DNA from: an uncultured Actinomycetes bacterium
GTDB lineage: Bacteria; Actinomycetota; Coriobacteriia; Anaerosomatales; PHET01
Direction: 5' to 3'
NCBI GenBank assembly: GCA_947085035.1
Contig: CAMTUW010000018.1
Span: 53,660 to 117,659, forward strand
Length of the DNA: 64,000 nt
Below, one piece after another: positions 1-64,000 of this stretch; within the stretch, counting starts at the first letter, position 1, and each line of letters opens with the position of its first letter. The translations under genes were made by a program, and so were the position numbers. Below the pieces are notes generated by a model. That model did not search any database. It saw only the letters and a list, made by a program, of their open reading frames with translations, and was not told the DNA's origin.

Positions 1-384
1 GATCTCGAGCGCCTGCTCTCCGGTATCCGGCTGGCTGATGAGAAGCTCGTTGATGTCGACTCCGATGCGCGCGGCATACGTGGGGTCGAGGGCGTGCTCG
101 GCGTCGATGAACGCTACGACTCCGCCTGCCGCCTGCGCTTCCGCAAGAATCTGCAACGCGAGTGTTGTCTTGCCGCTTGACTCGGGGCCGTAGATCTCGA
201 CGATTCGACCGCGAGGCACACCACCGACTCCTAGTGCAGCATCCAGCGCCAGCGAGCCGGTCGGAATCACTGCAACCTGTACATTTGAGTGGTGCTCGCC
301 GAGCTTCATGATCGAGCCTTTGCCGAACTTCTTGTCAATCTGCTCTTTGGTGACGTCGAGCATCTTGTCCTTCTCGCGATCCAT
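1..384 (-). CDS. recA: RecA recombinase, N-terminal 128 codons (3' part runs off the window start)
   Basis: Manual reverse translation from ATG at 384-382: [30 protein letters not shown]...[19 protein letters not shown]...[11 protein letters not shown]. Walker [10 protein letters not shown]. Absent from ORF track because no stop lies in the window. Confidence 0.95.
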
Positions 385-435
385 TCCTCACTCGCTCCTA
401 TCCGGGAATACGGGAGAAACCCTCAGGGCATCCCC

Positions 436-464
436 ACCCTACACGAACACATGTTCGATGTCAA
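436..464 (-). promoter_or_regulatory. recA promoter: -35 TTGACA (464-459), 17-nt spacer, -10 TAGGGT (441-436)
   Basis: Read directly. The -35 overlaps the thpR stop codon and the LexA box fills the spacer. Confidence 0.6.
444..457 (-). promoter_or_regulatory. LexA operator (Cheo/SOS box) CGAAC-N4-GTTCG
   Basis: Perfect palindrome CGAACATGTGTTCG (minus strand), 60 nt upstream of the recA ATG and inside the promoter spacer. Confidence 0.75.
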
Positions 465-1048
465 CGGGGCCATGTGACGAGTTCGTGGTAGTGCGGACCT
501 GCAGTCGTCAACTGGCTCGCATACAGGGTGACACGGGGGTATGACATCGTCTCGAACAGCTGGTCAAGAGTATTCTGACCTGCACTGATCGCGTCAGGCG
601 GAACCCTTCGAGAGCGTCGCGCGCGACACAGGGTCACATGGGGACGGAATCTCTCGTCTTCGACCCGGTTTGCGCTCTGAGGACGAAGAATCGAATCGGT
701 GGCCGAGGCGATCTCGGCTGCGAGAGTGGCACACGCGCCGGTCGTGTCTGTGAGAGAGAGCCACAGCATCGTGGCCCGCCTTGGTTGGGGGATCGCCGAC
801 AGACGCGGGTGCGAAAGGGTGATTTCTCGCTCACTCGGCAACACGCGGCCCAAGGCGTCAACGACGTCGGGGATGAATCGCTCCTCGACGTTTCCGATGA
901 ATTGAAGTGTCACGTGAAGATCCTCACGCCGCACCCACTTCTCCGCCTCCCATGCGGGAGACTCGGCGAGGAAGGCGCTTCGGGCAGACGTACACGCGTC
1001 AAGGAGTTCCTCGTCCAAGGGTAGCGCGAGGAAACAGCGCAGCCTCAT
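461..1048 (-). CDS. thpR: RNA 2',3'-cyclic phosphodiesterase / 2'-5' RNA ligase family (2H phosphoesterase)
   Basis: ORF 461-1180. Likely start is MRLRCFLALPLD at 1048, a 4-nt overlap with the cinA stop. Two H-x-T-x motifs (HVTLQF, HVTLCR). Confidence 0.8.
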   Translation of the reverse strand: MRLRCFLALPLDEELLDACTSARSAFLAESPAWEAEKWVRREDLHVTLQFIGNVEERFIPDVVDALGRVLPSEREITLSHPRLSAIPQPRRATMLWLSLTDTTGACATLAAEIASATDSILRPQSANRVEDERFRPHVTLCRARRSRRVPPDAISAGQNTLDQLFETMSYPRVTLYASQLTTAGPHYHELVTWPR

Positions 1049-2271
1049 CCCCGCATCGTATCTCGACGTAACAGGTCGAGCGCTCCGGCGGTCGCTCGGG
1101 CACGAACGGCGACGCGACTCCCCGCACGGAACTGGTGTTGCTCGACGATACTGTTCGTGGCAGAGGCGACGGCCAGCCACACGAGCCCGACGGGTTTGTC
1201 GGGGCTCCCGCCACCGGGGCCGGCGATGCCGGTCGTTGCAACGGCGATGTCTGAGCGGAACCGTTCCCGGGCTCCTCGCGCCATCGCGAGGGCGACGGGT
1301 CCGCTCACGGCGCCGTGTTCGGAGATGAGGGCTTCATCGACGCCGAGCACGAGGGATTTCGATTCGTTCGAGTACGTGACTGCCGCGCCGAGAAAGACCG
1401 CGGAGGCGCCCGCGACGCTGGTGAGCTCCGAGGCGATCATCCCGCCGGTGCATGATTCCGCACATGAAAGCGTCAAGCCGCACCGAATCGCACACTGGAC
1501 GGTCACTTGCGCAAGAGTCAGGCCCTCGGTGGTGTAGCAATGCTCACCGAGTGATGTCACGACCGCGTCAACCGCCGAGGAGAACACGTCGGCTCCCACA
1601 CCGTCGTCGGAGAGGATGATGCGAACATCGCCCGGCCGAGCAAGCACGGTGAAACGAACCGGACCGAACTCATCGAGCACGCGAGACACACGGACCTGCG
1701 CGTCTGACTCGGTGAGACCGACCACACCGAGATCGGCGGAGTCCATGCCCGTACGGGGGTGATCAGTGAGAATGACGTCCAGCATGGGACGCATCTCGGA
1801 GGGAGGACCGGGAAGCAGCGCGAGCATGCCTCTTGGAGTCCGGATGACCAAACCCGGGGCTGTGCCCGTCACAGGATCGATGATTCGAGCCCCCGGAATC
1901 ACCTCAGCCTGGCGAAAGGTCCGGGAGCACGCCTCTGCATCCTTGTGAAGTCGCGCACTGGGCGACAGTAGCTCCACAAGACGATCATCGCGTACGAGGG
2001 TGGCATCCACCGCTTGTGCCGCGGCTTCTCGCGTGATGTCATCGTGTGTGGGACCGAGCCCGCCGGTAGTGATCACGAGGTCGTATCGAGCCAGAAGTCT
2101 GCGAAGCGTGCTCGCGAGAAGCGAAAGGTCGTCTGGCACACTCACGGCCTCGAACACGACGACTCCGCGACTCCCCAGCTCACGGGCGATCTCGGCGGAG
2201 TTGGTGTCGACATGAAGCCCCTCGGTGAGCTCAGAACCAACCGTGACGATCGCAGCGAGAATACGTTCCAC
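1045..2271 (-). CDS. cinA: CinA competence/damage-inducible protein (MoCF-binding domain plus PncC-type NMN amidohydrolase domain)
   Basis: 408 aa, GTG start. N-terminus AAIVTVGSELTEG...ITTGGLGPTHDDIT. C-terminal domain SCAESCTGGMIA...VATTGIAGPGGG. Confidence 0.9.
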   Translation of the reverse strand: MERILAAIVTVGSELTEGLHVDTNSAEIARELGSRGVVVFEAVSVPDDLSLLASTLRRLLARYDLVITTGGLGPTHDDITREAAAQAVDATLVRDDRLVELLSPSARLHKDAEACSRTFRQAEVIPGARIIDPVTGTAPGLVIRTPRGMLALLPGPPSEMRPMLDVILTDHPRTGMDSADLGVVGLTESDAQVRVSRVLDEFGPVRFTVLARPGDVRIILSDDGVGADVFSSAVDAVVTSLGEHCYTTEGLTLAQVTVQCAIRCGLTLSCAESCTGGMIASELTSVAGASAVFLGAAVTYSNESKSLVLGVDEALISEHGAVSGPVALAMARGARERFRSDIAVATTGIAGPGGGSPDKPVGLVWLAVASATNSIVEQHQFRAGSRVAVRARATAGALDLLRRDTMRG

Positions 2272-2305
2272 GACGTGGACCTTTCCAAGAACCGCGCGCG
2301 AGTGG

Positions 2306-2986
2306 TCAGTCGGTCAGTTCGTCCTCCGCGTCCTGAGCCGCGGATATCGCTTCAGGGCTTGCGTCGCTCCATGGACCGATGAGGATATCGGGCGCACGGC
2401 GGAAGTAGTCGAGCATGGATGCGACGGTGACGATCAAGGCAGCCCCCATCACGGTCCACGATGCGATCTGCGCGAACAGAACAACGCCGCTACCGAACGA
2501 TGCGACAGCCTGACTGTCCTTGATCAGGAACATGACGATGGCGATGATCTGCAAGACGGTCTTGACCTTCCCGTAGATCGAAGCCGCGATGATGACACCT
2601 TCCGCAGAGGCGACCATCCTCAAGCCGTTGACGATGAACTCACGGCTGATGATGACGAGCGCGACCCACGCGGGCAAAACATTGAGCTCGATGAGTGCGA
2701 GGAGTGCGGCGGTCACAAGAAGCTTGTCCGCCAGAGGGTCGATGAACTTGCCGAACGTCGTCACTTCGTTGCGGCTCCGAGCAAGGTAGCCGTCAACGCC
2801 GTCCGTGGCGGCAAGTAGGATGAATATCGCCGCGGCCAGGATCGGTTTCAAGGCGGCGAGCCACACAGGGGCGGCGATCCACTCGGGCCAATCGGCGAGA
2901 AGCACCACGAGGAAGACCGGCGTGAGAACGACGCGCGCCACGGTCACCGAGTTCGCTGCATTGAGTCCGACTTTGGGGTTCGCCAT
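2306..2986 (-). CDS. pgsA: CDP-diacylglycerol--glycerol-3-phosphate 3-phosphatidyltransferase
   Basis: CDP-alcohol transferase motif DGVDGYLARSRNEVTTFGKFIDPLADK. Multiple TM segments. Start overlaps the rimO stop (TGATG). Confidence 0.9.
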   Translation of the reverse strand: MANPKVGLNAANSVTVARVVLTPVFLVVLLADWPEWIAAPVWLAALKPILAAAIFILLAATDGVDGYLARSRNEVTTFGKFIDPLADKLLVTAALLALIELNVLPAWVALVIISREFIVNGLRMVASAEGVIIAASIYGKVKTVLQIIAIVMFLIKDSQAVASFGSGVVLFAQIASWTVMGAALIVTVASMLDYFRRAPDILIGPWSDASPEAISAAQDAEDELTD

Positions 2987-4308
2987 CAGATGACCTCCGC
3001 TTCGAGGTCGTAGCCGTATGAGTCCGTGACGCGGGCAAGAACGATGTCTCCTTCGTCGCCACGGTCGAGCAAGACGATACCGTCAATCTCTGGAGCCTGG
3101 CCACGCCAACGCCCCACTACGGAGTCCTCCTCGCTATCATAGCCCTCAACGAGGACTTCGATCATCTCCCCCACCCTACGCGAAACGCGCATCACACCGA
3201 TCTGGTCTGCAAGGTCGCGTAACCGCTGGGCTCTAGCGCGACGGGTGCGAACAGGGATCTGCTGGGTGAACCCGGCGGCAGGTGTCCCTTCCTCAGGCGA
3301 GAACGGAAACACTCCGAGATAATCGAACCCGGCATCAACAACGAAACGTTGGAGAAGCTTGGCGTCTGAGGGGGTCTCGCCCGGAAAGCCCGCGATGAGT
3401 GTGGTACGCAACGCGATGTCCGGCACCTTCGCCCGGATACGCGAGATCAAGGCGAGATACTCAGTTGCGTCACCGCGACGCGCCATGCGCCGCAACACGT
3501 CGCCGCTGGCATGCTGGAGAGGCATGTCGAGATAGCCCACGATGTTGTCGTGTGCGGCCATGACATCGAGTAGTTCGTCAGTGATGCCGTCGGGCTGTGC
3601 GTACATGAGCCGCAGCCAGCGCACGCCCTCGATGCGAGCGACCGTTTCAACGACGTCTGCGATGGTGTTCGAGCACTCGAGATCGCGTCCCCAGGAAGTG
3701 ATGTCTTGACCGATGAGGACGATCTCGCGCGCACCCTTCCCGACGAGCTCGACGGTCTCGGCGACGATATCAGCGAGAATCCGCGAACGATAAGGACCTC
3801 GGATCGCGGGAATCGTGCAGTACGTGCACGCGCGGTGGCACCCGTCAGAAACCTGGACATACGCGCTTGGGCCTGAGACGGTGCGCTGCGCGACCGGGCT
3901 GGGAGAAGCACCCTCGGTAGCCCTCCAGTCGACGCCGGTCAGGTCAGCGAGAAGCGGTAGGAGACCGCCCTCGTCGGAGACCGGCAGGAACGCATCGATC
4001 TCTGCCATGGCCTGGCCGAGTTGTGAGCCGTAACGGCTGGGCATGCATCCGGCGACTATGAGCTTGCGACTCTTGTTCTCGGGCGCCCAGCGGTGCGCGT
4101 AGTCAAGGACCGTCGCGATGGACTCCTCGGTAGCCTCTTGTATGAACGAGCAGGTGTTGACGACAACGACGTCAGCGCGCGCGGGGTCATCCACGAGGTG
4201 GTAGGCAGAGCCAGCCACGGCGGCGGCCATGCGATCCGAATCGACCTCGTTCTTCGGACAGCCCAATGTGACGAAGGCGACGGACACGCGGGGTCCTGAC
4301 TGGGCCAT
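2986..4308 (-). CDS. rimO: Radical-SAM methylthiotransferase, RimO-like (ribosomal protein S12 methylthiotransferase)
   Basis: 440 aa. N-terminal VAFVTLGCPKNEVDS, radical SAM CHRACTYC, C-terminal TRAM-like segment. RimO rather than MiaB is inferred from the N-terminal pattern. Confidence 0.8.
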   Translation of the reverse strand: MAQSGPRVSVAFVTLGCPKNEVDSDRMAAAVAGSAYHLVDDPARADVVVVNTCSFIQEATEESIATVLDYAHRWAPENKSRKLIVAGCMPSRYGSQLGQAMAEIDAFLPVSDEGGLLPLLADLTGVDWRATEGASPSPVAQRTVSGPSAYVQVSDGCHRACTYCTIPAIRGPYRSRILADIVAETVELVGKGAREIVLIGQDITSWGRDLECSNTIADVVETVARIEGVRWLRLMYAQPDGITDELLDVMAAHDNIVGYLDMPLQHASGDVLRRMARRGDATEYLALISRIRAKVPDIALRTTLIAGFPGETPSDAKLLQRFVVDAGFDYLGVFPFSPEEGTPAAGFTQQIPVRTRRARAQRLRDLADQIGVMRVSRRVGEMIEVLVEGYDSEEDSVVGRWRGQAPEIDGIVLLDRGDEGDIVLARVTDSYGYDLEAEVI

Positions 4309-4311
4309 CGG

Positions 4312-4809
4312 CTATCGGTAGTTCGTGTACTGGAGAGGGATGCCGTAGTCCTTCTCTTTGAGAAACGCGATGACGGACTGCAGGTCGTCGCGTTTCGGGG
4401 CGCTCACGCGCAGCTTGTCGCCCTCGATCTGTACTTTGACCTTGTACTTCTCGTCACGGATCTCCTTGTTGATCCGCTTGGCCAGATCGGTCTCGATTCC
4501 CATGACGAGCGTCCCCGCAAGGCGTACGGTGCCGCCGCTGGCGGCTTGGGGAGCGCTCCACGACACGGCCTTGAGGTCGACACCACGTCGCACGAGCTTG
4601 GAGTTCAGCACGTCCATCACCTGATGAGCGATGAAGTCGGAGGGGGCATGCAGAGTGAAGGACTTGTCACCCTTGCTGAACTCAAGGGTGGCTCCGGAAT
4701 CCTTGAGGTCGTAGCGCTGTACGAGCTCTTTGGCTGCCTGCTGATAGGCGTTATCCACTTCTTGCAGATCGACTTCAGAGACGACGTCGAAACTGTTGTC
4801 CTTGGACAT
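4312..4809 (-). CDS. yajQ: YajQ family (UPF0234) nucleotide / cyclic-di-GMP-binding protein
   Basis: 165 aa, MSKDNSFDVVSEVDLQEVDNAYQQAAKE...KVQIEGDKLRV, typical YajQ pattern. Confidence 0.85.
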   Translation of the reverse strand: MSKDNSFDVVSEVDLQEVDNAYQQAAKELVQRYDLKDSGATLEFSKGDKSFTLHAPSDFIAHQVMDVLNSKLVRRGVDLKAVSWSAPQAASGGTVRLAGTLVMGIETDLAKRINKEIRDEKYKVKVQIEGDKLRVSAPKRDDLQSVIAFLKEKDYGIPLQYTNYR

Positions 4810-4837
4810 GGTGGTTCACCCTCCACATTCTTGGGGC

Positions 4838-5593
4838 CTATTCGGGCGGTTCTGCGGTCAGTGTCAATACGGGCGCTTCGCCTTTGGGAAGCGCAACCTT
4901 CTTTCCGTCTCTGAGGATCGTGACGACAGCCGGCTTCCCGATTCTAACGGAGGCTTCTGCAGTGACCTCGAAACGTTTTGACTGGCCGCCGGTGAGTGTA
5001 CCCACGTAGGCTTGTCTGCCGTCGACCGAGATCTGCAACCATGAGGCGCCCGCAGCATCGACCGAAACGTCGAGCGTGAAGGGCGCCGCTTGTGAGACCT
5101 CTCCGGTACGAGGTTTTGGATCCGATGTCTCGCTTCCAGCTATGGCGCTGCTGGGCGCAGTCGATCGTTGCGGCGGTACCGGTTCGGGTGCGAGCGTCGC
5201 TGGACCACTGGCAAGGCGAATCGCGAACCAGACTGCAACGGATATCGCGACAAGAACGATGACGAGGATCACGGCGACGCGAAACGGTACCGCGTGTTGC
5301 TCTCCCGTTCGCGGAACCGCTTCTTCCACGTGGGGAAGATCGAGGTCGGGCCGCCGCATGGTTCCCGATTCCGCCTTGTAGATCGCAAGGAGAGGGAGCG
5401 GATCGAGTTCAAGGAAGCGCGCGTAGCTCGAGATGTAGCCGCGAACGTAACCGGGGTTTGGAAGCCGATCGTACTCCCCATGCTCGATCGCTCTCAGCAG
5501 CTTGACTCGAATCTTCGTGGCCTCCTCGGCCTGTTCGATCGATAGTCCGAGAGCACGCCGACGTTCCTGCAGGGTGTCTCCGAGTCTAGACAT
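4838..5593 (-). CDS. rodZ: RodZ-like cytoskeleton protein (N-terminal HTH, one TM, C-terminal DUF4115-like domain)
   Basis: ORF 4838-5788. Conserved start MSRLGDTLQERRRALGLSIEQAEEATKIRVKLLRAIEHGEYDRLP at 5593, 8 nt overlapping the ftsK end. TM segment FRVAVILVIVLVAISVAVWFAI. Confidence 0.7.
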   Translation of the reverse strand: MSRLGDTLQERRRALGLSIEQAEEATKIRVKLLRAIEHGEYDRLPNPGYVRGYISSYARFLELDPLPLLAIYKAESGTMRRPDLDLPHVEEAVPRTGEQHAVPFRVAVILVIVLVAISVAVWFAIRLASGPATLAPEPVPPQRSTAPSSAIAGSETSDPKPRTGEVSQAAPFTLDVSVDAAGASWLQISVDGRQAYVGTLTGGQSKRFEVTAEASVRIGKPAVVTILRDGKKVALPKGEAPVLTLTAEPPE

Positions 5594-7859
5594 CAGACTC
5601 ACCACCTGAGAGATCCTCACGATCGAACGCCTTGATCGCCTCAAGGCCCTCGACGTCGACGTTGACCTCGCGGGGTTTGGAGCCGTCTGGAGGACCGACG
5701 ATGCCCTTCGCCTCCAGCATGTCCATGATACGGCCGGCCCTGGCATAGCCGACTTTGAGGCGGCGTTGCAGCATGCTGGTGGAGCCAAGTCCGCTCATCA
5801 CGATGATGTCTGCGGCCTCCCAGAGCAAAGGATCATCATCGCCACCACCCTCTCCCCCGCCATTTCCGCCACGCGTCACAGTGAGATTGAGTATCTCTGT
5901 GTGGTAGTCCGGTTCAGACTGCGATTTGAGATGACGAACGACCTCTTCTGTCTCGGATTCTGAAACGAAACAGCCCTGAATCCGCTTCGGCTTGGACCAC
6001 GCCGGTGTCGAGAACAACATGTCGCCAAGACCGACCAGCTTCTCGGCGCCGGACTGGTCGAGGATGACGCGGGAATCGATGGAGCTGGCTACGTTGAAAG
6101 CGATCCTGTTCGTGATGTTGGCCTTGATCAGTCCGGTGACGACGTTGGCTTCCGGACGCTGGGTGGCGACGATCAGGTGTATGCCGGCGGCGCGGGCGAG
6201 TTGAGCGATGCGACAGATCGAGTCCTCGACCTCTTTGGCTGCGACCATCATCAAGTCGGCGAGCTCGTCGATCACGATGACGAGGTAAGGCAGCTCGCTC
6301 GCACCCTCGGGTCCCTTGCCCTCTTGCACCAGCGCGTTGTAGGCACCGATGTTGCGAGCGCCCGCGATCTGCAGCAGTTTGAGGCGGCGCTCCATCTCTT
6401 GCACCGACCATGCGAGCGCGCTGGCTGCCTCTTTCGGCTCGGTAACGACAGGAACGTAGAGGTGAGGCACCCCGTTGTACATCGAGAGTTCGACCCGCTT
6501 GGGGTCGATGAGGATGAGTCGGACCTCGGAGGGCGTGGAGCGCATGAGGATCGACATCAACATGGCGTTGATGGCGACCGACTTGCCCGAGCCGGTGGTC
6601 CCACCCAACAGCAGATGGGGCATCGTCGCGAGGTCGGCCTGAACCGGTCCTCCACCGACGTCCTTGCCGATGCCAAGCAGGAGCGGACCGTCTTCGCCGG
6701 CTGGCGAAAGAACGTCTCCCAAGGTGACGGAGGTACGTCGCATGTTCGGGACTTCGATACCAACGAGAGCTTTGCCAGGAATCGGGGCCAGAATGCGCAC
6801 TGTCGAGGCCGCAAGCGCCAGCGCAAGATCGTCGGCGAGCGCAGTGACACGGTTGAGACGCACGCCCTTGGCGATCTCGACCTCGAAAAGCGTGACTGTA
6901 GGACCGGCGATCCACGCGACGACGCGAGCCGGGATGTCGAACGTGGCGAGTGTCTCGGCGATGTCTTGGGCGGTGACACGAAGCTCGTTGTCGGTTGCCT
7001 TGTGTCCAGCAGCCGACTCAGAAGTCCGGGCCAGAAGCGAGGCGTTCGGTAGCACGAAACCCTCCATGGCGCGCGGGGATCTCGTGATGGGGGTGGGTAC
7101 GGTCTTTCGATCCGCCTGAGGGTCGACCACCTTGCCCCGAGCAGCTCTTCCCTGGGCACCCGGTGATGCGTTCGTCTCGGCGCTGCCGTTGTCGGCTGTG
7201 AGGTCGCCCTTCGGCACGGTACGAAGCTCTCGTGGGCTGCGCGCACGAGTCGGGGACTCATCCGGTGCCGCCGTGAAGAAGCGTTCGCGGATCATCTCAA
7301 CGAGCCCCGTGATCGACAATCCGGTCACGACAAGGCCGATGAGCAACACGCCCACAAGCAAGACGATGGAGATGGTCTGCCCGACCAAAGAAACGAACGC
7401 CCACGCGATCGCGCCGCCCAGGTAGCCGCCATGAGCCGCAACGACATCGCCGTCGAGGTACTCCTTGCTGGGGGTCGACAGGGAGACAAGTGAGATGATC
7501 GAAACGACTATGATGCCTAAACCGGCCCCCGTACGACCTTCGCGTATGTCTGCGCGGATGAAGAACGACACACCCCAGAGCAGCAGTCCGATCGGAATCA
7601 AGTACGCGCCCACACCGAAGACGGTCTTCAGGGTCTGTGCGGCGGCGTTCGCCGCGACTCCGCTGTTTGTGGACACAACGGCGATCATGAGTGCGACAGC
7701 GAGGACGGACAAGGTCACGCCGACGATGTCGCGTCGAGATCCCTCGTCAAGCCACCCCTGTGACGTGACGCGTTTCGAGACCGAGCCCGAGCGTGCGCGA
7801 CCGGCGGTGGATCCGCGAGTCTTTGAGGCACGTGTGGGTTGTTTCTGTTTGCCGACCAT
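5586..7859 (-). CDS. ftsK: DNA translocase FtsK/SpoIIIE
   Basis: 757 aa. N-terminal TM helices, Walker A GGTTGSGKSV, Walker B VIVIDELADLM, C-terminal gamma winged helix STSMLQRRLKVGYARAGRIMD. Confidence 0.95.
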   Translation of the reverse strand: MVGKQKQPTRASKTRGSTAGRARSGSVSKRVTSQGWLDEGSRRDIVGVTLSVLAVALMIAVVSTNSGVAANAAAQTLKTVFGVGAYLIPIGLLLWGVSFFIRADIREGRTGAGLGIIVVSIISLVSLSTPSKEYLDGDVVAAHGGYLGGAIAWAFVSLVGQTISIVLLVGVLLIGLVVTGLSITGLVEMIRERFFTAAPDESPTRARSPRELRTVPKGDLTADNGSAETNASPGAQGRAARGKVVDPQADRKTVPTPITRSPRAMEGFVLPNASLLARTSESAAGHKATDNELRVTAQDIAETLATFDIPARVVAWIAGPTVTLFEVEIAKGVRLNRVTALADDLALALAASTVRILAPIPGKALVGIEVPNMRRTSVTLGDVLSPAGEDGPLLLGIGKDVGGGPVQADLATMPHLLLGGTTGSGKSVAINAMLMSILMRSTPSEVRLILIDPKRVELSMYNGVPHLYVPVVTEPKEAASALAWSVQEMERRLKLLQIAGARNIGAYNALVQEGKGPEGASELPYLVIVIDELADLMMVAAKEVEDSICRIAQLARAAGIHLIVATQRPEANVVTGLIKANITNRIAFNVASSIDSRVILDQSGAEKLVGLGDMLFSTPAWSKPKRIQGCFVSESETEEVVRHLKSQSEPDYHTEILNLTVTRGGNGGGEGGGDDDPLLWEAADIIVMSGLGSTSMLQRRLKVGYARAGRIMDMLEAKGIVGPPDGSKPREVNVDVEGLEAIKAFDREDLSGGESDV

Positions 7860-7872
7860 GACGTTACTGCTC

Positions 7873-8682
7873 CTAGAGTACGATCTGCCAGGTGATGACC
7901 GCGGTACCCATAAGCGCAGTGTAGATCGCGAACGGGCGAAGCGAGTGATTCTTCAGGTATCCGAGCAGCCACGCGATTGCCAAGTAGCTCGCGATCGCCG
8001 ATGCGCCGAATCCCACCGCGCACGCAGTGAGGCCGGGCAACGTCGAGCCCTCGGTGATCGCGTCGACCGCAGTCTTTGCGGTGGCGAGGAAGATGATCGG
8101 CGTTGAGAGCAGAAACGAGAACCTGGCTGCCTGCTCACGTGGGAGTCCGATCAGCAGACCCGCAGAGATCGTAGCGCCTGAACGCGAGATTCCGGGTGCG
8201 ATGGCGGCCGCCTGAGCGAGTCCGACGAAGGCCGCTTGTGCGACAGTCATGCTCTCGGGGCGCTTGGTGTTCATGGCGGCGAGCCTGTCGGCAAACGTGA
8301 GGAACACCGAAGTCACCAGCAAGAAGACACCTGTCCACAGTACGGACGAGAAGAGCGATTCGAAGAAGTCGTCAAACGACAGACCGATCACACCCGTGAC
8401 GAAGGTGCCTGCGACGATGAGCCACGCAAGTCGTCGATCGCTTGCTCGCGCGTCGCCGGTGGAGAACACGGCGAGCACCATGTTCCACAAGTCTCTACGG
8501 AAATACACGACAATCGCCATCAGCGAAGCCGCATGCAGCAGCACGTCAAACGCTATGTTGCCGGAGAACTGCTCCCAACCGAAGACGGCCGGCACGATCA
8601 CCAGGTGCCCTGATGAGGAGATCGGCAGGAACTCAGTCATTCCCTGGATGGCTCCGAGTACGAAGGCCTGAATGATCTCCAC
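7873..8682 (-). CDS. uppP: Undecaprenyl-diphosphate phosphatase
   Basis: ORF 7873-8736. Motif GMTEFLPISSSGHL. Preferred GTG start at 8682 (VEIIQAFVLGAIQG) abuts the rnj stop. The track start at 8736 would overlap rnj by 55 nt. Confidence 0.85.
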   Translation of the reverse strand: MEIIQAFVLGAIQGMTEFLPISSSGHLVIVPAVFGWEQFSGNIAFDVLLHAASLMAIVVYFRRDLWNMVLAVFSTGDARASDRRLAWLIVAGTFVTGVIGLSFDDFFESLFSSVLWTGVFLLVTSVFLTFADRLAAMNTKRPESMTVAQAAFVGLAQAAAIAPGISRSGATISAGLLIGLPREQAARFSFLLSTPIIFLATAKTAVDAITEGSTLPGLTACAVGFGASAIASYLAIAWLLGYLKNHSLRPFAIYTALMGTAVITWQIVL

Positions 8683-10349
8683 TAGACCTCCATCACCACC
8701 GGGATGATCATAGGACGCGCCTTCAGACGTTCCCAAAGCAACTGCGAGATGGATTCGCGTACCGCGCGCTTGACGACAGCCGAGTCCGTCACGCCCTCCC
8801 GACCGGTCTTGAGCAGAGTCTTGGACAAGCGGGCGTTCAATTCAGCCATCAGGTTCTTGTCTTCATTGATGGCGATGCCGCGAGTGACGACCTGCGGCTC
8901 TCCGGCCATCTTGCCGGTCCTGGCGTCAATGGCGATCACAACACTGACCAAACCGTCTTGGCTCATGTGCTGCCGGTCGCGCAAGATGACCTGGCCGATG
9001 TCGCCGACGGTGACGCCGTCCACGTAGATGACCCCGGATTCGACCCGTTGACCGAGCTCAGCGTACTCCTCGTCGATCTCCAGGCAGTCGCCATTGTCCA
9101 TGACGTAGATGTTCTCTTTGTCGACACCGACCGCCTCGGCAAGCTTGGCATGAGCCATCAGATGCCGGGTCTCACCGTGAATCGGCATGAAGAACTCGGG
9201 TTTCGTGAGGTTCAGCATGAGCTTGAGCTCTTCTGAGGCCGCGTGACCCGACACGTGAACGTGGGCATTCCCGCGGTGCACGACGTCGCAGCCCGCCTTC
9301 GAGAGACGGTTGATCACTCGCGATACCGCTTTCTCGTTGCCTGGAACCGGTGACGCGGAGATGATGACCGTGTCGCCCTCTTGGACTGTCACCGTCTTGT
9401 GGTCGCTGTTCGCCATTCTCGCGAGCGCTGAGAGTGGCTCCCCTTGGCTCCCGGTGCACAGGATCACGACTTTCTCGGGAGGCAGTCCGTGATTGTCAAA
9501 AGCGTCGAGGATATCGTCTGAGTCGATGGTGAGGTAGCCCAACTCGCGGGCGACCTTGGTGTTGTTGACCATCGAGCGACCGGTGACGATGACTTTGCGA
9601 CCCGCAGCGGTAGCCGCGTCACAGACCTGCTGGAGTCGATGAACGTGGCTTGCGAATGATGCGACGATGACCCGCTGTTTGGCACTTGAGATGATCTCGC
9701 GCAGCGCGACTCCCACATCTGCTTCGGAGCGCGTGATACCGCTGTTCTCGGCGCCTGTGGAGTCAGACATCAGCAGCGTGACCCCCGCCTTGCCGAACTT
9801 GGCCAGCGCGCCGTAATCAGTGAGGCGGCCGTCGATGGGAGTCTGGTCGAGCTTGAAGTCGCCAGTATGGACGATCGTGCCGACGGGGGTGCGGATGAAG
9901 ATCCCGACGGCGTCGGGAATCGAATGGTTCACCGCGAAGAAATCGAGTCCGAAAGCGCCCATCGAAACGTGACCGCCCGCACGAATCTCGCGCAGCTTCG
10001 GCCTCTTGATGCGGTGCTCTTCGAGCTTGTTCTTGATGAGCCCGAGTGTGAGCTTGGTACCCAGTACCGGCACAGGCCGGTCAAGGTCCTTGAGCAGATA
10101 CGGCAGGGCGCCCGTATGGTCCTCGTGACCATGCGTGATCATGATCGCGCGGAGCTTATCGGCGTTCTTCAGGATGTAGGAGTAGTCAGGAAGGATGAGA
10201 TCGATGCCTGGGTGATCGTCATCCGGGAACATCAGACCGGCGTCGACGACTACCATGTCAGAATCGTACTCGATCACCGTCATGTTCTTGCCGATGCCGT
10301 CAAGTCCCCCAAGCGGAATGACGCGCAGGCGTTGTTGTTTCTTCGACAT
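8682..10349 (-). CDS. rnj: Ribonuclease J (metallo-beta-lactamase/beta-CASP)
   Basis: 555 aa. RVIPLGGLDGIGKNM, HGHEDHTGALPYL, beta-CASP and C-terminal domain. Confidence 0.9.
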   Translation of the reverse strand: MSKKQQRLRVIPLGGLDGIGKNMTVIEYDSDMVVVDAGLMFPDDDHPGIDLILPDYSYILKNADKLRAIMITHGHEDHTGALPYLLKDLDRPVPVLGTKLTLGLIKNKLEEHRIKRPKLREIRAGGHVSMGAFGLDFFAVNHSIPDAVGIFIRTPVGTIVHTGDFKLDQTPIDGRLTDYGALAKFGKAGVTLLMSDSTGAENSGITRSEADVGVALREIISSAKQRVIVASFASHVHRLQQVCDAATAAGRKVIVTGRSMVNNTKVARELGYLTIDSDDILDAFDNHGLPPEKVVILCTGSQGEPLSALARMANSDHKTVTVQEGDTVIISASPVPGNEKAVSRVINRLSKAGCDVVHRGNAHVHVSGHAASEELKLMLNLTKPEFFMPIHGETRHLMAHAKLAEAVGVDKENIYVMDNGDCLEIDEEYAELGQRVESGVIYVDGVTVGDIGQVILRDRQHMSQDGLVSVVIAIDARTGKMAGEPQVVTRGIAINEDKNLMAELNARLSKTLLKTGREGVTDSAVVKRAVRESISQLLWERLKARPMIIPVVMEV

Positions 10350-10396
10350 ATGTGTGTTCTTCGAGCTCCTCTCGGTCGTGCTTGCCCGTAGGGGTC

Positions 10397-11287
10397 CTAC
10401 AGCACGCCAACGTGACGCATGACGCGCTCGAGCTCCGAGATCTGCTCTGCGGTGGCTTCGACCAGTGGTAGTCGAACGCCTCCCGTCGAGAATCCTTGGA
10501 GGGCGAGCGCCTTCTTCACCATTATCGGGTTCGCTGTCATGAACAGAGTCTTCATGAGCGGCAGCAACTCAAGATGGATACGCAGCGCCCGGGTGTGATC
10601 TCCCGAGATCTGCGCGTTGATCATTTCTTTGAAACGCACTCCGGCCACGTGGCTCACGACGCTGATGACACCACGGGCTCCCAGTCCCATGAGCGGCAAT
10701 GTGAGCTCGTCGTCACCGGCGAAGACCTCGAACCCCTCGGGCGCGTTGGCAAGAACAGTGGCAGCTTGAGAGAGATCGGGGTTCGCCTGTTTGAGTGCAA
10801 CGATGTTTTCGCAATCGTCAGCCAGACGGATGACGGTGGCTGGTTCGAGATTGATCACGCAGCGACCGGGTATGTTGTAGAGGATCACGGGCACATCGAC
10901 GGCTTCGGCAATCGCGCGGAAGTGTCGGTAGAGGCCCTCTTGTGGAGGCTTGTTGTAGTAGGGCACGACGGCCATGATCGCGTCGACGCCCAGTGAGACG
11001 ACCTCGCGCGCGAAACGGACCGAGTCGTCGGTGCAGTTGTCCCCCGCGTTCGCGATGACGGGCGCAGCGCCGTCCACAGCTTCGACGACGGCGCGGAACA
11101 GGTCTATCTTCTGGTCGTAGAAGACGGTCGGACTCTCGCCCGTCGTCCCGCAGACGACCAGTGCGTCGCTTCCGGTGTCGAGCAGGCGGTGCGCGAGTTC
11201 GGCCGCCTTGTCGAGGTCGAGTGAGTTGTCTGCGGTGAACGGGGTCACCATGGCCGTGATCATGCGGCCGAATCGCGGATCAGTCAT
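10397..11287 (-). CDS. dapA: 4-hydroxy-tetrahydrodipicolinate synthase
   Basis: ORF 10397-11386. Conserved start MTDPRFGRMITAMVTPF at 11287. VCGTTGESPT motif. Confidence 0.9.
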   Translation of the reverse strand: MTDPRFGRMITAMVTPFTADNSLDLDKAAELAHRLLDTGSDALVVCGTTGESPTVFYDQKIDLFRAVVEAVDGAAPVIANAGDNCTDDSVRFAREVVSLGVDAIMAVVPYYNKPPQEGLYRHFRAIAEAVDVPVILYNIPGRCVINLEPATVIRLADDCENIVALKQANPDLSQAATVLANAPEGFEVFAGDDELTLPLMGLGARGVISVVSHVAGVRFKEMINAQISGDHTRALRIHLELLPLMKTLFMTANPIMVKKALALQGFSTGGVRLPLVEATAEQISELERVMRHVGVL

Positions 11288-11409
11288 CAAGAGTCCAACC
11301 CCTCGAAATTCTCGTCCGCACGTCTGCGGGCGCGGACACACGTTCTTGTGTGTGCATTGTGCCACACGCGACTGACATCGGAGCACGCGATCACGCCAAC
11401 GTCACGACG

Positions 11410-12651
11410 TCACGATCCCAGGTCGAAGCCGTCGTGCAACGCTGAGACCGCCCTTTCGGCGTCGCGGGCGTTCACAAGCACCGAGATCGTGGTGTGCGAG
11501 TCTGCCGTCTGGAGCACATTCACTCCTGCATCGGCCAGATATCCAGCAAGGCGCGCCATCACGCCCGGAACACCATGCATTCCGGCCCCCACCACCGTGA
11601 CTTTGGCGAGTTCGGCGGTGACTCGGTACTGGAGGCCGAGGGCCTCCAGAACGCCGAGTGCCACCTCGACCGAAGGAGCTGCCACGGTGAAGACGAGCCT
11701 GTCGCCCACAGGGGTGAACATGTCGAGTGAGACGTTCGCGTCCGCCATCGCTCGGTACACGACCGCCTGGGCCGCCATGTGCTCAGCAGTGCCCTCAGGG
11801 GCCGACAACGTGACGCGCAGGCGGGTGACTCCGCTCGTGTGCGTGACTGCGGTAGCCACCGAGCTCGAGCGGTAACCGGCGATGTCAGCCACGAGGGTAC
11901 CGGGATGATCGCTGTAGGTGTTTCGCACGCGTACGGCGAGCCCACTGGCGAGCGCGAGCTCGGCCGCCGACGTATGAACCACTCGGCTGCCTGCCCGGGC
12001 CATCTGAAAGAGCTCATCGGCACGTACGGACTCAAGAACACCTGCGCTCCCGCAGGTACGAGGGTCCGCGGTCATGACACCGTCTACATCGGTGAAGATG
12101 ATGACCTCTTGGGCGTGCAGCGCGACACCGAGCGCGCATGCGGTCGTGTCGCTGCCCCCACGGCCGAGCGTGGTGACGCGGCCCTGCTCGGTCATGCCCT
12201 GAAAACCGCACACGACCGGCACGCTGCCGACGTCGATGAGAGCGATGAGTGGCCCGGTGTGTATCTCGGTGATCGAGGCTCCATCGTATGCGTCATCGGT
12301 CAGGATGCCGGCCTCGCCGCCGGTGAGCGCATGCGCGTCGACGCCCTTCGAGCGCAGTTCGTGCGCTACGACAATCGCGCTGATGGTCTCCCCCAGAGTG
12401 GCGAGAAGGTCGCGCTCGCGAGGGTCCGTCGGCAATTCCTGGACCAAGGAGAGCAGGGTATCGGTGGCGTACGGGTCACCCTTGCGCCCCATAGCGCTCA
12501 CGACGACGACGGGCGCCTTGCCCGACTCCAAGATGCCGATGACGCGTGCGGCAACACCAGCGCGACCCTGCTCTGTGGCCAGCGACGTGCCGCCGAACTT
12601 CATGACCACGACGGGGGTTTTCGTGCGCGCGGTAGAGGCTCCCTCCGTCAC
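11410..12651 (-). CDS. lysC: Aspartate kinase (monofunctional, C-terminal ACT domains)
   Basis: 413 aa. VVVMKFGGTSL, GRGGSDTTA, tandem ACT-like C-terminus. GTG start 1 nt after the dapB stop. Confidence 0.9.
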   Translation of the reverse strand: MTEGASTARTKTPVVVMKFGGTSLATEQGRAGVAARVIGILESGKAPVVVVSAMGRKGDPYATDTLLSLVQELPTDPRERDLLATLGETISAIVVAHELRSKGVDAHALTGGEAGILTDDAYDGASITEIHTGPLIALIDVGSVPVVCGFQGMTEQGRVTTLGRGGSDTTACALGVALHAQEVIIFTDVDGVMTADPRTCGSAGVLESVRADELFQMARAGSRVVHTSAAELALASGLAVRVRNTYSDHPGTLVADIAGYRSSSVATAVTHTSGVTRLRVTLSAPEGTAEHMAAQAVVYRAMADANVSLDMFTPVGDRLVFTVAAPSVEVALGVLEALGLQYRVTAELAKVTVVGAGMHGVPGVMARLAGYLADAGVNVLQTADSHTTISVLVNARDAERAVSALHDGFDLGS

Positions 12652-12652
12652 G

Positions 12653-13450
12653 CTACTCCCCCATCAGGTTCTCGAGACCGACAACGAGGCCTGAGAGTCC
12701 GGAAACATTGCGAATGGCGAGAACGACGCCGGGCATGAAACTCGTGCGATCGATGGAATCGTGACGGATGGAAAGCGTCTGACCCTGTCCGCCGAACAGC
12801 ACCTCCTGGTGCGCGACGAGTCCGGGCAGACGGACGGAGTGCACGGTGACGTTGTCCACGAGTGCGCCACGGGCGCCCTCCATGCCCGCGAGCTCAGTCT
12901 CTCGCCCGGGTGCGACAGGGGTTTGTGTGCGGGCCTCTGAGATCAGCCGAGCCGTGCGCACCGCCGTCCCGCTGGGGGCGTCGACCTTGCGGTCGTGATG
13001 AAGCTCGATGATCTCGACGTGGTCCATGAAGCGCGCGGCCGTCGCGGCGAACCGCATCATGAGCACTGCGCCGATGGCGAAGTTCGGTGCGTAGAACAAG
13101 CATGTGCCGGGATGGGCGTTCTCGCATTCAGCCAGCTGGACAAGCTTCTCGTCAGACAGGCCGGTCGTGCCGACGATGCAGTCGACGCCGGCCGCCATCG
13201 CGGTGCAGAGGTTTCCCTCGACCGCGTCGGGGTGGGTGAAATCGACCATCACGTCAGGGCGGGTATCAGCGATCGCGGTCACAAGCGAGGCGACGCAGTT
13301 GACCGAGCCCCCCGCACCGTCGTCGATAGCCAGACCGGCGCAGTTCACATCCACCGCTGCGACGACTTCCATCCCGTCGGCTGCGGTGACAGCCTTGACC
13401 ACCTCAGAACCCATGCGGCCTGCTGCTCCTGTCACAAGAACGCGTATCAT
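12653..13450 (-). CDS. dapB: 4-hydroxy-tetrahydrodipicolinate reductase
   Basis: ORF 12653-13672. Start MIRVLVTGAAGRMGSEV at 13450 with purine-rich SD upstream (alternative start 13492). ELHHDRKVDAPSGTA motif. Confidence 0.9.
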   Translation of the reverse strand: MIRVLVTGAAGRMGSEVVKAVTAADGMEVVAAVDVNCAGLAIDDGAGGSVNCVASLVTAIADTRPDVMVDFTHPDAVEGNLCTAMAAGVDCIVGTTGLSDEKLVQLAECENAHPGTCLFYAPNFAIGAVLMMRFAATAARFMDHVEIIELHHDRKVDAPSGTAVRTARLISEARTQTPVAPGRETELAGMEGARGALVDNVTVHSVRLPGLVAHQEVLFGGQGQTLSIRHDSIDRTSFMPGVVLAIRNVSGLSGLVVGLENLMGE

Positions 13451-13493
13451 CTTCCCTGCTTCCTCTTCAGTCATGGCCGCCTCTGCGTTCATC

Positions 13494-14747
13494 CTACTGG
13501 ACCAACGGCTCGAGCTGCTGACGCGTGAACGGGCCGATGACTGCGAGCACTCGCTCGCGCTCCAGCACCCCTGCGGCGACCCGTTTGAGGTCCTCCATCG
13601 TGATCGCGTCGAAGCGCTCCACGATCTCGTCAGCAGAGAGTATCTCGCCACCCACGACCTCGTTCTTGCCAAGGCGCGTCATGCGCATGCGTGTAGATTC
13701 CATTCCCAAGACGAGATGACCCTTGGTGGACTGCCTCACGCGGTCCAGTTCGTGTGGAGTGACACCGGATGAGGCGACCTGCTCCATCTCCTGGCGAATC
13801 AGTCCGATGACCTCCTGGGCGTTGTCAGGCCTGGTTCCGGCGTACACGGCGAACTGTCCCGTGTCTCGATACAACGCAGAGAACGAGTAGACCGCGTAGG
13901 CCAGCCCGCGCTTCTCACGGATCTCTTGAAACAGTCGCGAGCTCATTCCACCACCCAACACGCCATCGAGGATGGAGAGCGCGAAGCGGTCCGGATGGTG
14001 AGCGTTCATCGCTTCGACGCCGTAGCAGATATGGGCCTGCTCGGTGTCCTTCTCGATGACAGAGATGCGTGAGACCCCTGAGGATTTCGCAACCGGCCGC
14101 ACGGAGCGCGGTCCTTCGGACAAGCCGCCAAGATACCTTTCAGTGAGTTCAACGAGGAGTTCGTGATCGACACTGCCGGCAGCGGCGATGACACAGTTCC
14201 CAGAAAGGTAGTGCCGGGACCGAAACGTGACCGAGCTCTCGTGGTCGAAGACGCCGACACTGGCTCGACTGCCGAGAATGGGAAGCCCGATGGGATGATC
14301 GGGCCACAGCGCCTTGTCGAACAGCTCGTGAATGCGGTCGTCGGGAGTGTCTTCCATCCGCGCGATCTCTTCGATCACGACTTCGCGTTCGGATACACAC
14401 GAATCGCTGGTGAGGCTCGCGTCAACGACCATGTCGGCGAGAAGTTCGAATGCCTTGGGCAGATGCTCATCGACGAAGCGGCTGTAGTAGCAGGTGTACT
14501 CCTTCGACGTGAAGGCATTGAGTTCCGCGCCGAGATGATCGAACCTCTCCGAGATCTCTTTGGCGGTCCGCGTCGAAGTACCCTTGAACATCATGTGCTC
14601 CATGAAGTGAGACATGCCTGCTTCTTGCGAAGTCTCATCCCGGCTGCCCACGGCGAACCAGATTCCCAAAGCGACAGAGCGAACCGAGTCCATAGGCTCG
14701 CTCATCACGGTGATACCGTTGTCGAGGACCGTCTTTCGATAGAACAT
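13494..14747 (-). CDS. M16 family zinc peptidase (pitrilysin/MlpA-like)
   Basis: ORF 13494-14780. Start MFYRKTVLDNGITV at 14747. Inverted zincin motif HFMEHMMFKGT. Confidence 0.85.
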   Translation of the reverse strand: MFYRKTVLDNGITVMSEPMDSVRSVALGIWFAVGSRDETSQEAGMSHFMEHMMFKGTSTRTAKEISERFDHLGAELNAFTSKEYTCYYSRFVDEHLPKAFELLADMVVDASLTSDSCVSEREVVIEEIARMEDTPDDRIHELFDKALWPDHPIGLPILGSRASVGVFDHESSVTFRSRHYLSGNCVIAAAGSVDHELLVELTERYLGGLSEGPRSVRPVAKSSGVSRISVIEKDTEQAHICYGVEAMNAHHPDRFALSILDGVLGGGMSSRLFQEIREKRGLAYAVYSFSALYRDTGQFAVYAGTRPDNAQEVIGLIRQEMEQVASSGVTPHELDRVRQSTKGHLVLGMESTRMRMTRLGKNEVVGGEILSADEIVERFDAITMEDLKRVAAGVLERERVLAVIGPFTRQQLEPLVQ

Positions 14748-14860
14748 GAACACCCCATTCGGGTCGATGCGGCGAAGCAAGCGATGCGCTCGAAGCGCAT
14801 GTCAACAGGGTACCCGAACACGTTGGACCGTGGAGAGCCTCCCGTCTGGACGAGGGACGC

Positions 14861-14866
14861 TACAAT
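14861..14866 (+). promoter_or_regulatory. Candidate -10 (TACAAT) for the plus-strand carboxypeptidase gene
   Basis: TACAAT lies 60 nt upstream of the ATG at 14926, in the 178-nt divergent intergenic region. No good -35. Confidence 0.25.
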
Positions 14867-14925
14867 GCACGCAGAGACTCAGGGGCACCTCGAGCCCCGC
14901 GTTCACCGCATGAAGGGCGTCTCGG

Positions 14926-16359
14926 ATGACAGGGTTCGCGCGCAGAAGTGTGTACGGTGCCCTGTGCGCACTTCGCGTGTTGCTGGTTGCGGGCGTGCTC
15001 GCGGGCTCGCTCGTGCTGCACCCGTCATCAGCGCTCGCCTCCAGGCTTGCTACCGATCGCATCGACGGCATCCCGCTGTCGAGAGGGTCGGTACCGACCT
15101 CTGTCGCCCCGGACATCTCTGCACGCGCAGGGGCCCTGGTCACCGCGGACGGGCGTGTGCTCTGGTCGCGGAGCCTCCGAGCACAGCGCCCGATGGCGAG
15201 TACAACGAAGATCATGACCGCGCTCCTCGTCATGGAGCACACCACTCCGACCGAGACCATCACCATCACCAGGGCTGCCAGCCGCGTCCCTTACGCCACC
15301 GGGCTTCGAAGTGGCGAGAAGCGAAGCGTGCGCAAGCTGCTTGAGTTGACGCTGGTCGCCTCGTCAAACGACGCGGCCACCGCACTCGCCATTCACGTGG
15401 GCGGCAGTGTGGGGGGCTTCTCGAAGATGATGAACGCTCGCGCGGTCAAGCTGGGGCTACGTGACACCCGCTATGTCAACTCGCATGGCCTCGACGCCAC
15501 GGGGCACTACTCCTCGGCCGCAGACCTCGCCGTGTTGATGAGAGCAGCCATGGCGCAACCTGAGTTCAAGCGGATCGTCGGGTTGAGAGCGGTTCGACTG
15601 CCCGCGTATCGCACGCGCTCCGCGCGTACGCTCAAGAGCACCGATGCGCTCTTGGGACAGGTCGAGGGGTTGCATGGCGGCAAGACCGGATACACCGGCG
15701 ATGCGCGGTACTGCTACGTTGCCAGCGCGCGCCGCGACGGCGTGTCGCTGTCAACGGTCGTACTCGGTTCATCGTCATCGTCAGCGCGATTCGTGAGTTC
15801 AGCAAGGCTGCTCGCATGGGGCTTTCGGCACTACCGCGTCAGGCAGCTTGGCTCGGTGACTTCAACGGTCGGCGCGGTACCGATCTCGGCGAACCCGAGC
15901 ATGTCCGTCGGTGTCCGATGCGAGAACACCGTTTCGACCCCGGTGTTCGGCCCGCTTGGGGCGGTGACGAGAAACGTATCGCTGCCGACGAGTGTGGCGG
16001 TCCCGGTGTTCGCAGGTCAGACGCTTGGCGTCGTGCACTTCATCCAGGGCTCCAGCGTCATCGCGACCGTGAGCGCCGTCGCGACCGCGTCACGTGCCTC
16101 TGCTGAGGAGACGGTGGGTGTCGTGCCGGTCGATGGCGCCGCGGACCCAGAAGTGCCGGTCAGGGCCGCACCGAGCACGGCAACCGTCGCGCCGTATGAT
16201 CCGCTTCGTCCGGTCGAGCGGGTCGTGATCCTTGATTCTCGCGTAGCCGCTCCTGTCGTGGAAGGCCAGGTGCTGGGGCAGATCGTGTACACCCAGGATG
16301 GTCGCGTGCTGGTCACCGTACCCGTTGTCGCAAGCCGATCGATTCCTTTGGCCGGGTGA
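14926..16359 (+). CDS. D-alanyl-D-alanine carboxypeptidase (S11, PBP5-type) with signal peptide and duplicated C-terminal module
   Basis: 477 aa. Signal-like N-terminus ALCALRVLLVAGVLAGSLVLHPSSALA. SxxK ASTTKIMTA, SxN SSNDAA, KTG GGKTGYTG. The only plus-strand gene. Confidence 0.85.
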   Translation: MTGFARRSVYGALCALRVLLVAGVLAGSLVLHPSSALASRLATDRIDGIPLSRGSVPTSVAPDISARAGALVTADGRVLWSRSLRAQRPMASTTKIMTALLVMEHTTPTETITITRAASRVPYATGLRSGEKRSVRKLLELTLVASSNDAATALAIHVGGSVGGFSKMMNARAVKLGLRDTRYVNSHGLDATGHYSSAADLAVLMRAAMAQPEFKRIVGLRAVRLPAYRTRSARTLKSTDALLGQVEGLHGGKTGYTGDARYCYVASARRDGVSLSTVVLGSSSSSARFVSSARLLAWGFRHYRVRQLGSVTSTVGAVPISANPSMSVGVRCENTVSTPVFGPLGAVTRNVSLPTSVAVPVFAGQTLGVVHFIQGSSVIATVSAVATASRASAEETVGVVPVDGAADPEVPVRAAPSTATVAPYDPLRPVERVVILDSRVAAPVVEGQVLGQIVYTQDGRVLVTVPVVASRSIPLAG

Positions 16360-16376
16360 ACTGTCATCGAGTGATA

Positions 16377-16414
16377 CCAAAATGCGAGGCCCCCATCCTT
16401 CGAGGGCCTCGCAT
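16377..16414 (-). terminator. Intrinsic terminator after pnp, in the convergent gap with the carboxypeptidase gene
   Basis: 11-bp stem ATGCGAGGCCC/GGGCCTCGCAT (16382-16392 / 16404-16414), followed on the minus strand by UUUUGG. Confidence 0.7.
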
Positions 16415-16435
16415 CGATCACGTATCCGAGTGAAT

Positions 16436-18616
16436 CTACTGGCGACGTCGCGGACGCCGATCGTCCGTTCGACCGCCGCCGTCACGGCGTGGCCCACGGT
16501 CGTCCGACGGGGCGGAGTCGGCGGAACCCTCAGGTGCCGGCGGCTTGTCCAAGCGGTCCAGCGAAACCTTGCCGCGATCGTCGATGTCGATGATCTTGAC
16601 GTTGACCTCATCGCCGACGCTCAGCACGTCTTCAACCTTGCCCACCCGACCCTGGGCGACACGGCTGATGTGCAGCAGGCCGTCTTTTCCGGGGATGAGC
16701 TCGACGAACGCACCGAACGCCTGGATCGAGACGACGCGGCCGTGGTACTCCTCGCCGATCTCGGGCTCTTTGACGATGGCCTGGATGCGGCGGACCGCCT
16801 CCTCGCCACCGAGGTCGCGGCTGGCCACGTAGATGGTGCCGTCTTCCTGGATGTCGATCTGGGCGCCGGTCTCTTCCTGTATGCCGCGCACGACCTTGCC
16901 GCCGCTACCGATGACCTCACGGATCTTGTCCGACGGGATCTTGATGGTGATGATGCGTGGCGCGAACTTGCTCATCTCGTCGCGAGTCTCAGCGATCACT
17001 TCGATCATCTTGTCGAGAATGTGCGCGCGGCCCGCTTTGGCCTGCATGAGCGCTTTGCGCAGGATCTCGAAGGACAGACCCTTGGCCTTGTTGTCCATCT
17101 GCATCGCGGTGATGCCGTTGGGGGTACCAGCGACCTTGAAGTCCATGTCGCCGAGGAAGTCCTCGAGGCCCTGGATATCGGAGAGAACAGCGACGTCGTC
17201 GCCTTCCTTGATGAGCCCCATCGCGATGCCTGAAACCGGTGCCGAGATGGGAACGCCGGCGTCCATGAGGGCCAGCGTCGAGCCGCACACCGAGCCCATC
17301 GACGAGGAGCCGTTGGACTCGAGTACCTCTGAGACGATGCGAATCGTGTAGGGGAACACGTCTTCCGCAGGGATCACCGGCAACAAAGCGCGCTCGGCCA
17401 GTGCGCCGTGACCGATGTCGCGGCGCTTCGGGCCACGCATGAAGCCCGTCTCGCCGGTCGAGAACGGCGGGAAGTTGTAGTGGTGGATGTAGCGCTTGCC
17501 CTCGGAGACGTCGATCGTGTCGAGGCGCTGCCACTCGTTGAGCATGCCCAGCGTCAGCACAGAGAGGACCTGGGTCTGACCACGGGTGAACAGGCCGGAT
17601 CCGTGTGCGCGCGGCAGGTAACCGGCGGTACAGCTGATCGGACGAACCTCGTCGAGCCTACGGCCGTCTGCACGCTCGCCCTCCTCGAGAACCATCGTGC
17701 GCATGGTCTTCTTCTCGAGCAGCTTGAGCGCGGCCTTGATGTCCTTACCCTGTGCCGCGAGTTCTTCAGGCGAATGCGTGGCGAGAAGCTCGTCCTTCAC
17801 GGCCTGCACGGCATCCATTCGAGCGTGCTTGTCCGGGTTGTGCAACGCAGCCTTCATCTTGTCAGCACCGGCCGCGAAGACGCGGTCGATGAGCGCGGGA
17901 TCCAGAGCGCTGATGGCGACGTGCATCGGCTGAATCTCGATACGAGCCAAGAAGCGCTCCTGGATGGCGCACAACTCGGAGATGGCTTCCTGAGCGAAGG
18001 CCATGGCTGCAAGCATGTCTTCTTCCGAGACCTCGTTGCAGGCGGCCTCGATCATGAAGACGGCGTCACGGCTTCCCGCGACGATCAGGTCCAGATCGGA
18101 GTTCTCGGCCTCGTCAAAGGTCGGGTTGACCAGAAACTCGCCGGTGTCGGCATCGCGAGAAACCCTCACGCCCGCCAGCGGACCCTCGAACGGGATTCCG
18201 GCGGCCATGAGCGCCGTGGAGGCACCCATGATCGAGATGACGTCAGGCTGGTGGACCTGGTCAGCCGAGAGCACGGTCGCGATGATCTGAACCTCGTTGC
18301 GAAACCCATCGGCGAACGCTGAGCGCAGCGGACGGTCGATCATGCGTGCGGTCAGCACGGCCTTCTCAGACGGGCGGGACTCGCGCTTGATGAAACCGCC
18401 GGGAAGCTTGCCCGCGGCGTACATCCGCTCTTCGAAGTCGACCGTGAGCGGGAAGAAATCCAGATCCTTGGGCTGCCTCGACGCGGTAGCCGTCACGAGC
18501 ACCATCGTATCGCCCTGACGCACAATGACGGCGCCACCAGCCTGCTTGGCGAGTTCGCCTGTCTCGAGGGTGTACTCCTTGCCGTACAGCTCGAATGTCT
18601 CAACTGTCTTCGTCAT
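16436..18616 (-). CDS. pnp: Polyribonucleotide nucleotidyltransferase (PNPase)
   Basis: ORF 16436-18670. Start MTKTVETFELYGKEY at 18616. Two RNase PH domains, KH, S1 (GRVVSIQAFGAFVEL), Arg/Asp-rich C-terminal tail. Confidence 0.95.
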   Translation of the reverse strand: MTKTVETFELYGKEYTLETGELAKQAGGAVIVRQGDTMVLVTATASRQPKDLDFFPLTVDFEERMYAAGKLPGGFIKRESRPSEKAVLTARMIDRPLRSAFADGFRNEVQIIATVLSADQVHQPDVISIMGASTALMAAGIPFEGPLAGVRVSRDADTGEFLVNPTFDEAENSDLDLIVAGSRDAVFMIEAACNEVSEEDMLAAMAFAQEAISELCAIQERFLARIEIQPMHVAISALDPALIDRVFAAGADKMKAALHNPDKHARMDAVQAVKDELLATHSPEELAAQGKDIKAALKLLEKKTMRTMVLEEGERADGRRLDEVRPISCTAGYLPRAHGSGLFTRGQTQVLSVLTLGMLNEWQRLDTIDVSEGKRYIHHYNFPPFSTGETGFMRGPKRRDIGHGALAERALLPVIPAEDVFPYTIRIVSEVLESNGSSSMGSVCGSTLALMDAGVPISAPVSGIAMGLIKEGDDVAVLSDIQGLEDFLGDMDFKVAGTPNGITAMQMDNKAKGLSFEILRKALMQAKAGRAHILDKMIEVIAETRDEMSKFAPRIITIKIPSDKIREVIGSGGKVVRGIQEETGAQIDIQEDGTIYVASRDLGGEEAVRRIQAIVKEPEIGEEYHGRVVSIQAFGAFVELIPGKDGLLHISRVAQGRVGKVEDVLSVGDEVNVKIIDIDDRGKVSLDRLDKPPAPEGSADSAPSDDRGPRRDGGGRTDDRRPRRRQ

Positions 18617-18678
18617 ATTCTTCTCTCTTCTTCCCTCTGCCTCAGCCACCCGCCCCTTGCGAGCAGCCAATGATTGAA

Positions 18679-18705
18679 GAAGGCGAGGGTTCTCCCCTCG
18701 CCTTC
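18679..18705 (-). terminator. rpsO-pnp intergenic hairpin (terminator/attenuator or processing site)
   Basis: 11-bp perfect stem GAAGGCGAGGG/CCCTCGCCTTC with a 5-nt loop, followed on the minus strand by UUCAAUCAUU. Confidence 0.5.
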
Positions 18706-18720
18706 CCTGTAACCGGTTGT

Positions 18721-18990
18721 TTACCCGCGAATCCCGAGCTGGGCGATCACGGTGCGGTAGCGCTCGATGTCTGTCTTCTTGAGGTACGCGAGAAGACGAC
18801 GGCGCTGACCGACGAGCTTGAGCAGCCCGCGACGCGTGTGATGATCCTTCTTATGGATCTTGAGGTGCTCAGTGAGGTCCCGGATGCGCTGGGTGAGCAA
18901 GGCGACCTGTACTTCGGTCGAGCCGGTATCGCTCTCGCCTCGCTGGTACTCGCTGATGATCGTGGTCTTGACGTCCTTTTCAAGCGGCAT
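18721..18990 (-). CDS. rpsO: 30S ribosomal protein S15
   Basis: ORF 18721-19053. Start [24 protein letters not shown] at 18990 with [26 protein letters not shown]. Confidence 0.95.
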
Positions 18991-19086
18991 ATCAGTTTCC
19001 ACCTTTCCGTGGATTACGCCCCGGTCCGGGATGGGCGATGGTGGATATCGCACCTCTCAGGCCGGGGTCGACGGCACAACCTGAGC
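18991..19086 (-). promoter_or_regulatory. Structured rpsO 5' leader, candidate S15 autoregulatory RNA
   Basis: CCCCGG...CCGGGG long-range helix. CCACC (19044-19040) is complementary to the SD GGTGG (19003-18999). A local CCAC-GGAAAG-GTGG hairpin lies over the SD. Confidence 0.3.
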
Positions 19087-19095
19087 AGTATATCA
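19087..19095 (-). promoter_or_regulatory. Candidate extended -10 promoter for rpsO (TGaTATACT)
   Basis: Minus strand reads TGATATACT just downstream of the ribF stop. It would give a ~95-nt leader. Confidence 0.4.
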
Positions 19096-19109
19096 CAGGT
19101 CGTGATCGC

Positions 19110-20387
19110 CTATCCTCGAAACGCGGAAAGCAGGTCGCGGGCCTCATCGGCGCGGTCCGGCGGCACCAGCAGAGTGAACACGCGCAGCCAGTTCAACTCG
19201 GGACGCGCAGACTGCGCCGATGACGGAGGAAACGGGTCCCAGACGAACGGCAGACCCACGCTGGACAGCCGCCCGGTGACGAGGGCCTCACTCAGGCCGC
19301 CGTCACGAAACAGCGAAGAGAGTCGTATCGGCCCAAAGACAACCACCCACGTATCGTTGTACTGGGCGTACGACGCGTCGTTCACGTTGGGCATCATCGC
19401 GACCGCGCGCTCCGCCGCTTCCAGCGCGAGTGGATCCTCGACGAACGGTACGCCCTCGTTGTCGAGATAGGCGGAATCAGGACTCACGCGAAGACCGGCG
19501 ATGCTGGCAGCGCGGGCCACGTCCGCAGCAATGGCTTCCCTGAGAGCCCATACGCTGGAGAATGCGCGTTGGTCACGGAGCCTCTCAAGAAAGCGTACCG
19601 ACAAGACGCAGTTGTCGAGATTCCCTTCGAAGCCGATGAGATGTGCTTCGAAGTAGTCGAGCGCATCCGTGAACGTGGGCGGTCTTCCCACAGAGACGGC
19701 CGACGGCCAGATTCCGCCATCGGGCGTGACAACGTGTCCGGCGTAGACACCGTCTGCCGGTAGGGCCGCGCCCGGAAACGGAGTCAGGTTCGCGGTTGGA
19801 AAGCCCAGCGCCCGTCCCCGTCCTTGCCCGGAGTGGACTGTTCCTTTCACGGAGTGTGGCCTGTCAAGCAAAGTGGCAGCGCGAGCGACATCGCCTGCGG
19901 CGACAAGAGCGCGAATCCGGCTCGATGTCACCGGTGTGCCCTCGACATGCACCAGCGGATGCGCGAAGACGTCGACACCTCGCTCAGCCGCCCACACGTA
20001 CAGATCGTCCAAGTCCCCTTGAGCGTGAGTTCCGAAGCGGAAATCCTCTCCCACGTGAATCGCTCGAATGTCTGCGGCAGAGGCGACTACCGAATTCAGG
20101 AAGGTGTCAGGAGACATCGTCAGGACAACGGGCGTGAACGGCACGATGAGCAACACGTCGATCCCGATGTCGGCAAGAGCGGCGAGACGTGTCTCATTGT
20201 CCATGAGGTGTGGCGCAGCAGCTTCAGGATGTGCGAGTTCGTCGGGGTCACGATCGAACGTGAGCGTCATCGCGAGGGTCGCCGTTCGTCTCGCATGGTC
20301 ATGGGCCGATTTCAAGAGCGCGCGATGTCCGAGGTGGACGCCATCGAACACGCCGATCGCAACCACTGCAGGTCCCACGGGCACCAT
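19110..20387 (-). CDS. ribF: Bifunctional riboflavin kinase / FAD synthetase with ~125-aa C-terminal extension
   Basis: ORF 19110-20501. ATG at 20387 (MVPVGPAVVAIGVFDGVHLGH), or GTG at 20417 overlapping the truB stop. GFPTANL kinase motif. The core ends near residue 300 of 425. Confidence 0.9.
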   Translation of the reverse strand: MVPVGPAVVAIGVFDGVHLGHRALLKSAHDHARRTATLAMTLTFDRDPDELAHPEAAAPHLMDNETRLAALADIGIDVLLIVPFTPVVLTMSPDTFLNSVVASAADIRAIHVGEDFRFGTHAQGDLDDLYVWAAERGVDVFAHPLVHVEGTPVTSSRIRALVAAGDVARAATLLDRPHSVKGTVHSGQGRGRALGFPTANLTPFPGAALPADGVYAGHVVTPDGGIWPSAVSVGRPPTFTDALDYFEAHLIGFEGNLDNCVLSVRFLERLRDQRAFSSVWALREAIAADVARAASIAGLRVSPDSAYLDNEGVPFVEDPLALEAAERAVAMMPNVNDASYAQYNDTWVVVFGPIRLSSLFRDGGLSEALVTGRLSSVGLPFVWDPFPPSSAQSARPELNWLRVFTLLVPPDRADEARDLLSAFRG

Positions 20388-20413
20388 GTCGGGAGTCCAT
20401 GTACGTATCGACG

Positions 20414-21340
20414 TCACGACAACGCGCTTTCGGAAACACTCGTGTGCGGGAACACGGTGGCTGGGACAAACCATTCGCCGTCCAGAGTGTATATGGCGCA
20501 CAGTTGGCCGTCACAGGAAACGGCGATGAACGCGCCTTGGTCGAGATTGGTAAGAGATGCGGGAATCGGGCGTCCCGTGAACACCATGCGGGCCTCTCCG
20601 TCAACGACAGGCAACCCGAGGGCGGCCAGCGGGTCGATGAACAAGGATTTGGGGTCCCGGGTGGCCTCGATGTGTTCTAGGGTGACAGCCTGCGCGATAC
20701 TCAGCGACCCACTGGCGGTGCGACGCAACGCCGACAGATGCGCGACAGAGCCTACCGCGGGTCCGAGGTCACGAGCGATTCCACGTATGTATGTCCCTTT
20801 CGAGACGATGAACGAGACGTCCCACGAAGGCGGCTCGGCCACCAGACCCATCAGGTCGGCTGCCGACACGGTGATCTGACGAGGTGACAGTTCGATCTCG
20901 CCGCCGGCGCGAGCGACGCGGTGCGCGGTTCGTCCGGCAACTTTGATTGCGGAGTACTGCGGCGGAGTCTGCAATGACTCGCCAAGCAACCGCGAAAGAG
21001 CCAACGAGGCGAACTTCTCGTCGTGGACGCCTGATGGGACTGCCGCTTCCTCGGTGGTGACGCCTTCGGCATCGTCTGTCGAGGTTGCTCGACCGAAGGC
21101 GATCCGCGCATCGTATGCCTTGTCCGCGCGCGAGAGGTACGGCTCAAGACGGGTGTAGGGTCCGACCAGCACAACCAGAAGGCCGGTTGCCATAGGGTCC
21201 AATGTGCCCGCATGACCGACTCGCCGCTCACCGGTGACTCTACGCACGCGTGCGACTACATCGTGACTCGTGAGACCTCGTGGCTTATCGACGAGCAGGA
21301 TTCCCCTGAGCGTGGTGGCGCCTCTTCGCGGTGCGCTCAC
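20414..21340 (-). CDS. truB: tRNA pseudouridine(55) synthase
   Basis: 308 aa. GILLVDKPRGLTSHDVV, GHAGTLDPMATGLLVV. GTG start overlaps the nrnA stop (GTGA). Confidence 0.9.
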   Translation of the reverse strand: MSAPRRGATTLRGILLVDKPRGLTSHDVVARVRRVTGERRVGHAGTLDPMATGLLVVLVGPYTRLEPYLSRADKAYDARIAFGRATSTDDAEGVTTEEAAVPSGVHDEKFASLALSRLLGESLQTPPQYSAIKVAGRTAHRVARAGGEIELSPRQITVSAADLMGLVAEPPSWDVSFIVSKGTYIRGIARDLGPAVGSVAHLSALRRTASGSLSIAQAVTLEHIEATRDPKSLFIDPLAALGLPVVDGEARMVFTGRPIPASLTNLDQGAFIAVSCDGQLCAIYTLDGEWFVPATVFPHTSVSESALS

Positions 21341-22305
21341 TCGATACCTCCGGCAGGAAGGAGTGGAAGCAGTCGAGCGAGAACATCGGTGACTGACGAG
21401 TCAGCGACGGTGAATCCGGCAGCAGCGCGGTGTCCGCCGCCATCGAACGCACGAGCCACGGTTGCGACGTCAGCGCCTGACTTGGCACGCAGATTACCGC
21501 GTACCTCGCTTCCCTTCTGCCGCAGCAAGACGACGACATCCACGCGCTCCAATGCGCGCACTGCGTCCACGACATGTTCGGCCTCTTCAGGGCGAGCCCC
21601 GGTCTCAAGGAAGTCGGCATCATCCAGATACGTCCACGCGACACGACCGCCGTTTGCAAGCGTCAGTCGTGACAACGCGCGGGCTTCGATCTCGAGTGAG
21701 GCCGAGGAGCGTTCCTGGTACACCATTCGGGCTGCGTAGGCCGGGTCGAGCCCGACGTCAAGCATGTCGGCAGCGTCTCGAAGCGCACGCGCGGTCGTGT
21801 TGCCGTATCCGAAACGGCCGGTATCGGTCATCAAGGCGACATAGAGCGGAAGCGTGATGTCCGGCGTGGGCTTGACGTCCAAAGCGGTCAGGAACTGCCA
21901 CACCATCTGACCCGTGGCCGCCATCGAGGAGTCGAAGACGCATACGTGACCGAACTCGATGGCGTCAGGGTGATGGTCGAAGGCGACTACGGTTCCTGCG
22001 CCCTCCATCAATGAGCGAGCCACGCCCAACCGATCGGGCACTGGTGTGTCGAGGGCGACGAATGCGTCCGGCGTATCGAGTTCGGACGCCGGGACGTAGA
22101 GCGAGTGCCCCGGCAGAAACGAGTACGTGGTTGGCGCCTCTCGCTCGTCTGCAAGGGTTGGCACCGCCGCTATGCCGGCAGCCCGCAGCGCGAGCGTCAT
22201 GCCGAGCACAGACCCGACAGCATCACCGTCGGGTCTGACGTGAGCGCACACGACCACAGAGGCCGCCTTGCGAAGAGCTGTGGCTGCTCGATGGTACGGC
22301 AGCAC
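21337..22305 (-). CDS. nrnA: DHH/DHHA1 phosphoesterase (NrnA-type oligoribonuclease/pAp phosphatase)
   Basis: ORF 21337-22527. Preferred GTG start at 22305, 10 nt after the rbfA stop and preceded by GGGGA. HVRPDGDAVGS, AFDHHPD, FDGGGHRAAAG. Confidence 0.8.
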   Translation of the reverse strand: MLPYHRAATALRKAASVVVCAHVRPDGDAVGSVLGMTLALRAAGIAAVPTLADEREAPTTYSFLPGHSLYVPASELDTPDAFVALDTPVPDRLGVARSLMEGAGTVVAFDHHPDAIEFGHVCVFDSSMAATGQMVWQFLTALDVKPTPDITLPLYVALMTDTGRFGYGNTTARALRDAADMLDVGLDPAYAARMVYQERSSASLEIEARALSRLTLANGGRVAWTYLDDADFLETGARPEEAEHVVDAVRALERVDVVVLLRQKGSEVRGNLRAKSGADVATVARAFDGGGHRAAAGFTVADSSVTDVLARLLPLLPAGGIE

Positions 22306-22315
22306 GCGGGATCCC

Positions 22316-22702
22316 CTACTCGTCCTCGGGCACGCTGGGCTCAGCGCCTGGTCCGTCAATGAGCGTGGGAGGAACGTTGCCGAGCGCCACAGCGATGCGC
22401 TCGCTCTCGTCCACGCTCCCGTCGATGAAGAACCGCAGCTCAGGCGAGACTCGCCACCCAAGACGATGGCCCAGCTTGGCTCGAATGCGGCCCTTCGCCG
22501 ATTCAAGACCGCTGAGAACCTCATCATAGGATTCAGGTGCGGCTGAGACGTAGACGCTCGCTACGCTCTTGTCCGGACTCACCCTGGCACCAGTGATGGT
22601 GACCAGAGTGAGTCGCGGATCTGAGATGTCGACAGCGACTATCGAGGCGACGATTTCTCGCACCTGCTCGTCACTTTTGCGTCCGAAGGACTCCCGACTC
22701 AT
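22316..22702 (-). CDS. rbfA: Ribosome-binding factor A
   Basis: ORF 22316-22807. Start MSRESFGRKSDEQVREIVASIV at 22702, 14 nt after the infB stop. VTITGARVSPDKSVASVYV. Confidence 0.85.
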   Translation of the reverse strand: MSRESFGRKSDEQVREIVASIVAVDISDPRLTLVTITGARVSPDKSVASVYVSAAPESYDEVLSGLESAKGRIRAKLGHRLGWRVSPELRFFIDGSVDESERIAVALGNVPPTLIDGPGAEPSVPEDE

Positions 22703-22716
22703 ATCCGTGCCCCGTC

Positions 22717-25275
22717 TTACGCTTCGCGGGCGACTTCGATGGTGCGGAAGCCCTCGATGATGTCGCCCTCCTTGAGGTCCTGGAAGTTCTCGATATTGAT
22801 TCCGCATTCGTAGCCCTGCTTGACGCTCTTGACGTCTTCCTTGAATCGGCGAAGTGAGGCCATCTTGCCCTCGAACACGATCGTCCCTTCGCGAACGATG
22901 CGAATCTGGTCGTCTCGGGTGATCTCGCCACTTTGAACATAACAGCCTGCGATGACACCGGCTTTCGGTACGCGGAAGAGTTCGCGGATCTCGATGTGCG
23001 CGGTGTCTTGTTCAACGACGTCTGGCGCAAGCAGTCCCACCCGTGCCGCGTTGATCTCCTCGATGGCCTGGTAGATGACGCGATAGAGGCGGATGTCGAC
23101 CCCTTCACGATCAGCAAGCGACTTCGCCGCGGGAGCGGGCCGCACGTTGAAGCCGATGATGATCGCATCAGAGGCGTCGGCGAGCATCACGTCTGACTCG
23201 GTGATGCCTCCGACAGCGCTATGAATGACATTGATTCGGACTTCGCTCTGGTCCATCTTGTCGAGCGCGTCTTTGAGGGCTTCGATCGACCCTTGGACGT
23301 CCGCCTTCACGACCAGGTTGAGGTCCCTCAGCTGACCTTCCTCGATTCGGGCGAAGAGGTCGTCGAGAGTCACATGCTTCTTGGTGGCCGCCTGCTGGCG
23401 AAGGCGCTGCTTCAGGGCACGCTCCTCCGCGCAGTTGCGCGCATCGCGCTCATCGGCGAACACGCGGAACTCGTCACCGGCACTCGGTACGCTTGCGAGG
23501 CCCAGGACCTCGACGGGATCGGCGGGTCCTGCCACCTTGGAGTTCAGCCCACTTGGGCTCACGAGTGCGCGAACGCGACCATGAGCGGTGCCCGCGACGA
23601 TCGCGTCTCCAACGCGCAGCGTTCCACGCTGGACAAGCACAGTCGCGACGGGGCCGCGACCCTTGTCGAGATTCGCCTCGATGACAACGCCGGAGGCGTG
23701 TGCGGAGGAGTTCGCCGTGAGCTCGAGAACGTCGGCTTGAAGCAATACCATCTCGAGCAAGTCATCGATGTGAAGGCGCTGCTTGGCGCTCACGTTGACG
23801 AAGATGTTGGAGCCGCCCCAATCCTCGGGAACGATTTCGTGCTCGGTCAACATCTGCTTGACCTGCTCGGGGTTCGCTCCGTCCTTGTCGATCTTGTTGA
23901 CGGCCACGATGATCGGCACGCCGGCCGCCTTGGCGTGGTGGATCGCTTCGATGGTCTGAGGCATGACGCCGTCGTCGGCAGCAACAACCAGAATGACGAT
24001 GTCGGTGATGTTCGCACCACGGGCGCGCATGGCCGTGAAAGCCTCGTGGCCGGGTGTGTCGATGAAGGTGATGGAGCGGTCGTTCTTGACGACGACCGAG
24101 GCACCGATATGCTGCGTGATTCCGCCCGCTTCCGTGGCAGCGACGCCGGTCTCCCGGATCGCGTCGAGCAGTGAGGTCTTGCCATGGTCGACGTGACCCA
24201 TGACCGTGACGACCGGCGGGCGCGTGGTGAGGTCTTCCGGATTGTCCACGAACGACCAGCCGGCTTCCTCTTCAGGCTTGATGACCCTGACCTCTCGGCC
24301 CAGATCCTCGCCGATGATCTCGATGGTCTCGCGCATCATGGGCTGGTTGACCGTCAAAGCGGCACCCAGCATGAACAGTCGCTTGATGATGTCGTTGGAG
24401 GCGACATCGAGCAGCTCGGCGAACTCGGCTACGGTGACGCCCTCGGTCACGCTGATCGCCTCACCTCCGACCGGGAAGTCTACCTGGGTGGCATCTTCGT
24501 GATGGCGAGCGGCCTCCGCCTCTTCCCCGGTCTTCTTGTGCTTCTTCTTCTTTCGGCGACCACCGTCAACTGCTGCTGCGGCTGCCACGGCGGCTTTGGC
24601 CTCGTCGATGACCTTGGTGCGCTGGGACTGTTCCGCCTCGGCGGCCATGCGCTTGTAGCGCTCGGCCTCCTCTTTCTCAAGTACGGTGGCGCGTTCGGAC
24701 TCCAAGCGCGTCTTCTCAGCGTCGATGGCGATCTCCAGAGGAGAACGGGCGTCAGCAGAGTCGACGACGTCATCGACGACCTGCGTCGTGACCGGCGCTG
24801 GCTTCTCGATGACTGGCGAGGATTCCGCGACCGCCTCGGCCATGACTTCGAGTTGCGCTCGAGCATCGAACGTCTCGGCGTGCTGGCGTGACTCCTCCTC
24901 CGCCGCCGCGCGGACGCGAGCGGCCTCCTCGAGGCGTCTTTGCTCCTCCTCGCGAATGCGCCGTTCATCCTCGCGAGCCTTGCGTTCGACCTCTTCGGCC
25001 TTGCGACGAGTCTCCTCTTCAGACTTGCGGCGTGCCTCCTCGTCGGCCCGCTTGGCTGCATCGGCTGCCTCTGCTGCCGCGCGTTCGGCCTCGATCTGCG
25101 CCTGGCGCTCGGCGATTTCTGGCCCGAGCTCCTTGCGGATCTTGTCGACGTACGCTTCAACGAGTGTGGAGGCGTGGTTCTTTGCCGGGATCCTCATTGC
25201 CAGGAGCCGGTCGAGCAGCTCCTTGCTGGACATCCCGAACTCTTTGGCAAGCTCGTGGACTCTCATGGCGGACAT
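22717..25275 (-). CDS. infB: Translation initiation factor IF-2
   Basis: 852 aa. [18 protein letters not shown], charged E/R/A-rich linker, G domain [12 protein letters not shown] / DTPGHEAF / NKIDK. Confidence 0.95.
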
Positions 25276-25284
25276 GTGGTGCGG

Positions 25285-25581
25285 TCACTCTCCCTGGATC
25301 GAGACCTGCTCAGCAAGCAGTTGCTCGAAATCGCGTCTCAGTCGTGCGTAGTCATCATCTTGGAGGTTCACCCGAAGCGCCGAATCGAGACGCCTTCGCT
25401 TCGCGACCATCTCGAAGCAGTCCGGGTTCGCGCACAGGTACGCGCCACGCCCGTTGGCCTTGCTGGAAACATCGATCTCCACATGGCCCTCCGGAGTCCG
25501 AACGATCCGTACGAACCGCCGTTTGTCCGAAGACGTACGGCAGCCGACACAGGAGCGCGTGGATACCTTGCGCGGCTTCAT
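25285..25581 (-). CDS. ylxR: YlxR/RnpM family (DUF448) RNA-binding protein
   Basis: ORF 25285-25584. ATG at 25581 overlaps the nusA stop (TGATG). RSCVGCR...GRGAYLC motif. Confidence 0.85.
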   Translation of the reverse strand: MKPRKVSTRSCVGCRTSSDKRRFVRIVRTPEGHVEIDVSSKANGRGAYLCANPDCFEMVAKRRRLDSALRVNLQDDDYARLRRDFEQLLAEQVSIQGE

Positions 25582-26741
25582 CACTCGGCGGCAGCCTCCT
25601 TCTCGTGCAGACCGCAGAACATCGTCCCTTCGTGAGACTTGTTGCGGCAGCGAACGCCGGTTGACGTGAGCGCACAGCAGCGACCGTCAGACTCCACGCC
25701 GGTCTCGTCGGTATGTGAGGAGGAGCCGACAAGTCCTTGCTGCAACGCGATGGCGGAGCTCTTGATGTCGATGCGCCAGCCGGTGAGCTTAGCCGCGAGG
25801 CGCGCGTTCTGGCCTTCTTTGCCGATGGCCAGCGAAAGCTGGTCGTCGGGCACTACGACGGTCGCGGTGTGGGTGTTCTCGTCGATCAGAACGCGATCGA
25901 CCTTCGCGGGCGAAAGCGCGCTGGCGACGTATGCCGCAGGCTCTTCGTTCCAAGGAATGACGTCGATGCGCTCACCGCGCAGCTCGCCAACGACCATGCG
26001 GACGCGGCTGCCCTTCGGTCCCACGCACGCGCCAACCGGATCGAGACCGGATTCCCGGCTCGAGACGGCGACTTTGCTGCGCGCGCCGGGCTCTCGTGCC
26101 ACGCTCTTGATCTCGACGATGCCATCGTAGACCTCAGGCACCTCGATCTCGAAGAGACGTCGGATGAGTCCGGGATGTGTGCGAGAGACGACGATCGAGG
26201 GTTCGTTGCCCTGGCCCTTGCGAACGTCGGTGATGTAGGCCTTTATACGCTCGTTGTGGTTGTAGCGCTCGTTGGGCGGCTGCTCTTTGGGAGGGAGCAG
26301 GGCCTCGACGCCCTCACGCAGCTTGATGAGCGTGTAGTTCGACACCGACTGCTGGATGGTGCCGGTCACCGACTCACCGATGCGGTCGACGTACTCCTCG
26401 AAGATCCGCTCGCGCTCGGCGTCACGGATGATGCTGGTGATGACGCTCTTGGCGTTGTGGGCGGCGATACGGCTCACATCCGCAGGCGTCACGTCACGCT
26501 CTTCGTGGGACTCGGGCTCCCCCGTCTCAGGATCGAGTTCACCGACCGGGACTCTCTCGTAGACGTAGATATGGCCGGTCTCACGGTCGATGGTGACGCG
26601 AGCGCCGAACTCCAGGTCAAGGATTCGCTCGTAGGTCGACGCCAAGGACTGCTCGAGCTTGTCGAGCATGTCGTACTCGTCGATGCCCTTTTCCTGTGCA
26701 AGAAGCCTGAGAGCCTCCATGACGTTTCCGTCAGCGCTCAT
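25581..26741 (-). CDS. nusA: Transcription termination/antitermination factor NusA with Cys-rich C-terminal tail
   Basis: 386 aa. N-terminal domain, S1, KH1/KH2 ([18 protein letters not shown]). The tail ends [28 protein letters not shown]. Confidence 0.95.
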
Positions 26742-27230
26742 CTATTCACCGCACCTTTCCCGGTTGAAGTCCACAACGCCTTTGAGGCGTGCTTTGACGA
26801 TTCGGTCGTACTCGATCTCGACGCGCTCACCGTCTACCTCGACAAGAACCAGCTCGCCGTCCACACCGAGCAGAGTCCCTGTCCATGTGTGGCGCCTGTC
26901 GTCACCAGCTTTGGCCTTGATGGTGACCTTCTCGCCAGTGAAACGCTCGAAATCGATGAGTTTGTGAAGAGGCCGATCAATTCCGGGCGAAGAGACCTCG
27001 AGGGTGAATGGGCCACTCAACGCGCTCACGTCTTCGAGCGCCTCAGAGACCCATACGTTCGCGGCGCAGATCACGTCGATGCCGAGACCGTTCTCACAGT
27101 CGAGCAGAACGCGGATGATCGGGCTCGCTCGCCCGCCGACTTGCTCCACGGCCACGAGTTCGAAGCCGTGACTGGCTGCGACCGGCTCGAGGATCTCTGT
27201 CAAAGCGCGTGCGGTGTCTGTAATGGCCAT
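26742..27230 (-). CDS. rimP: Ribosome maturation factor RimP
   Basis: ORF 26742-27260. Start MAITDTARALTEILEPVAASHGFELVAVE at 27230. LEVSSPGIDRPL motif. Confidence 0.85.
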   Translation of the reverse strand: MAITDTARALTEILEPVAASHGFELVAVEQVGGRASPIIRVLLDCENGLGIDVICAANVWVSEALEDVSALSGPFTLEVSSPGIDRPLHKLIDFERFTGEKVTIKAKAGDDRRHTWTGTLLGVDGELVLVEVDGERVEIEYDRIVKARLKGVVDFNRERCGE

Positions 27231-27316
27231 CTGCCGGTCACCTCCAAGTCCACAGAACAAAAGAAGCGAGCGTCAGCCCACTTCTCGCGAGTGCGGTCAA
27301 ATTCACGAACGTGGCG

Positions 27317-27344
27317 ATTCTATCACAAGGCGAAGCATGGTCAA
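27317..27344 (-). promoter_or_regulatory. rimP-nusA-infB operon promoter: -35 TTGACC, 16-nt spacer, extended -10 TGaTAGAAT
   Basis: Read on the minus strand in the 136-nt proS-rimP gap. A short GC hairpin plus U5 run from the proS end abuts the -35. Confidence 0.6.
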
Positions 27345-27366
27345 AAACGCGCTCGCGCGAAGGGGA

Positions 27367-29091
27367 TCAGGAGAACAGCGCGCGCTGAGTGATGACAGCT
27401 TCGGTGATCAGCTCGGGCGCCTCGTCCAGCGGAAGCATCAAGCGCTCACCGCTGGCACGTATCTTGAACTCGACGACGCCTTCGGCAAGCCCCTTCTTCC
27501 CCACGACGACTTGAAAAGGCCATCCGATGAGGTCGGCGTCTTTGAACTTGACCCCGGGGCGCTCATCGCGGTCATCGAGAATGACTTCAACGCCTGAGGA
27601 CGCGAGCTCGCGCCACAGCTTCTCTGCAACCGAGACGATCTCGCCATCGGTCGCCAGTGGCAGTACTGCGACTTCGAGGGGCGCGACTGAGACTGGCCAG
27701 ACGATACCGTGCTCATCGTTGTGCTGCTCGATGACGGCGGCCAACGAGCGCGAGATGCCGACTCCGTAGCAACCCATGAGGAACGGACGTTCCTCGCCAG
27801 CCTCGTCAGTGAAGGAGGCACCCATGGACTCGGAGTACTTGGTGCCCAACTGAAACACCTGGGACACCTCGATGCCCCGGGCTCCTTCAAGCGTGCCTCG
27901 GCACTCCGGGCACCCGTCGCCCGGCTGGGCGACAATGAGGTCGGCCCACGAGTCGACCGCAAAATCCCGGCCCGGCATCGCGCCGAGCAGGTGGAAATCA
28001 TCCTCGTTGGCCCCGACTCCCCAGGCCACCTCGTCACGCAGGGAGAGATCGGCGACGATGAGGGTGCCTTCCGGTGTCGAGACCGGTCCGAGCGAACCCT
28101 TGGGAAGCCGGTGAGTGTCAAAGTCCTCCTCGGCGAGAAGTTCGACACCGGGAACCGCTCGAGCGGCCTTCAGCGGATTGAGCTCGCGGTCTCCCGGCAG
28201 GCAGAAGAAGACCAGTCGCCCGTCGGTCGTCTTGGCGGCCATGGTCTTGACCGTATCGTGCGCTGAGATGCCGAGTGCAGTGGCGAGATCGGCGATCGTC
28301 CGCACGCGAGGAGTATGGATCCTCTCGATATCTCGGGGCTTCGTGACCGCAGGCGTGCGTAGAATCAACGTCTCTGCGGCTTCAACGTTGGCGGCGTAGC
28401 CACAGGCGCAGTAGACGAGAGCGGCCTCTCCGGCTTCAGCGAGCGCCATGAACTCCGTGGTGACGCTTCCGCCGATCTGGCCTGAATCGGCAGCTACCGG
28501 ACGGTAGTCCAAGTTCAGCCGCTCGCATATACGGCCGTATGCGCGCGCCTGTTCGTCATAGTGTTCCTGCAGCGACTCCTGTGTCGCGTGGAACGAGTAG
28601 GCGTCCTTCATGATGAACTCGCGACCTCGCAGGAGTCCGAAGCGCGGGCGGACCTCATCGCGAAACTTCATGTTGATCTGATAAAGCGATACAGGCAGGT
28701 CACGGTAGCTGCGTAACTCGCTTCGCACGAGAGCCGTGATGATCTCCTCGTGGGTGGGCCCGAGACAGAACTCCCGTCCATGACGGTCGCGAAGTCGAGC
28801 GAGCTCAGGGCCGTACACGTCCCACCTGCCCGACTCACGCCAAAGCTCGGCGGGTTGCACGATGGGCAGGAGCAGTTCTTGGCTGCCGATCGCGTTCATC
28901 TCCTCGCGGACGATCGCTTCGATCTTGGCGAGAGCGCGCAATCCGAGTGGCAGAAACGAGTAGATCCCGCTCGCTGTCTTTCGGATCATCCCCGCGCGTA
29001 GAAGCAATCGATGGCTGGCGAGTTCCGCTTCTGTCGGATCCTCTTTGAGCGTGGGAGCGTAGACCTTGGACAGTCGCAGTGCGTCGGCCAT
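27367..29091 (-). CDS. proS: Proline--tRNA ligase (bacterial type with INS editing domain)
   Basis: 574 aa. YAPTLKEDPTEAELASHRLLLRAGMIRK, motif 2 FRDEVRPRFGLLRGREFIMKDAYSF. Confidence 0.95.
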   Translation of the reverse strand: MADALRLSKVYAPTLKEDPTEAELASHRLLLRAGMIRKTASGIYSFLPLGLRALAKIEAIVREEMNAIGSQELLLPIVQPAELWRESGRWDVYGPELARLRDRHGREFCLGPTHEEIITALVRSELRSYRDLPVSLYQINMKFRDEVRPRFGLLRGREFIMKDAYSFHATQESLQEHYDEQARAYGRICERLNLDYRPVAADSGQIGGSVTTEFMALAEAGEAALVYCACGYAANVEAAETLILRTPAVTKPRDIERIHTPRVRTIADLATALGISAHDTVKTMAAKTTDGRLVFFCLPGDRELNPLKAARAVPGVELLAEEDFDTHRLPKGSLGPVSTPEGTLIVADLSLRDEVAWGVGANEDDFHLLGAMPGRDFAVDSWADLIVAQPGDGCPECRGTLEGARGIEVSQVFQLGTKYSESMGASFTDEAGEERPFLMGCYGVGISRSLAAVIEQHNDEHGIVWPVSVAPLEVAVLPLATDGEIVSVAEKLWRELASSGVEVILDDRDERPGVKFKDADLIGWPFQVVVGKKGLAEGVVEFKIRASGERLMLPLDEAPELITEAVITQRALFS

Positions 29092-29134
29092 GAAAGCGTC
29101 TCCTCTGAAGTGCGCGGGTGCTTACGAAAGGATA

Positions 29135-30205
29135 TCAGGAGTCGAGACGGTCGATCTCAGCGAAGAGTTCGTTGACGATGTCGGCCTCAGCGACCTTGCG
29201 GATGGGAACGCCCTTGGCGAAGATCACGCCGACGCCGTCACCGGCAGCAACGCCGATGTCTGCTTCGCGAGCCTCACCGGGGCCATTCACCACGCAGCCC
29301 ATCACAGCGACTTTCAGGGCAGCGTTTCCTCCCTGCAGTCGTGATGAGACCTCGTTGGCGATCGCGACCAGATCGATCTTGCAGCGGCCGCACGTCGGAC
29401 AGCTCACCAGTTCGGGTGAGTTCCTCCGAAGGTCCAAGGCACCGAGGATCTCCCACGCGACACGAACCTCTTCCACCGGATCGGCGGTAAGCGAGACACG
29501 GAGCGTGTCACCGATGCCTTCATGTAGCAAGATCCCGATGCCGACCGCCGACTTCACGGTGCCGGACAGCAAGGTGCCGGCTTCAGTGACGCCGACATGC
29601 AGCGGGTAGGGCACCTCGGCCGCCAGTTTTCGACAGGCGTCTACGGTGGCAGTCACGCTGGAGGCCTTGGCGGACAACACGATGTCGGTGAATCCGCGCT
29701 TCTCGAAATGCGAGCAGAACGTGATCGCGCTCGCGACGAGCTTGTCGGGCAGTGACCAGTCACGATCACGGCACTCATCGGAAAGCGAACCGGCGTTCAC
29801 GCCGATGCGGATGGGGATGCCGGCCTCACCTGCGGCTTCGATCACCTCATCCACACGCGACATGTCGCCGATGTTGCCGGGGTTGATGCGGAGCTTCGCG
29901 GCTCCGCAGCGTGCGGCTTCGATGGCGAGACGATGGTCGAAGTGAACGTCGGCGACGACGGGCAGCTGGGATACGACGCAGATCTCGGCGAACGCGGGCA
30001 ATGCATCCGCACGGGGAATCGCGACTCGCACGATCTCGCAACCCGCATCGGCGAGCCGCGCGATCTGGTCGAGGGTGGCGGCAACGTCACGGGTGTCGGT
30101 GGTCGTCATCGACTGCACGCGAATCGGGGCATCGCCTCCAAGGCGAACCGATCCGACCTGTACGGCCCTCGATGCGCGCCTGGGCGCACAGTCCGCGTGA
30201 GTCAT
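29135..30205 (-). CDS. ispG: 4-hydroxy-3-methylbut-2-en-1-yl diphosphate synthase
   Basis: ORF 29135-30334. Start MTHADCAPRRASRAVQVGSVRLGGDAPIRVQSMT at 30205, 2 nt after the rseP stop. Fe-S Cys motif VSCPTCGRC. Confidence 0.9.
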   Translation of the reverse strand: MTHADCAPRRASRAVQVGSVRLGGDAPIRVQSMTTTDTRDVAATLDQIARLADAGCEIVRVAIPRADALPAFAEICVVSQLPVVADVHFDHRLAIEAARCGAAKLRINPGNIGDMSRVDEVIEAAGEAGIPIRIGVNAGSLSDECRDRDWSLPDKLVASAITFCSHFEKRGFTDIVLSAKASSVTATVDACRKLAAEVPYPLHVGVTEAGTLLSGTVKSAVGIGILLHEGIGDTLRVSLTADPVEEVRVAWEILGALDLRRNSPELVSCPTCGRCKIDLVAIANEVSSRLQGGNAALKVAVMGCVVNGPGEAREADIGVAAGDGVGVIFAKGVPIRKVAEADIVNELFAEIDRLDS

Positions 30206-30207
30206 TG

Positions 30208-31467
30208 TCAGCCGCCGACTATGCGGGTGATGTCGGTGAACATGAGGTAGGCGATCAATGCGAACAACAGCATCGCCCCCGACAGTGACACGCCAAGCGA
30301 GAAGTTGCGGGAAAGTGGCTTGCCGCGCAACCACTCAACGATCTCAAGAGCGATCTTGCCGCCGTCGAGCGGAGGTATCGGCAGGATGTTTATGACGCCC
30401 AGTGAAAGCGAGAGCGCAGCGACGATTCCAGCGTAGTCCAGAGGTCCCGACTTGGCTGCCTCAGCAGCGTAGACCGCGGCGCCGATCACGCTCGAGGACT
30501 GACTCACGGAAACGGCGAAGGTGGACGGATTGAAGAATCCGGCGATCGCCACGAAGGTCAGGCCGATGAAGGAGAACGACATGACGAACGCCTGCCAGGG
30601 GTTGGGCCGGACGGGTTTCATCTCAGGAGAGATGCCCAGCTGCGCGCCTCCGGTCCGAGGGTTCTCGCCAAGCGTGGCCGACACTGTGAGATCTGATCCC
30701 CCACGCTCGACGGTCACGGACACCGTCTGACCGACCTCGAGGCCAGCGACGGTGTGCACGAGCGCCCGGAAGTCAGCGGTCTTCGCGCCTCCAACAGAGA
30801 GGATCTTGTCGCCCGCCTTGATTCCGGCGCGTTCGGCGGCGCTGTTGGCGCCCACCGCGCCCACGAAGCCGGTGTCTTGCGAGTAGCCGAAGGCCGAGAG
30901 AACCACAGTGAACACCGTGACTGCGGTAAGCAGATTCAGAATCACGCCCATCGACAGAACCGTGAGGCGTTTGCCGGTTGACAGCCCGCGATACGTGGAT
31001 CGACGCGCCGTATCGAGTAGCGCTGCGGGATCGTGTGCAGTCTCGGTGGAAAACCGAGAGAGGTACAGGTCGTCGTGGCCTTCGACCGGTGTGAGCGCGT
31101 CCCAGTCGGCGAGAGTGATCAGGAGGCCATCAGCGGTCTGCACGTCGACCCCGAGATGCCCGGCAAGTAACCCGGCATCCATCGCGCCGTATTCTGTGAC
31201 GATGGCCAGGGCGGGCGCGAGCAGAGGGTCCTCGGGACCAGGTTCCATGCCGGCGATCCGCACGTATCCACCGAGCGGCACCATCGTGATGCCGTAGGTG
31301 GTCTTGGCGCCCCGGAAGCGAATGGCGGGTCCAGGAAGGCCCACCATGAACTCGTGGACCTTCACGCCGAACATCCGCGCGGCGAGGAAGTGCCCGCCTT
31401 CATGGATGACGATCAACAGTGAGAACGTGATAACGCCCCAGAACACAGCGGCGAAGCCTTCAGACAT
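30208..31467 (-). CDS. rseP: RIP metalloprotease RseP/RasP (M50 site-2 protease with PDZ)
   Basis: ORF 30208-31518. Start MSEGFAAVFWGVITFSLLIVIHEGGHFLAARMFG at 31467 (HExxH). C-terminal NILPIPPLDGG. Confidence 0.85.
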   Translation of the reverse strand: MSEGFAAVFWGVITFSLLIVIHEGGHFLAARMFGVKVHEFMVGLPGPAIRFRGAKTTYGITMVPLGGYVRIAGMEPGPEDPLLAPALAIVTEYGAMDAGLLAGHLGVDVQTADGLLITLADWDALTPVEGHDDLYLSRFSTETAHDPAALLDTARRSTYRGLSTGKRLTVLSMGVILNLLTAVTVFTVVLSAFGYSQDTGFVGAVGANSAAERAGIKAGDKILSVGGAKTADFRALVHTVAGLEVGQTVSVTVERGGSDLTVSATLGENPRTGGAQLGISPEMKPVRPNPWQAFVMSFSFIGLTFVAIAGFFNPSTFAVSVSQSSSVIGAAVYAAEAAKSGPLDYAGIVAALSLSLGVINILPIPPLDGGKIALEIVEWLRGKPLSRNFSLGVSLSGAMLLFALIAYLMFTDITRIVGG

Positions 31468-32611
31468 GCTGGAGTATCTCCTTTGCGTGGGCTCTCGCCC
31501 AGTCGTCAACCGTCTCAACGTGCTCTACCGAAGAGATCGCCTCAGGGTCGTGCGACTCCATGACCATCGCGACAACTCGTTCGATGTCGAGAAAGCCGCA
31601 TCCGTCATGAAGAAACGAATCGACCGCGACCTCATTGGCCGCGTTCATAGCAGCAGGCATCGTGCCGCCTTCGCGCCCCGCAGCATACGCAAGCGCAAGA
31701 CAGCGAAATGTGTCGAGGTCGGGCTCCTCGAAATCGAGGCTACCGATACGGGAGAAGTCGACGGGTTCGAGCGGTGCGTCCCAACGCTTCGGATACGAGA
31801 GCGCGTACTGGATCGGGATGCGCATGTCCGTCGCGCCCAAGTGGGCCTTCACGCTTCCGTCAGCGAATTCGACCATCGAATGAACGCAGCTTTGCGGGTG
31901 CACGACGACCCTGATGGCATCGAAAGATACGCCGAAGAGGTGGTGCGCCTCGATGACTTCAAGACCCTTGTTCATCATCGTGGCCGAATCGATGGAGATC
32001 TTGCGTCCCATCGTCCAGGTCGGGTGATTCAGCGCTTGAGCAGCGGTGACATGGGCCAGTTCTGATCTGGCCCACCCTCGAAACGGACCACCGCTCGCCG
32101 TGAGCCAGATGCGTCGAACGGATTCGCCCTCCTCGCCGATCAAACATTGGAAGATCGCCGAGTGCTCCGAGTCGACCGGCAGCAGTTGGCCAGGGTCTGC
32201 CAGCGCGGTCACGAGGGAGCCACCTACCACCAGCGACTCCTTGTTCGCGAGCGCGAGACGCTTACCCGCCTTCAGGGCAGCGACGGTGGCGCGCAGTCCC
32301 GCCGATCCCACGAGCGCGTTCACGATGATGTCGGCCTCGGGATGAGTTGCGAGCGAAACGACTGCGTCGGCGCCGTCCGAGACCGTGCCGCCCGTGCACA
32401 GCGCGCGGGCGCGCGAGGCCGCTTCGCGGTCAACGAGCGCGAGCTCGCCGACCCCGAGGGTCCGAGCCTGTTCGCTGATCAGCTCGGCGTTCGAGTGGGC
32501 GGCCAAACCAACGACGCGAAGGCGATCGGGATAGCGCGATGCGACCTGAATCGCCTGCTGCCCTATCGAGCCCGTGGACCCGAGAATCACGACGTTTCTG
32601 ATCTCGGTCAT
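31460..32611 (-). CDS. dxr: 1-deoxy-D-xylulose 5-phosphate reductoisomerase
   Basis: ORF 31460-32626. Start MTEIRNVVILGSTGSIGQQA at 32611 (ATGA overlap with the cdsA stop). LANKESLV motif. Confidence 0.9.
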   Translation of the reverse strand: MTEIRNVVILGSTGSIGQQAIQVASRYPDRLRVVGLAAHSNAELISEQARTLGVGELALVDREAASRARALCTGGTVSDGADAVVSLATHPEADIIVNALVGSAGLRATVAALKAGKRLALANKESLVVGGSLVTALADPGQLLPVDSEHSAIFQCLIGEEGESVRRIWLTASGGPFRGWARSELAHVTAAQALNHPTWTMGRKISIDSATMMNKGLEVIEAHHLFGVSFDAIRVVVHPQSCVHSMVEFADGSVKAHLGATDMRIPIQYALSYPKRWDAPLEPVDFSRIGSLDFEEPDLDTFRCLALAYAAGREGGTMPAAMNAANEVAVDSFLHDGCGFLDIERVVAMVMESHDPEAISSVEHVETVDDWARAHAKEILQHV

Positions 32612-33429
32612 AACACGCCTCCCCATTTCAGCAGCCAGTACCCAACGAGGCTCGCGAAAAGAAGTGAGTCGATCCGGTCGAGGAATCCCCCGTGCCCCGG
32701 TAGCGAGTCCCCTGAATCCTTGACGCCCACCTCGCGTTTGAGTCTGGATTCGAAGAGGTCACCAACTACGGCGGCGAGAGCGACGCCGAGTCCGATCATG
32801 ACGGCGACAAGAACAGAGATCTTCACGTCGAAGAACCCCGGCACCACAAGCCACGTCGCGACGCATGCGATCGTGCCAGCGAAGAAACCCTCCCATGATT
32901 TGTTCGGGGAGATTCGCGGGGCCAGTTTTCGGCGTCCGAACGAAACGCCGATCACATAGGCACCCACGTCGGCGAGCCACACGCTCGCGATGAGCGTCAG
33001 AGCGAGAGCCAAGCCGTCGTCATGACTGCGAATCAAGACGAAGTGACTCAGGAGAAAGCCCGTGTAGAGCGCGCCGAAAAGCGTCTCAGCCGTCTCGGTG
33101 AGACGGATACGTGCGATGAACGTGTGGCGCACGATGAGCGTGACGATGAGGAGCGTGGATACCCACAGCATGCCCGAACTGGACCACAGGGCCGTAGCGA
33201 GGGGCATCGCGGTTGCCGCAGCCACCCCGAACACGACGCGCGGTACCCCAAAGCCTCCGTGGCGGATGGCGTAGAACTCTCTGGCGGCCAAACCCGTCAT
33301 GGCGCCGAACAGGATAGCGGTCGGCACGGCTCCGAACCACAGAGCCAGAAGCGTCGCGACGCCGTAAACGACGGCGGTCAGTATGCGGGCCCCCAGTCCT
33401 CTGAAGCGCGATTGCAGCGGAGTGCTCAT
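32608..33429 (-). CDS. cdsA: Phosphatidate cytidylyltransferase
   Basis: ORF 32608-33528. Start MSTPLQSRFRGLGARILTAVVYG at 33429 (TGATG with the uppS stop). SRLKREVGVKDSGDSLPGHGGFLDRID signature. Confidence 0.85.
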   Translation of the reverse strand: MSTPLQSRFRGLGARILTAVVYGVATLLALWFGAVPTAILFGAMTGLAAREFYAIRHGGFGVPRVVFGVAAATAMPLATALWSSSGMLWVSTLLIVTLIVRHTFIARIRLTETAETLFGALYTGFLLSHFVLIRSHDDGLALALTLIASVWLADVGAYVIGVSFGRRKLAPRISPNKSWEGFFAGTIACVATWLVVPGFFDVKISVLVAVMIGLGVALAAVVGDLFESRLKREVGVKDSGDSLPGHGGFLDRIDSLLFASLVGYWLLKWGGVL

Positions 33430-34205
33430 CAGCGGCCACCGTAGCGTCGCTCGCGGTGCTGGAAGTCGACCACCGCGCTCAGGAGATCGGTGCGGTCGAA
33501 GTCGGGCCACAGCGTCTGGGTGACCCACAGCTCGCTGTAGGCGATTTCGTACAGAAGGAAGTTGGAGACGCGCATCTCCCCACTCGTTCTGATCACGAGA
33601 TCGGGATCGGGTAGATCCGCGGTGGAAAGATGGGCGCTGATGGTCTCAGTGCTGATGTCGCCCGGGTCGATCTCGCCTCGCAACGCCTTTTCGGCGATCG
33701 CACGTGCGGCGAGGGCGATGTCGTCTCGACCACCGTAGTCAAGCGCCACCACAAGGGTGAGGCCCGAGTTCTTCGCGGTGCGGGCAACACATCGCCTGAA
33801 TGCCGCAGCGGTCTCTCCGGGTAAACCCTCGAGCCTCCCGATGACCCTGACGCGCACATTCATGCGCTCCAGGTTGACGAGCTCGCGCTCGAGAACCTCA
33901 ACGAAGAGCGACATGATCCCGAGAACCTCATCTTTCGGACGGGACCAGTTCTCTGACGAGAAGGAGTAGATGGTCAGGTAGCTGATATCAAGCTCGATCG
34001 AGGCTGCGATAGCCTCACGGACGGCCTTTGCGCCCGCTTGATGGCCGGCCAGACGCGGCAGACCGCGGGAAGCCGCCCAGCGACCGTTGCCGTCCATGAT
34101 GATCGCGATGTGCGCGGGGACCGCGTTCGGGATGAAGTCGGCAAGAAGGGCATGCGCGCGGTCGCCCTGGAAGAACGACACGCGGCTGGATTCGTCAGGG
34201 CCCAC
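33429..34205 (-). CDS. uppS: Isoprenyl transferase (undecaprenyl diphosphate synthase)
   Basis: 258 aa, GTG start with GGAGG upstream. HIAIIMDGNGRWA, FSSENWSRP, RTSGEMRVSNFLLYE. Confidence 0.9.
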   Translation of the reverse strand: MGPDESSRVSFFQGDRAHALLADFIPNAVPAHIAIIMDGNGRWAASRGLPRLAGHQAGAKAVREAIAASIELDISYLTIYSFSSENWSRPKDEVLGIMSLFVEVLERELVNLERMNVRVRVIGRLEGLPGETAAAFRRCVARTAKNSGLTLVVALDYGGRDDIALAARAIAEKALRGEIDPGDISTETISAHLSTADLPDPDLVIRTSGEMRVSNFLLYEIAYSELWVTQTLWPDFDRTDLLSAVVDFQHRERRYGGR

Positions 34206-34208
34206 GCC

Positions 34209-35593
<1,385 letters not shown>

Positions 35594-35607
35594 TCAGAGG
35601 TGCAGGG

Positions 35608-36501
<894 letters not shown>

Positions 36502-36549
36502 ATTGACTCCTTGGATCGTTCTTGAAAGGTCCGGCAGATCCGTGTGTAC

Positions 36550-37386
36550 CTACTGGGGAGTCTCGGAACTGACTTCCGGCGCAGGGGTTTCGGTGATCGC
36601 GATCTCGGGAGCCGCTTCTTCGGCTACCGCGGCAGGCTCTTCCCTTCCGAGGACGACAGGCTCGGGCGTATCGGAGGGAACGACCTGTGGCTGCTGTTCG
36701 GCGAGGCCACCGCGTCCGTCGATCACGGCAGCGGCGATGACGTGGCACATGAGGCCAACCGAACGGATCGCGTCGTCGTTGCCAGGGATCACGTAGTCGA
36801 CCTCGTCCGGGTCGGCGTTGGTGTCGACAAGACCGATGATCGGAATACGCAGACGACGCGCCTCTTTGATGGCGATGTCCTCGCGCTTGGTGTCTACGAC
36901 GAAGATCGCGGCCGGAAGGTCGCGCATCTCACGTACACCGTCGAGGTTGGCCTTGAGCTTGCCGAGCTCCTTGCGAAGAAGTATCTGTTCCTTCTTGGGC
37001 AGAGTCGCCATGCGACCATCCGACTCCATGGTCTCAAGCTCTTCCATGCGCTGAACGCGACCGCGCATGGTGACGAAGTTGGTCAGCATGCCACCGAGCC
37101 AGCGATTCGTGACATAGGGCATGCCAGCGCGTCCGGCCTCGGAAATGATGGGCTCCTGCGCCTGCTTCTTGGTGCCAACGAACAGAATCTGCTGGCCGCG
37201 CTGCCCGATGGCGCGTGAGAACTGGTACGCGCGCTCGAGTTCACGGAGTGTGCGCTGGAGGTCGAGGATGTAGATTCCCGAGCGCTCAGTGAAGATGTAG
37301 GGCTTCATCTTCGGGTTCCAGCGCCTGGTCTGGTGTCCGAAATGGACCCCAGCCTCCAACAAGGCCTTAAGGGTGACTACGGGCAT
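36550..37386 (-). CDS. rpsB: 30S ribosomal protein S2 (acidic/Pro-rich C-terminal extension)
   Basis: ORF 36550-37452. Start [27 protein letters not shown] at 37386. Confidence 0.95.
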
Positions 37387-37505
37387 GGTCAAGCCTTTCT
37401 CTCGGTCTGTTCCTCCGCTCGCGTCTTCCCCCTGCTGCGACCACCGCTTCAATGCGGGAGCACCTCGCGCAGGAGTCGGCGAGCGTGTGTGATAAGAGCC
37501 GTGAC

Positions 37506-37514
37506 AGTGTAGCA
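37506..37514 (-). promoter_or_regulatory. Candidate extended -10 promoter for rpsB (TGcTACACT)
   Basis: Minus strand reads TGCTACACT, about 120 nt upstream of the rpsB ATG. Weak -35. Confidence 0.3.
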
Positions 37515-37588
37515 GGAATCAACGAGTCTGTGGGTTCCGATTTCTCGGTCACAAGTCCCCCGAAATCCGGTGATTCCGAAATCAGCCC

Positions 37589-38167
37589 TCAGTACTCACG
37601 CGAACACAGGGGGCATACGAAATGGGCGTCGTACCAGCCCTTCTGGGTGGGTTTCGGCAAGAGCTCCAGATGGAGTTCGACCTCACAGATGGGACACCAG
37701 AACCTTCGCGCAAGACCTGCGTCGCGCACGAGCGAATCAGCATCAGCATCGCGATCGCGTACCACTACACGGTATCTTGTAAGACCGACCTCGGCACTGC
37801 CTGTCATTTTGAGAATCCCGTTGATTCGATCGGCGACATCGTTGGGTCGCACTTCATTCTTGATGAGGTAGTCGGTCGCACCGAGATCGAGTGCTCGTTG
37901 CATATCGGCGTCCTGGCCGAGGTTCGAAAGGATCACGACCGGGATACGTGTCAGACGCGGGTCCTTCTTGATGATCTCCAGAATCTCCAGACCGCTCATT
38001 TTCGGCATGATGAGATCAAGAAGGATCAAGTCGGGAGTATCTGTCCGCAGAATCGACAGCGCTTCGAGACCATCCGCTGCGGCGAGTACGCGATAGCCGT
38101 CGTTCGTCAATTTGTCCGAGTACATACGTCGAAGGAGTTCGGTGTCTTCGACAACGAGCACGGTCAT
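37589..38167 (-). CDS. Orphan response-regulator receiver (REC) domain fused to a C-terminal C4 zinc-ribbon-like domain, no recognizable DNA-binding output
   Basis: ORF 37589-38236. Likely ATG at 38167 (GTG at 38173 possible): MTVLVVEDTELL...DLILLDLIMPKMSG...VVILSN...DYLIK, giving acid pocket E7/D8, acceptor D51, S81, K103. C-terminus has WCPIC-x23-CPLC. Confidence 0.8.
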   Translation of the reverse strand: MTVLVVEDTELLRRMYSDKLTNDGYRVLAAADGLEALSILRTDTPDLILLDLIMPKMSGLEILEIIKKDPRLTRIPVVILSNLGQDADMQRALDLGATDYLIKNEVRPNDVADRINGILKMTGSAEVGLTRYRVVVRDRDADADSLVRDAGLARRFWCPICEVELHLELLPKPTQKGWYDAHFVCPLCSREY

Positions 38168-38246
38168 TGCCACGACATGCGCCTTCCCGATTGCGACTGG
38201 ATATATGTAAGCCTTCAGAAGTGAAGTGTATCCCAACTGGCCGTGT

Positions 38247-39026
38247 TCAGAGTGGTGATCGAGCAGCGTGAAGCTTAGCCCGCAATCTCAGTACCGCCTT
38301 AGTGTGCAGCTGGCTCACGCGGGATTCGGTGACACCCAGTACCTGACCGATCTCTTTGAGAGTGAGTCCTTCGTAGTAGTAGAGGGCGATCACTGTTCTC
38401 TCACGCTCTGGAAGCAGTTCAATGGCTTCGGCGAGTATTCCCTTGATCTCAATGCTTTCGAAGAGTGATACCGGGTCGTCTGCGGTATCGTCGGAAATCA
38501 TGCCCACTGCGCTTTGGCGATCATCGCGGTCGCTGCCGACCCACAACTCCTCGAAGCTCACGACCGACGTGTAGCTCAATTTGGACAGGATCGCGTGGAA
38601 CTCCTTGAGAGTGATTCCCATGTGATCGGCGACTTCGGAGTCGGTCGGCACTCGCTTGAACGTGTGCTCGAGCGCGACATAACTCTGCTCGATCTCGCGT
38701 GCTCTGGAACGGACAGAACGAGGAACCCAGTCCATGGCGCGCAGCTCATCGATGATGGCGCCTCGGATGCGCGCGATGGCGTATGTCTCGAACTTGATAG
38801 CGCGGTCGGGATCGTATTTCTCTATGGCGTCGATGAGCCCGAAGATGCCATAACTGATCAGGTCGGCGGTGTCGACGTTTTGCGGAAGACTCGAAGCAAG
38901 TCTGCCTGCGACGTATTTGACCAATGGAGAATAGTTGAGAATCAGTTCATCTCGCGACTCTGCGTCGCCCACGCCCTTGTACCGCGCCCAGAGCGCGGCG
39001 ATATGCGTCCGAGAGTCGGACTTCAT
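38247..39026 (-). CDS. whiG: FliA/WhiG/SigD-family (sigma-28) RNA polymerase sigma factor
   Basis: 259 aa. LILNYSPLVKYVAGR, YGIFGLIDAIEKYD, IKFETYAIARIRGAIIDELRAMDWVPRSVR, region 4.2 ALYYYEGLTLKEIGQVLGVTESRVSQLHTKAV. Closely resembles my recollection of Streptomyces WhiG. Confidence 0.9.
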   Translation of the reverse strand: MKSDSRTHIAALWARYKGVGDAESRDELILNYSPLVKYVAGRLASSLPQNVDTADLISYGIFGLIDAIEKYDPDRAIKFETYAIARIRGAIIDELRAMDWVPRSVRSRAREIEQSYVALEHTFKRVPTDSEVADHMGITLKEFHAILSKLSYTSVVSFEELWVGSDRDDRQSAVGMISDDTADDPVSLFESIEIKGILAEAIELLPERERTVIALYYYEGLTLKEIGQVLGVTESRVSQLHTKAVLRLRAKLHAARSPL

Positions 39027-39054
39027 GCAGTGCCCCTTGCTGCAACGGACGAAA

Positions 39055-39966
39055 TCATCCTCGCGGATGCGCGCTTCGATGAACCTCTTGCAGACGCTTG
39101 ATGCTCACGTGAGTATAAATCTGGGTGGTCGACAGAGCAACATGCCCTAAGAGCTCTTGGACGCTTCTGAGATCCGCTCCCCCTTCCAGCAGGTGCGTAG
39201 CGAATGTGTGGCGTAGTGCATGAGGAGAATGCGCTGCTGACGCCTCGACCCGACAAAGATACCGCTTGAACATTCGTCGCACACTGTCTTCAGACAAGCG
39301 GCGCCCGCGCTTGGACAGGAATACCGTGTCAGGCGAGTCGTCGCGTGCGAGGAGGGGTCGGGCGCTACCGAGGTAGACGCGAATGAGCTCGCAGGCCAGT
39401 CGATGAGCTGGGACGACGCGCTCTTTCGCGCCCTTCCCCATGACGGTCACTTGGCATTGAGCGAGATCGAGACCGGAAAGCGTCAGCGAGCAGATCTCGC
39501 TCACTCGCAAGCCGGAGGCGTACAGCAACTCGAGAACGGCTCTGTCTCTTGAGCCCAGCGGCGTGGTGATGTCAGGGCTTTCCAGCAGACGTGCGAGGTC
39601 CTCGTTGGGAATTATGCGCGGGAGTGTCGAGGGCGTCTTGGGAGAGGTGATCACCGTGGACGGGTCGGAATCGAGCACTCCTTCCGTCACGAGGAAGGTG
39701 AACAGAGAGCGCACCGCAGACAGGCGGCGGGCGATAGTCGTTCGGGCATAACGGGCGTTGTCGAGTTCAGCGAGGTAGAGCCGCAGTTGGCGATGGGTCA
39801 GATGCAGCGGATCCACACCGATACGCTCAGCCCACTCGAGATAGCGCTGCAGGTCAGCGGAGTATGCGCGAACGGTGTGTCGCGACGCGCCACGTTCGAC
39901 CGACAGGTGTATGAGGAATCGGTCGAGAAGGACCGTTGGGAGCGCATTGTCAGCGGTCACGGGCAT
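39055..39966 (-). CDS. xerC: Tyrosine recombinase XerC/XerD family
   Basis: ORF 39055-40089. Start MPVTADNALPTVLLDRFLIHLSVERGASRHTVRAYSADL at 39966. Catalytic region HALRHTFATHLL...LGHVALSTTQIYTH. Confidence 0.85.
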   Translation of the reverse strand: MPVTADNALPTVLLDRFLIHLSVERGASRHTVRAYSADLQRYLEWAERIGVDPLHLTHRQLRLYLAELDNARYARTTIARRLSAVRSLFTFLVTEGVLDSDPSTVITSPKTPSTLPRIIPNEDLARLLESPDITTPLGSRDRAVLELLYASGLRVSEICSLTLSGLDLAQCQVTVMGKGAKERVVPAHRLACELIRVYLGSARPLLARDDSPDTVFLSKRGRRLSEDSVRRMFKRYLCRVEASAAHSPHALRHTFATHLLEGGADLRSVQELLGHVALSTTQIYTHVSIKRLQEVHRSAHPRG

Positions 39967-41302
39967 CTCCGGTGACGAATAGCGCTTGAGTTGACGAGAG
40001 CCAGGCGTCGAAGTCGCGAGAAGCCCGATCCGCGTAGGCTGCATAGCGCGCGCGCTTGCCTTTGACGGGGTCGTTGAGGGCGGGAACAAGCCCCCAGTTC
40101 ACATGCATCGGCTGATAGTCGATGGTGTCGGGGTCCGTGGCATAGGAGACCAGCGACCCGAGGGCGGTCGTTGGCGGCAGGATGGCAGGCGAAAACCCTT
40201 TCAACTCAGCGAAAGTATTGAGCGCCGCGAGCAAACCGGATGCCGCAGCCTCCGTGTAGCCCTCGGTCCCGGTGATCTGCCCGGCGAATCTGATGCGCGG
40301 GTCGGTTCTCAGGGCGAACGTGGCATCGAGGATTCGGGGCGAGTCGATGAACGTGTTGCGGTGCATGACTCCGTAGCGAAGGAAGTCGGCATTCCCGAGT
40401 CCTGGTATCAACGCGAAAACCCGTTGCTGGTCGGGCCATGCGATGTTTGTCTGGAAGCCCACCAGGTTGTATGCCGTGAGCGCGCGGTTCTCGGCACGGA
40501 GCTGAACGACGGCCCACGGGCGCTCGCCCGTTCTCGGGTCGGTGAGACCCACAGGCTTGAGTGCGCCGAATCGCGGCGCGTCCCGTCCGCTGCGCGCCAC
40601 CTCCTCGATGGGCTGGCATGCGGCGAAGAGCTCGCGTCGATCGAATACCTTGTCGATGACCCTTCGTGCCGAGAGAAGCGCGTCGATGAAGCGCTCATAT
40701 TCGTCTCGGTTCATGGGGGCGTTGAGATAGTCGGCTCCCCCACCCTTGTCGTATCGCGAGGCCGCGAAGACGATGGTGCGGTCGATGGTATCGGCATCGA
40801 CGATCGGGGCGGCGGCGTCGAAGAAGGCCAGGCGGTCAGGACCCAACAAGGCACTGAGCGCCGGCTCCAGCGCGGGGCTCGTAAGCGGTCCTGTCGCGAC
40901 GATGGTGCTCCCTGCCCCGAAGCTGACAGCCTCCTCGCGCACGACGTCGATGAGGGGATGTGAGGAGAGCATCGCGGTGAGGCTCTCGGAGAATGCAGTG
41001 CGGTCCACTGCGAGTGCGCCCCCGGCAGCCACTCTCGAAAGTCGGGCGCATCTCAGGACAACGCTGCCCATCAACTCGAGTTCGCACTTGAGCCGACCGG
41101 CGGCCGTGGTCGGATCGTCGCTCTTGAGCGAGTTCGAGCATACGAGCTCCGCGAGAAGGTCTGTGTGGTGCGCTGGCGTGGTGTTGTGCGGTCGCATCTC
41201 TTTGAGCGTGACACGAATGCCGCGCACGGCAAGTTGCCATGCGGCTTCGCTACCCGCGAGGCCACCGCCGATGACGGTGACGTGGTCTGAAGTGGCGGTC
41301 AA
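39950..41302 (-). CDS. trmFO: Methylenetetrahydrofolate--tRNA-(uracil54-C5)-methyltransferase TrmFO (Gid)
   Basis: 450 aa, TTG start. VTVIGGGLAGSEAAWQLA, CSNSLKSD, FAGQITGTEGYTEAAASG. Confidence 0.9.
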   Translation of the reverse strand: MTATSDHVTVIGGGLAGSEAAWQLAVRGIRVTLKEMRPHNTTPAHHTDLLAELVCSNSLKSDDPTTAAGRLKCELELMGSVVLRCARLSRVAAGGALAVDRTAFSESLTAMLSSHPLIDVVREEAVSFGAGSTIVATGPLTSPALEPALSALLGPDRLAFFDAAAPIVDADTIDRTIVFAASRYDKGGGADYLNAPMNRDEYERFIDALLSARRVIDKVFDRRELFAACQPIEEVARSGRDAPRFGALKPVGLTDPRTGERPWAVVQLRAENRALTAYNLVGFQTNIAWPDQQRVFALIPGLGNADFLRYGVMHRNTFIDSPRILDATFALRTDPRIRFAGQITGTEGYTEAAASGLLAALNTFAELKGFSPAILPPTTALGSLVSYATDPDTIDYQPMHVNWGLVPALNDPVKGKRARYAAYADRASRDFDAWLSSTQALFVTGDARDR

Positions 41303-41350
41303 CCCATCCCTTTCAATCAGAGTTGTGAAGCATTGTAAGCCCCTCGAGGC

Positions 41351-42220
41351 TTAAGCTGGACCATACCTACCGTCCGAGTAGCGTTTCAACATGCCTTGTG
41401 CTTCAAGGAGCCCAAAACGTCGAGTGATCGTGATGACATCGGTACCGAGTGCAACAGCTGCGTCGTCGGCGCGCATCGGGTTCGCGCGCAAGGCCGTGAG
41501 AAGCGAGTCGGACGACTCCGAGATAACCGTACCGGGAATGTGCACTTCGTCGTGGGGTTCTCCGAGAAGCGGTGCGAGCGCAAGGCGCAGATCGGTGACG
41601 TCGGTGATGATGGTCGCACCTTGCGATATCAGCCGATTCGAGCCGCGCGACTCCGGAGATAGGATCGATCCGGGGACCGCGAGAACATCCCTTCCTGCAG
41701 CCAAGGCGTCGTCTGCGGTTGAGAACGTGCCACTGGGCAGTCCCGCCTCGACGACGAGGACGGCCATCGATAATCCGGCGATTATCCGGTTTCTTCGCCT
41801 GAACATCCAGCGTGCAGGCCGCGTCCCCCACGGTTGCTCTGATATGACGGCGCCGTTCACAGCTACCGCGTCCAGAAGTGCTCCAGCACCGCTGGGGTAG
41901 GCGATATCTGCTCCTCCTGCCATCACGGCCACAGTTGTTCCCTCGTGAGCAAGTGCAGCGCGGTGCGCCGCTTGATCGCACCCTACCGCACCCCCGGACA
42001 CGATGGGGTAACTCGCCTTCGCAGCCCATCCGGCAAACATCGTCGCAGCCGACAGGCCATAGGGCGTGGCCTTGCGAGCACCGATGACCGCGAGCCCCGG
42101 ACGTAATGCTGAGATCTGCCCGAAACCGTAGAGACGCTTGGGCGGATCGGGGGTGTCCTTCAGTTGTGCAGGGTATCGTGGATCATCCAAACCGATCTCG
42201 AATCGTGTCGCGCCACTCAT
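41351..42220 (-). CDS. dprA: DNA-processing protein DprA (Smf)
   Basis: 289 aa. RYPAQLKDTPDPPKRLYGFG, IVSGGAVGCDQAAHRAAL, Rossmann-like core plus C-terminal winged-helix-like tail. Confidence 0.85.
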   Translation of the reverse strand: MSGATRFEIGLDDPRYPAQLKDTPDPPKRLYGFGQISALRPGLAVIGARKATPYGLSAATMFAGWAAKASYPIVSGGAVGCDQAAHRAALAHEGTTVAVMAGGADIAYPSGAGALLDAVAVNGAVISEQPWGTRPARWMFRRRNRIIAGLSMAVLVVEAGLPSGTFSTADDALAAGRDVLAVPGSILSPESRGSNRLISQGATIITDVTDLRLALAPLLGEPHDEVHIPGTVISESSDSLLTALRANPMRADDAAVALGTDVITITRRFGLLEAQGMLKRYSDGRYGPA

Positions 42221-43704
42221 GACACTGTCCCGCAGCGGTATCCGATGGCCTCAGCCAGATCGTCTGATCGCACGCAGTCCTTCTCATCGACGTCGGCGAG
42301 GGTTCTGGCGACCCTGAGCAATCGAATGACACCTCTGCCCGACAGATGGTGGTGATTCGCGATCATCTCGAGGTCCGAGGTGACGGAACCAGACATGGAG
42401 CAGGCGGAAATCAACTCCGCACCACTCATCTTCGAGGTGGCTGTGGTGCTCCTGCGTGCAGCGCGCTCACGGGCGGCTGACACCTGATCGCGCAGCTTCG
42501 CACTCGTGGTGCCGTGACGATTGGCGACGATCAACGCCGGTGGAGGTCTCCACACCTCGCACACCATGTCGATGCGGTCCATCAGTGGGCCACCGATCCG
42601 CGAGCGGTACCGTTCGACAGTCGAGGCCGGGCAGCGGCACGCACGTCCGGTGTCACCGTGGTGTCCGCATGGACAGGGATTGGCCGCTCCGACCAGGGAA
42701 AATGATGCAGGAAACGACAGTCTTCCCTCGGCTCGCACGAGGGTGACCAGTCGGTCCTCTATGGGTTGTCTCAGGGACTGCAGGGTGGCCGGGCCGAATT
42801 CTGGCATCTCGTCCAGGAAAAGGACTCCGTTGTGCGCCAGTGACGCCTCCCCTGGCCGCGGAGGACTTCCGCCTCCGATCAGGCCAGCTGTCGAGGCCGT
42901 GTGATGGGGGGCGCGAAACGGGCGTGCACCAGACAGCACGTCGGTGTCGTCCAGTCCGGCGACCGAGTGGATCAGGGCAGATTCCAGTCGTTCTTCTTCA
43001 CCAAGCGGTGGAAGGATGGTTGGAAGACGACGAGCGAGCATCGTCTTTCCGGCTCCTGGAGGACCGATCATGAGTACGTTGTGCGCACCAGCTGCTGCTG
43101 CCACGAGCGCCCGAACAGCACCGTCTTGTCCGACCACCTCGGAGAAGTCGACCGCGTGTTTCGGAGTTCGATCATGAGTGGTCACTCGGGAATGCGCGAC
43201 CGGCAGACCGCTGCGCAGTTCAGCCAAGGACTCGATTCCGCAATACGCCACGCCGTTCAGAGAGACGTAGTGATCCGCCTCTCTTGATGCCAGTAGGCTA
43301 CACCCGTTCTTGCGCGCCATCATCGCGTGAGCGAGAAGTCCGGGTATCGGCCGTATTCGTCCATCGAGTGAGAGCTCTCCGACTGCTGTGACGAACTCGA
43401 AGGGATGCGCCGGAATCTGTTTGGTCGCCACCAGAAGACCAATAGCGATCGGCAGGTCGAATCCCGTCCCGTGCTTCTTGAGTGGGCCCGGAGAAAGATT
43501 GACGACGATGCGAGCGTTGGGTAGATCGTATCCGGCCGCACGAACCGCTGAGCGGACACGCTCTCGTGCTTCTTGGACAGCCGTGTCCGGAAGCCCGACG
43601 ATCGCGAATGAGGGCAGTCCTGGCCCTATGTCGATCTCGACATCTACCGGCAGTACTTCGACACCCGCCAGAGTTCCCGTGCGTACGGTGCAGTGTGCAC
43701 ACAC
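42217..43704 (-). CDS. comM: YifB/ComM family Mg-chelatase-like AAA+ ATPase
   Basis: 495 aa. LPSFAIVGLPD, Walker A GPPGAGKTMLA, VLFLDEMPEF, C-terminal ChlI-like region. Confidence 0.85.
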   Translation of the reverse strand: MCAHCTVRTGTLAGVEVLPVDVEIDIGPGLPSFAIVGLPDTAVQEARERVRSAVRAAGYDLPNARIVVNLSPGPLKKHGTGFDLPIAIGLLVATKQIPAHPFEFVTAVGELSLDGRIRPIPGLLAHAMMARKNGCSLLASREADHYVSLNGVAYCGIESLAELRSGLPVAHSRVTTHDRTPKHAVDFSEVVGQDGAVRALVAAAAGAHNVLMIGPPGAGKTMLARRLPTILPPLGEEERLESALIHSVAGLDDTDVLSGARPFRAPHHTASTAGLIGGGSPPRPGEASLAHNGVLFLDEMPEFGPATLQSLRQPIEDRLVTLVRAEGRLSFPASFSLVGAANPCPCGHHGDTGRACRCPASTVERYRSRIGGPLMDRIDMVCEVWRPPPALIVANRHGTTSAKLRDQVSAARERAARRSTTATSKMSGAELISACSMSGSVTSDLEMIANHHHLSGRGVIRLLRVARTLADVDEKDCVRSDDLAEAIGYRCGTVS

Positions 43705-43706
43705 GT

Positions 43707-44090
43707 CTACGCCTCGCCAGCGACGAACGCTGCCCGATGGTGCCTCAGAAGCGCGCGATCCTCGGCGATGACGAGTATCGAGATCACATCGAAGCGAATG
43801 TCTGCGGCTTGAGCCCCCACCTCCTGACAGTATGCGAGCGCGAGGCGCTCGTAGCGCTTGCGCTTCGACGCAGTGATCGCCTCTTCAGGCGTACCTTTTG
43901 CCTGCGAGCGCCGAGTCTTCACCTCGCACAAGACGATCGTCCTGTCGTCAAGAGTGACGATGTCGATCTCCCCGGCTTGACACCGCCAGTTCCTCGCGAT
44001 GATTTCGTGCCCCACGCGCTCGAGATATGCAACCGCAGCATCTTCGCCCCGGACACCGAGCTTCTTCGACTCCTTGGTCATGATGACCAC
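43707..44090 (-). CDS. yraN: YraN family (UPF0102) endonuclease-like protein
   Basis: 127 aa. GEDAAVAYLERVGHEIIARNWRCQAGEIDIV...VLCEVKTR. Confidence 0.8.
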   Translation of the reverse strand: MVIMTKESKKLGVRGEDAAVAYLERVGHEIIARNWRCQAGEIDIVTLDDRTIVLCEVKTRRSQAKGTPEEAITASKRKRYERLALAYCQEVGAQAADIRFDVISILVIAEDRALLRHHRAAFVAGEA

Positions 44091-44154
44091 CTCCTGGCCA
44101 GAGCATGCCAGTCACCACATACCAGGAACTTACCGGGGACTTGCCAACGAAGCG

Positions 44155-44949
44155 TCAGAACAGATGCTGCCAATCGGCGCTGCATCGAAACGATCGTCTA
44201 TGAACAGGAGACGGACCGTGTTTTGCGAGCGCGGCCAGGTGCTGTGCGGTCCCGTACCCCTTGTGCATCTCGAAGCCGTAGAGCGGAAACTCCTCAGCAA
44301 GGCGTTTCATCAGGGCATCCCTCTCGACCTTGGCAACGATTGAGGCTGCCGCCACGGCAGCTACGGTCGAATCCCCCTTGATCACGGCGGTCTCTGCATC
44401 GGCGATTCTCTGAGGATGTCCGTCGATGACGAGGTGATCCGCACTGGGTTCGAGCGCATCGGATGCGAGTAGCATCGCCGTGCGCAGCGCAGAGGAGATG
44501 CCTACCGCATCCACTTCGTCCGCCTCGACGTGAGCGACAGTGACGCATATCGCGACTTCACGAATCCTCTTGGAGAGGTCTTCTCGTGCACGGGGAGTCA
44601 ATCGTTTGCTGTCATCGAGTCCGGCCAAGCGGGGTGATGCCGGCAGAATGCACGCCCCCACGCTCAGCGGTCCTGCGAGCGCGCCGCGTCCGACTTCGTC
44701 GAGTCCGGCAACGTGAACGTGACCGGTCGCACGTAAAGAGTCCTCGAGAGCGTAAAGGACACCCAGCCGTGTGCGCTCTGTGTTCGTCGCCTGCAGTCGC
44801 AGACGACCACGAGAGACGAGCCTTTGGACACCGAGACGCCGATCGGAGGAATAGCGACGGATGAACGCCGAGACGTCATCGTCCGTCTGAGCCTCATCAA
44901 GAGCGCGTTTGAGGGCATCTATCGACCACTGGTGCACGAGGCTCACCAC
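44155..44949 (-). CDS. rnhB: Ribonuclease HII (with Firmicute-like N-terminal extension)
   Basis: 264 aa, GTG start. VAGLDEVGRGALAGP, DDSKRLT, IVAKVERD. Confidence 0.9.
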   Translation of the reverse strand: MVSLVHQWSIDALKRALDEAQTDDDVSAFIRRYSSDRRLGVQRLVSRGRLRLQATNTERTRLGVLYALEDSLRATGHVHVAGLDEVGRGALAGPLSVGACILPASPRLAGLDDSKRLTPRAREDLSKRIREVAICVTVAHVEADEVDAVGISSALRTAMLLASDALEPSADHLVIDGHPQRIADAETAVIKGDSTVAAVAAASIVAKVERDALMKRLAEEFPLYGFEMHKGYGTAQHLAALAKHGPSPVHRRSFRCSADWQHLF

Positions 44950-44972
44950 GATTCAGTCGGTATGAACGCGAA

Positions 44973-44999
44973 CAGGGCCCCGATCGACTCGAGGCCCTG
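44973..44999 (-). terminator. Weak hairpin after rplS
   Basis: 7-bp stem CAGGGCC/GGCCCTG with a 13-nt loop and a poor U tract. Confidence 0.3.
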
Positions 45000-45040
45000 C
45001 GAAGATGCGATCTGTCACGCGAGAGCGAGGAGAGGGTGGG

Positions 45041-45385
45041 CTAGTAGCCCTTCTCCTTGAGGCGGGCCGCCTTGCCGATCTTGTCACGAAGGAAGTAGAG
45101 CTTGGCGCGGCGAACCTTGGCGCGGCTCACGATCTCGATGCGATCGATCTTGGGCGAGTGGACCGGGAAGGTCCTCTCCACGCCTACGGCGAAGCTGATC
45201 TTGCGAACGGTGAAGGTCTCGCGGTTCGATGCACCGTGACGGCGTATGACGACCCCCTGGAAAAGCTGGGTGCGCTCACGCGTGCCCTCGATGATGCGGT
45301 AGTGCACCTTGACCGTATCGCCTACCTGAAACTGCGGCAGGTCTTCACGAATCTGCTGCAGTTCAAGGGCGCGAATGATATCCAT
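45041..45385 (-). CDS. rplS: 50S ribosomal protein L19
   Basis: ORF 45041-45406. ATG at 45385: [34 protein letters not shown]. Confidence 0.95.
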
Positions 45386-45509
45386 GAATACGATTCCTGT
45401 TCTCACGTGGTCGTCTCGGGTCCGAAATGCTTCGGACGCGAGTGCGAAGTATAGCGTACGGCACGAGCAGCGGCAACGACGAATCTTGATTGCGGCATGC
45501 CGTTACGTG

Positions 45510-46100
45510 TCAGCGCAGGACACCGAATCGGTCAGGGGGCCAATACGTCCAAAACGCCAGCCCCCGTATCGAGTTGACCGGCCGGGGCCCGAAGAACCTA
45601 CTGTCTCCCGAGTTCGGACGGTTGTCACCCATCAGCCAGACCATCTCGTCAGGAATCGTGACGGGCAGTTCAATCGATCCCGCGATAGTCGGTTGCCCTT
45701 GTGCGTAGGGCTCGTCGAGCAAGACGCCGTCCACGAGGACTCCGTCGTCACTGACGTCTATCGTCTGGCCACCTACCGCGATGACTCGCTTTATCAGCTG
45801 AGGATGCTGGTCGAGGGGGTCATCGAAGACCACGATGTCGCCAGCACGAGGCTCTCGCGAGAATCGGTACGAGAGTTTCTCCGCAAGTACGCGATCGCCC
45901 TCCATGATCGTCGGCTTCATCGATCCGGTGGGAATGACGAACGGCTGTATGACGAAAACCTTGATTCCTTGCGCGAGAGCGAAGGCGAGCAGTATCAACA
46001 CCGCCGTCTCGAGCAACCAGCGCAGGATCGAGCCGCCTGTGGCGGGCTCGTCTGGCTCTATGATCTCTACGGAATCAACAGTGTTCTCAGAATCGGTCAT
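45510..46100 (-). CDS. lepB: Signal peptidase I (paralog 2)
   Basis: 196 aa. TM anchor, catalytic Ser box IPTGSMKPTI, Lys box LIKRVIAVGGQ, GDNRPNSGDSR. Confidence 0.85.
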   Translation of the reverse strand: MTDSENTVDSVEIIEPDEPATGGSILRWLLETAVLILLAFALAQGIKVFVIQPFVIPTGSMKPTIMEGDRVLAEKLSYRFSREPRAGDIVVFDDPLDQHPQLIKRVIAVGGQTIDVSDDGVLVDGVLLDEPYAQGQPTIAGSIELPVTIPDEMVWLMGDNRPNSGDSRFFGPRPVNSIRGLAFWTYWPPDRFGVLR

Positions 46101-46852
46101 CGTGTTCCTCTCCCGCTCGCCTCGTCATCACGCATGGTGCGGTCTGCGAGGGCGCGCTCATCATCTGTAAGTGTCGCCGACTCGATGAGGTCGGGACGGA
46201 CACGGGTAGTCCGGATGACCGCCTGCTCACGTCGCCACCGCTCAATCGCGCCGTGGTCACCGCTGCGCAGGACCGCGGGCACTTCAATGTCGCGGTAGAT
46301 TGCCGGTCGAGTGTAGTGAGGATACTCGAGAAGCCCTTCCGAGAAGGACTCCTCCACAGAACTCTCATCATCGCCGAGAACGCCGGGCTGAAGTCTCGCG
46401 ATGGCATCTGTGAGCACCATTGCTGGCAGCTCGCCTCCCGTCAGGACGTAGTCGCCGATCGAAAGTTCGAGGTCGGCGAGCTCAAACACACGCTCGTCGA
46501 ACCCCTCGTAGCGGCCGCACACAAGAATCAGACGCTCCTTGGTCGCAAGATCGTGCACAAGACGCTGTGTCAGGGGGCGACCGGCGGGCGTGAAGAACAC
46601 TACCGTCGCGGGCTCTGGAGCCTCGGCTTGAACCGCCTCGACCGCCTCGAAGATGGGTTCCGGCTTCATGACCATTCCAGGTCCACCGCCATAGGGTTCG
46701 TCATCGGTCGACCGGTGTCGATCGTACGTCCAGGTCCGCAGGTCATGAACGTGAAATTCGAGATGTTCCCGTTGCCGGGCTGTGCCGACGATCGACGTCG
46801 ACATCGCAGGCTCGAACATCTCAGGGAATATCGTGATGACGTCGACTCTCAC
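46097..46852 (-). CDS. trmD: tRNA (guanine37-N1)-methyltransferase
   Basis: 251 aa. MRVDVITIFPEMF, GGGPGMVMKPEP, LVCGRYEGFDERV. Confidence 0.95.
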   Translation of the reverse strand: MRVDVITIFPEMFEPAMSTSIVGTARQREHLEFHVHDLRTWTYDRHRSTDDEPYGGGPGMVMKPEPIFEAVEAVQAEAPEPATVVFFTPAGRPLTQRLVHDLATKERLILVCGRYEGFDERVFELADLELSIGDYVLTGGELPAMVLTDAIARLQPGVLGDDESSVEESFSEGLLEYPHYTRPAIYRDIEVPAVLRSGDHGAIERWRREQAVIRTTRVRPDLIESATLTDDERALADRTMRDDEASGRGTR

Positions 46853-46853
46853 G

Positions 46854-47381
46854 TCAGGTCCCCTGATTCGGCAGGAGACCTTCGAGCAGCGTGACCGTGA
46901 TGGTTCGCGCTTCCTCGTTGACCGAGATGATGACGTCGTCGATGACGGGAATCAGTACCTCACCGAGTACCCCAGAGACCACAAGCACGTCATTGGCACC
47001 GGTGATGATCGTCTCGAGGACCTCGCCGAGATCCCCATGGACGGTATCGGTGACGAAGAAGCCGTCGAGAGTGTCCGTGGTGTGATCGATGTCGGTCCAC
47101 TCAGGCGGAAGATCTGCGGTGAGCGCCAGCATCTGGGTGCCCGTCAATCCAGCAGCCGAGTCAATCGTGTCGATGCCGTCAAGGCTGACGAGGGGTCCTT
47201 TGGGGCCAGGGCGAACAGCGCGTATCCGGGTATTGCGTACGGTGCGCGGCGGGACGAACCAGACCTCGGTTCCGATGAGAGACGAGAAAGGGGTCTCGGC
47301 GGCGGGCGCCACCGAGACCTCCCCTTTGAGACCATGCGTCCGAATGACGCGCGCTACGAGGGCAAACGGCCCATCTGACAT
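46854..47381 (-). CDS. rimM: 16S rRNA processing protein RimM
   Basis: ORF 46854-47936. Only the last 175 codons look like RimM (MSDGPFALVARVIRTHGLKGEVSV). The upstream part of the ORF overlaps the KH and rpsP genes out of frame. Confidence 0.85.
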   Translation of the reverse strand: MSDGPFALVARVIRTHGLKGEVSVAPAAETPFSSLIGTEVWFVPPRTVRNTRIRAVRPGPKGPLVSLDGIDTIDSAAGLTGTQMLALTADLPPEWTDIDHTTDTLDGFFVTDTVHGDLGEVLETIITGANDVLVVSGVLGEVLIPVIDDVIISVNEEARTITVTLLEGLLPNQGT

Positions 47382-47385
47382 CGAC

Positions 47386-47637
47386 TCAGCCCACGACCTC
47401 GACGTCGACCATGAGCCCTTGAGTGCTCCCGGCCGCACGGGCGAGCGTCCGCACCGACTTGATGATGCGGCCACCACGCCCGATGACCTTACCGACGTCG
47501 GCCGAGTCCAAAGCGATCTCGAACCGCAAGGTGCCTTCGCCCTGTGAGGTGGTGATCCGTACGGCCTCAGGCTGATCGACCAGTGATTCGACCATGTAAC
47601 GCACCAAGGACTCCGTGTCGGCTCCGCTTCGGGACAT
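47386..47637 (-). CDS. KH-domain RNA-binding protein (YlqC/UPF0109)
   Basis: 83 aa. LVRYMVESLVDQPEAVRI...DVGKVIGRGGRIIKSVRTL. Confidence 0.8.
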   Translation of the reverse strand: MSRSGADTESLVRYMVESLVDQPEAVRITTSQGEGTLRFEIALDSADVGKVIGRGGRIIKSVRTLARAAGSTQGLMVDVEVVG

Positions 47638-47646
47638 GGCCGCGGA

Positions 47647-48105
47647 CTACTCTGACGCCTCGGCGTCGGCGGCAGCCTCGACGGCGACCTCCTCGGCCGG
47701 AGCCTCGGCGACCACTTCTGCAGCAGCAGCTTCAGCAGCAGCAGTTTCAGCGGCTGCGGCGTCCTCGGCTGCCTTGACTGCTGCCGCAGCCTTCGCGGCG
47801 GCAGCAGCGACCACCTTCTCGGCGGCCTTCTTCGAGACCTTTGCCTCAGCGACGTGTACGGTCTTCTCGCCGCGAGCGATCGCGATGATCTTGGTGACCG
47901 TCTCTGTGGGCTGGGCACCCTTCGCGAGCCACGCATCGACCTTCTCGAGATCGAGTTCGACCAGTGAAGGATTGGTGCGGGGATTGTAGCGACCGATCAT
48001 CTCGATGAAACGGCCATCGCGCGCGGCGCGACCGTCAGCAACGACGACACGATAGAACGGGGCCTTCTTGGCTCCGTGACGCGCCAAGCGAATCTTGACT
48101 GCCAA
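47647..48105 (-). CDS. rpsP: 30S ribosomal protein S16 with Ala/Glu-rich C-terminal extension
   Basis: 152 aa, TTG start preceded by [31 protein letters not shown]. Confidence 0.9.
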
Positions 48106-48126
48106 CGAATTTCACCTCCGGACAAG

Positions 48127-48145
48127 GCGGCCGCGGATCGGCCGC
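48127..48145 (-). other. GC hairpin in the rpsP 5' UTR
   Basis: GCGGCCG-CGGAT-CGGCCGC, 7-bp perfect stem about 20 nt upstream of the SD. Confidence 0.4.
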
Positions 48146-48170
48146 TCCTTCTCGTGCAAAGCGGTTGCAT

Positions 48171-48200
48171 ATACTACGCCAGCGTACACCCCGCGGTCAA
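48171..48200 (-). promoter_or_regulatory. rpsP operon promoter: -35 TTGACC, 18-nt spacer, -10 TAGTAT
   Basis: Read on the minus strand in the 110-nt ffh-rpsP gap. Confidence 0.55.
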
Positions 48201-48215
48201 AGCGTGCCGGACACC

Positions 48216-49571
48216 TCATCGGCCGCGTGGTCCTCGGAATCCACCGAATCCTCCCGGAATCCGAGGGACTCGGCCCCCTTTGGCCTGGGCAGCGAACTGC
48301 TTCATGAGCTTTCGGGTCTCGGCGAATTGCTTCAGCAGGCGATTCACATCGCTCACCTCGACGCCGGCTCCTCGCGCGATGCGCAGCCGTCTTGAGCCGT
48401 TGATGGTGCGGGGTTCGCGACGCTCAGCGGTTGTCATCGAACGGATGATGGCCTCGATCTGGTCGATCTGCCCTTCGTCGACCTGCCCTTCCATGTCCTT
48501 CAACTTGGCGACTCCTGGCAGTGACTTGAGGATCGAGCCGATGCCACCCATCTTGCGCACCTGAGCGAGTTGTCCCAAGAAGTCGTCGAGAGTGAACTGG
48601 CCCTTGTTGGCGCGCTGGACATACTCCTCATCCAACTGCTCGTCAGCGAGCTCCTGAGCCTTTTCGATCAGGGAGACGACGTCCCCCATACCGAGGATAC
48701 GCTTGGCCATCCGGTCCGGATGGAAAGGTTCGAGCGAATCGGGCTTCTCGCCTGAGGATGCGAACTTGATGGGCTTGCCGGTCACGTGTCGAATCGACAG
48801 CGCTGCTCCGCCTCGGGCGTCACCGTCGAGCTTGCTGATGATCACGCCGTCGAAGTCAACGCGCTCGGCGAACGCGCTTGCCGCCTTGACGGCGTCTTGC
48901 CCGGTCATGGCGTCGACGACCATCAACACTTGATCAGGCTTCACAGCTGACCTGACTGCCACCGCCTCGTCCATCATCGCGTCGTCGACGTGGAGGCGTC
49001 CGGCAGTGTCAACGATCACGACGTCTCGCATCGTGTCGATCGCATGGCGCACGCCTCCTGAGGCGATGGCTACGGCGTCGGCACCTTCCCCTCGAAAGAC
49101 GGGGATGCCTAGCTCGCGACCCAGGGCCTCGAGTTGATCGGCGGCAGCAGGCCGGTGAACGTCACATGCCACGAGCAGAGGGCTTCTCCCCTGCTTGCGC
49201 AGGTGGAAGGCGAGTTTCGCGGAGGCGGTCGTCTTGCCGGAGCCCTGAAGTCCGACGAGCATCACGACATTCGGAATACGCCCCGAGAGCGTGAGGCGAC
49301 TGTTCGTGTCTCCCAGGAGGTGCGTGAGCTCAGCGAGCACGATCTTGATGACTTGCTGCCCCGGTGTCAGCGACGACATCACGTCTGCACCGACAGCGCG
49401 GGTGCGGATTCGCGCGATGAACTCCTTGACGACCTGTAAGTTGACGTCCGCTTCAAGGAGGGCCATGCGAATCTCTCGCATCGCGGCGTCGACGTCAGCC
49501 TCGCTCAAGCGTCCCTTGCCGGTGAGTCCGGCGAACACCTGCTGAAGACGGTCTGTCAGATTGTCAAACAT
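48216..49571 (-). CDS. ffh: Signal recognition particle protein Ffh
   Basis: 451 aa. MFDNLTDRLQQVF, LVGLQGSGKTTASAKLA, DTAGRLH, Met-rich M domain. Confidence 0.95.
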   Translation of the reverse strand: MFDNLTDRLQQVFAGLTGKGRLSEADVDAAMREIRMALLEADVNLQVVKEFIARIRTRAVGADVMSSLTPGQQVIKIVLAELTHLLGDTNSRLTLSGRIPNVVMLVGLQGSGKTTASAKLAFHLRKQGRSPLLVACDVHRPAAADQLEALGRELGIPVFRGEGADAVAIASGGVRHAIDTMRDVVIVDTAGRLHVDDAMMDEAVAVRSAVKPDQVLMVVDAMTGQDAVKAASAFAERVDFDGVIISKLDGDARGGAALSIRHVTGKPIKFASSGEKPDSLEPFHPDRMAKRILGMGDVVSLIEKAQELADEQLDEEYVQRANKGQFTLDDFLGQLAQVRKMGGIGSILKSLPGVAKLKDMEGQVDEGQIDQIEAIIRSMTTAERREPRTINGSRRLRIARGAGVEVSDVNRLLKQFAETRKLMKQFAAQAKGGRVPRIPGGFGGFRGPRGR

Positions 49572-49620
49572 CCGTGGAAACCTTTCGTGTCGGATTCAAA
49601 GGACCGGTGGGCAAGCGGGT

Positions 49621-50187
49621 TCAGTCAGGAGGTCCGATCCTCGTCACCGGTGCCCAGACCCAGACTACACGCCCGACAACCGAATCAAGCGCCACGGGAC
49701 CGAGCTGTCGGCTGTCGAGCGAGACCATTCGGTTGTCGCCAAGAACGAATACCGTGCCGCTGGGAACGATGAGCGGGCCAACGATTTTACGAAAGTACTG
49801 ATCGGCGATGACGTCGTCTCCGCTCTCGCGAACACCGTTCACTGTGGCGATACCTTCACGAACCTCGACGCTGTCGCCGGGCACCGCTACGACGCGCTTG
49901 AGTGCTCGCTTCGCGCGCGGCGGCGCGCCTGCGATGTGAAAGGCGATGACGTCACCGCGCCTGGGGGTCTCGTAGGACTTGGTGAGCAGCAGCCGGTCGC
50001 CATGCGACAGTGAGGGCTCCATGGAGTCGCCGTCGACCTTGCTTGGGGAGAACAAGACGTAGAACACGATCAGGATCAACGTGAGGAACACGATCAGTGG
50101 CAAGATGATCCTGCGCGCGATTCGGTCGCCTCGGCCCTGGACTCCGGGAGCGAGCAGAGTGGGCTCTATGAGCAGATCATCACTCAC
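49621..50187 (-). CDS. lepB: Signal peptidase I (paralog 1)
   Basis: 188 aa. TM anchor IILPLIVFLTLILIVFYVLF, Ser box DGDSMEPSL, Lys box LKRVVAVPGD, GDNRMVSLDSR. Start overlaps the ftsY end by 8 nt. Confidence 0.8.
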   Translation of the reverse strand: MSDDLLIEPTLLAPGVQGRGDRIARRIILPLIVFLTLILIVFYVLFSPSKVDGDSMEPSLSHGDRLLLTKSYETPRRGDVIAFHIAGAPPRAKRALKRVVAVPGDSVEVREGIATVNGVRESGDDVIADQYFRKIVGPLIVPSGTVFVLGDNRMVSLDSRQLGPVALDSVVGRVVWVWAPVTRIGPPD

Positions 50188-51091
50188 CGCTCACCAACGC
50201 TCGTGCGAAAGCGGATGCGTCGAAGTCCGCCAAGTCCTCGACTCCCTCGCCGATCCCGATCGCGAGGATGGGCACCCCGAGTTCCCGGGCGATAGCCACG
50301 GCGATGCCTCCCTTGGCGGTACCATCGAGCTTGGTGAGGATGATGCCGTCGAGACCGAGCGCGGCATGGAACTCGCGTGCCTGCACGAGTCCGTTCTGGC
50401 CGGTGGTGGCGTCCATCACGAGCACTGTCTTGACGGGCGGCCCTGACCGGTTGATGACGACGCGTTGCAGTTTCGACAGCTCGCGCATCAGATCGGGCGA
50501 GGTGTGCAGACGTCCGGCGGTGTCGATCAGCGTCACGGCGACTCCATCGGCCTGCGCACGCTCGATGGTGTCGAAGGCCACAGAGGCGGGGTCGGCGCCT
50601 CGTTCGCGCGAAACCACCTTCACGCCTGCCCGCTTGGCCCATACGTCGAGCTGCTCGATCGCAGCCGCGCGAAAGGTGTCAGCGCTACCGAGCAACACAG
50701 AGACGCCGGAGTCCGAAAGGCGCTTGGCGAGCTTTCCCACCGAGGTCGTCTTGCCGGTGCCGTTGACACCGACGACGACAACCGTGAGAGGGGTGGGCTC
50801 GAAGAGTGGCGGCGCCTCGGGGAACTCGGACGCGATGCGTTCCACCAAGCGAGCGAGAACCGCTCGTGCGTCGGGCAGTGCCTTGCGAGTGGCCTCACTG
50901 CGCAGCGCATCGACGATCTCGGTTGTGGCGGTGATACCGACGTCGGCCCCGACCAGCGCGTCTTCGAGGTCGGACCAGAACTCCTCGTCGAGGTTCGGTC
51001 CGCGATCCAGCAAGACGTTGAGCTGCTCACCCAGTCGCTCTCTGCTCTTGGAAAGCCCCTCAGCCAGTCGCTTGAGCCACGGAGCGCTCAT
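50180..51091 (-). CDS. ftsY: SRP receptor FtsY (short A region plus NG domain)
   Basis: 303 aa. VVGVNGTGKTTSVGKLA, DTAGRLH, TKLDGTAKGG. ATGA overlap with the smc stop. Confidence 0.9.
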   Translation of the reverse strand: MSAPWLKRLAEGLSKSRERLGEQLNVLLDRGPNLDEEFWSDLEDALVGADVGITATTEIVDALRSEATRKALPDARAVLARLVERIASEFPEAPPLFEPTPLTVVVVGVNGTGKTTSVGKLAKRLSDSGVSVLLGSADTFRAAAIEQLDVWAKRAGVKVVSRERGADPASVAFDTIERAQADGVAVTLIDTAGRLHTSPDLMRELSKLQRVVINRSGPPVKTVLVMDATTGQNGLVQAREFHAALGLDGIILTKLDGTAKGGIAVAIARELGVPILAIGIGEGVEDLADFDASAFARALVSGE

Positions 51092-54000
51092 TGCGCCTCG
51101 ACAGCGACGTGGGATGCTCTGTCGAGCTTCTGACTCACGACCTTGCTCACGCCGTCAGCCTGCATCGAGACACCGTACAAGACGTCGGCCATCTCCATGG
51201 TTCGACGTTGGTGGGTGACCACGATGAACTGCGTGTGATGTCGCATGCTGTCGAGGAAACCGATGAAACGACGCAGGTTCGTGTCGTCAAGCGCGGCTTC
51301 AACCTCATCGAGAATGTAGAAAGGGCACGGTCTCGTACGGTAGACCGCGAACAGCAATGCAAGAGCGGTCAGGGACTTCTCGCCACCGCTCATCAGGGAG
51401 AGCTTGGCGAGTTTCTTGCCCCGCGGTTGACCGATGACCTCCACGCCGGTGATCTCGGGGTCATCAGGGTCCGTGAGCTGAAGCTGCGCGGTCCCTCCCG
51501 GGAACAGGATGGCGAAGATCTCCTGGAAGTGCGCATCCACGGATTCGAACGTCTCGAGGAATCGGTCCTTCATCTTGCGGTCGATGGCTGCGACCACCTT
51601 GGCAAGTGATCGTCTCGAGGAGTCGAGATCCTCGATCTGTGACGTCATGAAGTCACGACGCGCCCGCAGAGACTCGAACTCCTCCATGGCAACGGGGTTC
51701 ACAGGTCCGAGGTTGGAGATCTGTTTCCTGATGGCGTGCGCCTTGTCTTCAGCGGAGTTGCGATCCTTGAGCTCCGTGGAGTCGAGAGCCTTCTCAAGGG
51801 GGCAACCGAGTTCCTCGACGATGCGGCGCGCAGCCTGATTGACCTGAACCTCCAGTTGACCCTTTTCGACTCGAAGTCCACCGACGAGTTCGTTCTTACC
51901 GTCGATCTCTGCTTGAGCGGAGCGAACGGCGTCTTGGGCATCATGGATGGTCTTGCGCAGCGACTCGGAGTCGGCCTGTTCGAATCGCGCGCGATCCCTG
52001 AGCTTGACGGCCCAGAACTCCGCACGCTCCTGGAGCTCGAGGTAGTACTCGTGCAGGGGCTCTATCCGCTCGCGCAGCAGCTCGAGCGCGTGCTCGGTCT
52101 GTCGGGAACGCTCAACGGTGTCGGCAAGCTCGCTCAGTTCCGAGGTGATGGTGTTCACCTGCTTCTTGAGGTGCACCTCCCTCTCTGACACGGTGGCGAT
52201 CTCGACCTGACAGACGCTCAGACGTTCGTTGACGGCACCTTCGTCGCGAAAACGCATGTCACGCGCGTCTCGGGCAGCTGAGGAATCTTCCTCGAGCGTT
52301 TCGACTCGGGACTCCCCGCCTAGGATGCGCGCACGTATGTCATCGATGACGGGTCTGTCTTTCGACGTGCGCTCTACGATGTCGGTGATGCGACGGTCGA
52401 TCGTGGCCTTCTCGGCGTCAATGGATGTGAGCAGCTGTTCGAGGCGTCCGATATCCTCGAGCAACGAGTTGTTCTCGCCAACCAGAGATGCGAGTTTCTG
52501 AGAGAGTTCCAGTGCGTCTTGCTGGGCCAGCGCGAGGGCCTCTTCAGACTGGGCGTACGCCGCCTCGGCCTCGCCGACCGCAGCGGTCAAAGCACCGATC
52601 TCGTCATGCAGATGATTGATGCGCCGTTTGCGAGCCAACACGCCCTCGGTGTCCGCCACCTGTGTGCCCAGAGTCAGCTTTCCGTTGGGCCACGCGATCG
52701 CACCCTCGCGAGTGATGAAGCGGGCACCGACCACGTCCGTTGAACACGCGGCGAGTGCGCTCTCGATCGAATCCACGATGTAGACGTCACCGAGCAGGGC
52801 TTCGAGCGCAGAGCGGATGTCGTCGGCGCACTCCAGCTGGTCGAAGAGCCGGACACCAGTGGTGGGCCGACCCTTGCCAAACGTCTTCATCGACGAGACC
52901 GGGACGAGAGACAGCTCCCCCGCCGGAGTGCGATTGAGTTCGTTCGCGATGTGCGCGGCAGCATCCGAGTCGCTGACGAGCAGCCCGAACAAGTCGGCTC
53001 CAAGCAACCTCTCGACCAGAGAATCCATGCCCTCGGGTGCTCTGATGGCCTCAGACAACGGGCCCATGATCCCCGGCAGGTCGTCACTCCTGCTGATCGC
53101 CCACGCCAAAGCGGGCGCGGCAGAAGCGAACGCCCGGTCGACCTCCTCAAGACCCCGGGCCTCAGCGCGAGCTGCCGTCAGGCGTTCGCGACGGCCGTCC
53201 AACTCCCGGCGTCGTGTCTCGAGGACTCGGACGCGCTTGTCGACATCGGAGTCCGCCATCGCAAGGTCGCGTCTGTGCTTGCCCATCTGCGCATCAAGGA
53301 TCTCGAGCCGGGAGCGTCGAGCGGAAAGTGTCGCTTGCGAGGAGTGCCGCTGTGTGCGAATCTGCTCCGCTCGCTCTGCAAGAATCTCGCTTTCGAGTTC
53401 ACTCGACGAGAGCGCCTGCTCGGTTCGGGACTGTGCCGCGCGGTCGTCTTCCAGCAGCTTGCGCGCACCGCGAAGCTCACCGGCGAGACGGGCGACCTCC
53501 TCGTCGGCGGTGATGCGCGCTCGGCGCACGTTCTCGGTCTCCTTTCGGAGCTCCGAGAGCTGACCGTAGAGGGCCTTGAGTCGGGCTTCAGTCTCGCCGC
53601 GCTGGGCCTTGAGTGATTCGAGCTCGCCACCACGTGACGCGGAGCGCGTCTGGGCCTGATGCAACTTGGCGCGCAGATCCGAGAGCCGGGCGACGAGGTT
53701 CTTGCCCTTCTCCTCAAGCAGTAGCAGCCCGGCGTCCAGCCGCTCCAGGATGGATAGCATGCGGCGGCGCTGCTCGGAGAGGTCGCCGACGAACAGGCCT
53801 TTTTCCTCGAGAAGCGTTTGGAACTTCGCGAGCTCCTGTTCCTTCTCGGCAAGACGATAGCGCGACAGGTCGACGTCGGCGTCGGCTTCTCGCTCACGCT
53901 TCTCGAGAACGTCCCACGTCACGTTCAGGCGCCTCAGGTCATCGACGGCGAGCGCGATGTCCAGCTCTCGGAGGTTGCGAGTGAGGTCGACGTGCGTGGC

Positions 54001-54636
54001 GGCCTTGGAGGCTTGACGCTCAAGCGGTCTGAGCTGGCGTTCGATCTCGGTGATGATGTCGCGCGCACGCGCGAGGTGCGTTTCAAGTCCGGCGAGTTTG
54101 CGCACAGCGCGCTCCCGGCGCTTCTTATGCTTGAGTACGCCAGCCGCCTCTTCGATCAACGCTCGACGCTCTTCGGGTTTGGAGCTCAATACCTCGTCGA
54201 GACGCCCTTGACTGATGATCGAGTGAGTGTCACGGCCAAGGCCCGAGTCCGAGAGAAGGTCCTGGATGTCCATGAGTCGGGCCGGCGCCTGGTTGATCAG
54301 GTATTCGCTCTCGCCGGAGCGGTACATGCGTCGGCTGATGGTGACCTCGGTGAATTCGAGGGGCAGCGTGCCATCCGAGTTGTCCAAGACGAGGTCGACT
54401 TCGGCAACGCCGACAGCCTGTCTGGCCGAGGATCCCGCAAAGATGACGTCTTCCATCGCCTGACCGCGCAACGACTTGGCGCTTTGTTCACCCAAGACCC
54501 ACAAAACGGCGTCAGATACGTTGGACTTGCCGGATCCGTTGGGTCCCACGACGACCGTGACACCAGGTTCCAAGGACAGGCCACTGCGGTCTGCAAACGA
54601 CTTGAATCCCTTGAGTATGAGTGACTTGAGATACAC
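51088..54636 (-). CDS. smc: Chromosome segregation protein SMC
   Basis: ORF 51088-54654. Preferred GTG at 54636 (V-YLKSLILKGFKSF). Walker A GPNGSGKSN, long coiled coils and hinge, LSGGEKSLTALALLFA, FYILDEVEAALD. Confidence 0.95.
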   Translation of the reverse strand: MYLKSLILKGFKSFADRSGLSLEPGVTVVVGPNGSGKSNVSDAVLWVLGEQSAKSLRGQAMEDVIFAGSSARQAVGVAEVDLVLDNSDGTLPLEFTEVTISRRMYRSGESEYLINQAPARLMDIQDLLSDSGLGRDTHSIISQGRLDEVLSSKPEERRALIEEAAGVLKHKKRRERAVRKLAGLETHLARARDIITEIERQLRPLERQASKAATHVDLTRNLRELDIALAVDDLRRLNVTWDVLEKREREADADVDLSRYRLAEKEQELAKFQTLLEEKGLFVGDLSEQRRRMLSILERLDAGLLLLEEKGKNLVARLSDLRAKLHQAQTRSASRGGELESLKAQRGETEARLKALYGQLSELRKETENVRRARITADEEVARLAGELRGARKLLEDDRAAQSRTEQALSSSELESEILAERAEQIRTQRHSSQATLSARRSRLEILDAQMGKHRRDLAMADSDVDKRVRVLETRRRELDGRRERLTAARAEARGLEEVDRAFASAAPALAWAISRSDDLPGIMGPLSEAIRAPEGMDSLVERLLGADLFGLLVSDSDAAAHIANELNRTPAGELSLVPVSSMKTFGKGRPTTGVRLFDQLECADDIRSALEALLGDVYIVDSIESALAACSTDVVGARFITREGAIAWPNGKLTLGTQVADTEGVLARKRRINHLHDEIGALTAAVGEAEAAYAQSEEALALAQQDALELSQKLASLVGENNSLLEDIGRLEQLLTSIDAEKATIDRRITDIVERTSKDRPVIDDIRARILGGESRVETLEEDSSAARDARDMRFRDEGAVNERLSVCQVEIATVSEREVHLKKQVNTITSELSELADTVERSRQTEHALELLRERIEPLHEYYLELQERAEFWAVKLRDRARFEQADSESLRKTIHDAQDAVRSAQAEIDGKNELVGGLRVEKGQLEVQVNQAARRIVEELGCPLEKALDSTELKDRNSAEDKAHAIRKQISNLGPVNPVAMEEFESLRARRDFMTSQIEDLDSSRRSLAKVVAAIDRKMKDRFLETFESVDAHFQEIFAILFPGGTAQLQLTDPDDPEITGVEVIGQPRGKKLAKLSLMSGGEKSLTALALLFAVYRTRPCPFYILDEVEAALDDTNLRRFIGFLDSMRHHTQFIVVTHQRRTMEMADVLYGVSMQADGVSKVVSQKLDRASHVAVEAQ

Positions 54637-54696
54637 GGGCTCCCTCGAGAACACGCAGGTCGGACGGCATGAACCGCGCCCGAACGGGCGGCGCTC

Positions 54697-54705
54697 AGTG
54701 TAACA
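54697..54705 (-). promoter_or_regulatory. Candidate extended -10 promoter for smc (TGtTACACT)
   Basis: Minus strand reads TGTTACACT in the rnc-smc gap. Confidence 0.3.
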
Positions 54706-54725
54706 CAGGAAGGGTGTGCGAGACG

Positions 54726-55439
54726 CTAACCCAAGTGCTCCAAAGCGCGTGCGGCGGCCGTGGCCTCGGCTTCCTTCTTGGTGGCTCCGGTCCCCTCGCC
54801 GAGAATCTCGCCGTCGGCCTCCACGAGCGCGGTGAACTTCCGTTCGTGAGGAGGTCCCTCGTGGTGCAGGATGCGGTAGACCGGAGTGACTCCTTTGGCC
54901 TGAAGGGTCTCTTGAAGCAGCGATTTAGGGTTTTCCGGAGCGTGCGCCTGCGTTTCGTCGATGAGAGGGCCGAGGCAGCGAAGAATCCACTCACGCGCAG
55001 TGTCGATGCCGGCGTCGAGGAACACTGCGGCCACCAGCGCCTCGAATGTGTTCTCCAGTGCCGAGGCCATGCCCCGGCGACCGGTTCTGATGACGCTCTC
55101 TCCGAGGATCAACGCGTCGAGAAGGCCGAGGTCCTCGGCGACACGCGACAGAGTCGCGCCGGCGACCACCGAGGTCTTGATGCGTGTGAGCCCGCCTTCC
55201 GGCAGATGCGGATAGCGCCGAAATATCTCCTCGGCGATCAGAAAACCGACCACCGAATCCCCGAGAAACTCGAGGCGCTCGTAGTAGGAGGAAGGATCCT
55301 TGTCCTCACTCGCGGATGGGTGAGTGAGTGCCTGCCGCAGTAGGTCACGATCACCAAAGTGGTGTCCGATCACGCGTTCAGCGATATCGAGACGCGACTC
55401 GATGTGGGTGGTGGGGTCGTTCTCGGCGCTGCGTGGCAT
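54726..55439 (-). CDS. rnc: Ribonuclease III
   Basis: 237 aa. ERLEFLGDSVVG signature, C-terminal dsRBD (GEGTGATKKEAEATAA). Confidence 0.9.
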   Translation of the reverse strand: MPRSAENDPTTHIESRLDIAERVIGHHFGDRDLLRQALTHPSASEDKDPSSYYERLEFLGDSVVGFLIAEEIFRRYPHLPEGGLTRIKTSVVAGATLSRVAEDLGLLDALILGESVIRTGRRGMASALENTFEALVAAVFLDAGIDTAREWILRCLGPLIDETQAHAPENPKSLLQETLQAKGVTPVYRILHHEGPPHERKFTALVEADGEILGEGTGATKKEAEATAAARALEHLG

Positions 55440-55448
55440 CTGCTTCGC

Positions 55449-56681
55449 CTACGAGCAGCGCGCGAAGACCAGCGTGGCATTGTGCCCACCGAAGCCGAAC
55501 GAGTTGCTCATGCACGCGGACACGATCCCTGGGCGCGATGTCAAAGGGACATAATCCAAATCGCACTGGGGATCAGGGTCAGTGAGGTTGATCGTCGGGG
55601 GAATCACGCTGTCGCGCATCGCAAGAACACACGCCACCGCTTCTGCGGCACCCGCGCCGCCGAGCATGTGTCCCATCATGGATTTCGTGCTTGAGATCGG
55701 CGGCGCGTCAGCTCCGAACACGGCCTTGATGGCGTTGGTCTCCGCAAGGTCGCCCACCGGAGTGGAGGTGCCGTGCGCGTTGATGTAGTCGATATCGCGA
55801 GGAGCGAGATCGGCTTGGCGAAGTGCAGCCTCCATGGAGCGCTTCGCACCGCTGCCATCCGGTGCGGGAGCTGTGACGTGGTAGGCGTCCGCCGTCGCAC
55901 CGTAGCCGACGATCTCGGCGTGGATGGTCGCACCGCGGGCGCGGGCGTGCTCCATCTCTTCCAGCACCAGAATGGCGCCACCCTCGGCGATGACGAACCC
56001 GTCGCGTGTGGAGGACCAAGGACGGGATGCGGCCACAGGGTCGTCATTTCGGGTGGACAGGGCGCGCGCCGCGCAGAATCCGGCGACTCCGAGCGGCGTG
56101 ACGCCTGCATCGAACCCACCAGCGACGATCACGTCAGCGTCATCGCGACGAATCGCCTCGAACGCCTCCCCGATCGAATGATTGCCGGTCGCGCAGGCCG
56201 AAACGGGTGCATAGTTGATTCCCTTGAGCCCGAATCGTATCGAGATGTGGCCTGCAGCGAGATCGACGATCATCATCGGAACGAGAAACGGGCTCACGCG
56301 CCCGGGACCACGCTCAGCGAGGAGAGCGGACTGCTCCTCCATCGTTCCAAGGCCCCCGATGCCTGAGCCGACGATGACTCCCGCGCGGGGCGCAAGGTCA
56401 TCAGTCACGTGTTCCAGGCCCGCGTCAATCATCGCCTCGGCGGCGGCGACCATCGCGAACTGCTGAAAGCGCGACATCCGACGGGCTTCTTTGGAGTCGA
56501 TGGTCGAGAGCGGGTCGAAGTCGTTCACGTAACCTGCAAAACGAGTGGGATACGCTGAAACGTCGAAGTGCTCGATATTCGCGATGCCGCTTCGACCGGC
56601 GACCAATGATGCCCACATCGCAGACACGCCGACACCGACGCATGTGACGGCACCCATGCCCGTGACAACGACCCTTCTCAC
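55449..56681 (-). CDS. fabF: 3-oxoacyl-ACP synthase II
   Basis: 410 aa. PVSACATGNHSIG, NAHGTSTPVGD, STKSMMGHMLGGAG. Confidence 0.9.
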   Translation of the reverse strand: MRRVVVTGMGAVTCVGVGVSAMWASLVAGRSGIANIEHFDVSAYPTRFAGYVNDFDPLSTIDSKEARRMSRFQQFAMVAAAEAMIDAGLEHVTDDLAPRAGVIVGSGIGGLGTMEEQSALLAERGPGRVSPFLVPMMIVDLAAGHISIRFGLKGINYAPVSACATGNHSIGEAFEAIRRDDADVIVAGGFDAGVTPLGVAGFCAARALSTRNDDPVAASRPWSSTRDGFVIAEGGAILVLEEMEHARARGATIHAEIVGYGATADAYHVTAPAPDGSGAKRSMEAALRQADLAPRDIDYINAHGTSTPVGDLAETNAIKAVFGADAPPISSTKSMMGHMLGGAGAAEAVACVLAMRDSVIPPTINLTDPDPQCDLDYVPLTSRPGIVSACMSNSFGFGGHNATLVFARCS

Positions 56682-57640
56682 TGTGCCCCCTCGGATTGGG
56701 CGTACTCGAGTTCAAGGCGTGCGATGAGCTCAGCGACTGTGGTGACTTCGGTGATTCGGGCTGCCGCGGAACCCGCGAACACCAAGCCGTCTTCAACGTC
56801 ACCGCGCTGAGCCATTTCGAGCTGATTGATGATGCAGTAGTCCTTGGCGCATTCCTTCAGACAGGAGCGACACGACTCGATTGGAGGATATTCACCCCTG
56901 CTCGCGCGCTCCCAGAACGGGTTCTTGAGTGCGCGACCGGGCAAGCCGACGGGGCTCTTGACGAGAACAACGTCATCGTCGGTCGAATCCACGTACATCT
57001 GCTTGAACGCGTCCGGTGCCGAGCACTCGACCGTGGCGACGAAACGAGACCCTATCTGCACTCCAGCGGCGCCAGCAGCAAGCACGTTTCTGATGTCGCC
57101 ACCGGTCACAACGCCACCAGCCCCGATCACGGGAATCGAGACCGAGGCGACGATCTCAGGGAGGAGGTCGAGAAGCAACCGGTCGGTGCCAAGATGGCCG
57201 CCGGCCTCGAAGCCCTCGACGACTACTGCGGACGCACCGAACCGCTCAGCGAGTCTGGCCACACGCACGCTGCCGACGATGGGAACGACAGGCACGTTGA
57301 ATTCGCGGCCCCACTCGAAGACGTCCCGCGAAAACCCTGCGCCAGCGATGAGAAGATCGATTCCCTCGGCCATGGCCGCACGGACAAGCTCTTTGAAGCG
57401 GCGGACAGCGATCATGACGTTGACCCCGACAAGCCCCTCAGGATGGGCCGTCTCGCGAGCAGCGCGAATCTGTGCCACGAGTTCGGATGGGGTCAGACCG
57501 CTGCCAGCGATGATACCCACGCCCCCGGCCTGTGCGACTGCTGCTGCCAGTGGGGCCAGCGAGATGCGTACCGCCATGCCGCCCTGGATGATTGGCAGGC
57601 GCGCTGTTCTGTCTCCGATGGTCAGAGTTGGCATCGACAC
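56678..57640 (-). CDS. Nitronate monooxygenase / FabK-family flavoprotein, divergent second paralog with C-terminal CX2CX3CX4C motif
   Basis: 320 aa. LPIIQGGMAVRISLAPLAAAVAQAGGVGIIA, EAGGHLG, GSRFVATVE, then ESCRSCLKECAKDYCI. Start is GTG at 57640 or ATG at 57634. Confidence 0.7.
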   Translation of the reverse strand: MSMPTLTIGDRTARLPIIQGGMAVRISLAPLAAAVAQAGGVGIIAGSGLTPSELVAQIRAARETAHPEGLVGVNVMIAVRRFKELVRAAMAEGIDLLIAGAGFSRDVFEWGREFNVPVVPIVGSVRVARLAERFGASAVVVEGFEAGGHLGTDRLLLDLLPEIVASVSIPVIGAGGVVTGGDIRNVLAAGAAGVQIGSRFVATVECSAPDAFKQMYVDSTDDDVVLVKSPVGLPGRALKNPFWERASRGEYPPIESCRSCLKECAKDYCIINQLEMAQRGDVEDGLVFAGSAAARITEVTTVAELIARLELEYAQSEGAQ

Positions 57641-57661
57641 GGTGTTTCGAATCCTCTCATG

Positions 57662-57682
57662 ATGCGCTATGCGCTATGCGCT
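57662..57682. repeat. Perfect 3x tandem heptamer ATGCGCT
   Basis: atgcgct atgcgct atgcgct read directly, in the acpP to FabK-like intergenic region. Confidence 0.9.
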
Positions 57683-57684
57683 TG

Positions 57685-57713
57685 CCGGACGACGAGCTGT
57701 TCTCGCCGTCCGG
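57685..57713 (-). other. 12-bp hairpin downstream of acpP
   Basis: CCGGACGGCGAG-AACAG-CTCGTCGTCCGG on the minus strand. The single irregular pair is G-U on the minus strand but A-C on the plus strand, which favours a minus-strand RNA element. Confidence 0.45.
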
Positions 57714-57732
57714 TTTCAGGCATGCTGAGAAA

Positions 57733-57969
57733 CTAGACGGCCTCGATGAAGGCGATCGCATCGGCAACGGTCTTGATGCTCTCGGCCTCTTCGTCGGGGA
57801 TGGAGATCCCGAACTCCTCCTCAAGCGCCATGACCAACTCGACGATGTCGAGCGAATCCGCGCCCAGGTCATCTATGAAAGAAGCATCTTCGGTGACGAC
57901 GCTCTCGTCGACGTTGAGCTGCTCGACGATGACCGCCTTCACTTTGTCCATGATCTCCTCACGCTCCAT
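57733..57969 (-). CDS. acpP: Acyl carrier protein
   Basis: ORF 57733-57975. ATG at 57969 preceded by [26 protein letters not shown]...[20 protein letters not shown]. Confidence 0.9.
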
Positions 57970-58029
57970 GCACAAACACCTCCCTGTTCTTGTGGTTACG
58001 ATAACTTTCGCGGGCTCCTGCCCGGCAAA

Positions 58030-58779
58030 CTACTGAAAAGTCATGCCGCCGTCCACTGCGAGTGTCTGACCGGTGATGTAGGAGGCGTCATCGCTGGCCA
58101 GAAATGCCACTGCATGAGCGACATTCTGTGCCGTGCCGAAGCGGCCCATGGCCACGTGCGCGCGGGCCGCTTCGCAGACCGCCTCCGACAAGGATGCGGT
58201 CATGTCCGTGTCGATGAAACCGGGAGCAACGGCGTTGACGCGAACGTTTCGCGAGGCGAGTTCCCGGGCGATTGACTTGGTGAACCCGATCACGCCGGCT
58301 TTCGAGGCTGCGTAGTTCGCCTGCCCCGCGTTTCCCACGAGCCCCACGACCGAAGTCACGTTGACGATGGCGCCTTCTCGCTGCTTCATCAGGTGGCGAG
58401 CAGCCGCTTTGGTCACGGAGAACACACCGGTGAGATTCGTGGCGATGACCGACTCCCAGTCTTCGTGACTCATCCTGACCAGCAATCCATCACGGGTGAT
58501 GCCGGCGTTGTTCACAACGATGTGCAATCCGCCGAGCTCACTGATGGTTCGGTCAACGAGTGATACGCACGACTCAGGGCTCGAAACGTCTGCCTGAAGG
58601 GCTACGGCGCGTCCGCCCAACTCCTCGATTGCCGAGACAACCGCCAGGGCCGCTGCCTGAGACCCGGAGTAGTTCACCGCGACAGCGGCGCCCCGAGTAG
58701 CGAGCTCGATTGCGATGGCAGCGCCGATTCCCCGAGACGCCCCGGTCACAAGCGCCACCTTGCCGCTGAGATCAGCCAT
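58030..58779 (-). CDS. fabG: 3-oxoacyl-ACP reductase
   Basis: ORF 58030-58788. ATG at 58779 (GGAGG 9 nt upstream), or TTG at 58788. VTGASRGIGAAIA, YAASKAGVIGF. Confidence 0.9.
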   Translation of the reverse strand: MADLSGKVALVTGASRGIGAAIAIELATRGAAVAVNYSGSQAAALAVVSAIEELGGRAVALQADVSSPESCVSLVDRTISELGGLHIVVNNAGITRDGLLVRMSHEDWESVIATNLTGVFSVTKAAARHLMKQREGAIVNVTSVVGLVGNAGQANYAASKAGVIGFTKSIARELASRNVRVNAVAPGFIDTDMTASLSEAVCEAARAHVAMGRFGTAQNVAHAVAFLASDDASYITGQTLAVDGGMTFQ

Positions 58780-58780
58780 G

Positions 58781-59698
58781 TCAGTCAACCTCCATCAGAA
58801 CGGTTTCGAGACCGACGGCCTCGGCAGACAGCGCCGTGATGCCGTCAATGCGCTTCGCGAGCCCGGTGAGAACGCTGCCGGGGCCCGCTTCGATCATGAC
58901 CAGAGGAGACGCGGCGAGAAGCGCGAGCATGATCTCAGACCAACGTACGGGTGATGTCATCTGCGCAGCAAGACGCTCGCGAATCCGATCAGCATCGCGC
59001 TCGGGAGTGGGATCGGTGTTTTGCAGCACCGGGAACCGAGCGTGTGAGAAATCGGTCAGAGCAAGGATGCGGGCGAAGTCGCTGCGCGCCGATTCCATGA
59101 GGGGCGTGTGGAATGCACCGGCCACCTTCAAGGGGATGATCCGCCGTGCGCCGGCCGCACTGAGAGCGCCACTGGCCTCCTCGATCCCCGCGTGGGTTCC
59201 AGAGATGATGATCTGGCCGGGCGCGTTGTCGTTGGCGACCCACACGTCAGTCAGCTCCTGGATGATCGGCGTGATCGTAGGTGAATCAAGACCGATCACC
59301 GCGGCCATCGCGCCAGGCGTCGTGTTCACGGCCTCAGACATCAGACGACTGCGTTCGACGACGAGCTCCAGTCCCGCCTCGACCGAGTAGACCTCGGCTA
59401 CGGCGAGGGCGGCGAACTCTCCGAGTGAGTGTCCGGCAACGAAATCGGGGTCGAGGCCACTGTCGAGAAGTGCCTGACCCCATGCCCAGTCCGCGAGGTA
59501 GAGCAGTGGTTGTGCCACGCGGGTGTCAGCGACATCGTCCGCATCGCCAGTGGCGTCAATCTCGCGCAGCGGCAGTCCCGAGAGAGCCTCGGCGGCGTCC
59601 AAGAGGCGCTCGAAGGCGTCGTGCTCAGGGACATCACGCAGCATGGTCGGGCGCTGGGAGCCCTGTCCGGGGAATACGAGCGCACTTCGCTGGTCCAT
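58781..59698 (-). CDS. fabD: Malonyl CoA-ACP transacylase
   Basis: 305 aa. ALVFPGQGSQ, VAGHSLGEFAAL. Confidence 0.9.
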   Translation of the reverse strand: MDQRSALVFPGQGSQRPTMLRDVPEHDAFERLLDAAEALSGLPLREIDATGDADDVADTRVAQPLLYLADWAWGQALLDSGLDPDFVAGHSLGEFAALAVAEVYSVEAGLELVVERSRLMSEAVNTTPGAMAAVIGLDSPTITPIIQELTDVWVANDNAPGQIIISGTHAGIEEASGALSAAGARRIIPLKVAGAFHTPLMESARSDFARILALTDFSHARFPVLQNTDPTPERDADRIRERLAAQMTSPVRWSEIMLALLAASPLVMIEAGPGSVLTGLAKRIDGITALSAEAVGLETVLMEVD

Positions 59699-59700
59699 GC

Positions 59701-60651
59701 TCAGCCGCCTGAAGGGTACGTCGCGAGCTTGTTGATGACCTCGACAGCCTCAGAGACGATCGCGTCGATGATGTCTTGGGCCGGCTCGATGCGAGACACG
59801 AGCGCGGCTGCCTGGCCAGCCATGAGTGAGCCCATCACCGTGTCACCGTGTCGCATCGCCAAGGCGAGTTTGCCAGCGCCGAGGGCCTCGATCTCTTCGG
59901 GTAGATTCGCACGATCGAGTGCCATGATCTGTCTGGCGAGTGTGTTCTTGATGACGCGAACCGGATGTCCGGTCGAGCGTCCAGTGACGACAGTGTCACG
60001 GTCCTTCGCGCGGATGACCTGCTGTTTGACCGAGGGGTGGATAGTGCACTCGGTGGCGCACATGAAGCGGGTGCCCACCTGTACGCCCGCCGCGCCCAGC
60101 GCGAAGGCGGCGACCAGTCCACGCCCGTCAGCGATACCACCAGCGGCAACGACAGGAATGCTCACCGCGTCGACGAGCTGAGGTGTGAGCACGAAGGTGG
60201 TGAGATCGCCGATGTGGCCTCCGGCCTCCATACCCTCGCCGATCACCGCGTCTGCTCCGATGGACTCCATGCGCCTGGCAAGAGCGGTCGACGGTACTAT
60301 CGGAAGAACCTTGATGCCGCGCTCCTTGAGTGCCGCCATGTACTTGCCAGGGTTACCGGCGCCAGTCGTGACCACCGGCACGTGTTCGTCCAAGACGAGC
60401 TGAACCAGTTCGTCCACATGAGGAGTGAGCAGCATCAGATTCACGCCGAACGGCTTGTCCGTGCTCGCTTTGGCCCTTCGGATCTCCTCGCGGAGGATAT
60501 CGGTCGGCATGTGGCCGGCGCCGATGACGCCAAGACCTCCCGCCGACGAGACCGCCGCGGCCAACTCGGCCGTCGCAGTCCACGCCATGCCACCTTGGAT
60601 TATCGGATGCTCGATGCCGAGCAGTCTGGTCAGTCGCGTGCTGAATGCCAT
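59701..60651 (-). CDS. fabK: Enoyl-ACP reductase II (canonical FabK type)
   Basis: ORF 59701-60711. Start MAFSTRLTRLLGIEHPIIQGGMAWTATAELAAAVSSAGGLGVIG at 60651 (overlaps the fabH stop). MEAGGHIG, GTRFMCATEC, GRSTGHPVRV. Confidence 0.85.
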   Translation of the reverse strand: MAFSTRLTRLLGIEHPIIQGGMAWTATAELAAAVSSAGGLGVIGAGHMPTDILREEIRRAKASTDKPFGVNLMLLTPHVDELVQLVLDEHVPVVTTGAGNPGKYMAALKERGIKVLPIVPSTALARRMESIGADAVIGEGMEAGGHIGDLTTFVLTPQLVDAVSIPVVAAGGIADGRGLVAAFALGAAGVQVGTRFMCATECTIHPSVKQQVIRAKDRDTVVTGRSTGHPVRVIKNTLARQIMALDRANLPEEIEALGAGKLALAMRHGDTVMGSLMAGQAAALVSRIEPAQDIIDAIVSEAVEVINKLATYPSGG

Positions 60652-61661
60652 CAGGTGGAATCCTTTCGTTCGAACACAGGCAAGGACCAGCGTACAACCG
60701 CTGCCCCCCACGTGAGTCCGGCGCCGAAACCGACGAGGGCGATGAGGTCGCCGGGTGAAAGCCGGCCGTCAGTATACAGGTCGTCCAAGGCCAGAGGTAT
60801 CGAGGCGGCAGACGTATTGCCGGTGTTCTCGACATTGCAGTAGACACGGTCATCCTTGATGCCGAGGCGCTCTTCGATCGTCGATATGATCCGTCGGTTC
60901 GCTTGGTGAGGAATCAGCCACGCGAGGTCGTCGACCGTGTGGCCGGATGCCTCAAGCGCCTGCAGAGTGGCTTTGGGAATCACCCGCACGGCGAACTTGA
61001 ACACCTCGGGCCCGTTCATGCGAATGAAATGCTCCCGAGCCGCAACGGTCTCAGCGGTGGCCGGACTGCTCGCTCCGCCAGCCGGGACGATGAGATGCTC
61101 AGCTCCGCCGCCATCAGCGCCGAGAACGATGGCCTCGACCCCGGGCTCTGTGCTGACGGACAAGACGACCGCACCGGCACCGTCACCGAAAAGCACGCAT
61201 GTGGTGCGGTCCTCGAAGTCGACGATCCTCGTCAACGCCTCAGCCCCTACGACGAGTACGTTATCCGCGCGTCCGGCCTCGATCATGCTGGCACCGTAGT
61301 GCAGCGCGTACACGAAGCTCGTGCACGCCGCCATGAGATCGACCGCAGGGCACGACAGGCCCAACTTCGCGGCGGTGATCGCTGCAGTTGAGGGCATGGG
61401 GTAGTCCGGGCTCGTCGTCCCTACCAGGAGCATGTCGACATCTTCGGCACCCAAGCCAGCGCGTTTCATCGCTATAGCCGCAGCTCGCGAAGCGAGGTCT
61501 GATGTCGAGTCGGCGGGATCGACCACCCGCCGTTCTCGGATACCGGTCCTCGTGACGATCCACTCGTCAGTCGTCTCGACAATGGACTCGAAGTCAGCGT
61601 TCGTCATCACCTTTTGAGGCAAGTACGACCCGACTCCGGAGATTTGAGCGTAACGTCTCAT
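60651..61661 (-). CDS. fabH: 3-oxoacyl-ACP synthase III
   Basis: 336 aa. AACTSFVYAL, IPHQANRRI, GNTSAASIPLAL. ATGA overlap with the plsX stop. Confidence 0.9.
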   Translation of the reverse strand: MRRYAQISGVGSYLPQKVMTNADFESIVETTDEWIVTRTGIRERRVVDPADSTSDLASRAAAIAMKRAGLGAEDVDMLLVGTTSPDYPMPSTAAITAAKLGLSCPAVDLMAACTSFVYALHYGASMIEAGRADNVLVVGAEALTRIVDFEDRTTCVLFGDGAGAVVLSVSTEPGVEAIVLGADGGGAEHLIVPAGGASSPATAETVAAREHFIRMNGPEVFKFAVRVIPKATLQALEASGHTVDDLAWLIPHQANRRIISTIEERLGIKDDRVYCNVENTGNTSAASIPLALDDLYTDGRLSPGDLIALVGFGAGLTWGAAVVRWSLPVFERKDST

Positions 61662-62656
61662 CCGAGCGACTCCTCGATTCTGGTGGTGAGTCCGGCGCGG
61701 ACCGCCTGAGCCGAAGTACGGATCGCACTTCGGACGGCGGCCGCGTTCGAGGATCCGTGGCCGATGATGCAGACTCCCTTGACGCCGAGCAACGGCGCGC
61801 CGCCGTACGCATCAGGATCGAGCCGTTGCTTGAGATCGACGAGCGCAGGCTTGAGAAGGGATGCTGCGGCGGAACGAAGCGGGGTCGAGGTCATCGCCTC
61901 TTTGATCTGGCTGAAGAGAACCTTGGTCGTTCCCTCAAGAAGTTTGAGCGCGACATTTCCGGTGAACCCGTCGGTGACGATGACGTCCACCGTTCCCGTA
62001 AGCACATCGCGGCCCTCGATGTTGCCGAGGAACCCCGGAAGTGCAGACGTCATCAACTGATGGGCGTCCTTCGCCAGCTGGGAACCCTTGGTCGGCTCCT
62101 CGCCTATGTTGAGCAGGGCGATTCGGGGGGCGGCGACGTCGAGGACGGCGGTTGCGTAGGCAGCACCCATTCGCGCGAACTGGAGCAGGTACTCAGGTTT
62201 GCAGTCAGCGTTGGCGCCCACGTCCAAGAAGACCACAGGCGATCCAGCAGTTGGCAACACCGTTGCGATCGCGGGGCGAATCACGCCCTTGATACGCCCG
62301 ACAATCAGAGTCGAGGCCGCCATCATCGCTCCCGTGGAGCCGGCTGAGAAGAACGCGTCGGCCTGTGCATCGCGGATCAGACGACTTCCCACGACTATCG
62401 AGGAGTCCTTCTTTGTCCGCACGGCGGTGGCGGGGTTCTCGTGCATGGTGATGACCTCTGAAGCGAGCACCTTGAGAACTCGGTCGTTATGCGAGCAGGT
62501 GAAAGACTCAACGATCTCACGCGGCCCGACGATGGCGACGCGAAGTCGCTGATCATCCTCCAGTGCGAGTGTTACTCCCGAAAGGATCTCAGAGGGTGCG
62601 AAATCGCCGCCAACGATGTCGACGGCGACTGTGGTCGGACGGCTCTCGGGTATCAA
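61658..62656 (-). CDS. plsX: Phosphate acyltransferase PlsX
   Basis: ORF 61658-62782 would overlap rpmF. No in-frame ATG before the conserved VAVDIVGGDFAP. A TTG at 62656 is preceded by GGAG at 8 nt, so the start is tentative. DGFTGNVALK motif. Confidence 0.85.
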   Translation of the reverse strand: MIPESRPTTVAVDIVGGDFAPSEILSGVTLALEDDQRLRVAIVGPREIVESFTCSHNDRVLKVLASEVITMHENPATAVRTKKDSSIVVGSRLIRDAQADAFFSAGSTGAMMAASTLIVGRIKGVIRPAIATVLPTAGSPVVFLDVGANADCKPEYLLQFARMGAAYATAVLDVAAPRIALLNIGEEPTKGSQLAKDAHQLMTSALPGFLGNIEGRDVLTGTVDVIVTDGFTGNVALKLLEGTTKVLFSQIKEAMTSTPLRSAAASLLKPALVDLKQRLDPDAYGGAPLLGVKGVCIIGHGSSNAAAVRSAIRTSAQAVRAGLTTRIEESLG

Positions 62657-62700
62657 CCGGGGCTCCGTATCGAAAGTGGGTTGAGTGCGGACGTCGACGT

Positions 62701-62877
62701 CTACTCGACGTCGACGATCTCCTTGCCGTTGTAGTAGCCACACGAACCGCAGACGCGGTGGGGCACCTTCGGCTCGCGGCACTGTGTGCAGACAGACACA
62801 GTGGGAACCTCGAGTTTATGGCTGGAGCGGCGTGAATTCGTACGGGATCGACCCGTCTTGCGCTTGGGAACTGCCAT
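62701..62877 (-). CDS. rpmF: 50S ribosomal protein L32
   Basis: ORF 62701-62904. ATG at 62877: MAVPKRKTGRSRTNSRRS...CTQCREPKVPHRVCGSCGYY. Confidence 0.9.
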   Translation of the reverse strand: MAVPKRKTGRSRTNSRRSSHKLEVPTVSVCTQCREPKVPHRVCGSCGYYNGKEIVDVE

Positions 62878-62947
62878 CGTTTGACTCTCTTCCGTTCGAT
62901 GCACCGGACTCGGCCGGCGCGCGTTCGCTACTCAGTCGACCCCTTGA

Positions 62948-62959
62948 CGACCCGGGTCG
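62948..62959. promoter_or_regulatory. 12-bp perfect palindrome CGACCCGGGTCG just downstream of the predicted rpmF/fab promoter
   Basis: Self-complementary sequence read directly. Its position, about +5 to +20 from the predicted start site, is operator-like. Confidence 0.3.
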
Positions 62960-62970
62960 CACGAGCGGTG

Positions 62971-62999
62971 ATGATACCACGCATGTGCCCGCGTGTGTA
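62971..62999 (-). promoter_or_regulatory. rpmF-plsX-fab operon promoter: -35-like TACACA, 17-nt spacer, extended -10 TGgTATCAT
   Basis: Read on the minus strand in the 140-nt yceD-rpmF gap. Confidence 0.45.
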
Positions 63000-63017
63000 G
63001 ACGCGGAAACGTATCCG

Positions 63018-63557
63018 CTACGCGGGAGCCTCCGGGTCGTGGGGCTCTATCAGGGAGCGGACTGCCGCGAACGGGTGCATGGGGTCGATGTCCGAAGAAC
63101 AACCGCACTCGGCCTCGTTCAAGTCGGTGCCGCAGCCGGAGCACAACCCGAGGCACGCATCGTCGTGCAGCGGGGCGAACGGAGCCTCAAGAACCAACGC
63201 CGCGTGGATGGCGGGAGCGAGATCGAGGTTCCCTTCCGGGTCGACCACTTCAGCGTCTTCACCCTCGAAAACGGGTTCGCTGGAGCGAAGAAACAAGGTA
63301 CCGATCTCGCCAGTCAGAGTGATTTCGAAATCGCACAGGCAGCGTACACAAGCGGTTGTCGCGTGAGCAACGACGTGTCCGCTCGCAACGATCCCCTCGC
63401 CGGCGTTGGTGATGATGACTTCGACCGCGACCGGTTGTCCGATGTCGAACACTTCGGAACCGACTTCAAGGCGTTCGATGTCGTAGTGCTTCGACACATC
63501 CAGTGATGCGCCGACCTCGCCGAGAATGGTTCTGACATTGACGATGAAAGGTTGCAT
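63018..63557 (-). CDS. yceD: YceD/DUF177 family protein (23S rRNA accumulation protein)
   Basis: 179 aa, upstream of rpmF as is usual for this family. CVRCLCDF...CSGCG, acidic. Confidence 0.8.
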   Translation of the reverse strand: MQPFIVNVRTILGEVGASLDVSKHYDIERLEVGSEVFDIGQPVAVEVIITNAGEGIVASGHVVAHATTACVRCLCDFEITLTGEIGTLFLRSSEPVFEGEDAEVVDPEGNLDLAPAIHAALVLEAPFAPLHDDACLGLCSGCGTDLNEAECGCSSDIDPMHPFAAVRSLIEPHDPEAPA

Positions 63558-63569
63558 GAAGAAGCTGCC

Positions 63570-64000
63570 TTACTGGCGCTGGGAGACCTTGCCTTGGAGG
63601 CGATCGCGTCCGCGCTGAACCGCAGTGAGAAGCTTGCCGAGATTCACTTCGAGGTTCGCAAGCATCTCATCAGCGTAGTCTTCGGCACCCAGTCGGATCT
63701 CGCGCTCCTGCAGACGCGCTTTGTCCATGATGTCGGCCGCCTGCTGTTCGGCCAACCGAACGATCTCTTGCTCGCTCGCGATGGACTGCGCACGCTCCTG
63801 AGCCTCTTCGAGGATGCGATTCGCCTCTTTCTCGGCGTCCTCGAGCATCTCCTGGCGCTCTTTCACGATCCAACGCGCCTGTTTCAGCTCATCGGGGAAC
63901 TGGGCGCGCACCTCATCGACAACGTCATAGATCGCGTTGGGATCTATCATCTTCTGACCGCCCGTGAGCGGGACGTTGCGTGACGCGTCCACAATCTCCT
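63570..64000 (-). CDS. Coiled-coil protein of the family often annotated 'ATPase / ATP synthase b- or V-ATPase H-like'. Probably 5'-truncated by the window end.
   Basis: The reading frame is open to position 64000 (…EIVDASRNVPLTGGQKMIDPNAIYDVVDEVRAQFPDELKQARWIVKERQEMLEDAEKEA…). The ORF-track start at 63992 is a GTG. Function unknown. Confidence 0.5.
   Translation of the reverse strand, partial: EIVDASRNVPLTGGQKMIDPNAIYDVVDEVRAQFPDELKQARWIVKERQEMLEDAEKEANRILEEAQERAQSIASEQEIVRLAEQQAADIMDKARLQEREIRLGAEDYADEMLANLEVNLGKLLTAVQRGRDRLQGKVSQRQ

Follow-up and report, generated by a model that had tools for sequence, protein, structure and literature searches.

Several bacterial proteins that contain a receiver (REC) domain act on sigma factors or on sigma factor antagonists, among them RssB, PhyR and HsbR. 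RssB of E. coli, an orphan regulator, has sigma-S as its binding partner, PhyR of Alphaproteobacteria sequesters the anti-sigma factor NepR, and in the Pseudomonas HptB-HsbR-HsbA-FlgM pathway the receiver-containing HsbR feeds phosphorylation signals to the control of FliA. In Actinomycetota, sigma factors of the WhiG type are controlled post-translationally by the RsiG-(c-di-GMP)-WhiG switch. The switch also operates in unicellular species that do not sporulate, with type IV pili as part of the regulon (PMC8325347). An orphan response regulator that is genetically tied to WhiG has been described in Streptomyces: WhiI lacks key phosphorylation residues and controls gene expression together with BldM, another response regulator, with which it forms a heterodimer (PMC12871210, PMC4255298). 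The window analysed here, a stretch of DNA of 64,000 nucleotides, encodes a receiver protein with a predicted zinc ribbon (REC_Zn) as the neighbour of a whiG gene. The locus has the following features:

36550..37386, minus strand: rpsB (ribosomal protein S2), anchor of the synteny on the downstream side, at a distance of ~200 nt from REC_Zn
37589..38167, minus strand: REC_Zn gene, coding for a 192-aa response regulator; stop codon at 37589-37591
37592..37774, minus strand: C-terminal predicted zinc-ribbon output domain, residues ~132-192
37604..37615, minus strand: second CxxC knuckle, C185-P-L-C188, with H182 just before it
37685..37696, minus strand: first CxxC knuckle, C158-P-I-C161 (WCPIC), invariant columns in three alignments
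37775..37834, minus strand: end of alpha5 and flexible linker, residues ~112-131, which differ between homologues in length and sequence
37835..38161, minus strand: receiver (REC) domain, residues 3-111, with E7/D8, D51, S81, Y100 and K103
38168..38246, minus strand: spacer between whiG and REC_Zn, 79 nt
38247..39026, minus strand: whiG, coding for a sigma factor of the sigma-28/WhiG family (259 aa); leading gene of the pair
39055..39960, minus strand: tyrosine recombinase of the xerC type, upstream of whiG and separated from it by 28 nt; anchor of the conserved synteny

The REC_Zn open reading frame was confirmed and its translation yields 192 residues. The start codon may alternatively be GTG 38173, which would give a protein of 194 residues; this version begins with MAMTVLVVED, as most homologues do, and an RBS (GGAAGG) is located 8 nt 5' of the GTG. 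A protein identical to REC_Zn (P0001) is present on five public contigs. Residues 3-111 match Pfam Response_reg (PF00072) with E = 1.2e-25 and 90.3 bits (cutoff 30.2). The initial annotation had claimed a complete receiver, and all residues named in it are in place (E7/D8, D51 in LILLDLIMP with the codon at 38015-38017, S81 and K103 in DYLIK), as is Y100; this acceptor set is invariant or nearly so among 27 homologues. The full-length AF2 model has a pLDDT of about 90 for residues 1-110, and its REC part superposes on the receivers of RR468, PhoB and CheY with a target-normalised TM-score of about 0.92 in Foldseek (RR468: E = 1e-12, 0.92). All Foldseek matches of the full-length model fall into REC. 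The NCBIfam matches, those to the RssB models included, are likewise confined to REC and stay far under the equivalog cutoffs, and no match to Trans_reg_C, GerE or LytTR was obtained in Pfam and NCBIfam scans. Judged from these data, REC_Zn is a genuine and apparently phosphorylatable response regulator. It shares with WhiI the genetic link to WhiG; WhiI, however, is a target of WhiG and not its operon partner, whereas REC_Zn has intact acceptor residues and is devoid of a helix-turn-helix.

Behind the receiver, the full-length AF2 model drops to a pLDDT below 50 for residues 124-134 of the linker region. The domain that follows reaches a pLDDT of 94 and a pTM of 0.78 when it is modelled alone, and is composed of a beta strand (YRVVV), a helix (DADSLVRDAGL) and then two knuckle hairpins. 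This C-terminal part of ~70 residues had been taken for a two-knuckle zinc ribbon, and we could confirm C158/C161 and C185/C188, with a spacing of 23 residues between the two knuckles. Over 56 diverged homologous domains the four Cys are the sole invariant columns, and one Asp is nearly invariant; this conservation, together with the high pLDDT of the domain model, argues that the Cys pattern did not arise by chance. Within the Coriobacteriia clade D142, R155, W157, E164, E168 and H182 are all invariant (H182 among 27 Coriobacteriia-type homologues). No Pfam or NCBIfam family scored above its cutoff in scans of the C-terminal part, in agreement with the earlier statement that it lacks a recognisable HTH or enzymatic output. 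When 22 C-terminal domains were compared with Pfam, the only matches were fragments of generic zinc ribbons, among them FGT1, CoiA_N, YjdM and Elf1, which stayed below threshold and were rejected as driven by the Cys pattern. The domain-only model found nothing better than E = 0.9 in the PDB (Foldseek). A word-indexed search with the C-terminal 70 residues returned no match, not even to the query, and a profile search of a representative library was used instead. Nothing relevant to a REC domain with a zinc-ribbon output was present in the literature searched. Binding of c-di-GMP by the ribbon was also considered and set aside: REC_Zn does contain an RxxD, yet on visual inspection the motif is not kept across the family, and a PilZ signature is absent. 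From alignments and models, the ribbon is a predicted zinc-binding Cys4 output of ~60 residues that defines a small undescribed family.

The domain has its layout in common with Trm112/YcaR-type zinc knuckles, namely a hydrophobic helix, CPxC, a beta hairpin, CxxC and an aromatic residue. Trm112 is a protein-binding module. The ribbon profile matches 6zxw_H over 40 residues (E = 4.9e-5), an entry that is annotated only as uncharacterised protein and that we take to be an archaeal Trm112-like protein; Pfam Trm112p was not among the matches listed for the ribbon, and Foldseek gave no significant match. Trm112 pairs a strand with methyltransferases, whereas REC_Zn ends right after the second knuckle and lacks this strand. 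TackOD1 resembles REC_Zn in that it, too, joins REC to a small domain that binds zinc and has no assigned function, in that case in type IV pilus loci, but it contains 11 Cys (five CxxC and an HxxC) and is mostly archaeal (PMC5847659), whereas the ribbon of REC_Zn has a single Cys4 site of another pattern.

A WhiG-type sigma gene is indeed located directly upstream of REC_Zn, as had been annotated: with 376.7 bits, the product of 38247..39026 exceeds the cutoff of the NCBIfam WhiG equivalog (343). The gap of 79 nt is wider than in most related species, in which whiG and REC_Zn are only 12-40 nt apart and an RBS is present. This short spacing makes it almost certain that the two genes are co-transcribed as an operon. 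The gene order xerC-whiG-REC_Zn-rpsB is invariant in about 50 Anaerosomatales-like species and in sister lineages, as determined by a search of ±6 kb around about 50 orthologues for six window proteins only. Pairing with whiG was counted over Coriobacteriia-type relatives having upstream sequence and was found in about 47 species-level genomes, with the divergent P0123 and P0124 and with the sister lineage P0127, whose REC_Zn is only 44% identical. The assumption that the pairing is conserved in relatives thus holds for all of these Coriobacteriia-type relatives and fails for the rest of the family, in which none of 60 loci has a sigma gene beside REC_Zn. Sigma binding is consequently not a generic function of the family, unless its members target a general component of RNA polymerase.

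All whiG-paired REC_Zn proteins form one clade in a neighbour-joining tree, which indicates a single evolutionary origin of the arrangement. In Bacillus, cheC-cheD-sigD-swrB is followed by rpsB. The block around whiG has an ancient gene order, part of which is also present in B. subtilis (PMC4255298). With one origin and a frozen block of synteny, conserved adjacency to whiG is weak evidence for a functional link. A generic scan around the operon, uninformative on the whole, found no promoter-like or terminator-like site on the minus strand of the spacer. A scan of the window for sigma-28 promoters (TAAA-N14-17-GCCGATAA, up to 2 mismatches) gave 3 matches against 4.2 expected from shuffles, and sigma-28 sites upstream of whiG or REC_Zn showed no positional conservation in 51 orthologous loci; the spacer of the window, too, is without a sigma-28 promoter by these scans. 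As far as gene order and spacing indicate, the single REC_Zn of Anaerosomatales-like Coriobacteriia and their sisters is the second gene of a whiG operon within an ancient xerC-whiG-rpsB locus. We have high confidence in the identity of REC_Zn and in this operon structure.

REC_Zn bears no signature of FlgM, of RsiG or of the zinc-binding anti-sigma (ZAS) domain, which speaks against a role as sigma partner. RsiG is a helical coiled coil with c-di-GMP motifs of the type ExxxSxxRxxxQxxxD and without a receiver, whereas the fold modelled here is a beta ribbon; the motif E(x)3S(x)2R(x)3Q(x)3D is absent from REC_Zn and from every ORF of the window. The input of RsiG is c-di-GMP, that proposed for REC_Zn is phosphorylation. 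WhiG of the window keeps K-x3-G-R and the sigma-4 residues employed in the RsiG switch; K-x3-G-R and L-x2-Y-E-x-L are contacts for c-di-GMP/RsiG in the WhiG2 clade, and the corresponding motifs VKYVAGR and xLYYYEGL are kept in orthologues. A conventional RsiG may thus exist elsewhere in the genome. Since rsiG is presumably not adjacent to whiG in Streptomyces either, the lack of an RsiG or FlgM partner in the window, on which the initial annotation had built, is correct with regard to the RsiG motif but uninformative as an argument. FlgM would be comparable as a negative regulator of FliA/WhiG-type sigma factors; it is, however, unstructured and helical and is exported via the flagellum, which is absent in these non-motile bacteria, and neither the whole of REC_Zn nor its C-terminal part matched Pfam FlgM (PF04316) at E <= 1. 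The ZAS motif HxxxCxxC is absent from REC_Zn, which has HxxCxxC only, its ribbon is strand-rich in the model in contrast to the four-helix anti-sigma domain of ZAS, and no Pfam matches of the RsrA or ChrR type were found in REC_Zn. RssB and PhyR offer the likeness of receiver proteins with a protein-binding output at the level of sigma factors instead of DNA binding. Their outputs are PP2C-like and sigma-like, respectively, whereas that of REC_Zn is a zinc ribbon, and unlike REC_Zn they are not known to be encoded in an operon with their own sigma factor.

No histidine kinase is encoded in the 64 kb, as had been stated before: when all ORFs of the window were compared by phmmer with four kinase cores and with GGDEF, PilZ and Che queries, the receiver of REC_Zn was the only match. 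The situation is different in the wider family. A search of 1.84 billion representative proteins with the ribbon profile retrieved about 60 clusters. Nearly all of them are REC fusions of about 195 aa, and the hosts comprise Coriobacteriia, genomes labelled Candidatus Nealsonbacteria (CPR), Chloroflexota and many unassigned metagenome contigs. Of 34 loci of distant members, 21 have a kinase gene immediately upstream of REC_Zn and 26 have one in the neighbourhood; in CPR bacteria and Chloroflexota, REC_Zn usually comes after a PAS histidine kinase. This linkage indicates that the REC_Zn family is a working two-component output, and family-wide REC_Zn is typically the cognate regulator of an adjoining PAS histidine kinase.

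We propose the following model for the Anaerosomatales lineage. A kinase encoded elsewhere would phosphorylate D51 of REC_Zn, and phosphorylation would alter the exposure or the oligomeric state of the zinc ribbon on its flexible linker. Given its small size and nearly balanced charge (10 K+R and 11 D+E), the ribbon probably acts by binding to a protein and not to DNA. Its likeliest partner would be the co-expressed sigma-WhiG or the RNA polymerase holoenzyme thereof. The WhiG regulon would thereby be fine-tuned by REC_Zn in organisms that have neither flagella nor spores; cultured members of the clade are non-motile and non-sporulating and have pili-like appendages (PMC9686372). In Rubrobacter, type IV pili and dgc/pde genes are under the control of WhiG (PMC8325347), and by analogy the regulon may here include pili, surface functions and c-di-GMP genes. 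The anti-sigma or sigma-partner role put forward in the initial annotation is a plausible hypothesis. Taken as a whole, a response regulator in the whiG operon with WhiG or its holoenzyme as the likeliest partner is the best explanation, to which we assign a chance a little short of even; the step that makes WhiG the partner is by itself doubtful. We regard it as unlikely that REC_Zn is a new phospho-gated partner of sigma-WhiG (anti-sigma factor or co-factor) and its ribbon a new class of response-regulator output that binds to the transcription machinery and not to DNA.

REC_Zn could instead be unrelated to WhiG and serve as a phospho-switchable adaptor for another target, for example c-di-GMP turnover or its effectors, or the pilus or surface machinery, its position next to whiG being the frozen relic of the end of the ancestral fla/che operon, which would have persisted since rearrangements of the block are rare. 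An intermediate member of the family ends a chemotaxis-like operon (MCP-CheW-CheY-CheB-CheA-CheC-CheD-GAF-GGDEF-REC_Zn) and overlaps the cyclase gene; some other members adjoin REC-GGDEF and PilZ, others PAS-HD-GYP. The absence of sigma genes beside the family elsewhere and the ancient synteny of the region, in part common to B. subtilis, point in the same direction, as does the evolutionary-rate covariation of REC_Zn with WhiG, which in a crude and non-decisive test over 33 species (r = 0.14) was not above that of unrelated neighbours. On the other hand, c-di-GMP-related neighbours are present in only about 4 loci, and clustering of 436 ORFs around distant members yielded no recurrent partner except kinases and paralogues. 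The very short spacers with RBS between whiG and REC_Zn have moreover outlasted deep divergence, and this speaks for co-expression under selection rather than for neglect. An adaptor without relation to WhiG is a serious possibility, albeit on the doubtful side.

It is quite unlikely in our view that the ribbon is a sequence-specific DNA- or RNA-binding module and REC_Zn an ordinary transcription-factor regulator with a regulon of its own and WhiI-like co-expression. Zinc ribbons can bind nucleic acids, two-gene operons of kinase and regulator, a layout found in the family, mostly encode DNA binders, and the tandem paralogues present in 20 of 60 loci are expected of dimerising factors. An orphan response regulator is directly activated by WhiG in Streptomyces (PMC12871210). 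Yet the domain is very small, its charge is close to neutral or slightly on the acidic side, a conserved basic patch is absent, with family-wide conservation limited to the four Cys and the nearly invariant Asp, and Pfam, profile and structure searches gave no match to DNA-binding families or folds. If the ribbon were only a structural or dimerisation cap, REC_Zn would be a single-domain-like receiver that acts as a phosphate sink or phosphorelay shuttle for a kinase elsewhere. Some operons contain extra stand-alone REC proteins or hybrid kinases beside REC_Zn, which suggests branched phosphorelays, and the domain has no recognisable effector features. We consider such a cap very unlikely: the surface is strongly conserved in the Coriobacteriia clade beyond the Cys residues, and the domain is found almost only with REC, which suggests a specific partner-binding role.

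The control of sigma-28/WhiG in non-flagellated Actinomycetota is an active question for which c-di-GMP/RsiG is the only known route, and published surveys of WhiG control left out the Coriobacteriia. REC_Zn, which throughout an order of subsurface Actinobacteria is locked in the whiG operon, is a testable candidate through which phosphorylation could enter as a second input. Its ribbon is an unannotated response-regulator output domain that deserves a domain model and a structure. Experiments may be feasible, with Anaerosoma tenue and Parvivirga hydrogeniphila as cultured members of the order. If REC_Zn were unrelated to WhiG, it would be a two-component regulator of the ordinary kind, apart from its unusual tail. 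If it were a phospho-gated partner of WhiG, it would take the place of FlgM and RsiG, or add to what they do, in Coriobacteriia without flagella, and an output class that binds to the transcription machinery would also explain the use of the ribbon in genome-reduced CPR bacteria.

Downstream of whiG in the window lies REC_Zn, a gene for a receiver (REC) domain fused to a C-terminal Cys4 zinc ribbon; the same name is used here for its protein family.

38247..39026, minus strand: whiG, NCBIfam WhiG equivalog
37589..38167, minus strand: REC_Zn open reading frame, 192 aa by translation

The receiver residues claimed by the initial annotation (E7/D8, D51 in LILLDLIMP, S81 and K103 in DYLIK) are all present in the translation, as is Y100, and the completeness of the domain was borne out by a Pfam receiver match on residues 3-111 (E = 1.2e-25). 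AlphaFold models this part with a pLDDT of about 90, and its superposition on RR468, PhoB, Spo0F and CheY gives a target-normalised TM-score of about 0.92. The two CxxC knuckles are likewise found (C158/C161 and C185/C188, 23 residues between). The annotated ATG start (38165-38167) may be wrong and GTG 38173 the true start: this codon (38171-38173) lies in frame and two codons further upstream, is preceded at 8 nt by the RBS GGAAGG and would yield a product of 194 aa with the N-terminus MAMTVLVVED, a length and N-terminal form shared by most homologues.

The last ~65 residues fall below every Pfam and NCBIfam cutoff, and what they do match are stretches of 11-14 residues from generic zinc ribbons; this agrees with the earlier statement that no HTH or enzymatic output is recognisable there. 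Close homologues are numerous (58-82% identity, 191-199 aa, full coverage), and those named are Coriobacteriia or Actinomycetota MAGs. A domain-only profile searched against 1.84 billion representative proteins retrieved only 60 at E <= 1e-3. Nearly all of these are 186-230 aa long and have the domain as their very C-terminal end, so that it is essentially confined to REC fusions; the shorter ones resemble fragments or rare copies of the domain on its own. Its sequence follows a recurrent pattern, [YF]x[LV]x[IV]-x5-DAxxLxxDxGLxxxFxCPxC-x3-LxLELxP-x6-8-W[FY]xAHFxCPxC-x3-[FY]. With an alignment of diverged copies, AlphaFold predicted the domain alone with very high confidence (pLDDT 94, pTM 0.78), as a short strand and a single helix with the knuckles on two beta hairpins. 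Foldseek of this model against the PDB gave a best E of 0.9, and the sole sequence-profile link to a solved structure was chain 6zxw_H (40 residues, E = 4.9e-5, annotated 'uncharacterised protein'), which we take to be an archaeal zinc knuckle resembling Trm112. This speaks for a zinc-knuckle topology of the type 'helix-CPxC-hairpin-CxxC' without establishing membership; Pfam Trm112p is absent among the matches listed for the C-terminal domains, and REC_Zn stops short of the further strand through which Trm112 pairs with its partners. A literature search found no paper on the REC plus zinc-ribbon architecture. That REC_Zn is a genuine response regulator, with a zinc ribbon as its output and from a family not previously described, is firmly supported.

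A profile for distant members retrieved proteins labelled Candidatus Nealsonbacteria (CPR) and Chloroflexota. Distant contexts include a PAS kinase followed by REC_Zn, a CHASE-PAS kinase and stand-alone REC followed by REC_Zn, and the order dCache-PAS kinase, REC-GGDEF, REC-kinase, REC_Zn, PilZ. A metagenome survey via the ribbon alone gave 63 loci, with REC_Zn identifiable in 60. Where at least 900 nt upstream were available (34 loci), a kinase lies directly upstream on the same strand in 21 and nearby in 26. With WhiG as query, a sigma-70-family gene was found in 0/60 distant loci, and clustering of 436 neighbouring ORFs gave no recurrent partner beyond kinases and REC_Zn paralogues. A tandem pair, often behind one PAS kinase, occurs in 20/60 of these non-Coriobacteriia loci, which suggests paralogue pairs and possibly heterodimers or branched signalling. 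Other loci have c-di-GMP-related neighbours.

Tandem REC_Zn loci (metagenome): L075, L076, L081, L089-L092, L094, L100, L102, L104, L110-L115
c-di-GMP-neighboured loci: L006:390-8612; L060:3652-6985; L084:768-1028; L131:2-895

In the latter, REC_Zn stands, in one locus each, after GAF-GGDEF at the end of a complete Che-like operon, between REC-GGDEF and PilZ, before PilZ, or after PAS-HD-GYP. The intermediate family member P0125 is the last gene of a chemotaxis-like operon (MCP-CheW-CheY-CheB-CheA-CheC-CheD-GAF-GGDEF-REC_Zn) and shares 29 nt with the cyclase gene, and P0128, also intermediate, sits after a PAS-HD-GYP protein. These contexts, with the GGDEF and PilZ neighbours, hint, for part of the family, at a link to c-di-GMP and surface-behaviour signalling. 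Family-wide, a role of REC_Zn as a normal kinase-coupled two-component output is firmly supported, as is its operonic position with whiG in one actinobacterial lineage, where it appears to be locally kinase-orphaned.

The window (GC content 62%) is a housekeeping stretch, ...rpsP-rimM-trmD-rplS-rnhB-comM-dprA-trmFO-xerC-whiG-REC_Zn-rpsB-tsf-pyrH-frr-uppS-cdsA-dxr-rseP..., in which tRNA genes are absent and no part of the 64 kb reaches the gathering threshold of an Rfam family; the ~200-nt spacer between REC_Zn and rpsB showed no ribosomal-protein leader. The upstream neighbour is indeed WhiG (376.7 bits on the NCBIfam equivalog, cutoff 343). The reported absence of a histidine kinase from the 64 kb also held, four kinase cores matching only REC_Zn among all window ORFs; for GGDEF, PilZ and Che queries its REC was the sole match.

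One genome per GTDB species yielded 50 close-relative loci, all from environmental MAGs assigned to Coriobacteriia or 'Actinobacteria', with Anaerosomatales and strain EMTCatB1 represented. The labels Eggerthella, Collinsella, Atopobium and Olsenella do not occur among them; one MAG is labelled Slackia sp., a suspected mis-assignment. Conservation of the pairing with the sigma gene, which the initial annotation set as a check, stands in this lineage, where every locus with enough sequence has the identical order trmFO-xerC-whiG-REC_Zn-rpsB-tsf, but does not extend to the distant loci. From the whiG stop to the REC_Zn start there are 12-40 nt in most species, holding only the Shine-Dalgarno sequence, and both genes are therefore almost certainly co-transcribed, judging by spacing; the 79 nt of the window are at the long end of the range. 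The pairing is kept at the divergent cluster representatives P0123 (partial WhiG C-terminus 21 nt upstream) and P0124 and in the sister lineage P0127, whose sigma is 69% identical and whose REC_Zn only 44%. Neighbour sizes differ in divergent whiG-linked lineages (S2 of 364 aa in locus L127 (937-2676) vs 278 aa in the window; EF-Ts of ~202-205 aa in L127 and L132 (2706-4310) vs 297 aa), which shows how far back phylogenetically the pairing reaches. Neighbour-joining of 80 family members groups every whiG-linked protein in a single clade that no other member enters, with P0127 as sister; the pairing thus arose once and was kept since.

The B. subtilis block reads trmFO-xerC-...-fla/che operon...-cheC-cheD-sigD-swrB, then rpsB-tsf-pyrH-frr. 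Its xerC-fla/che-rpsB region is mirrored by the window order dprA-trmFO-xerC-whiG-[REC_Zn]-rpsB-tsf-pyrH-frr-uppS-cdsA-dxr-rseP (33400-44000). Local synteny of whiG genes, partly kept in B. subtilis, has been described (Chandra and Chater, PMC4255298). The pair therefore stands where the ancestral fla/che operon had its tail, to which the P0125 context is similar; the locus seems to have shed its flagellar genes and kept the sigma gene in place. Because the position is ancient, conserved adjacency alone is weak evidence of functional pairing; the tight RBS-only spacing, which has survived deep divergence, argues more strongly for selected co-expression.

In the mechanism that we propose, phosphorylation of D51 would gate the output and the ribbon would act by binding protein, since it is small, about charge-neutral (10 K+R vs 11 D+E) and without resemblance to a DNA-binding domain. 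A DNA- or RNA-binding transcription factor, co-expressed with WhiG in the manner of WhiI, seems rather unlikely for such a ribbon; in an alignment of 56 diverged copies invariance is limited to the four Cys, and one Asp ('DA' of the helix) comes close to it. A phosphate-sink or shuttle receiver whose ribbon is purely structural is more improbable still; in 27 close homologues the four Cys, H182, W157, R155, E164, E168 and D142 are invariant. An adaptor independent of WhiG, acting for example on c-di-GMP or pilus machinery and placed after whiG as a relic, is possible though doubtful; the c-di-GMP neighbours of distant members are in line with it, and the spacing to whiG speaks for co-expression.

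For the protein-binding ribbon, the most economical partner in this lineage would be the co-expressed sigma-WhiG or RNA polymerase, an assignment that we offer tentatively. The sigma partner suggested initially is partly supported: the lineage-wide operon favours it, but anti-sigma motifs (Pfam FlgM domain, RsiG and ZAS motifs) are absent from REC_Zn, the 60 distant loci showed no sigma link, and rate covariation of REC_Zn and WhiG is not elevated (r = 0.14 over 33 species in a crude test, below several unrelated pairs). A sigma-28 promoter scan found none before the operon and none above chance in the window. WhiG orthologues of the close relatives (L007-L056) conserve VKYVAGR in at least 41/47 and xLYYYEGL in 47/47; by motif spacing relative to the Streptomyces sequence, both presumably fit the WhiG2 positions that bind c-di-GMP and RsiG. 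The residues K57/G61/R62 and L236/Y239/E240/L242 make these contacts in the WhiG2 clade (PMC12871210). As the motifs are kept, these genomes may carry a standard RsiG at another locus. In Streptomyces rsiG is not known to be linked to whiG either, so the lack of a visible partner in the window says little.

The cultured representatives of the order are rods that neither move nor sporulate and that are covered in pili-like appendages (PMC9686372), and in Rubrobacter the genes driven by WhiG include those for type IV pili and dgc/pde (PMC8325347). On these grounds a role of REC_Zn in tuning surface appendages would be a reasonable guess. The lineage-wide operon link between whiG and REC_Zn is striking, with a shared function as a candidate reading, and its interest would rise substantially if WhiG or RNA polymerase proved to interact with REC_Zn in a phosphorylation-dependent way.
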